A stretch of 33,080 bases of DNA from Hyphomicrobiales bacterium (GTDB lineage Bacteria > Pseudomonadota > Alphaproteobacteria > Rhizobiales > TMED25), in contig JADHLM010000003.1 in assembly GCA_016780665.1 (NCBI GenBank), positions 1-33,080 of the forward strand. Direction: 5' to 3'. The notes beneath the pieces are model-generated. The model saw only the letters and a list, made by a program, of their open reading frames with translations, made no database searches and was not told where the DNA came from. Position numbers and translations under genes: made by a program. Each line of letters starts with the position of its first letter. Position 1 is the stretch's first letter. Positions 1 through 33,080 of the stretch are shown in pieces.

Positions 1-144
1 ACTGAAATCGCCAGCTCTTCTTGTAGCGACACGACCACCAAACCCACGTGATTTTTCAAAAAGCTCAACGTCTGCATTATTTTTTATTGTATTAGCAAGA
101 GCTAAACCAGAAATACCCGCACCAATGATTGCAATCTTGACCAT
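1..144 (-). CDS. FAD/NAD(P)-dependent oxidoreductase, renalase-like (N-terminal part; runs off window start)
   Basis: Not in the ORF track. Manual translation from ATG at 144: MVKIAIIGAGISGLALANTIKNNADVELFEKSRGFGGRVATRRAGDFS, with a GxGxxG dinucleotide fold and the FEKSRGxGGRxATRR motif. Confidence 0.85.
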   Translation of the reverse strand, partial: MVKIAIIGAGISGLALANTIKNNADVELFEKSRGFGGRVATRRAGDFS

Positions 145-173
145 AATATAATTTATTTATGAATAACGATGAA

Positions 174-614
174 TTATAAACCAGAGATAAGTTGTTCTAA
201 CTTCTTCTTACTTTTCCCAACAACCTTAGTAGAAGCTACTTGATTTAAGTTGCTTTTATCATCATCCACAACAACTATAGCAATCATGCCCATACTTTTA
301 TGCGGTGAGCATTGATATAAATATATGCCAGGTTCAGTGAATGTAAAGCTAAACTCTTTTCCAACTTTTGAAGGCTTTTGGGGTACATCGGCTTCATCTG
401 GATATGCGATAAATTCCACGTTATGCCCAGGTGATGTTGGTAACCAGTTGATTGTATCATTTGAGTTGATGTATATGACATCTTGTGAGTAGACCATTTT
501 TTCTCCATCACTTCTTTTGTTTAGCATATCAATATCTAACTGGGCTGACTGTACATTACCATTTAATGCTAAAAAAATAATTGCAGATAGCGAAAACATA
601 AAAAATTTATTCAT
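174..614 (-). CDS. Pseudoazurin/plastocyanin-like type-1 copper protein with signal peptide
   Basis: Hydrophobic N-terminus ending VQS-A; Cu ligands in GHNV and CSPHKSMGM (H, C, H, M); GAGG RBS upstream. Confidence 0.9.
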   Translation of the reverse strand: MNKFFMFSLSAIIFLALNGNVQSAQLDIDMLNKRSDGEKMVYSQDVIYINSNDTINWLPTSPGHNVEFIAYPDEADVPQKPSKVGKEFSFTFTEPGIYLYQCSPHKSMGMIAIVVVDDDKSNLNQVASTKVVGKSKKKLEQLISGL

Positions 615-682
615 AAGTACCTCTTTTTTTCCAATGTTAAAGAAACGTATTACCTATGTAATAAGATTATAATAATGCAACC

Positions 683-1336
683 TCATGGTTTATTTACTTT
701 TATAGGATATTTTCTATCTGGATAACAGGTTCTGCAAATTTCACACTCAACACCAAAGCATGACCTTGCTTGACAAAATTCTCTGGCATAAAAAATTATT
801 TGAAGATGTAACTTATTCCATAGACTCTCAGGGAATAATTTTTTCAAATCACGTTCTGTTTGAGTTACATTTTTTCCATTAGTAAGTCCCCAACGCTGAG
901 CGCATCTGTGAATGTGTGTATCAACGGGAAATGCAGCAAATCCAAACCCTTGAGACATAACAACAGAAGCTGTCTTATGCCCAACTCCCGGTAATCTTTC
1001 TAACTCCTCAAATGTATTTGGTACATTAGAATTATGATCATCAACTAATATTTTTGAGAGTTCCTTTATTGCAGATGATTTTTGTGGAGCAAGTCCACAA
1101 GGCCTGATTATTTCATAGATCGTATCTATATCTAATTTATTCATATCGATGGGATTGTCTGCTAATTTAAATAAGTGCGGTGTTACTTGGTTCACTCTAA
1201 GGTCAGTGCATTGTGCACTAAGCAATACTGATATCAAAAGTTCAAATGAGTTTTTATGATCAAGTGGTATGGGGGGATTGGGATAAATTCTATTTAATAT
1301 TTGTATAATATATTTAACACGTTCGGATTTAATCAT
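683..1336 (-). CDS. nth: Endonuclease III (HhH-GPD DNA glycosylase/AP lyase)
   Basis: LLSAQCTD, HhH motif LPGVGHKTA, VDTH and a Cys-rich C-terminus. Confidence 0.95.
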   Translation of the reverse strand: MIKSERVKYIIQILNRIYPNPPIPLDHKNSFELLISVLLSAQCTDLRVNQVTPHLFKLADNPIDMNKLDIDTIYEIIRPCGLAPQKSSAIKELSKILVDDHNSNVPNTFEELERLPGVGHKTASVVMSQGFGFAAFPVDTHIHRCAQRWGLTNGKNVTQTERDLKKLFPESLWNKLHLQIIFYAREFCQARSCFGVECEICRTCYPDRKYPIKVNKP

Positions 1337-1408
1337 TTGTATTTTAACTTACAGTTGTTGTAATTAATCATTATAATCACTTTTCTAGTCTGATAAAGGA
1401 ATTAAGGA

Positions 1409-1843
1409 ATGTTTAAAATTTTTCTAATTTATTTTATTTTATTAATATTCAGCCAAAACACATTTAGCGAAGAAATAAAATGTTCTGCTGATAAAGTAGC
1501 TGTAACTGACGCAGATACAATAAGTGTTTGTGGCTTAAAAATAAGACTAAATGGAATATCAGCTGCGGAAAGAGGTCACATAACCTATAACTCTTGCAAA
1601 ATTAAAACAAAAAAAATAATCCATCAATCAGATGAAATCTCCTGCAAATTAACTGGAGAAAAAACCTACGACCGTTTTGTTGGCATATGCAAATTAATAA
1701 ATAATAATATTATTGTAGATTTACAAGAAAAGATCGTAGGAAGTGGCTGTGCAAGAGATTGTAAAAGATACTCTCATGGAAGATATGTAAAATTTGAGAC
1801 AGACAAATCCAGAAATTTACCTTTACCAAATTATTGTAATTAA
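1409..1843 (+). CDS. Secreted thermonuclease (SNase-like) family protein
   Basis: Signal peptide; DADTI, IRLNGISAAE and YDR motifs resemble SNase DGDT/RLxGIDAPE/YGR; AAGGA RBS. Confidence 0.8.
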   Translation: MFKIFLIYFILLIFSQNTFSEEIKCSADKVAVTDADTISVCGLKIRLNGISAAERGHITYNSCKIKTKKIIHQSDEISCKLTGEKTYDRFVGICKLINNNIIVDLQEKIVGSGCARDCKRYSHGRYVKFETDKSRNLPLPNYCN

Positions 1844-1888
1844 TAAGTTGGACACGGTATTTTATGATATGATATGTTCTCTTAATAA

Positions 1889-1964
1889 GGGGCCATAGCT
1901 CAGCTGGGAGAGCGCTTCGCTGGCAGCGAAGAGGTCGGGGGTTCGAGCCCCCCTGGCTCCACCA
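1889..1964 (+). tRNA. tRNA-Ala(GGC)
   Basis: 76-nt cloverleaf GGGGCCA...TGGCTCC-A-CCA with a G3:U70 pair; anticodon stem CTTCG/CGAAG with GGC at 1922-1924; T arm GGGGG-TTCGAGC-CCCCC; CCA is encoded. Confidence 0.98.
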
Positions 1965-2024
1965 AATACCTAATGTTTAGAAAGCGTTTAAATTCGACAA
2001 AAGCCAAGGCTGAAAAAGGTTTCA

Positions 2025-2288
2025 CTACTCCATAGGCTGGATAGTAAAGACTTTAAAGTCTAAACCCATACTTTTGTCTTTTTCAACCTCTTCCGGATCA
2101 CTCATGAAAGCACCGAAAGCATTAAAGTCTTTAATTTCACCTAACCATACCATTCCATTGTCACCCTCGCGTATAAGAGACCATTCTCCAATCCATTGAC
2201 CAGGTTCACCATTCATATCGTCAGTAATTCTTTTCTGGATTTCTTCTCAAGAGCAAGTGTAAGTTGCTCTAACCATTGTGTTAATGAT
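2025..2288 (-). pseudogene. Small (~87 aa) hypothetical protein interrupted by an in-frame TGA
   Basis: The reading frame of ORF 2025-2216 continues upstream as (I)INTMVRATYTCS*EEIQKRITDD-MNGEP, with a single TGA at 2247-2249. An AAGGA RBS lies 7 nt before an ATC at 2286-2288, possibly a mutated ATG. Confidence 0.6.
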
Positions 2289-2374
2289 AAAATTATCCTT
2301 CTGTAACTATTTTAATTTAGTTTAAATTATATGATTCTTGTGAAATAACTATGACAATTGTACAGTTAATCCCT

Positions 2375-2445
2375 GCAGGCCTTATTTCAAGGCCTGCGAG
2401 ATCACAGATTTCACACCTTAATGTTTCGATGCCATCAAGGCGTAA
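2375..2445 (-). ncRNA. Candidate two-hairpin structured RNA
   Basis: 13-bp stem 2433-2445/2411-2423 pairs fully only on the minus strand (3 G-U pairs). A second, perfect 9-bp stem is GCAGGCCTT/AAGGCCTGC (2375-2397). Both are GC-rich within an AT-rich intergenic region. Confidence 0.4.
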
Positions 2446-2516
2446 CCTTTCTTTTTAACTTCATAATTTTTAATAAATAAAAAATATCAAGCCTGTTTGT
2501 AATTTACATAGTAAAA

Positions 2517-2945
2517 TTAGATGGCATCATTTTTACGGGAGGAGGATGTAAAAGACTCATCTAATGATTTTACTAATGTTGGAGACATATCTCTGAATGT
2601 AATCTTTGAAAAGTGTAACCTTTGGATACAAAAATCGGTTAAGTAAATACCCCAAACTCTTTTGTCACTCGAACGTTCTTTACATATAAGATTAAAATTT
2701 TCCAGTCTCTTTAGATATCTATCAAAAGCTGGCTGTTTGGGTTTGCCAGATACAATACTGTTGTATAAGTTTTCAATCCCATTAATACCTTGGTACTTTA
2801 ATAATCTAAGTAATAACTCGAGCGAGTAACTTTCTTCAAGGAAATACTTTAAGGCCTCATCTTGTGATAAGATGACCATCTTTTCCATTAAGGTAGAGTC
2901 AGTCCACTTTTCCCATTCTATATTATTCAAATCCACGCACTCCAT
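2517..2945 (-). CDS. Putative winged-helix (MarR-like) DNA-binding protein
   Basis: AFDRYLKRLENFNLICKERSSDKRVWGIYLT resembles the MarR recognition helix and wing (L..Le..gli.r.....DkR....i.LT). Confidence 0.55.
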   Translation of the reverse strand: MECVDLNNIEWEKWTDSTLMEKMVILSQDEALKYFLEESYSLELLLRLLKYQGINGIENLYNSIVSGKPKQPAFDRYLKRLENFNLICKERSSDKRVWGIYLTDFCIQRLHFSKITFRDMSPTLVKSLDESFTSSSRKNDAI

Positions 2946-3406
2946 ATGTTATTTAAATCAAAAAAAAAGTAGAGATAAAATAACTTTATTAAGTAACTGT
3001 TTTAACAATTTAAAAAAAACTTTTTTATAAAAATAGCATAGAACTAAATTTTATTTAACAAATATTACTATCTAAAATAATGCGTTATTTTAAATAATAA
3101 TAACTATATATATTTATTTTTATGATCACAAGCGACTGTAATTAATGAATATTATTTATTATCTTGATAGATAGTAACTTATTTAGTTAGTTATTTTAAT
3201 AATTTATAATAAATATTAAAATTTAATTTTTGCAAAAGATACTATCATTAATATGTTTTTTATTATGGATCAGTAAGTTGGTATTTAAGTTCTTTGCAAG
3301 AAGTTTTAGTTCAAATACTTGGAGCACAACCCCAACTTCTCTGTAATATCAATCTTATTGATATAAGCATGTCTATTTGGCATTAGAATTCAAGTCCATC
3401 AACCCC

Positions 3407-3435
3407 AATAATTGCCTAAAATTTAGGCAATTATT
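3407..3435. promoter_or_regulatory. Perfect 14-bp inverted repeat (candidate operator or hairpin)
   Basis: AATAATTGCCTAAA-A-TTTAGGCAATTATT, about 60 nt upstream of the ATG at 3497. Confidence 0.45.
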
Positions 3436-3496
3436 TGATCGTTTGCATTTTTAGTGCTAACATTTATCAATAACTAAATCAATATATGGATAGGTT

Positions 3497-4711
3497 ATGA
3501 AAAAATTATTTTTTACATTAATTGGGATATTAGCCCTACCACTAACTTTCATTAGTATTGCTAGTGCTGACATATACGATGATTTGCAGATGGTCTTCCT
3601 AGCTGATGATCAAATCTTATATAACGAGACGATATCAACTCTTGAACCACAGCTTGATCCTTTGCAGTCAGCATATAATGAGAGTGAATTAAGTTATAAC
3701 TCAATCAATAATGACTATAATATTCTCATTGATGAACAAACAGAATTTGAAACAGAGTTGTTAGCTTTAGAAACAAAAATTGATAGTTTAGCCCAAGAGC
3801 AAGATTTACTAGAAAATAATTACAACGAATTGACTCTAAACCTTGTTGCAAAAGAAACTGAACTAGAGGGTTATCTCCAAATATTTTCTATTCTAAACCC
3901 AGATGATCCAGAATATACTGAATTTCAGAACAGGATTGATCTAGCAGAGTCAGATATGGTAGATTTATTTATTTCGTTAAATGAAGCTCAACTATTGATA
4001 GATAATAATCTGCAAAATTTAGAAACAACATCTCTATCCCAAATTGAGATTGAAAATTCTCTGAATATACTTAATGAAAATATTGATATATCCGCAGCTA
4101 ATTTATCAAGCGCTCTAGAGCTATTTGAATTAGCTGGTAGTGAATTAGCCACCCTACAAGATCAGATAAACCAAACTAGCACGTTATATGATTCAGAGCT
4201 AACTGCCGTAACTAATAAACTTCTCGAACTAAATGAAGAACAGCTAGACGCTCTCTATAGATCCTTAAAGAATGTTTATGATAAGGAAGACAGAGTTCTT
4301 CTGATAAGCTCTAATGATCTCTCTTTAATCATTGAAAACGATTACAACAAAAAACAGATTAATGATCTGACCAAAGCTTACGAAATAGAAGAGAAATTTA
4401 TTTCCAAAGGATATGATCTTCTACTAAAAGCTGAAGAAAAGAATAATGATAAGTTTCTTGAGTTAGCACAGAAAGCCTTTGATAATGCAGACAAGCAAAA
4501 GTCTAAATTTCTAGAAAAAATTGAAAAAGAAGAGGTCAAAAAAGAAAAGAAAGCCTCAGATAAAGCTGAGAAGAGTGAAAAGAAAGCCTCTGATAAAGCT
4601 GAGAAGGCTGAAAAGAAAGCCTCAGATAAAGTTGAGAAGGCTGAAAAGAAAGCCTCAGATAAGGCTGAGAAGAGTGAAAAGAAAGCCGCCAAAGAAGCAA
4701 AAGAGAAGTAG
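3497..4711 (+). CDS. Secreted acidic coiled-coil protein with C-terminal Lys/Glu/Ala repeats, function unknown
   Basis: Signal peptide (MKK-hydrophobic-ASA); long E/L/N/D-rich heptad region; EKKASDKAEKS/A repeats at the C-terminus. Confidence 0.85.
   Translation: MKKLFFTLIGILALPLTFISIASADIYDDLQMVFLADDQILYNETISTLEPQLDPLQSAYNESELSYNSINNDYNILIDEQTEFETELLALETKIDSLAQEQDLLENNYNELTLNLVAKETELEGYLQIFSILNPDDPEYTEFQNRIDLAESDMVDLFISLNEAQLLIDNNLQNLETTSLSQIEIENSLNILNENIDISAANLSSALELFELAGSELATLQDQINQTSTLYDSELTAVTNKLLELNEEQLDALYRSLKNVYDKEDRVLLISSNDLSLIIENDYNKKQINDLTKAYEIEEKFISKGYDLLLKAEEKNNDKFLELAQKAFDNADKQKSKFLEKIEKEEVKKEKKASDKAEKSEKKASDKAEKAEKKASDKVEKAEKKASDKAEKSEKKAAKEAKEK
4544..4687 (+). repeat. In-frame 33-nt tandem repeat, 4 full copies plus a 12-nt partial
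   Basis: Unit GAAAAGAAAGCCTCAGATAAAGCTGAGAAG(AGT/GCT) starts at 4544, 4577, 4610 and 4643, with a partial copy at 4676. Confidence 0.95.
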
Positions 4712-4749
4712 CTATTTTCAGTCAAAAAAAAATATGTCATACTTTTTGA

Positions 4750-6501
4750 ATGAGTTTTGAACAAGTTCAAAAGTATAGCAACCTGTTATCTGTATTTAGA
4801 GAAAAATCTATAGCAAATAAAGATAAACCCTACCTATGGTCAAAGCAAAATTCTGACTATACATCAATAAGCTGGTTGCAAACATACAAAGCTATAAATA
4901 ATCTTGCCAATTATCTTAAATCTATTGGAATTAAAAATGATGCAAGAGTATTACTTGTCTCTGAAAATAGACCTGAATGGCAAATAAGCGATATTGCAAT
5001 TATGGCGGCAGACGGCGTAACTGTTCCAGCTTACATAACTATAACCTCTCAGGATTACGAATATATAATTAATCATTCTGAGTCTATGGTTGTTATTGTT
5101 TCTAGCCAATCCTTATTTGAGAAAGTTGCCAATGCAATTAACAAATTAAAAAAAACAATCCATGTAATTATCATAGATGACTTTGATACTGAAGCATCTG
5201 ATTTCATCAAATTACACAATTGGGCTGATATACAAAAAGAAGTTAATAAAGAAGCAATTGATTTAATAGAATTAGAGTCAAAGAGAAAAGTTAGAACTGA
5301 TCTTTCTTGTATTATTTATACCTCTGGTACATCAGGTTCCCCAAAAGGAGTAATGTTGAGTCATGGTTCAATACTGCATAATTGTGAGGGTGCCTATAAA
5401 ATATTGAAACCAGCATTAGAGCATATTGAAGATGTATTATTTCTATCTTGGCTTCCATTATCTCATTCATATGAACACACACTTCAATTTTACAATCTAT
5501 ATTCAGGAAACCAGATATACTATGCCGAAGGTATTGATAAACTTCTACAAAATTTAGCTGAGGTAAAACCCCACCTAATGTCTGCCGTACCAAGATTTTA
5601 TGAGAACTTACTACAGAAAATTTCTTCTCAAATGAGTAAAGAAAGTAAAATTAAACAAAAATTTTTTTATGACACTATCGCTTTGGGTAGAGAACATTAT
5701 GAAAATGGTAAGTTACCTGTATACAAATCTATATACAACAAAATACTGTCCAAGCTTGTTAGAAAAAAAATTGGCAACAGATTTGGTGGTCGTCTAGTTG
5801 GATTAATTTCAGGGGGAGCTGCTCTTAACTATGAAGTGGGCATTTCACTTTACTCTTTAGGGATCCCAATTTATCAAGGTTACGGACAGACAGAAAGTGG
5901 CCCTGTTATTTCAGTAAACTACCCAGGTAATAATAAAATTAATACCGTAGGTCCCTTACTACCAAATACAAAAGTAAAAATATCTGATGATGGTGAGATA
6001 CTGGTGATAGGCGAGAACGTAATGAATGGATATTTTAGAGATAAAAATGCAACAGATGCAGCTTTTGATGGGGAATGGTTAAAAACAGGTGATATCGGAG
6101 AGTTTGATAATGATAACTACTTGCTTATTACAGATCGTATGAAAGATATTATCGTTAACTCTGGAGGTGATAATATTTCTCCCACTAAGATTGAGTCATT
6201 ATTAATTATGGAAGAAGGAATTTCACAAGCAATGGTTTTTGGTGATGGTGAAAAATATCTTGTTGCAATTATTGTCACTGACATGGATATAAATGATAAT
6301 AAAGAAAAAACTAAAGCAATTATTGATACCTCAATTGAAAAGGTTAATGGTATTCTTTCAGCAATCGAAAAAATTAAAAATTATGTGCTAATTGACGAAG
6401 AATTTACAATTGATAACGAGATGATGACACCATCAATGAAGGTTAGAAGGTTCAAAGTAATTGAAAAATATAAAAAAGAACTAGATAACCTATATCATTA
6501 A
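4750..6501 (+). CDS. fadD: Long-chain fatty acid-CoA ligase (AMP-binding)
   Basis: IIYTSGTSGSPKGV P-loop, LPLSHSYE, QGYGQTE, WLKTGDIG, TPSMKVRR. Confidence 0.92.
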   Translation: MSFEQVQKYSNLLSVFREKSIANKDKPYLWSKQNSDYTSISWLQTYKAINNLANYLKSIGIKNDARVLLVSENRPEWQISDIAIMAADGVTVPAYITITSQDYEYIINHSESMVVIVSSQSLFEKVANAINKLKKTIHVIIIDDFDTEASDFIKLHNWADIQKEVNKEAIDLIELESKRKVRTDLSCIIYTSGTSGSPKGVMLSHGSILHNCEGAYKILKPALEHIEDVLFLSWLPLSHSYEHTLQFYNLYSGNQIYYAEGIDKLLQNLAEVKPHLMSAVPRFYENLLQKISSQMSKESKIKQKFFYDTIALGREHYENGKLPVYKSIYNKILSKLVRKKIGNRFGGRLVGLISGGAALNYEVGISLYSLGIPIYQGYGQTESGPVISVNYPGNNKINTVGPLLPNTKVKISDDGEILVIGENVMNGYFRDKNATDAAFDGEWLKTGDIGEFDNDNYLLITDRMKDIIVNSGGDNISPTKIESLLIMEEGISQAMVFGDGEKYLVAIIVTDMDINDNKEKTKAIIDTSIEKVNGILSAIEKIKNYVLIDEEFTIDNEMMTPSMKVRRFKVIEKYKKELDNLYH

Positions 6502-6508
6502 AAGGTAT

Positions 6509-6637
6509 CTATTTTTTTTCCTGTCTGCATCTTTTTGAGCAGTACTTCACATCATCCCAATTTAATAACCATTTTTTACGCCAGGTAAATGGTCGGTTGC
6601 ATACAGGACAAATTTTTTGGGGTAAATTTTTATTCAT
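6509..6637 (-). CDS. DUF2256-family small Cys-rich protein (42 aa)
   Basis: Below the ORF-track size cutoff. Manual translation [42 protein letters not shown] has the CxxC-RPFxWRKKW-YCSxRC signature; overlaps the upstream gene by 8 nt. Confidence 0.9.
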
Positions 6638-6992
6638 ATAGCTGTCTTCTATTCTTTAAGTAAAGCAAATAAGAGATAACTTCATATAAATAATAAGCTA
6701 TAAAATAAATTATTTTGTACTCAAGTAATTTTTTAAGAAATCTATACTTATCAATATTCCCCCAAATTATTTTAAAAGCATCCACTCCAATATGTATTTG
6801 ACTGCCATCAAATACATGTAATCTTCGCAAGATATCTGCTTTACTTTTTAGATTTATAGCCTCTGGTAAATTCTTATCACTTAAATCAATAAAATCCAGG
6901 TTCTTTGGTCGCTGCTTTTTGTAATGATTAATTTCCATCCTACAAATAGAACAGGAACCATTATAAATTACACTAATTTTAGTTTTACTCAT
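6630..6992 (-). CDS. DCC1-like (DUF393) thiol-disulfide oxidoreductase
   Basis: YNGSCSIC CxxC motif, RLHV and GVDAF..IW. Confidence 0.88.
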
Positions 6993-7039
6993 AAGAAGAA
7001 AAGAAAAGTTACTAGTGGAACAGAGATTGTTCCACTAGT
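6993..7039 (-). terminator. Rho-independent terminator after the rhodopsin gene
   Basis: 12-bp perfect stem ACTAGTGGAACA/TGTTCCACTAGT (7011-7039), followed on the minus strand by AACTTTTCTTTTCTTCTT. Confidence 0.75.
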
Positions 7040-7047
7040 GTTTTAAT

Positions 7048-7737
7048 TCATTTTGACTCAGATGTTGCAGCAGCCCAAATTACAACACCGAATGCGATTT
7101 TGTTAACAAAATCAGCTAGGTTGTAAATAAGGTTCAGTGAGTCGGCACTTCCTGCTCCGACATACCCGATTACGTAGCCTATAGGATAAATAGCCCAACC
7201 AACCGTAACAATAATCCTTAATGCATTAAATGCTTTTTGGGATGCTGGAGTTCCCTCGCTTGCACTTATTTTACTTGCTTCACCTACGAAAATTTCATAG
7301 ATGATATAAATCCATGCAAGCATTCCAATAATAAATGCCAACCATACATTCATTGATCCAATTTCACCCAGATATCCTGCAATTAGCATAATAACGGATG
7401 CACTTAGCAATCTCCAAAATAATGATGCAGATACAACAGCAATTGCTGCAAGAATTAGATAAAATTCAACAATCTGTAATGGAACTGTTAAAAGCCAATC
7501 AACGTATCTGAATACAACTGGTGACTCACCTGTGGTAACCCATACATCACGCATATAAAAATAGTGAATTGCCGCAATACCAGTAACCATTGCAGCTACA
7601 GTTAGAGATGTCTTCCATTTCCCTACTGCTCTATCTCTTTCAACCCAGAAAAAGAAAGTGGCAGCGACCATCGCGGCTGAAATTATCCAAAAGCTAACAC
7701 CTACTAAATCTGAAGGATTGAGTTGTCCTGTTGTCAT
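7048..7737 (-). CDS. Proteorhodopsin-type light-driven proton pump, predicted blue-absorbing
   Basis: 7 TM helices; helix C RYVDWLLTVPLQIVEF gives the DTE motif with Gln at tuning position 105; His in AIHY; retinal Lys in DFVNK; AAGGGAG RBS. Confidence 0.96.
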   Translation of the reverse strand: MTTGQLNPSDLVGVSFWIISAAMVAATFFFWVERDRAVGKWKTSLTVAAMVTGIAAIHYFYMRDVWVTTGESPVVFRYVDWLLTVPLQIVEFYLILAAIAVVSASLFWRLLSASVIMLIAGYLGEIGSMNVWLAFIIGMLAWIYIIYEIFVGEASKISASEGTPASQKAFNALRIIVTVGWAIYPIGYVIGYVGAGSADSLNLIYNLADFVNKIAFGVVIWAAATSESK

Positions 7738-7855
7738 AGTATTCTCCCTTAAAATTTACTATATAACTCCTACTCAAATACATAGAATATTTGAAAAAGA
7801 TTACAAAAACAATAATTTTTTATAAATTATCAATTATTTGTCTGCTGTAATTGAT

Positions 7856-9292
7856 TTAATCACCCTTTAATATTGGAATCTGATAAGTAAATTCATCTAC
7901 CAAATGATAGCCGTCTAATGGCTCGAAATGATGCCTCTTTAGGACGTAATTTGGACTTACGACTCTGTAAGCAGAAATCTGTTTAGAAATATAAACGGCC
8001 TTTTCCCAAAAATCATCATCCCCAATAACGATAATAGTTTGTATTTTTTCTATTCCTGCGTGTGTTATTTTATTGTTAATATCAGATAATCTGTTGATCA
8101 AAAGATCTTCACTATTCATATGAACAAACTCAAGAAAATTACTCCTCGAATGAATGTTTAAGTCTAAATCCGATGGAGCATCATCAAAAATAGATAGATT
8201 TTCACTACTGATAATTGAAATAACGTTACCATAAATCTTTGACTTATAAACCTTAGAACCATTATCAGTAGCGCGATTTAATACCCTGTCTAACTTAAAT
8301 AAGTCAAACTCATTTAACGCTGAGTTTTTAGAGTCGTATATTGCTTCGAGCCTTTTAACTAACATTGTATAAAATTCATCGTGCCTGGTTGTTACGCAGC
8401 TTTGCCCCTGGCAAATCACATATGCTTCCGTCGGTGAACTGCATAATTGTTGACCTAATACTGATATAGACTTCGCCACTTCTCCTGACACGATATCTTG
8501 ATTTTTATTTAAATATTCTTCCTGTATTAATAAAATGCCAGTTAGTGCTTCCATATTTATAATATTTGGCCTATGTGAATTTTTTCTTACTGCTTGGTAA
8601 TAATATTCATTAGCTTCTCTGCCCCCCCAAATATTGATAACATCCCATGGTACAACATTTAATAATTGATCTAGTTCTAACTTTTGCATTTCAATTTGAT
8701 GGTCAAGATTTGTAAAATATATTGGAGTGCCATCGTCAAAGGGAAGAGAACTAAAAAGTTCTGTTATAGCAACTTGATGTAATTTTGGTAATTGAATAAC
8801 AGTCACATTCCCACAAAGAAAAGACAGTATACTGGCAGTAATTACTGGTAAAATAGTGTTTGAACTGCCAACTATTAAAATTAGACCCTTGGGTGATATG
8901 ACATATTCATAATTATCTGAAAGTCTCCGATTTACAGAGAGACATTCACTGTCATAAGAATTTGAAAAAGAATTACTCGGATTTTGAAAAATATTTTTTA
9001 TGGTTTCCATAGAAAATAACTCTTTGAGCAGATTAATCTCAATTTTTACTCCATTCTCTGGATATCCAAATTCAGTCATTCTATGAAAGAATTTATTTTC
9101 AACATCTTTCCAATGCTTAGTCTTAATATAATTACTGATTTTTTCTAGTTCTGCTAACCTATCTTGCAAACTCTTTTTTTTCTGTCGTGATAATTTATCA
9201 GCAAACTCCGTGAGCCATGGATATTTTTTATATAAGTTGGCCTCAACATTGCTATTATTATCATTTTTAAACCTAGAAAAAAATCTAATCAT
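7856..9292 (-). CDS. LuxC-like acyl-CoA/acyl-protein reductase (ALDH-fold)
   Basis: PKGLILIVGSSN, LCGN, WGGREA and QQLCSSP (candidate catalytic Cys). The ATG at 9292 overlaps the upstream stop (ATGA) and is preferred over the GTG at 9298. Confidence 0.8.
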   Translation of the reverse strand: MIRFFSRFKNDNNSNVEANLYKKYPWLTEFADKLSRQKKKSLQDRLAELEKISNYIKTKHWKDVENKFFHRMTEFGYPENGVKIEINLLKELFSMETIKNIFQNPSNSFSNSYDSECLSVNRRLSDNYEYVISPKGLILIVGSSNTILPVITASILSFLCGNVTVIQLPKLHQVAITELFSSLPFDDGTPIYFTNLDHQIEMQKLELDQLLNVVPWDVINIWGGREANEYYYQAVRKNSHRPNIINMEALTGILLIQEEYLNKNQDIVSGEVAKSISVLGQQLCSSPTEAYVICQGQSCVTTRHDEFYTMLVKRLEAIYDSKNSALNEFDLFKLDRVLNRATDNGSKVYKSKIYGNVISIISSENLSIFDDAPSDLDLNIHSRSNFLEFVHMNSEDLLINRLSDINNKITHAGIEKIQTIIVIGDDDFWEKAVYISKQISAYRVVSPNYVLKRHHFEPLDGYHLVDEFTYQIPILKGD

Positions 9293-10620
9293 CCACACCC
9301 TTCGCGTATTTTGAACCCTTCATCTTCTTTTGCGCGACGAGAATATATGAAGCCATTTTGGGATAAGTTTCTTTTTCCCATAACCGTATCAATTTGATTT
9401 TTATCATCAGCTGGCTTTACAAAATCTCCAGGCACAATCGCTTCAATGTAATCAAGAGTCGCAAAATTTAAATAATATAACAAGTAATCTTTACCAGGCT
9501 TCGGATTCTTGACTGGAGTCAAATCAGTAGGTGACTCTAACAAAGCAATATAAGTAAGAGGATGAGGATATTTGACCCATGCATCAGAAGTTTGAGGATC
9601 ATTAGGTAAGCCTATAAATACACACAATGACTCTGTTAGACCCAACATATCTATTACTGGAGCTGATTTTTTAACCTTACTTCCTGTAAATATTTTATCT
9701 CCAGTTGCTCTTACAACCTGATCTAATGATGTAATGTGCGAAGGTAGTCTTTTTAGACCGCCTCCAATCATTAAAACTCCATTTTCACCTAGCTGCACAG
9801 GAGGGGCACCAAGAGATAATTTCATCATCAGAGCTTTGAACCCCGTCGGCTCAATGAACATCTTATATAAGCCAACTCCGCTAGCAATAAAGTATTTTGT
9901 ACTATTTTTGCTCTGAAAAAACTTCCTCATTTCTTTTATATTTGGGCCTATTCTTTGCCAAATGGTGGAGTCTTTAGGACCTTTGTTAACTTTTGCTCCA
10001 AAAGAGACTGACAAACCTCTGTGCCTCAGAAAATCTGAACCAATTGCAGCAAAAGCAAGAAAGTCTGTCATTTCTGGTGCCATGTGAAATAAACACTCTC
10101 CATCATTTATCTCCTTACCAATGGACCAATCAATCAAATTACCATTAATTTTTCTAGATAAATCTAATGATAGATTTGATCTATATACATTAACGGGCCC
10201 TATTGTTCCCAATGTTGTGCCACTTGACATGAAGCTCATGCCAAAGGATTTATCTGAAAAATGTTCAATTAAGCGTGACTTCTGGCCATCTCCTCTCAAA
10301 TCATCGGAGTGGATTCTTAATTTTATAAGATCATGTAATTTTATATCTTTCTTGAGTTTCCCATCATTATTTTCAGCTAAGCCACGGCTAAAAAATAACT
10401 TTTTGTAATAACCATTTTTATCATGACGTAAAAAAAACTCTAGATATGGATATATTAAACTATTCTGCAACCTCTCAGTATCATTTGGAGAGAAATCAGT
10501 CATAATGTTTTTATTAGACAGTACTTCCTGAAGTTTTTTTACATAGGGATCATCAATAACAAATGATTTTTCTATTGATAGATCTGCAGGCATTCCATGC
10601 CCATTAAAAGCTCCTATCAT
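9289..10620 (-). CDS. Divergent LuxE-like acyl-protein synthetase (adenylate-forming)
   Basis: FMSSGTT P-loop, GGGLK, DMLGLTE, GD motif and C-terminal R...EGCG with the acyl-accepting Cys typical of LuxE; AGGGGG RBS. Confidence 0.75.
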   Translation of the reverse strand: MIGAFNGHGMPADLSIEKSFVIDDPYVKKLQEVLSNKNIMTDFSPNDTERLQNSLIYPYLEFFLRHDKNGYYKKLFFSRGLAENNDGKLKKDIKLHDLIKLRIHSDDLRGDGQKSRLIEHFSDKSFGMSFMSSGTTLGTIGPVNVYRSNLSLDLSRKINGNLIDWSIGKEINDGECLFHMAPEMTDFLAFAAIGSDFLRHRGLSVSFGAKVNKGPKDSTIWQRIGPNIKEMRKFFQSKNSTKYFIASGVGLYKMFIEPTGFKALMMKLSLGAPPVQLGENGVLMIGGGLKRLPSHITSLDQVVRATGDKIFTGSKVKKSAPVIDMLGLTESLCVFIGLPNDPQTSDAWVKYPHPLTYIALLESPTDLTPVKNPKPGKDYLLYYLNFATLDYIEAIVPGDFVKPADDKNQIDTVMGKRNLSQNGFIYSRRAKEDEGFKIREGCG

Positions 10621-10662
10621 TATTCAACCCCCCTATTTATAAATAATGAATATCAAATTATC

Positions 10663-11082
10663 TCATAAGAAAATCTTATCAGATAATGAATAAGTCAACA
10701 AAGAATAAGAGAGTAATTTAAATACTGATGCATACATTGCTTCTGGAGATACCTTATATTTTCCTCTCCCATATGTCATGGCAATATCAAAATAGGATAA
10801 AGTGTTATAAATTGTACTAGCTCCAAATACGACGATGCCAAAAACGAAAAAAGCCCAGTTACCAGAAGGCCCAAAAATTAGTATTAAAAATGCAACCGTT
10901 GCCTCTGCTGTTGGCCAACATGCGGCAAATCTTGCGATTAATGCTGCAGACTCATCGATATTATACCTTGCTAAAACTTTTTTTGTTTCCCAAAGTTGGA
11001 CTGCTGCATAAAACCCAGGTGTAAATATACAAGCAAAAATAAACAATACTAATGTGTATATGTTGTTAAAATTCTCTACCAT
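10663..11082 (-). CDS. Hypothetical integral membrane protein (~4 TM)
   Basis: Four hydrophobic segments; strong GGAGG RBS; 14-nt gap to the upstream gene. Confidence 0.8.
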   Translation of the reverse strand: MVENFNNIYTLVLFIFACIFTPGFYAAVQLWETKKVLARYNIDESAALIARFAACWPTAEATVAFLILIFGPSGNWAFFVFGIVVFGASTIYNTLSYFDIAMTYGRGKYKVSPEAMYASVFKLLSYSLLTYSLSDKIFL

Positions 11083-11096
11083 CTAAAATCCTCCCT

Positions 11097-11783
11097 CTAT
11101 TCTTTATTTGTTACAACATCAACTAACACTGCGATTATTAGATTTAATATTGTAATTGAACCAATTGCAATAAAACTATAAAAATAAATCCAAGCCCACC
11201 AAAATATTTCTTGCATTGGTAACATAACAGTTTCCCAACTGGATAGAGTTAGAACTTGAAAAAGAGTTATCATCGCAACGCCCAAATCACCCCAACGACC
11301 TGGGTCTGAAGTAGCGAATAAAATACTACCAATTGATGCATAAACATAAATTATAATAAACAGCAACAATGAAACATAAAAGACCCTTTTTAATGACTTT
11401 AGTAATGACTCAATGAGTTCCTTCAATTCGGGAATTGCTGAGATTAGTCTTAATACCCGAAAAATTCTTAACAACCTTAGAACAAGTATTGAGGAGTTTG
11501 GTCCTACAGGAATAATTGAGGCTATTACTATTATCGTATCAAATATATTCCATCCATCCTTAAAGAAATGTAACTTCCTTTTTTCTGCAAAAAATCGTAT
11601 CGAAATCTCTACCACAAAAAAAAGAGTTATCAATACATCCAAGGAATGAAGAATAAATAGAATACTTGGTGGTATATTATATGTGGATGCACCAACTAAA
11701 AGTGCAGATAATATAATGGCGAATACAACAATGGCCTGAAAAAGCCTGTGATCTTTGATATTTTTAAATAAGTTTCTGTTCAT
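11097..11783 (-). CDS. Voltage-gated ion channel, BacNav/NaChBac-like (Ion_trans)
   Basis: GWNIFD in S3; S4 LRLLRIFRVLRLI; pore FQVLTLSSWE; S6 ILNLIIAVLV. Start set at ATG 11783, which overlaps the cutA stop (ATGA). Confidence 0.9.
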   Translation of the reverse strand: MNRNLFKNIKDHRLFQAIVVFAIILSALLVGASTYNIPPSILFILHSLDVLITLFFVVEISIRFFAEKRKLHFFKDGWNIFDTIIVIASIIPVGPNSSILVLRLLRIFRVLRLISAIPELKELIESLLKSLKRVFYVSLLLFIIIYVYASIGSILFATSDPGRWGDLGVAMITLFQVLTLSSWETVMLPMQEIFWWAWIYFYSFIAIGSITILNLIIAVLVDVVTNKE

Positions 11784-12103
11784 GTCTCTGTTGTGATTGA
11801 TTTCAAGAGCCAATTTGCATAATCATCATCGATTTGAGTAATAGGTAACCCAATAATGCACGGTATCTCATATGAATGAAACTTTTTTATTTGTTTTTTA
11901 ATTTCAGTAAAATTCTTTTCAATTGCTTTCATAATGATTGTACATTCTTCATCTTGGGCAATCTTATTGTCCCATTTATATAAAGAGATCATTGAAGGGT
12001 ATATGTTTGAACAAGCAATTAAATTATTTTCAAGTAAAATTTCAGATATGCGTTTTGCTTCATTCAATGAAGAACATGTGGTGTAGATTAGAAAAAATTT
12101 CAT
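11780..12103 (-). CDS. cutA: Divalent-cation tolerance protein CutA
   Basis: LIACSNI, SLYKWD and HSYEIPCI motifs. Confidence 0.93.
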   Translation of the reverse strand: MKFFLIYTTCSSLNEAKRISEILLENNLIACSNIYPSMISLYKWDNKIAQDEECTIIMKAIEKNFTEIKKQIKKFHSYEIPCIIGLPITQIDDDYANWLLKSITTET

Positions 12104-12759
12104 TTCTTAAACCTCTTAATGAATAGCAAAACCAAACTATATAATAATATTGCATTTAATATATGCCAGATCAAGTGCGTTCCAAATGGTATATAGGAAC
12201 AAGCAAAAGCATCGATTTGTCTAAATGTTAGAGAAATTATAAAGATAATTGATGCAATAAATAGTCCTCTTGAGATTTCAAGTTCTTGTTTCACAAGTGA
12301 TATAGCTGATATGAAAAGCATGGCAAATAGCGCTGTTAAATAGGATGATATTTCCTCCACACCAGCATACCCAAGCAAGATATTCAAACTCAAAAAAATA
12401 ATAAGTGCAACAACTGAAAGTAAATTAGTTTGTTCAAGATAAAATCTAACTGCGATGTAAAGATAGAAAAGTATAAATATCATTATTGGTAATGTATCTG
12501 CAAACGCAGACCACAAATTACCAAATGCATGAAATAAGAAGCTGCCTAAGCCAATTAGTAAGATTAAATAGGTTAATATAGTTGAGTATCTTTTATGAGA
12601 CTTATCGCTAAAAGATACATCTTTTAATTTCCGAAGAAGAATATAAAAAGCGATAATGAAAGCGATATTGGATAAAAAATTAATGGGTTCTGCAAATAGG
12701 TCTGAAGATACCCTTTCACAATAAATATCTATGCTTGTATTGAGGTTAATTGATGACAC
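12100..12759 (-). CDS. Ceramidase-like (CREST superfamily) 7-TM membrane hydrolase
   Basis: YCER, EPINFLSN, GSFLFH, ADTLP and THLIWH: the Zn-binding SxxxH/D/HxxxH pattern. Confidence 0.85.
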   Translation of the reverse strand: MSSINLNTSIDIYCERVSSDLFAEPINFLSNIAFIIAFYILLRKLKDVSFSDKSHKRYSTILTYLILLIGLGSFLFHAFGNLWSAFADTLPIMIFILFYLYIAVRFYLEQTNLLSVVALIIFLSLNILLGYAGVEEISSYLTALFAMLFISAISLVKQELEISRGLFIASIIFIISLTFRQIDAFACSYIPFGTHLIWHILNAILLYSLVLLFIKRFKK

Positions 12760-12766
12760 TAATTAA

Positions 12767-13144
12767 CTATGCACTTAATTCTGTGATTTTTTCTTTTGCT
12801 TCTCTGAGCTGTTTCATAATATTTCTCATTCTTGGCATCATATTATTTTCCCAATATTTTAACATCTCAATATTATCTCTGGTTATATTATAAACACCAG
12901 AAAAATGCTCAATTAATTCATCAGAGCCTGCAAGAAATATACCATCTAATGACTCGACGGTTGGAAAGCTTGCTTTTTGGCCTGACTTTTCGAGAATATA
13001 CATCGTTATTTCCTCATATGACTCTTCATCAGCATGCGCAACGTGTAATTCAAAATCAACTAATTTATTTATTTCATTGAGATACACAATAAACTTGTAG
13101 GAAAATGGGCATCCTGCTTTAACGAATAATTTATTTTTGTTCAT
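12767..13144 (-). CDS. Glutaredoxin/GST N-terminal-like thioredoxin-fold protein
   Basis: Monothiol CPFS motif, FPTV cis-Pro loop and GSDELI. Confidence 0.75.
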   Translation of the reverse strand: MNKNKLFVKAGCPFSYKFIVYLNEINKLVDFELHVAHADEESYEEITMYILEKSGQKASFPTVESLDGIFLAGSDELIEHFSGVYNITRDNIEMLKYWENNMMPRMRNIMKQLREAKEKITELSA

Positions 13145-13157
13145 TTAATTCTCGCTT

Positions 13158-14060
13158 CTATTTTATAAAATTTCCTGTATTTAAATCTTGCATAGCTTGG
13201 ATAAGTTCTTCTCTTGAATTCATGACAATTGGTCCGTGCCATGCTATTGGCTCTCTAATTGGTTTTCCAGATACAAGTAGAAATCTTACCCCTTCATCAA
13301 AAGTGTGCAATACAACATTTTCTCCTGGATCAAAATAAATTAGAGTCTTATTCCCCGAGGAGTCCCTAATATTGAATTCTTCGCCATTAAATTCCTTTTC
13401 TACTCTGATACCGACAGGATCTGAAGCATATTGAAAATGAGCTGAACCGCTAAATACGTACGCAAATGTACTTTTATAAGTATCAATTTTCAGTAATTTA
13501 TTCGTATTTGGTGGCACATAGACATCTAAAAACTGAGGCTCAGCAGCTATTCCATCTACAGGTCCCAATATCCCTCTGTAATCGCCAACTACAACTTTAA
13601 TTTTTGACCCGTCATCATCTTCAACTATTGGAATCCCCGTAGTATCTATATCTTGATATCTGGGTGAAGTCATTTTTTTATCAGATGGCAAATTAGCCCA
13701 TAATTGAAATCCATGCATCTGTCCAATCTCATTACCTTGAGGCATCTCTTGGTGCATGATCCCTGAACCAGCAGTCATCCATTGCACATCGCCGCCTGCA
13801 AGAAGTCCAGTATTACCGAGACTATCTTTATGTTCAACTGTTCCTTCAAGCACATATGTAATTGTTTCAATTCCTCTATGCGGATGCCATGGAAATCCCG
13901 CCTTATATTTTTCTGGGTCTTCATTTCTAAAATCATCTAATAACAAAAATGGATCAAATTTTTCTGGGTCTGCAAAACCAAATACTCTGTCAAGTGATAC
14001 ACCTGCTCCTTCCAGAACAGATTTTGGATTTGATTTAGTTGTGATTGGCCTAAATGACAT
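13158..14060 (-). CDS. Pirin family protein
   Basis: DPFLLLD, GFPWHPHRGIET, WMTAGSGIMHQE, QLWANLP and GPIVMN. Confidence 0.95.
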   Translation of the reverse strand: MSFRPITTKSNPKSVLEGAGVSLDRVFGFADPEKFDPFLLLDDFRNEDPEKYKAGFPWHPHRGIETITYVLEGTVEHKDSLGNTGLLAGGDVQWMTAGSGIMHQEMPQGNEIGQMHGFQLWANLPSDKKMTSPRYQDIDTTGIPIVEDDDGSKIKVVVGDYRGILGPVDGIAAEPQFLDVYVPPNTNKLLKIDTYKSTFAYVFSGSAHFQYASDPVGIRVEKEFNGEEFNIRDSSGNKTLIYFDPGENVVLHTFDEGVRFLLVSGKPIREPIAWHGPIVMNSREELIQAMQDLNTGNFIK

Positions 14061-14068
14061 TTAAACTC

Positions 14069-14281
14069 CTAATTAAAAAATTTCATAATCGTAATGACTG
14101 TCATAGTAACTGCACATGCGAAGGATATCATTATTATCATCCCTAAGTAATGAGCCATCCTATTTGATGAAAGGGTGTCATCTATAACAGCCTCATCATT
14201 TGCTTTTACTTTTCTAAATAGGTATCCTGAAATGAGGAAAATACCATAAAATATCAATGTGTATTTGAGTTCTGTAGTCAT
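14069..14281 (-). CDS. Small hypothetical membrane protein (2 TM)
   Basis: 70 aa with two hydrophobic segments; first gene of the tightly packed minus-strand run, 8 nt from pirin. Confidence 0.65.
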   Translation of the reverse strand: MTTELKYTLIFYGIFLISGYLFRKVKANDEAVIDDTLSSNRMAHYLGMIIMISFACAVTMTVITIMKFFN

Positions 14282-14377
14282 TTTTTAACAAATTAACATA
14301 ATTAAATCTCTGTGGGTTTACTTATTATAAGAAAAATTATATCCTCTTTAGAGAATTTGTGCAAATAGGAGTGAAAT

Positions 14378-15196
14378 ATGCCCATAATAAAGAAATTTGA
14401 TGATATAGAATTTAAATTTGATGATGATGGAATTAAATTTAAAAATCTTATCACTAAAGAAGACTTGGTAGATTCAAGAGTTACATTAGATTACTTTGAA
14501 TTGTCGGCACAAAAAAACTTAATTATTGAAAATAGCGAAAATGATGTTATGTGGATCCAAATATTATCAGGATTAATTAACATTGAAGATACTATTATTG
14601 ATCACAACAAGATCATCTTCATAAAAGGAAATAAAAATATAGACTGTGGTGCAATAGAAGCTTCAAATTTAGTTATTACAAAGATCCTGAATTACAAGGT
14701 TCACGAAAAAAACCCTACTGATAATTTTGAAAAGACCATAAATATAATTAACTGGGGAAATGAGCCTATCTTGAAATCTGAACATGATGATAGAAAAAGA
14801 GTTTATTTACTCTCTGAAACACTGGCTGATACTGATAGCGTTAAAGGAGAATTAATAATCTATCCAAAAGATACTTCTTGCCCAGAACATTACCACGTTG
14901 GTGCTGAACATTATCAATTTCTTACAGAGGGCAATGTTATTGCTGTACTTGATGGGAAAGAGTATGAATTATCAAAATACGATATTTTATATAATTTTGA
15001 AAATGAAAACCATTGGTTTTATACAAAAAATAGTATTTGTGAGTTTGTCGAATTTTTCATTCCTGGTGAAGCAAAGACAATCTGGACTCAAACAACAAAT
15101 GTGTGCACATGGTCACCAATTGGATTGGATATTAATGGGGAAAAACCTTCTAGACATATTGAAAAACATGTCCACGGTGAAGGAAAAAATATTTAA
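14378..15196 (+). CDS. Cupin-domain protein
   Basis: PEHYHVGAEH...G and NENHWF cupin metal motifs in the C-terminal half; AGGAG RBS. Confidence 0.85.
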   Translation: MPIIKKFDDIEFKFDDDGIKFKNLITKEDLVDSRVTLDYFELSAQKNLIIENSENDVMWIQILSGLINIEDTIIDHNKIIFIKGNKNIDCGAIEASNLVITKILNYKVHEKNPTDNFEKTINIINWGNEPILKSEHDDRKRVYLLSETLADTDSVKGELIIYPKDTSCPEHYHVGAEHYQFLTEGNVIAVLDGKEYELSKYDILYNFENENHWFYTKNSICEFVEFFIPGEAKTIWTQTTNVCTWSPIGLDINGEKPSRHIEKHVHGEGKNI

Positions 15197-15226
15197 AAAA
15201 GTGATCCTTCACTTAAACAATCACGT

Positions 15227-15332
15227 TATGTTGTTGTGTGGGTAAGATGAATGTAAGTATAAACCTCATCTTACAAATAAATTTCAACATATCCCTATTA
15301 ATCCCTAAGGTTGATATCACTTACCCGCACAA
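15227..15332. other. Intergenic element with nested, mutually exclusive inverted repeats (candidate sRNA, MITE-like element or terminator)
   Basis: TTGTGTGGGTAAG (15234-46) pairs with CTTACCCGCACAA (15320-32); GTAAGATGA (15242-50) pairs with TCATCTTAC (15266-74); ATCCCTA occurs twice. Confidence 0.4.
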
Positions 15333-15334
15333 AA

Positions 15335-15664
15335 CTAACCTACTTTTGTTGCTCCCGTTTCACATCTATAGAGTTTGTTATCTTTTTTTGTGTAAGCTGC
15401 AAGAACAGCTTCTTTTGTATTATCCGGGAAAGCTATAACCATATGCTCTACTAATATATCCTCATTTTCATAGACGCATCTGTGCTGTTCAATTGTAAAG
15501 CTATCGCTGGCAAAAAAACCTTTGATCATACCAAGAGTTTCCTCTCTATTCATTGTTGTGCCAGATTGGTGTCTTATAAATGTATATTCTTCATGAATAT
15601 AACTACTAAATTTATCAAAATCCCTATTAGCTCTGGCTTCTTTTAGTTCTGGAAAAATATTCAT
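15335..15664 (-). CDS. NTF2-like/SnoaL-fold small protein
   Basis: Start reassigned to ATG 15664 with a GAGGA RBS: MNIFPELKEARANRDFDKF...RCVYENEDILVEH...CETGATKVG. Confidence 0.8.
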   Translation of the reverse strand: MNIFPELKEARANRDFDKFSSYIHEEYTFIRHQSGTTMNREETLGMIKGFFASDSFTIEQHRCVYENEDILVEHMVIAFPDNTKEAVLAAYTKKDNKLYRCETGATKVG

Positions 15665-15750
15665 TAACTCAATCCTCTCATGATTATCATTGATTCTTAG
15701 GAAGATTATAACATAAGATGTTTCAGTAAAATAAAATTTTAAATTTAAAT

Positions 15751-17121
15751 ATGTATAGAAATAAATTGCCTTCATTAGATAAAGAAAATTTTATCCACCC
15801 TTTAACCCACCTTGCGAAGTTTGATAGAGGTGAGATACCAGCAAGGATTATGAAGTCTGCGAAGGGTGTAAAAATAAAAGACTTTGATGATAAAGAATAT
15901 ATAGATGCCTTCTCTGGGTTGTATTGTGTCAATGTTGGATATGGCTGCACTGAGATTATTGATGCAATAAAAAAACAGGCGGAAAATTTAGCTTACTATC
16001 ATGCATACTATGGGAATGGTACTGAAGCATCTATTAAATTATCTAATGTGGTTGTAAATTTAGCCCCAAAAAACATGAGTAAGATATATTTTGGATTAAC
16101 GGGTTCAGATGCAAACGAAACTAATATTAAATTGCTATGGCATTACAACAATTTGATAGGAAAACCTGAGAAGAAAAAAATTATTTCAAGAAATGGATCC
16201 TATCATGGCTCGGGGATAATTACTGGTAGTTTGACTGGACTTAAAAACTACCATAAAAACTTTGACCTTCCATTGAACAATTTCTTACATACTGAAGAAG
16301 CTAACTACTTTCATAGGAGTAATTTAGATCAAAGCGAGGAAGAATTCTCAAAATATTGTGCTGATAAATTAGAAGATACAATACTAATAGAAGGTCCAGA
16401 AACAATTGCAGGATTTATTGCAGAACCTGTAATGGGAAATGGCGGCTTAGTTCCACCACCAAAAGATTATTGGAGTAACGTATGTAAGGTACTCAAAAAA
16501 TATAATATTTTATTTATTGCAGATGAGGTTATCACAGGTTTTGGAAGACTCGGTGAGATGTTTGGCAGTGATTATTATGGCATCAAAGCAGATTTAATAA
16601 CTGTTGCAAAGGGTATTACGTCTGCCTATGCTCCGTTATCTGGTTCTATTATCTCAGATGAGATTTACGATGTTATAAGAGATGGGACAGATAAGAATGG
16701 TGTATTTACTCACGGATCCACATACTCGGCACACCCAATTTCATGCGCAGCTGCAGTAGCAAACTTAAATTTTATTAATAAAAATAATCTAATTAATAAA
16801 GGTTCAGAAATTGCAAAATATTTCAATATGAAACTGAAAGAGACATTTATTGATCATCCAAATGTGGGTGATATCAGATACGAGGGACTCCTATCAGCTA
16901 TTGAGTTGGTAAAAGAGAAAAAAAATAGACTCTACTTCAAAAATCAAGGGGCTTTGGCTCAAGAGATTGTTTCCAAAATGGCAGTTAATGGTATTCTCGC
17001 AAGAGCAATGCCGTCCGGAGACACTATTGGATTTGCACCTGCTTTTTGTTTATCCAAAAAAGATGCTGATATAATCATTGATTGCACATCAAAGAGTATT
17101 AATCAGGTTATAAACCACTAA
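15751..17121 (+). CDS. Class-III PLP aminotransferase, DoeD-like (diaminobutyrate transaminase subfamily)
   Basis: GLYCVNVGYG, LAYYHAY, GSDANETNIK, YHGS, ADEVITGFGRLG and TVAKG (PLP Lys). The subfamily call is from recalled similarity. Confidence 0.85.
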   Translation: MYRNKLPSLDKENFIHPLTHLAKFDRGEIPARIMKSAKGVKIKDFDDKEYIDAFSGLYCVNVGYGCTEIIDAIKKQAENLAYYHAYYGNGTEASIKLSNVVVNLAPKNMSKIYFGLTGSDANETNIKLLWHYNNLIGKPEKKKIISRNGSYHGSGIITGSLTGLKNYHKNFDLPLNNFLHTEEANYFHRSNLDQSEEEFSKYCADKLEDTILIEGPETIAGFIAEPVMGNGGLVPPPKDYWSNVCKVLKKYNILFIADEVITGFGRLGEMFGSDYYGIKADLITVAKGITSAYAPLSGSIISDEIYDVIRDGTDKNGVFTHGSTYSAHPISCAAAVANLNFINKNNLINKGSEIAKYFNMKLKETFIDHPNVGDIRYEGLLSAIELVKEKKNRLYFKNQGALAQEIVSKMAVNGILARAMPSGDTIGFAPAFCLSKKDADIIIDCTSKSINQVINH

Positions 17122-17848
17122 TACTATGAACTTTGCTCAAGATATCTTGATCAATTTTTATCCTCTTATTGTTTACTGATAACTTCCACGGTATCCCTTC
17201 AACAGCTTCTTCAAAAGTGAAATCATCTAGAATACTATCTAAATTCCAACCACTTGGAGACATGACAAATTTAGCTTTGTCTGTAATTAAAATTGAAGGG
17301 CCTTTACCTAACTGATATTTAACTCTCAATTTATCAAATGCTGCTCCAGAGCCAGGACTTGTTATAAAATCAACTTTTTCAACAAATCTTCTTGGATCGT
17401 GGGGCATGAGAATAATTAAATTAGGGATTAAACATGCAATATCATGCGCTCCACCTGAGCCAACCATTCTTACCTTGGGATTTTGATAGCCTCCTATAAC
17501 TGTTGAGTTTAAATTACCAAAAATGTCTATTTGAGCGGCCGAGAGTAGTCCAACATCAATTCTACCAGCTTGTAGATCAGAAAAAACAGAGAAACTATCT
17601 GTGATCATATCTGATCCATGGGCTATTGATGGACTGCCTGTGGAATAAGATTTTGTTTTTGGCATTGCGCCAATAGCCCCAGACTCATAAATTAAATTTA
17701 TATTGGGTTCAATTGTATCCTTAGCAAGGCATGCAGTATCTGATGGAATTCCTATACCCACAAAACATGATCGGTATCCTTTTAATTCCATTGCTGCAAT
17801 CATGGCGATCCTTTTATCGGGGTTAATTTCTCTGTGGTTAACTTTCAT
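17108..17848 (-). CDS. Family I CoA-transferase beta subunit (GctB/CatJ-like)
   Basis: FVGIGIP, IYESG (catalytic Glu), AQIDIFGNLNST, GSGGAHD and DFITSPG. Confidence 0.9.
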   Translation of the reverse strand: MKVNHREINPDKRIAMIAAMELKGYRSCFVGIGIPSDTACLAKDTIEPNINLIYESGAIGAMPKTKSYSTGSPSIAHGSDMITDSFSVFSDLQAGRIDVGLLSAAQIDIFGNLNSTVIGGYQNPKVRMVGSGGAHDIACLIPNLIILMPHDPRRFVEKVDFITSPGSGAAFDKLRVKYQLGKGPSILITDKAKFVMSPSGWNLDSILDDFTFEEAVEGIPWKLSVNNKRIKIDQDILSKVHSISGL

Positions 17849-18731
17849 CCAATGCTCCGCATAAACCCTTTTCTAGGGACAACCTATTTTCTTTCCCTAT
17901 CTTTTCCATATATAATTCGATATTATCTACGTTAATTACCCATTCACTAAGATAGCGCTCTAGTTCTGACTCATTTCTTGAGACAGAGTCATAAGATATA
18001 TAATGCTGGTCATCTCTTGAGTAAAAACCTGATACATAAGATGGATATGCACCCCATGGAAGCTCAACAATATTTGTAACCCTGTGAGATGGAATAATTG
18101 TTTTTTCAGGAGAGTCTTTTATTTCTATATTATCTATAATTCTTTCAACACTTACTATAATACGATCCGACGCTAATGCCCCCTCAACAGTGTCCCCGTC
18201 AATACCCCACATCTGAACATTTCCATATTTATCAGCCTGTTGCGCATGAATTAATGACACATCCGGTTTCAATGAAGGAATAGCTGTATATTCTTGACCC
18301 GTGTATGGAGAAATAATTTTTTTTATAAATTGGATATTTTCTGGCAAATTACCAATTTGTAGTATTTTTGAGGGTATAAAATCAATACCCATCCGAGCGG
18401 CATGTAACCTCATGATTATTGACTGATTTGTCCATTCTTCAATTTCAATCGTTTTAGATTTATATGCTCTATTAAAAGAATGAGAAAGCCCGACTGTTGG
18501 ATTCCCAATATAACCAAAAATAACTTTTTTTATTATGCCTGAAGCTATTAATTGATCAAACAAAATATCAGCACCAGACCTGCAAATAGACAAATTATTT
18601 ATATTCTGCCTTATAAGTTCGTGTGCTAAATAAAATGGTATTAAATGACCAAAACCACCAATAAATATTAAATCATCAGATGAAACATTATTTTTAATAG
18701 CATCATGTAAGTTTGATAACTTTTCAATCAT
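17838..18731 (-). CDS. Family I CoA-transferase alpha subunit (GctA/CatI-like)
   Basis: GGFGHLIP..AHELIRQ, PDVSLIHAQQADKYGN and PWGAYPS; overlaps the beta gene. Confidence 0.9.
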   Translation of the reverse strand: MIEKLSNLHDAIKNNVSSDDLIFIGGFGHLIPFYLAHELIRQNINNLSICRSGADILFDQLIASGIIKKVIFGYIGNPTVGLSHSFNRAYKSKTIEIEEWTNQSIIMRLHAARMGIDFIPSKILQIGNLPENIQFIKKIISPYTGQEYTAIPSLKPDVSLIHAQQADKYGNVQMWGIDGDTVEGALASDRIIVSVERIIDNIEIKDSPEKTIIPSHRVTNIVELPWGAYPSYVSGFYSRDDQHYISYDSVSRNESELERYLSEWVINVDNIELYMEKIGKENRLSLEKGLCGALDES

Positions 18732-18741
18732 GATTTAATTG

Positions 18742-19941
18742 CTAAATAACTTCTGCTTTTGCAAGTGCCTCAATTTGATCATTATCGTAACCTATTGATT
18801 GCAGAATTTCTCTATTATCCTCGCCGAGCAGCGGTGGAGCCTTATTGATTGTCGCTGGTGTATCAGAAAACCTATATGGAACACCCAACATTTTTAAAAC
18901 TCCAGCTTCTGAATGATTTACACTCACGACCATATCATTTGATATAGTCTGTTCGTCAGAGAGTGCATTCTCAACGGAGTTCACAGCACTTGCAGGAATG
19001 TTAGAACCCAATAATTTCTCTAACCATTCATCTACTTTTTTTGTGCTAATTACATCTTGTATTTCCTTATCAATAATACTTCGATTTATAACCCGGTCAG
19101 CATTTTTTATAAATCTTTTGTCTTTTGCCCAATCATCTCTTCCAAGACAGGATGCAAATTTAGCAAATTGTATATCATTGCCTACTGCAATTGCAATACT
19201 ACCATCTATGGCATCAAATGTTCTATATGGAACAATATTTGGATGACCATTTCCAAATCTTCGAGCTGGTTTTCCGCTGACAAGATGATTTGCAGCAACA
19301 TTAACAAGCATTGAGATACTTGTGGTATAAAGACTTGTTTCAACTTTCTGTCCCTTACCAGATATGTTCCTTGAGTTTAATGCCCCTAGAATAGCAATTG
19401 TAGCATTCATACCGGTACAGACATCCACTAATGCGACACCAACTTTCATTGGATCACCATTTTCTTCCCCCGTGATGCTCATCAAACCGCTCTCTGCTTG
19501 AAGAAGAAAATCATAACCCGGTCTTTTGCCGCGAGGTCCTCTTCCCCCGTAACCAGTAATTTGACAATGAACTAGTTGAGGAGCCTCTTTTTTGCGCCAC
19601 TCATCTGTGATTCCATAGTTATCCATTGTTCCAAATTTAAAATTCTCAATCAAAACATCAGAGTTCTTTAGTAGTTTTTTGAGTATTTTTATGCCTTCTT
19701 CAGATTTAAGATTAAGGGTAACACTTTTTTTATTTCTGTTAATTCCAAGAAAATATGCTGCCTCACTTCCAGCAAATGGGGGTCCCCAGGATCTTGTATC
19801 ATCACCTTTTCCAGGTTGTTCAATTTTAATAATCTCTGCACCCATATCTCCGAGATTCATGGTGCAAAATGGACCAGCTAAAATTCTACTTAAATCAAGA
19901 ACCCTGATACCACTTAGTGGTCCATTTTTATTTTCACTCAT
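18742..19941 (-). CDS. Family III CoA-transferase (CaiB/BaiF)
   Basis: PLSGIRVLDLSRILAGP, GDDTR, NRNKKS, GYD, LVDVCTG (catalytic Asp) and PPLLGE. Confidence 0.95.
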   Translation of the reverse strand: MSENKNGPLSGIRVLDLSRILAGPFCTMNLGDMGAEIIKIEQPGKGDDTRSWGPPFAGSEAAYFLGINRNKKSVTLNLKSEEGIKILKKLLKNSDVLIENFKFGTMDNYGITDEWRKKEAPQLVHCQITGYGGRGPRGKRPGYDFLLQAESGLMSITGEENGDPMKVGVALVDVCTGMNATIAILGALNSRNISGKGQKVETSLYTTSISMLVNVAANHLVSGKPARRFGNGHPNIVPYRTFDAIDGSIAIAVGNDIQFAKFASCLGRDDWAKDKRFIKNADRVINRSIIDKEIQDVISTKKVDEWLEKLLGSNIPASAVNSVENALSDEQTISNDMVVSVNHSEAGVLKMLGVPYRFSDTPATINKAPPLLGEDNREILQSIGYDNDQIEALAKAEVI

Positions 19942-19958
19942 ACCAATTGACCATAGCT

Positions 19959-20825
19959 TTATCTTGGTCTTTCATTTTCATCATTAGCAAGACCATCGAG
20001 ATATGATTCAACATTTTCTCTTCTTCTTTCACGGAACTGCTGGAAATTTGGTTTTCTCTTTTCAAGAAAAGCATTCATCCCTTCAAGTGACTCTTCTGAT
20101 CCCCATACGTGTGCTAGAAGCTCCATACCATGTTGCCAACTTGCATATAAAGTATCGGAGTCATGGTTAAGTGATTTTTTGGTTTGTCTAATTGTTTGTC
20201 CGCTTCGTTCTATTAATCCTTCAGCCCACTTTTGTGTTTCTTCTTCTAATTTAGCTTTTGGAACAACTCTGTTAATCAAACCGATGCTTACTGCTTCCTC
20301 TGCTGTAAATCTTCTGGCCATAAAAATCATTTCTTTAGCAAGTCTTGAACCAATTAATTGAGGCAAATATTGGGTAGCACCAACTGTTGGACATGCTCCA
20401 ACTACAGCACCACTTTGTCCAAATACAGCATCATCTGCAGCAATAACCAAATCGCACCATAATGCCAATTCATGACCACCACCCATGCAATACCCATGAA
20501 CTGAAGCGATGACAGGAATGGGAACACCTCTTATTGCCATTGCAAGAGCAAGCATTCTATCATTCCAATGTGCTGCATTTTCCCAATCTAATCTCATCAT
20601 TGCATGAAAATCACCGCCAGCCGAAAAAGCTTTATCACCAACTCCATTAATCACAATGCAGACTATTGATGGATCATTTCTTGTGGATAGAACTGCATCC
20701 GTTAGTTCGTCTAGTGTTTGTTCTCTGAAGGCATTCCTAACTTCAGGTCTATTTATTGATATCCATGCTACTTTATTTTTTATTTCAAATAAAATTTCCT
20801 TATACTTACCGCCAGCTTTTGACAT
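19959..20825 (-). CDS. Crotonase-family enzyme, BadI/MenB-like subfamily
   Basis: INRPEVRNAFR, AFSAGGD, GYCMGGGHE, FGQSG and EGMNAFLEKRKPNF. Confidence 0.88.
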   Translation of the reverse strand: MSKAGGKYKEILFEIKNKVAWISINRPEVRNAFREQTLDELTDAVLSTRNDPSIVCIVINGVGDKAFSAGGDFHAMMRLDWENAAHWNDRMLALAMAIRGVPIPVIASVHGYCMGGGHELALWCDLVIAADDAVFGQSGAVVGACPTVGATQYLPQLIGSRLAKEMIFMARRFTAEEAVSIGLINRVVPKAKLEEETQKWAEGLIERSGQTIRQTKKSLNHDSDTLYASWQHGMELLAHVWGSEESLEGMNAFLEKRKPNFQQFRERRRENVESYLDGLANDENERPR

Positions 20826-20870
20826 TCTTTACCTCTGTTTATTAATATTTTTTTCGAGTTTAAGTTATCA

Positions 20871-21287
20871 TCATTTTTCATTTTCTTCAACCTCAATCAG
20901 GGCACCTGAAAGCTCATTTGGATGAATAAAATATAAATTTCTCCCATGATACCCTGATGTTGGCTCTGCTGTAAGGTTCAAACCACTTTTTTTATGCTTG
21001 TCGTATTCACTATTAACATCGTTAACGGATACACAGTAATGATGAAGACCACCTTTTGGATTTTTCTCTAAGAACTTTGTAATTGGAGATTTATCGTTTA
21101 ATGGCTCCATTAGTTCAATTTTTAAGTTTTCAAATGAAATTACTGCCATCTTTATATTTTGCTTTTCAATAATCATTATCTCAGATATCGGAACATTGAA
21201 TAATTTTTTGTATGCTAAAATAGCTTTATCAATGTTTGGTACTGCATGTGCGATGTGATCAATATTCATATTTTTATTCCATATCAA
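20871..21287 (-). CDS. mce: Methylmalonyl-CoA epimerase-like VOC protein (start may be the second ATG, 21269)
   Basis: DHIAHAV, KIELMEP, GGLHH, FIHP..LSGALIE. Confidence 0.85.
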   Translation of the reverse strand: MIWNKNMNIDHIAHAVPNIDKAILAYKKLFNVPISEIMIIEKQNIKMAVISFENLKIELMEPLNDKSPITKFLEKNPKGGLHHYCVSVNDVNSEYDKHKKSGLNLTAEPTSGYHGRNLYFIHPNELSGALIEVEENEK

Positions 21288-21430
21288 ATGTATTTTTCAA
21301 AAAAATTATCGAAGTCTTTCAAAGAAATTATAAAACTATTCTATATATGAATGAAAAAAAATCTATGTATTCTCAAAAAATTTTTGTAATGTATTTGTGA
21401 TATAAAACACATTAAATTATGAGGTCATAA

Positions 21431-22351
21431 ATGTTTAACCCCTTCAGTCAACCATCCTTAATTAAAGCAGAAGTTTTTGCTTCATTGCCTGAAAAATATA
21501 GAAATCTAGGCACAACAGATTGGTCCAATCCAAACAGGCAGGGCGCAAAAGTTGAGCAGTTCTTAGAAGGACCTTCTTTTGATAGAAATGGTAACCTTTA
21601 TGTTACTGATATCCCATATGGAAGAATATTTAAAATTGATACGTCCGGTAATTGGGATCTGGTTTGCGAATATGATGGATGGCCAAATGGTCTAAAATTT
21701 CATAAGGACGGAAGAGCCTTTATCGCATGTTACAAACAAGGCTTGATGGTTTTGGATGTCAATACAGGGAAAATTGAGCCTATTATTGAAACAATGTATT
21801 CAGAGGGGTTCAAAGGTTTGAATGACCTTCACTTCAATAATGAAGGAGATTTGTTTTTCACAGATCAAGGTCAAACGGGCATCATCGATTGGAGTGGCAG
21901 AGTATTTAAATACTCAAAGGATGGAGAACTTCAAAGATTAGTTACAAACGCACCCAGTCCGAATGGGATTACTCTAAATAATGCAGAAAATCAGGTCTAT
22001 GTGGCGGTAACAAGATCTCAACAAATTTGGCGTCTTCCACTCATGAAGGATAAGAGTATAAGTAAAAGTGGCGTTGCAATCCAACTTTCTGGTGGGCATG
22101 CAGGTCCAGATGGAATTGAAATGGACTCAGAAGATGGACTGATTGTATGTCACTTGGGCGTTGGTGTTTGGAGATTTGATAATAATTGTCTTCCAACTCA
22201 TCTTGTTTATACAGATGAGCATAGTTTGATGACAAATATTGCATTCGGTGGTCCTGAAAGAAAAACACTATATATTACAGACTCAATGAATGGAAGAATC
22301 ATGAGAGCTGAAATGCCCGTAGCTGGTAAAGTATTATACGGATTATCATAA
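21431..22351 (+). CDS. SMP-30/gluconolactonase beta-propeller
   Basis: LEGP, PNG, LND, PNGI, PDG and TNIAFGG motifs; GAGG RBS. Confidence 0.93.
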   Translation: MFNPFSQPSLIKAEVFASLPEKYRNLGTTDWSNPNRQGAKVEQFLEGPSFDRNGNLYVTDIPYGRIFKIDTSGNWDLVCEYDGWPNGLKFHKDGRAFIACYKQGLMVLDVNTGKIEPIIETMYSEGFKGLNDLHFNNEGDLFFTDQGQTGIIDWSGRVFKYSKDGELQRLVTNAPSPNGITLNNAENQVYVAVTRSQQIWRLPLMKDKSISKSGVAIQLSGGHAGPDGIEMDSEDGLIVCHLGVGVWRFDNNCLPTHLVYTDEHSLMTNIAFGGPERKTLYITDSMNGRIMRAEMPVAGKVLYGLS

Positions 22352-22371
22352 TTAAAAATTTAAAAGGGGAT

Positions 22372-23571
22372 TTGATAATGCAGAATGGCCATTTTATTAG
22401 CAGTCTAGATCAGGGTAGTAAAAAAATACTCCAAACCAAATATCCTGTATTTACGGAAAATGAATATAAAAGAAGAATTGCTCTCCTTTCAGACACTATT
22501 TCAAATCTTAATCTTGATAAGGTTGTCATATATGAAGCTATGGGATCCGGGAGTGCTGTACAATATTTTACAGGATGGCACACAACCCAAGAAGCATTGG
22601 TTGATATTGTCGCTGGGATGAAAATAAATTTATATGTGGAACATTACAACCATTTACCAATGGCAGAAAAATTAATTAATAATCAAACAAACCTGATATG
22701 GGGAGAGAGACAACTATCTCAGAAAATCTTTCCAAGAATAATTCAGGATCTTGATAGCAACAGTAAAATAGGTGTTATTGGTAGGTTACCCTATAGTTAT
22801 ATTGAACAATTGAATGAAAAAAATATCCAAGTAATAGATATTTTTTCACATTATAACAAGATGCGCTCAATCAAAAGTACAGAAGAAATTTCGTGGATGA
22901 AAATTGCTGCCGCTCTAACTGATGAAGGTATCAACAATTTAGTAAATAACCTTGAGCCTGGACTTACAGAACATGAAATGTCTCAAATCACTCAATCAGG
23001 TTATTTAAAACATGGCGGACATAAAATAATAAATTTTTTTGGTATAACTGATATGGATAAACCAGATAATTGTGTTCCCTATCAATATACTTCAAACAAA
23101 ACTATTACGAAAGATGATATTATTACAACAGAAATCAGTTCCCACTTTTGGAATTACCCTGGACAGGTTTTGAGGAGTATTGGTTTTAAAAAATTAAATT
23201 CATTGTATAGTGAATTACATGCAGTTGGGGATGAAGTATTCAAGAGTATCTTTAAAATATTAAAAGATGGAACTACTATTGAAGAAATATACAATATTTC
23301 TTCAAAAATAGAGGATGGTAGCTTTTCTATTTGGGATGATTTAATTCATGGTTACGGCGGCGGATATTTAGATCCGGTAATTGGTACAAAAAGCAGACCA
23401 GCAAGTCATTATGATAATTTTGTCTTCAAAGAAAATATGTTGGTAGTTATACAACCGAATGTTATTACCAATGATCATAAAGCTGGGATTCAAACAGGTG
23501 AGTTAGTCCATATTCAAAAAGACAAAGCTGTTCGTATGCACAGTTTTACACAAGGGTACATTCAATTGTAA
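22372..23571 (+). CDS. M24 (creatinase/Xaa-Pro peptidase fold) hydrolase-like protein with non-canonical active site
   Basis: EYKRR N-terminal domain, RSIKSTEEI, HGYG and IQPN. The start is probably the ATG at 22378. Confidence 0.82.
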   Translation: MIMQNGHFISSLDQGSKKILQTKYPVFTENEYKRRIALLSDTISNLNLDKVVIYEAMGSGSAVQYFTGWHTTQEALVDIVAGMKINLYVEHYNHLPMAEKLINNQTNLIWGERQLSQKIFPRIIQDLDSNSKIGVIGRLPYSYIEQLNEKNIQVIDIFSHYNKMRSIKSTEEISWMKIAAALTDEGINNLVNNLEPGLTEHEMSQITQSGYLKHGGHKIINFFGITDMDKPDNCVPYQYTSNKTITKDDIITTEISSHFWNYPGQVLRSIGFKKLNSLYSELHAVGDEVFKSIFKILKDGTTIEEIYNISSKIEDGSFSIWDDLIHGYGGGYLDPVIGTKSRPASHYDNFVFKENMLVVIQPNVITNDHKAGIQTGELVHIQKDKAVRMHSFTQGYIQL

Positions 23572-23579
23572 TGTCTTAT

Positions 23580-26039
<2,460 letters not shown>

Positions 26040-26102
26040 TTAAAATCTATCTTAGATTGAAAAAACTTGATTCTGCAAGTTTTTAATCAGTCAAGGCGCT
26101 TT

Positions 26103-27254
26103 CTAGATCAGTTTTCCATTACTAATGTCAAAAATATCAGTTTTATTGCAAATATGAGTAAAAAAATCAGGTGAAGTGCCAGTAAGCCACGTTTGAGATC
26201 CGATGTCTGAAATTTGATCAAATAGGTTTGTGAGCCTCTTATTATCCATATGTGCTGTGATTTCATCTAATAGTAAAATAGGTAAATTATTATTATTATT
26301 TTGAAATACTCTTGCTTCTGCAAGAATTAGTGAGATGAGTAGATTTTTTTGTTCACCAGTTGAACAATTTTCGGCGAACATATTATTTTTTTTATATAAA
26401 AGCGTAAAATCAGTTCTATGTACTCCGAAGTTTGCTTTAAAGGTTGCTTTATCTTTTTTACGGGACTCTAAGAATAAATTTTTAATATTTTCCTCAATTT
26501 GTTCCATATCTGTATGTAGATTGACATTACCAATCTCTTCTCTCATGACAATCTTTGCTGAGGGAAATAAATTTGATCGAACTTCTTCCTCCATAATTTT
26601 ATTTACTTTGTTTACTGCCAAATCACGTGAAATAAATATCTGTGTAGCTAGTTTAGCTATTTGTTTTTCAATATTGTCTAACCAATTATCATCTAAAATA
26701 TCCAATCTCGTCAAAATCTTATTTCTTTGCATAATCAACCGCTCATAATTTTTTATATTTTCTGAATGATCTGTTTCTAGAAGATTTATTAATTTATCAA
26801 AAAATTTACGTCTATCACTTCTTTGTCCAATGAATAGACCGTCCATTTGAGGTGTTAACCAGATTAAACCAAGATAATTTGTAAATATTTTTGGGCTTTT
26901 GTATGAAGTACCGTCTACTCTGCACTGCCTGGCTTTTCCTTTTATAAGGTCATGTTTATTAATCCCAGTCCCGAGCTTAATATTACCCAATTCACTATGC
27001 ACTTCCATGAAAACTGACCATCCTCCTCTTCCATTTGAATTCGACTGATCAGCCAAATTTGACCCCCTCAAACCTTTACTTGCTGTAAACATTGATATTG
27101 CTTCAAGAACGTTTGTCTTACCAGATCCATTTAAACCCGTTAGTAGAATGAAATCTTTATCGGTTGTTATAGATGAATAGCTGTGGTTCCTAAAATCAGT
27201 TAAATTAAGTTTATTAATTCTTGTTAAATTTTTAGTGTTTTTATCATAAACCAT
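26103..27254 (-). CDS. recF: DNA replication/repair protein RecF
   Basis: FRN, GLNGSGKTN, RRKFFD, STGEQK and LLLDE. Confidence 0.97.
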   Translation of the reverse strand: MVYDKNTKNLTRINKLNLTDFRNHSYSSITTDKDFILLTGLNGSGKTNVLEAISMFTASKGLRGSNLADQSNSNGRGGWSVFMEVHSELGNIKLGTGINKHDLIKGKARQCRVDGTSYKSPKIFTNYLGLIWLTPQMDGLFIGQRSDRRKFFDKLINLLETDHSENIKNYERLIMQRNKILTRLDILDDNWLDNIEKQIAKLATQIFISRDLAVNKVNKIMEEEVRSNLFPSAKIVMREEIGNVNLHTDMEQIEENIKNLFLESRKKDKATFKANFGVHRTDFTLLYKKNNMFAENCSTGEQKNLLISLILAEARVFQNNNNNLPILLLDEITAHMDNKRLTNLFDQISDIGSQTWLTGTSPDFFTHICNKTDIFDISNGKLI

Positions 27255-27291
27255 ACAATTTTCATTTCTGATTATTCAAATAACACATAAC

Positions 27292-27882
27292 TTATTTGTC
27301 TGATTTACTGACCCCGACTCTGGCTGGTCTCAAAATACGGTCATATAAACGATAACCTGGTTCTACTAAATGAACAACAATACCACTCTCATTTTCTGAG
27401 TTAGGCACCTCGAACATTGCCTCATGCATTGTTGGATCAAATTTTTCTCCCAAAGGATCAAATCTTTCAATACCATTTCTAGAAAAAATCTGTGTCAAAG
27501 AACGTAAAGTTAGCTCTACCCCATCATAAAGCGTTTTCATTGCATCATTTGTTTCAAAATCGATCTCTTTAACACTTTCTATCGCTCTTTCAAGGTCATC
27601 TGCCACAGTTATTATATCCCTTGCGAATTTTGTTGTTGAATATTTAATAGCATCTTCTCTTTCCTTTAGGCTTCTCTTTCTAAGATTTTCCATTTCTGCA
27701 GCCATTCTCAATAAACGATCATTTAATTCGTCAAGTTGCCCTGCATGATCTAAATCTGAAATAGAGTTCTCATCCGAAGCTATAGCCCCTTCCTCTTCTC
27801 TAGTGTTTACGTCTAGATTGTCAGCATCAGTTACTTCGATATGTTCTTCTTTTTTTGATTTTTTATCTTGATTATTTTCCAT
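27292..27882 (-). CDS. grpE: Nucleotide exchange factor GrpE
   Basis: AEMENLRKR, FDPTMHEA and GY..RILRPARV. Confidence 0.97.
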   Translation of the reverse strand: MENNQDKKSKKEEHIEVTDADNLDVNTREEEGAIASDENSISDLDHAGQLDELNDRLLRMAAEMENLRKRSLKEREDAIKYSTTKFARDIITVADDLERAIESVKEIDFETNDAMKTLYDGVELTLRSLTQIFSRNGIERFDPLGEKFDPTMHEAMFEVPNSENESGIVVHLVEPGYRLYDRILRPARVGVSKSDK

Positions 27883-27948
27883 TAGAATCCCAACTAATTT
27901 TTTAACCTATATAATGCTATATAATATTTACTCTATACCTTTCTAGCC

Positions 27949-29010
27949 TTAACCTAAAATTTTTTTCATTAACTCAGCAGTATAATTTACCATAGGAATA
28001 ATACGCCCATAGTTCATTCTTGTTGGGCCGATCACCCCTAATACACCTATTACCTGTTTTTTCTCGTTCTGATAAGGCGCAACAACCATGGAAGATCCTG
28101 AAAGTGAGAATAATTTATTTTCAGATCCTATAAAGATTCTAACCCCTTCGGCTTTCTCTGCCATACCAAGTAATTGTATTATCTCTTTTTTGTCCTCTAG
28201 ATCTTGAAAAAGATGTTTTATCCTTTCTAAATCTTCACTTGCTTCAATATTGGATATTAGGTTTGATACACCTTTTACAATAAGTATTTTATCTTCTTTT
28301 TTATAATTCGAACTAGTCCAAGTTGCAAGCCCTTGAGTCAGCAGTGTTGCTGTTTCTCTGTCAAGTTCATTCTTCTTTTCTGAGAGATCAACTTCAATTC
28401 TTTTTATTGCCTCATTAAGTGTAAAGCCCCTCATATGATGGTTCAAATAATTTCCGGCAGCCGCAAGACTTGAAGCGGTTAATCCCTCTGAATTATCAAT
28501 TATTCTATTTTCAACATTTCCATCTTCATCAACCAGTATTACTAGAACTTTTGTTTTATCAAGTAAAACAAATTCAATGTGTTTAATATATTTAGCATCC
28601 TTATTTACCGATACTACTCCAGTATAATTTGTCAGACCTGATAGCATTTCGCTTGCTTTGGCAAGTGCATCCTCGATAGACATGTTATTTGCCATTGCCT
28701 GTTGTTTAATTACTGCTTGATCAACATCAGTCAAGCTTCCGATTTCCAACATAGCATCAACAAATAATCTCAAACCACCTTCAGTTGGAATTCTACCTGC
28801 GCTAATGTGAGGGGAATAAATTAATTCCAGTGACTCCAAATCATGCATTACGTTTCTAATTGAAGCAGCAGACAGATCAAATTGATCCATTTGAGATATA
28901 GTTCTAGATCCAATTGGAGAACCGGTATTTAAATATTCCTCAACTATTTTCTTAAATATTATTCTTGATCTATCATCTAGGTCTAAAAGATTTAATTTTC
29001 TATCAACCAT
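27949..29010 (-). CDS. hrcA: Heat-inducible transcription repressor HrcA
   Basis: PIGS, SAASIRNVM, PHISAGRIPT and GPTRMNY. Confidence 0.97.
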   Translation of the reverse strand: MVDRKLNLLDLDDRSRIIFKKIVEEYLNTGSPIGSRTISQMDQFDLSAASIRNVMHDLESLELIYSPHISAGRIPTEGGLRLFVDAMLEIGSLTDVDQAVIKQQAMANNMSIEDALAKASEMLSGLTNYTGVVSVNKDAKYIKHIEFVLLDKTKVLVILVDEDGNVENRIIDNSEGLTASSLAAAGNYLNHHMRGFTLNEAIKRIEVDLSEKKNELDRETATLLTQGLATWTSSNYKKEDKILIVKGVSNLISNIEASEDLERIKHLFQDLEDKKEIIQLLGMAEKAEGVRIFIGSENKLFSLSGSSMVVAPYQNEKKQVIGVLGVIGPTRMNYGRIIPMVNYTAELMKKILG

Positions 29011-29082
29011 ATAAATTGTTAATCTTTCTGTTTCGTTTAATAAATGTTATACATTATAAATATATTAAATAATAATACATAA

Positions 29083-29811
29083 ATGCAAGTGACTTTAATG
29101 CGAAGTTTTAAAAGAAAAAATACTGATTTACGTCCAATAAATCTTTCACCTAATTTTGTGAATAACGCTGATGGATCATGCATGATTGAAATTGGTAATA
29201 CTCGGGTTATTTGCACTGCGACAATTGATAGCAGAGCACCAATCTGGCTCAAAGGAAGTGGCAAGGGATGGGTCACAGCTGAATATGGGATGCTTCCAAG
29301 ATCTACTAACGACAGAATGCAAAGAGAGGCAAAATCTGGCAAACAATCAGGACGTACACAAGAAATACAAAGGCTTATTGGCAGGAGCTTAAGAGCATCT
29401 ATTGATCTTGATGGATTGGCAGAAAAACAGATCATAATTGATTGTGATGTTATTCAAGCAGACGGTGGAACCAGAACAGCTTCAATTACAGGGGGGTGGT
29501 TAGCATTGAAATTATGCATAGAAAAAATGCTTAAGATTGGAATTATTTCAAAAAATCCACTTAAAACGCAAGTCGCTGCAATATCCTGCGGTATAGTGAA
29601 TGGAGAAGTGCTCATGGACCTTGATTATGAGGAGGACTCAACAGCAGAAGTCGATGCAAATATCATTTTTACAAAAGAATTTGAACTAGTAGAAGTTCAG
29701 TCATCAAGCGAAGAAAAAACATTCTTAACTCAAGACCTTCTAATTATGTTAGACATGGTAAAAAATAAATCGACTGAAATTCTTCAGGCACAATTAAATG
29801 CAATAAAATAA
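29083..29811 (+). CDS. rph: Ribonuclease PH (start may be ATG 29098)
   Basis: GWVTAEYGMLP, EIQRLIGRSLR, ADGGTRTASITG and DLDYEED. Confidence 0.97.
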   Translation: MQVTLMRSFKRKNTDLRPINLSPNFVNNADGSCMIEIGNTRVICTATIDSRAPIWLKGSGKGWVTAEYGMLPRSTNDRMQREAKSGKQSGRTQEIQRLIGRSLRASIDLDGLAEKQIIIDCDVIQADGGTRTASITGGWLALKLCIEKMLKIGIISKNPLKTQVAAISCGIVNGEVLMDLDYEEDSTAEVDANIIFTKEFELVEVQSSSEEKTFLTQDLLIMLDMVKNKSTEILQAQLNAIK

Positions 29812-29813
29812 TT

Positions 29814-30449
29814 ATGCTTAGTTTTGATCAAAACAAATTATTAATCGCAAGTCATAATGAAGGAAAAATATCTGAATTCAGAGAGCTGTTAAATTTTAGT
29901 GACTTATGTATTGTTTCATCTAAAGAACTTGGGTTGATTGAGCCAATAGAGGATGGAAATACCTTTGAGGCTAATGCATTAATCAAAGCCAAGTCTGGCT
30001 GCGAACTGTCTGGCTTAACAACACTATCAGATGACTCAGGTTTAGCGGTGGATGCTCTCGGTGGAGATCCAGGTATTTATTCCGCGAGATGGGCAGGTCC
30101 AGATAAAGATTTTAATTATGCAATGAAAGAAGTTAATAGGCTACTTGAAGAAAAGAAGATTGCTGAAGAAAAAAGAACAGCGAGATTCATTTGTGCACTT
30201 TGTCTTTATAAGACAAATGGTGACTATTTGTTTTTTGTTGGAAAAGTTGAAGGTAAGATAGTATGGCCTCCAAGAGGTGATTATGGTTTTGGATATGATG
30301 CAATATTCAAACCAGATGATAGGTTTGAAACTTTTGGTGAGCTCACATCTACTGAAAAACATTCTTGGTCAAGAGAAAAAATAGGCTTATCGCACAGAGC
30401 TAGAGCATTTGATAAATTTATCAAATTTTTGATTAATGCAGAAAATTAA
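29814..30449 (+). CDS. rdgB: dITP/XTP pyrophosphatase
   Basis: ASHNEGK, DDSGL, PGIYSARW, GFGYD and SHRARA. Confidence 0.96.
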   Translation: MLSFDQNKLLIASHNEGKISEFRELLNFSDLCIVSSKELGLIEPIEDGNTFEANALIKAKSGCELSGLTTLSDDSGLAVDALGGDPGIYSARWAGPDKDFNYAMKEVNRLLEEKKIAEEKRTARFICALCLYKTNGDYLFFVGKVEGKIVWPPRGDYGFGYDAIFKPDDRFETFGELTSTEKHSWSREKIGLSHRARAFDKFIKFLINAEN

Positions 30450-30451
30450 AG

Positions 30452-31597
30452 ATGCCAAATTTTGGAATATATGTACATTGGCCATTCTGCCTCTCAAAAT
30501 GCCCTTATTGCGACTTCAATAGCCATGTCTCGAAACAGTCAATTGATCAGCTAAATTACCTCAGACTTCTAAAAAAAGAGCTCGACTCATACTCAGAAAT
30601 TATTGGAAATAAGATAATAGGCTCAATATTTTTCGGTGGCGGAACGCCATCTCTCATGGAACCAAATATAGTTGGTAACTTATTAGATTATATAAGTAAA
30701 CAATATAAAACCGAACAAGCTCTTGAAATTACACTTGAGGCTAATCCAACTAGTGTTGAACAAAATAAATTCATTGCATATTCGTCAGCAGGAATAAACC
30801 GAGTTTCAGTTGGTGTTCAGTCTTTAAACGATGTTGACCTAAAAAGATTGGGCAGAAATCATACTGCAAATGAAGCTATTAAGGCTATCGATATAGCATC
30901 TAACAATTTTGACTCAGTATCTATAGATTTAATATACTGTAGGCCTGATCAAAAAGAGACAGATTGGGAAAAAGAGCTTCACAAAGCGCTAAACTTATCT
31001 ACTCAACACCTGTCACTTTACCAACTAACTATCGAACCAAAGACAGTGTATGAAAAGTTATTCAAAGCTGGGAAATTAAAATTACCAGACGAATATACCT
31101 CAGCCAAACTATATCAAATGACAGAAGATATATGTGAAGAATTTGATTTACATAAATACGAAATTTCAAATTTTGCAAAAAATGGTCATCAATGTCACCA
31201 TAATCTGAATTATTGGCATAGCGGTGAGTGGGTTGGAATTGGTCCAGGTGCGCACTCCAGGATTTCAAAGAATATGAAAAGAACAGCAATAATTAATGAG
31301 TATGACCCACAAAAATGGTCAACTATGATAATTAAAAATGGAAATTCTGTGATTGAAGAAGAGATTTTAACAACCGAACAAAATTGTGATGAATACTTAT
31401 TAATGTCCATGAGAACCACGGAAGGAATGAAAATAAAAAGATATAATTCCTTAGGTGGAAAGCTCAATAAAGTTAAAGTTGATGAGTTTATTAATGATGG
31501 TTTTCTTGAAAAAAGTAACAATGGTGACAGTATAAATATTACTCGTAAAGGATCAATGTTAAGTGATATGATAATTGCAAATATAGCATCATTATGA
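30452..31597 (+). CDS. hemW: Radical SAM heme chaperone HemW
   Basis: YVHWPFCLSKCPYCDF, FGGGTPS, EANP, YEISN and HNLNYW. Confidence 0.94.
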   Translation: MPNFGIYVHWPFCLSKCPYCDFNSHVSKQSIDQLNYLRLLKKELDSYSEIIGNKIIGSIFFGGGTPSLMEPNIVGNLLDYISKQYKTEQALEITLEANPTSVEQNKFIAYSSAGINRVSVGVQSLNDVDLKRLGRNHTANEAIKAIDIASNNFDSVSIDLIYCRPDQKETDWEKELHKALNLSTQHLSLYQLTIEPKTVYEKLFKAGKLKLPDEYTSAKLYQMTEDICEEFDLHKYEISNFAKNGHQCHHNLNYWHSGEWVGIGPGAHSRISKNMKRTAIINEYDPQKWSTMIIKNGNSVIEEEILTTEQNCDEYLLMSMRTTEGMKIKRYNSLGGKLNKVKVDEFINDGFLEKSNNGDSINITRKGSMLSDMIIANIASL

Positions 31598-31604
31598 CAA
31601 AAAA

Positions 31605-32480
31605 ATGAAACACGAATATAAGAAAATGCAGGATAAAATCGAAGCAGGTTTATATTTAGTGGCAACCCCCATTGGAAATCTAGAAGATATTACTCTCAGG
31701 GCTTTACGTATTTTGAACTGTGTGGATAAAATTTATTGTGAAGATACAAGGGTAACAAAAAAATTATTAAATTATTATCAAATAGAAAAAAAATTATACA
31801 AATATAATGATTATAGCAATGAAGATGATAGAGAAATAATACTACAAGACATCATAAATGGGCTGAGCGTTGCAATATTATCCGATGCTGGAACGCCCCT
31901 CATTTCTGATCCAGGATATAAACTTGTAAGGGCATTAAGGGATAAGGATATTAATATTACTTCAATACCTGGTCCCTCAGCTTTAACTTCATCAGCGGTC
32001 GTATCTGGACTTCCTACAGATAAAATATATTTCATAGGCTTTTTGCCAAATAATATCACTAAAAGGAAAATTGAACTTGAAAAAGTAAAAACGCTGAATA
32101 CTACTGTTGTAATATTTGAGAGTTCAAAAAAATTATCAAAAATATTAGATGAAATTAAAAATATTTATGGAAATATTGATATCACTATTGTGAGAGAATT
32201 AACAAAAATTTTCGAGGAAATAATAAGCGCCAAAATTGAAGAAATAATCAAGATAAGTTCCGAAAATAAAATTAGAGGAGAGATTGTTGTTCTATTTAAC
32301 ACATCTCAATTTGATTATATTATTGATTATGATGTCGTTGAGACTGATATCAGAAAATTAATAAATGATTTGCCACTAAAACAAATTACAAATATCATTC
32401 ATACGAAACATAATCTACCAAAAAAAAAAATTTATGACCTTTGTCTTAAATTTAAAAAAACAATAAAAAATATTGGATAA
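31605..32480 (+). CDS. rsmI: 16S rRNA C1402 2'-O-methyltransferase
   Basis: VATPIGNLEDIT, CEDTR, SDAGTPLISDPG and RELTK. Confidence 0.96.
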   Translation: MKHEYKKMQDKIEAGLYLVATPIGNLEDITLRALRILNCVDKIYCEDTRVTKKLLNYYQIEKKLYKYNDYSNEDDREIILQDIINGLSVAILSDAGTPLISDPGYKLVRALRDKDINITSIPGPSALTSSAVVSGLPTDKIYFIGFLPNNITKRKIELEKVKTLNTTVVIFESSKKLSKILDEIKNIYGNIDITIVRELTKIFEEIISAKIEEIIKISSENKIRGEIVVLFNTSQFDYIIDYDVVETDIRKLINDLPLKQITNIIHTKHNLPKKKIYDLCLKFKKTIKNIG

Positions 32481-32509
32481 CATCAAACATTAAAACATTG
32501 GTTATTAGC

Positions 32510-33080
32510 ATGAAAATTATTGTCCAAATGGATCCCATTGAAAAACTTAACCTTGAGGGAGATAGTACTTTTGCCCTTCTATATGAAGCACAAACCAGAG
32601 GGTATGAAATAGATTTTTATACTCCTAACATGTTGACATTAGAAGATGGAATCTTATTAGCCGAAGCTTATCAAATAAGTTTAAAAAATAACCCAAGTGA
32701 AATAATTAAATCAAATGGGGCAAAAAGTGTGCAACTCGATAAATATGATGTTGTTTTAATGAGACAAGATCCTCCATTTGATATGAATTATATTACCGCA
32801 ACACACTTATTGGAAACAGTTCAGGAAAGAGTACTTGTTCTAAATAACCCCTTCTACGTGAGAAATTGCCCTGAAAAAATTTTTGTGAATAATTATAAAA
32901 AATTTATGCCACCTACAATGATAACAAGAAATACTTCTGAAATTAATAGATTTAGAGATAGATATGATGAGATTATCATTAAACCTTTATATGGAAATGG
33001 TGGAGCGAGTGTTTTTTATTCCAATAAATCCGATAGAAATTTTAATTCAATAATTGAAAATTTTATGAATATAAGTAATG
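32510..33080 (+). CDS. gshB: Glutathione synthetase (partial; runs off window end)
   Basis: Manual translation from ATG 32510: MKIIVQMDPIE...DST...MRQDPPFDMNY...RNCPEK...KPLYGNGG. Confidence 0.95.
   Translation, partial: MKIIVQMDPIEKLNLEGDSTFALLYEAQTRGYEIDFYTPNMLTLEDGILLAEAYQISLKNNPSEIIKSNGAKSVQLDKYDVVLMRQDPPFDMNYITATHLLETVQERVLVLNNPFYVRNCPEKIFVNNYKKFMPPTMITRNTSEINRFRDRYDEIIIKPLYGNGGASVFYSNKSDRNFNSIIENFMNISN

What the first reader, a model, noticed from the sequence alone, without database searches (positions are those of the whole stretch)
7048..10620. LuxE/LuxC-like acid-to-aldehyde reductase directly upstream of a proteorhodopsin, with no luciferase or retinal genes in the window
Seen: a LuxE-like gene (SSGTT, terminal EGCG Cys) is coupled by an ATGA overlap to a LuxC-like gene (WGG, QQLCSSP). 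The pair ends 118 nt upstream of a co-oriented opsin, and I see no GC-rich terminator in that gap. There is no luxA/B/D, blh or crtE/I/B/Y in the 33 kb. Known: LuxE adenylates a fatty acid and carries it on a C-terminal Cys, and LuxC reduces it with NADPH to an aldehyde; opsins need an aldehyde (retinal) for the Schiff base, and blh/crt genes often neighbour proteorhodopsin. Inference: this divergent pair may make or salvage the chromophore by reducing retinoic acid or another polyene acid, a Blh-independent route. Caveats: luxCE-like pairs occur in many non-luminous bacteria, streamlined genomes juxtapose unrelated genes, and the gap is large enough for a separate opsin promoter.
Basis: partly seen in the sequence, partly recalled or inferred. 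Interest (0 to 1): 0.82.

Follow-up and report, generated by a model that had tools for sequence, protein, structure and literature searches.

The report
Acid-to-aldehyde reductase cassette beside proteorhodopsin
A rare two-enzyme system that should turn a carboxylic acid into an aldehyde sits directly upstream of a light-driven proton pump in a marine bacterium that has no known way to make the pump's aldehyde pigment (retinal), which makes it a testable candidate for a new retinal supply route.

Summary
On the minus strand lie orf139 (small membrane protein), a LuxE-like adenylating enzyme (9289-10620), a LuxC-like reductase (7856-9292, ATGA overlap), a 118-nt gap and a proteorhodopsin (7048-7737).

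LuxC-like passes Pfam LuxC, and its model is closest by TM-score to Photobacterium LuxC. LuxE-like misses Pfam LuxE. It has a PaaK-type ANL fold without the C-terminal subdomain and an invariant C-terminal Cys, which is LuxE's architecture.

The family is tiny: 65 representatives among 1.84 billion proteins.

Evidence for a rhodopsin link:
- Every alphaproteobacterial locus of the window's LuxE clade whose downstream DNA is known has the opsin next door, in two families.
- A Clostridia MAG places the pair beside an unrelated xenorhodopsin.
- 10 of 13 other carrier genomes have a rhodopsin, and 0 of 13 have blh. Background is 21 of 32 rhodopsin-bearing alphaproteobacteria with blh.

Evidence against:
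- About 20 marine loci are not opsin-adjacent.
- Three soil actinomycete carriers have no rhodopsin.
- Most blh-less rhodopsin genomes lack the pair.
- One sister genome deleted the cassette and kept its opsin.
- The opsin keeps its own conserved promoter-like upstream region.

Verdict: a real acid-to-aldehyde reductase. Retinoid salvage (retinoic acid to retinal) is the leading hypothesis, at about 45%, and is unproven.

The parts
10663..11082 (-). orf139: a 139-aa predicted small membrane protein and the first gene of the three-gene cassette. It has no Pfam family.
   Evidence: It appears as an ORF and has no Pfam hit at E 10. The Atlas gives only unnamed clusters and a helical-bundle model with pTM 0.82. 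It lies immediately upstream of luxE in every locus of the opsin-adjacent clade that reaches that far: 11 of the 12 loci holding a homologue. In the twelfth, L077, it lies downstream on the opposite strand. Distant paralogues at 27-32% identity occur elsewhere in 13 of 15 genomes of the genus.
9289..10620 (-). LuxE-like adenylating acyl-protein synthetase (443 aa). It carries SSGTT (132-136), GGGLK290, DMLGLTE (324-330), R428-R429 and the C-terminal tail REGC442G.
   Evidence: The window protein has no Pfam hit. The AlphaFold2 model has pLDDT 87. Foldseek's top hit is PaaK1 2y27 at E 3e-10. VIA-align gives Z 25-27 to PaaK-type ligases, and the whole protein aligns to their N-terminal domain only, for example PaaK1 residues 7-330. 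A distant family member, P0120, passes PF04443 (27.4 bits against a cut-off of 24.9), and P0132 is a natural LuxE-like::LuxC fusion.
7856..9292 (-). LuxC-like NAD(P)H-dependent acyl reductase with an ALDH fold (478 aa from the ATG at 9292). It has an invariant GQQLC286SSPT motif, and its start overlaps the luxE stop (ATGA).
   Evidence: It hits PF05893 at 31.7 bits against a cut-off of 21, E 1e-7, over residues 61-319. The overlap is read. The model has pLDDT 79. Its highest TM-score is to 7xc6_A, the LuxC of the Photobacterium phosphoreum LuxC-LuxE complex: TM 0.69/0.70, rmsd 3.9 A, E 2.5e-16.
7738..7855 (-). 118-nt spacer between luxC and the opsin. It contains a promoter-like element conserved in the genus: TTGTTT (7812-7807), 17 nt, TATTCT (7789-7784).
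   Evidence: The sequence is read. The same TTGTTT-N17-TATT(C/T)T element lies upstream of the opsin in G004, G001, G012 and G013, which lack the cassette. It is not evident in G006, G003 or G009. The element scores below the threshold of the sigma-70 scan, and that scan finds no terminator-like site in the gap.
7048..7737 (-). Proteorhodopsin (229 aa). It has the helix-C motif DWLLTVPLQIVEF and a lysine in FVNKIAFG.
   Evidence: It hits PF01036 at E 8.5e-50. Its best solved relatives are green and blue proteorhodopsins at E about 3e-84. It is 99% identical to the opsin of G004, which has no cassette. The meaning of the motif (D/T/E proton-pump residues, Gln at the tuning site implying blue absorption, Schiff-base Lys) is recalled, not tested.
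7011..7039 (-). Terminator-like hairpin just downstream of the opsin.
   Evidence: One search reports 12 pairs, 5 of them G-C, on the minus strand.
7903..11068 (-). Extent of the DNA that is present here and in G014 but missing in the sister genome G004. In G004 a 7-base direct repeat (TGGTAGA) joins the orf139 start to the last 15 codons of luxC.
   Evidence: The blastn breakpoints come and the alignment of the G004 spacer.

Best explanation
The region holds a three-gene cassette, orf139-luxE-like-luxC-like, placed between an ion-channel gene and the native promoter region of a proteorhodopsin.

The two enzymes form a LuxCE-type two-protein carboxylic-acid reductase. The proposed steps are:
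1. The LuxE-like protein activates a free acid with ATP (SSGTT P-loop, K290, R428/R429).
2. It parks the acyl group as a thioester on Cys442 in its flexible C-terminal tail.
3. The tail delivers the acyl group to Cys286 of the ALDH-fold LuxC-like protein.
4. LuxC-like releases the acyl group as an aldehyde, using NAD(P)H.
The architecture and fold are shown. The chemistry is inferred from the Photobacterium LuxC-LuxE complex.

The most likely physiological role is supply of the rhodopsin chromophore in cells that cannot cleave carotenoids. That means reducing retinoic acid, or a related apocarotenoic acid, to retinal. The acid could be taken up or could form by oxidation of scavenged retinal. 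This role is inferred from gene neighbourhood and phyletic pattern only.

orf139 may be a membrane partner that handles the hydrophobic substrate or product, but this is speculation.

The opsin probably has its own promoter, and read-through from luxC is possible.

My odds: acid-to-aldehyde reductase about 0.85; functional tie to rhodopsin or retinal about 0.45-0.5.
For: Enzyme type:
- LuxC-like passes PF05893 and has an invariant Cys in GQQLCSSPT. Its best TM-score is to real LuxC, 7xc6_A.
- LuxE-like has a PaaK-type ANL fold, Z 25-27. It aligns only to the N-terminal domain of those ligases and ends in a conserved Cys tail.
- The LuxC-LuxE cryo-EM paper describes this as LuxE's hallmark: no C-terminal subdomain, a roughly 20-aa tail with a conserved Cys, and a Lys/Arg pair (PMC9157457, passages read).
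- Coupling of the two genes is shown by the ATGA overlap. luxC follows luxE in every locus where the DNA continues, except L089. P0132 is a natural fusion of the two.

Link to rhodopsin:
1. In the LuxE tree the window's clade has 9 rows (support 94/94). It holds 7 opsin-adjacent loci and 2 loci whose contigs end too early, and no locus lacking the opsin. The clade spans records titled Rhodobiaceae and Rhodobacteraceae/Paracoccaceae, with different flanks and different luxC-opsin spacers.
2. L011, a Clostridia MAG, has the pair 36 nt from a convergent rhodopsin (PF01036 at E 2.5e-52). That rhodopsin is a xenorhodopsin / Anabaena-sensory-rhodopsin relative (E 5.6e-83) and is only 24% identical to the window opsin. 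What the two opsin types share is the retinal chromophore.
3. 10 of 13 other carrier genomes have a rhodopsin, against 33 of 400 alphaproteobacteria drawn evenly from the class.
4. blh is found in 0 of 13 carriers and is absent from G000 and G014. It is present in 21 of 32 rhodopsin-bearing alphaproteobacteria, 7 of 15 genomes of the genus and 23 of 31 relatives of the SAR116 carrier G042. Fisher's test on 0/10 against 21/32 gives p = 5e-4, overstated because kin are not independent. A rough per-lineage product gives about 0.006.
5. An RPE65-type oxygenase is found in only 1 of 12 rhodopsin-bearing carriers. A strong crtB match is found only in G046, G049 and G051.
6. In G013 the same side of the genome next to the opsin holds crtB and blh instead.

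Expression hint: contigs from RNA libraries of 4 of 4 runs laid cover the genes. One is a 1,971-nt contig over luxC/luxE. Another is a 1,700-nt contig running from luxC across the gap and the opsin.
Against:
- The closest solved relatives of LuxE-like act on small or aromatic acids.
- Adjacency is absent in 23 of 30 informative loci, including all of the roughly 20 loci of the sister marine clade.
- Three soil actinomycete carriers have no rhodopsin. Four loci of that clade have a zinc alcohol dehydrogenase next door instead.
- L089 has the LuxE-like gene without luxC.
- The Spirochaete carrier G046 has crtB and an RPE65 oxygenase, so it may make retinal anyway.
- The pair is not needed for keeping an opsin without blh. 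Among blh-less rhodopsin genomes, it was not found in 5 of 7 in the genus, 6 of 8 among SAR116 relatives and 10 of 10 tested in the class sample. The positive control for that search found 5 of 5.
- G004 deleted the cassette and kept an intact opsin that is 99% identical.
- The opsin keeps its own conserved upstream element.
- The alphaproteobacterial adjacency may go back to a single origin that spread by transfer, so it counts as one event plus the Clostridia case.
- Many carriers are incomplete MAGs or SAGs; G000 is 76% complete.
- RNA-library contigs cannot show strand or a single transcript, and they may include DNA.
Confidence: 0.47

Rival explanations
1. The pair is a general fatty-acid or other lipid-acid reductase, like LuxCE without a luciferase. 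It would make aldehydes for lipid, alcohol or wax metabolism or for detoxification. Under this view it lies next to the opsin only because it arrived on, or persisted in, a variable spot of the genome, or was co-transferred with an opsin once.
For: - LuxC/LuxE chemistry is known for fatty acids (PMC9157457).
- Most family loci (23 of 30) are not opsin-adjacent.
- Actinomycete carriers lack rhodopsin and have a zinc alcohol dehydrogenase beside the pair. That fits an acid-to-aldehyde-to-alcohol route.
- The spot beside the opsin is variable within the genus. The cassette is present in G000 and G014, deleted in G004, and absent in G001, G003, G006 and G012. In G013 the opsin has crt/blh on its other flank.
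- A long-chain acyl-CoA synthetase-like gene (4750-6501) lies close by.
- The opsin has its own upstream element.
Against: - Chance adjacency of one opsin gene to one gene pair in a genome of several thousand genes is of the order of 1 in 1,000 per lineage. Yet adjacency occurs both in an alphaproteobacterial clade and in a Clostridia MAG with an unrelated opsin type.
- Order is kept in the alphaproteobacterial clade although luxC has diverged to 46% identity and the flanks differ.
- Carriers never have blh, against 21 of 32 in the background.
- There is no LuxD-type acyl donor or aldehyde-using enzyme among the window's ORFs.
Confidence: 0.33
2. The pair reduces an imported hydrophilic or aromatic carboxylate as a step in catabolism or in making a small metabolite, and has nothing to do with the chromophore.
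For: - TRAP transporter genes (DctP/Q/M) lie within a few genes of the pair in three lineages: L004, L005 and L011. In L011 they come with a GntR regulator.
- The best structural relatives of LuxE-like activate phenylacetate, 2-hydroxyisobutyrate, salicylate and aminohydroxybenzoate.
Against: - The three DctP binding proteins are not orthologous: 25% identity or no significant match.
- TRAP systems are common in marine alphaproteobacteria (this point is recalled, not tested).
- The window, L006-L008 and the actinomycete loci have no transporter next to the pair.
- This view does not explain the opsin neighbours or the absence of blh.
Confidence: 0.12
3. The genes are decaying passengers with no present function.
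For: G004 lost the cassette by a simple deletion, and the family is rare.
Against: - All three ORFs are intact here and in G014 at 98-99% protein identity.
- LuxE-like is 65-74% identical across hosts whose loci range from 28% to 62% G+C, with catalytic residues invariant.
- Contigs from RNA libraries cover the genes.
Confidence: 0.03

Closest known systems
LuxC-LuxE fatty acid reductase of luminous bacteria (Photobacterium phosphoreum complex, PDB 7xc6; PMC9157457)
   Same: - It is a two-protein system. One partner is a PaaK-type adenylating enzyme without the ANL C-terminal subdomain that carries the acyl group on a Cys in a short C-terminal tail. The other is an ALDH-fold reductase with an active-site Cys.
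- The genes are adjacent and translationally coupled.
- The LuxC-like model has its best TM-score to 7xc6_A.
   Different: - There is no luxA/B/D here.
- LuxE-like is about 70 residues longer, fails PF04443, and has the tail motif (K/Q)IREGCG rather than the TRxxKGCxLS quoted in the paper.
- LuxC-like is only 16% identical to LuxC and matches 61% of the Pfam model.
- The family forms a separate, very small group of 65 representatives.
- It is linked to rhodopsins, not luciferase.
Carboxylic acid reductases (CAR: ANL-carrier-reductase, one polypeptide)
   Same: The net reaction is the same: acid + ATP + NADPH gives aldehyde, via adenylate and thioester. This description is recalled knowledge.
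   Different: CAR uses a phosphopantetheine carrier domain and an SDR-type reductase domain. Here the carrier is a protein Cys and the reductase has an ALDH fold.
Blh/Brp beta-carotene 15,15'-dioxygenase with crtEIBY, the known bacterial route to retinal that often neighbours proteorhodopsin
   Same: The genomic position is the same. In G013 of the same genus crtB and blh lie beside the opsin, as the cassette does here. The proposed end product would be the same, retinal.
   Different: The proteins and chemistry are unrelated: oxidative cleavage of a carotenoid against reduction of an acid. The two are mutually exclusive in the genomes examined, with 0 of 15 carriers having blh.
PaaK-type aryl/acyl-CoA ligases (PaaK1 2y27, BT_0428 4r1m, 2-hydroxyisobutyryl-CoA ligase 6he0)
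   Same: These are the best structural matches to LuxE-like, at Z 25-27 with 316-333 residues aligned.
   Different: They keep the C-terminal subdomain and transfer the acyl group to CoA. LuxE-like aligns only to their N-terminal domain and ends in a Cys tail.

Membership tests
LuxE acyl-protein synthetase (Pfam PF04443) | Scores above the Pfam gathering threshold | tested here: not met
   There is no hit even at E 10 for the window protein, and none precomputed for its 75 homologue clusters. One distant family member, P0120, does pass at 27.4 bits against 24.9. The Atlas feature search lists a cluster in which 56% of members carry PF04443 at score 0.96, which is a lead only.
LuxE acyl-protein synthetase (Pfam PF04443) | PaaK-type ANL N-terminal domain without the C-terminal subdomain | tested here: met
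   Model residues 25-440 align to residues of about 5-360 of PaaK-type ligases, that is to the N-terminal domain, at Z 25-27. The feature is as described in PMC9157457.
LuxE acyl-protein synthetase (Pfam PF04443) | Short flexible C-terminal tail with a conserved acyl-carrying Cys | tested here: met
   C442 is the second-to-last residue, is conserved in at least 90% of 28 sequences (one has Ser), and sits in a tail with pLDDT below 50.
LuxE acyl-protein synthetase (Pfam PF04443) | Catalytic Lys/Arg pair (Lys238/Arg355 in P. phosphoreum LuxE) | tested here: inconclusive
   K290 and the R428-R429 pair are invariant, and the Arg pair lies 13 residues before the Cys. Equivalence to the LuxE residues is inferred from order and spacing, not from a superposition.
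LuxE acyl-protein synthetase (Pfam PF04443) | ATP-dependent self-acylation and transfer to LuxC | not testable with these tools
   This needs enzyme assays.
LuxC acyl reductase (Pfam PF05893) | Scores above the Pfam gathering threshold | tested here: met
   31.7 bits against a cut-off of 21, E 1e-7, covering profile positions 18-261 of 401. 32 of 41 homologue clusters carry a precomputed PF05893 hit.
LuxC acyl reductase (Pfam PF05893) | ALDH-type fold closest to LuxC, with a conserved active-site Cys | tested here: met
   7xc6_A gives TM 0.69/0.70 and rmsd 3.9 A, the highest TM-score among the rows listed. C286 is invariant in 17 of 17 sequences.
lux bioluminescence operon (luxCDABE) | Luciferase luxA/luxB and acyl-transferase luxD with luxC/luxE | tested here: not met
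   None of the 34 window ORFs of at least 80 aa hits a luciferase or LuxD family. The rest of the genome was not searched for them.
Known retinal biosynthesis (crtB ... blh, or RPE65/Diox1-type oxygenase) | blh (PF15461), phytoene synthase (PF00494) or a carotenoid oxygenase (PF03055) present in the genome | tested here: not met
   G000 (76% complete) has none. The near-identical carrier G014 (99% complete, 8% contamination) has none. The searches do detect blh and crtB in 7 of 15 genomes of the genus.
Proteorhodopsin | Bac_rhodopsin domain, closest to characterised proteorhodopsins, with the retinal-binding Lys present | tested here: met
   PF01036 at E 8.5e-50. Solved green and blue proteorhodopsins at E about 3e-84. 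The Lys in FVNKIAFG is read; its role is recalled.

The most novel reading that the evidence does not exclude
This small LuxE/LuxC-like family is the first enzyme system that reduces retinoic acid, or a related apocarotenoic acid, back to retinal. It would give carotenoid-less, blh-less bacteria a way to salvage or recycle the rhodopsin chromophore. Its small membrane partner orf139 would be dedicated to that task in the opsin-linked clade. This would be a Blh-independent route to retinal. It would also be a biological reversal of a step usually regarded as irreversible.
Probability: 0.4. Interest if true: 0.9.

Novelty: new variant of a known kind. Interest (0 to 1): 0.72.

Why it matters
Many rhodopsin-bearing prokaryotes lack every known retinal-forming gene. 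How they obtain the chromophore is an open question. Nakajima et al. 2020 (PMC7734400; abstract and section 13 read) showed that one such bacterium makes retinal by an unknown pathway.

This report puts forward a defined, rare, two-enzyme candidate. It is physically linked to two unrelated opsin types, and it was found only in genomes without blh. The idea can be tested in a week of E. coli work: opsin plus cassette plus retinoic acid.

If it holds, several things follow:
- A new reaction is added to retinoid biochemistry.
- Genome-based estimates of which marine bacteria have working rhodopsins would change.
- Environmental retinoic acids, known from cyanobacterial blooms (PMC9501733; search listing only), would be linked to bacterial phototrophy.

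If it fails, the result is still a new, well-delimited branch of LuxCE-type acid reductases with an unexplained attraction to opsin genes.

Tried and rejected
Sequence-only searches for LuxE-like found nothing useful. Neither the single sequence nor the 28-row profile gave a meaningful match among solved structures. NCBIfam named none of the three proteins.

The solved LuxE chain of 7xc6 did not appear among the Foldseek or VIA rows for the LuxE-like model. That chain is fragmentary according to the paper, so its absence says nothing.

The TRAP-transporter idea was pursued because DctPQM genes lie near the pair in L004, L005 and L011. The three binding proteins are not orthologous, so I kept this only as a minor rival.

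No other neighbour is conserved across lineages in an all-against-all clustering of flank ORFs. NUDIX, EamA, GMP synthase, UvrB and similar genes recur only within single lineages.

I asked whether the pair fills the gap in all blh-less rhodopsin genomes. It does not (positive control).

A sigma-70 consensus scan found no promoter in the 118-nt gap. The conserved element I describe scores below that scan's threshold.

For the RNA libraries only assembled contigs were available. They cannot show strand, transcript ends or level, so co-transcription remains open. Parts of luxC without cover in some runs are not evidence of anything.

I did not use complex prediction. The natural fusion and the translational coupling already argue that the two enzymes work together, and a pass would probably reflect likeness to 7xc6.

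Not in print, as far as the held library shows:
- 'LuxC' + 'LuxE' + 'rhodopsin' returned 2 unrelated papers.
- 'acyl-protein synthetase' + 'proteorhodopsin' returned 0.
- 'retinoic acid' + 'reduction to retinal' + 'bacteria' returned 0.
- Searches on rhodopsin, blh and unknown pathways found no paper naming such genes in their listings.

Full report
**What is there**

Five tightly packed genes lie on the minus strand, in this order:
- an Ion_trans channel gene (11097-11813);
- orf139 (10663-11082), 14 nt further on;
- the LuxE-like gene (9289-10620), after 42 nt that include a GGGGGG ribosome-binding stretch;
- the LuxC-like gene (7856-9292), with its start and the LuxE stop sharing ATGA;
- the opsin (7048-7737), after a 118-nt gap.

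A terminator-like hairpin follows the opsin at 7039-7011, and then comes a DCC1-like gene. None of the 34 window ORFs of at least 80 aa hits a luciferase, LuxD, Blh or Crt family.

**The enzymes**

LuxC-like:
- It passes Pfam LuxC at 31.7 bits against a cut-off of 21.
- Its AlphaFold2 model (pLDDT 79) matches aldehyde dehydrogenases in general. Its highest TM-score is to the LuxC chain of the Photobacterium phosphoreum LuxC-LuxE complex, 7xc6_A: TM 0.69/0.70, rmsd 3.9 A, 16% identity.
- The Cys in GQQLCSSPT is invariant in 17 of 17 family members, including Clostridia and actinomycete ones.

LuxE-like:
- It has no Pfam or NCBIfam hit at all and no sequence match to solved structures, even as a profile.
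- Its model (pLDDT 87) has a PaaK-type adenylate-forming fold. Foldseek gives E 3e-10 to PaaK1. VIA-align gives Z 25-27 to PaaK-type ligases, against about 15 for other ANL enzymes.
- The whole 443-residue protein aligns to the N-terminal domain of those ligases only. It then ends in a low-confidence tail...RRA...EGF.IREGCG, whose Cys is conserved.
- The LuxC-LuxE cryo-EM paper gives exactly this as what sets LuxE apart: no C-terminal subdomain, a roughly 20-residue tail with the acyl-carrying Cys, and a Lys/Arg pair for adenylation and thioesterification (PMC9157457, passages read).

An exhaustive profile search found only 65 representatives at E up to 0.001 among 1.84 billion cluster representatives. 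One distant member, P0120, passes Pfam LuxE. Another, P0132 (884 aa), is a natural LuxE-like::LuxC fusion.

I conclude that the pair works like LuxCE: acid, then acyl-AMP, then acyl-S-Cys on LuxE, then acyl-S-Cys on LuxC, then aldehyde. It belongs to a separate small branch. For LuxE this is membership by architecture, not by the Pfam model.

**History of the locus**

The window's genome (G000, 0.94 Mb, 76% complete) belongs to a genus of 15 species-level genomes of 0.9-1.6 Mb.
- Thirteen of the 15 have one opsin.
- In G001, G003, G006 and G012 the ion-channel gene is followed directly by the opsin. Only G000 and G014 have the three extra genes in between.
- G004 has flanking DNA 91-96% identical to the window and an opsin protein 99% identical. 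Its spacer reads as the first codons of orf139 joined, at a 7-base repeat (TGGTAGA), to the last 15 codons of luxC. This is a deletion scar. The cassette is therefore older than the G000/G004 split, and G004 lost it.
- About 90 nt upstream of the opsin start, the element TTGTTT-N17-TATT(C/T)T is shared by the window, G004, G001, G012 and G013, whatever gene lies upstream. It is not evident in G003, G006 or G009. The opsin thus very probably has its own promoter inside the 118-nt gap. Because there is no terminator-like site after luxC, read-through is also possible.

**Is the opsin neighbourhood more than chance?**

Scans of one genome per species (14 loci) and of metagenome contigs (54 loci) gave 30 loci with at least 800 nt known downstream of luxC. 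Seven of those have an opsin there:
- two are from the window's own species (L003, L053);
- four are from a lineage whose record titles say Rhodobacteraceae (L004, L054-L056);
- one is a Clostridia MAG (L011).

Two further cases fit. L086 has a partial opsin at its contig end. G052 has orf139-luxE ending one contig (L016) and luxC-opsin starting another (L113).

In a maximum-likelihood tree of 44 LuxE-like sequences, the alphaproteobacterial opsin-adjacent loci fall in one clade of 9 rows with support 94/94. That clade contains no locus known to lack the opsin. The sister clade of 26 marine rows contains no opsin-adjacent locus. The Clostridia sequence sits apart on a long branch.

Within the adjacent clade, luxC has diverged to 46% identity, the luxC-opsin spacers are unrelated, and the outer flanks differ. 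The order orf139-luxE-luxC-opsin is nevertheless kept.

The Clostridia opsin is only 24% identical to the window's. It belongs with xenorhodopsins and Anabaena sensory rhodopsin, at E 5.6e-83. It lies convergent to luxC, 36 nt away. An outward proton pump and a xenorhodopsin-type protein have little in common except their chromophore.

**Phyletic pattern**

Of the 13 other genomes that carry the LuxE-like gene, 10 have a rhodopsin. The exceptions are three soil actinomycete MAGs. For comparison, 33 of 400 alphaproteobacteria drawn evenly from the class have one. That contrast is partly one of habitat.

blh was found in none of the 13, nor in G000 or G014. The same search finds blh in:
- 7 of 15 genomes of the genus;
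- 21 of 32 rhodopsin-bearing genomes of the class sample;
- 23 of 31 relatives of the SAR116 carrier G042.

Strong phytoene-synthase matches occur only in the Spirochaete and in two actinomycetes. An RPE65-type oxygenase occurs only in the Spirochaete.

A Fisher test of 0/10 against 21/32 gives p = 5e-4. Because kin are not independent this is too optimistic. Counting one event per lineage gives roughly 0.006.

The converse does not hold. Among rhodopsin genomes without blh, the pair was found in only:
- 2 of 7 in the genus;
- 2 of 8 among the SAR116 relatives;
- 0 of 10 tested in the class sample (positive control 5 of 5).

**Expression**

Four metatranscriptome runs from three studies hold assembled contigs on the region. 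These include a 1,971-nt contig over luxC and luxE, and a 1,700-nt contig running from inside luxC across the gap, the opsin and the downstream gene. This is consistent with transcription and read-through. It does not prove either, because these are unstranded contigs from libraries that may contain DNA.

**Interpretation**

I am confident that this is an acid-to-aldehyde reductase. The link to rhodopsin rests on three things:
- two independent neighbourhoods with unrelated opsin types;
- gene order conserved across diverged hosts;
- strict absence of blh in carriers.

The simplest chemistry that connects an aldehyde-forming reductase with opsins in carotenoid-less cells is reduction of retinoic acid, or a similar polyene acid, to retinal. 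The acid could come from outside or from oxidation of scavenged retinal. I give this about 45%.

Against it:
- there are many non-adjacent loci;
- there are rhodopsin-free actinomycete carriers, where a zinc alcohol dehydrogenase lies next door;
- the Spirochaete has its own carotenoid-cleavage genes;
- the cassette is dispensable in G004;
- there is no evidence at all on the substrate.

TRAP transporters near the pair in three lineages suggested an imported-acid pathway, but their binding proteins are unrelated.

**Comparison with what is known**

The system works like LuxCE and is a member of the LuxC family. Its LuxE partner meets the architectural definition but not the Pfam one. It is not part of a lux operon. 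I found no paper connecting LuxC/LuxE-like genes with rhodopsins or describing biological reduction of retinoic acid to retinal. The source of retinal in blh-less rhodopsin bearers is an acknowledged open problem (PMC7734400).

**Verdict**

This is a new variant of a known kind of enzyme system, with a specific, cheap and decisive experiment available.

Noticed in passing
L049 (G004) 10132-10145; window 7903-11068: The sister genome G004 lost the whole cassette by a deletion between two copies of TGGTAGA. One copy is at the orf139 start and the other is 15 codons before the luxC stop. The deletion leaves a 16-codon remnant ORF upstream of an intact opsin.
   Followed up: yes
L045 (G013) about 6600-11900: In G013, of the same genus, blh and crtB lie a few kb from the opsin on its other flank. 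The gene order around the opsin there also differs, running opsin, DCC1-like gene, ion channel.
   Followed up: partly
P0132 (884 aa): This is a natural single-chain fusion of a LuxE-like domain, which still carries an R.GCG motif, to a LuxC domain (PF05893 at E 4.9e-20). Its genomic context could not be fetched.
   Followed up: partly
L011 7503-8210 (- strand): A Clostridia MAG carries a xenorhodopsin / Anabaena-sensory-rhodopsin-type opsin with helix-C motif DWVVTTPLLLLSL, beside the luxE/luxC pair. A GntR regulator and a TRAP transporter lie on the other side. That genome has no blh, no crtB and no RPE65 hit.
   Followed up: partly
L004 3359-7304; L005 10933-14003; L011 258-3333: TRAP transporter genes (DctP/Q/M) lie within a few genes of the pair in three lineages. 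In L004 a TauD-family dioxygenase lies between them. The binding proteins are not orthologous.
   Followed up: yes
L014 10677-12851, also L015, L093, L100: In soil actinomycete loci a zinc-type alcohol dehydrogenase lies convergent to luxC. This hints at an acid-to-aldehyde-to-alcohol route in that rhodopsin-free clade. ORF calls there are unreliable because of high G+C.
   Followed up: no
window 10663-11082; G000:C50:205-618 and others: orf139 has 27-32% identical paralogues of the same length, one or two per genome, in 13 of 15 genomes of the genus. They form an unnamed family of small membrane proteins.
   Followed up: partly
window 11097-11813 and 6630-6992: An Ion_trans (voltage-gated-channel-like) gene and a DCC1-like thiol-disulfide oxidoreductase gene flank the opsin throughout the genus. 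This is a conserved neighbourhood whose meaning is unknown.
   Followed up: no
window 17108-21287: A run of CoA-transferase genes (two family I subunits and one family III), an enoyl-CoA hydratase and a glyoxalase-fold protein, all on the minus strand, looks like an organic-acid catabolic cluster.
   Followed up: no
L006, L008 (59-62% G+C) against L005, L007 (28-30% G+C): LuxE-like proteins stay 65-68% identical to the window's across hosts that differ by 30 points of G+C. This suggests strong constraint, horizontal spread among marine alphaproteobacteria, or both.
   Followed up: no
L009 72-7799: In the Spirochaete MAG a 2,575-aa protein with bacterial Ig-like domains lies directly upstream of the LuxE-like gene. 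The contig ends before any luxC.
   Followed up: no
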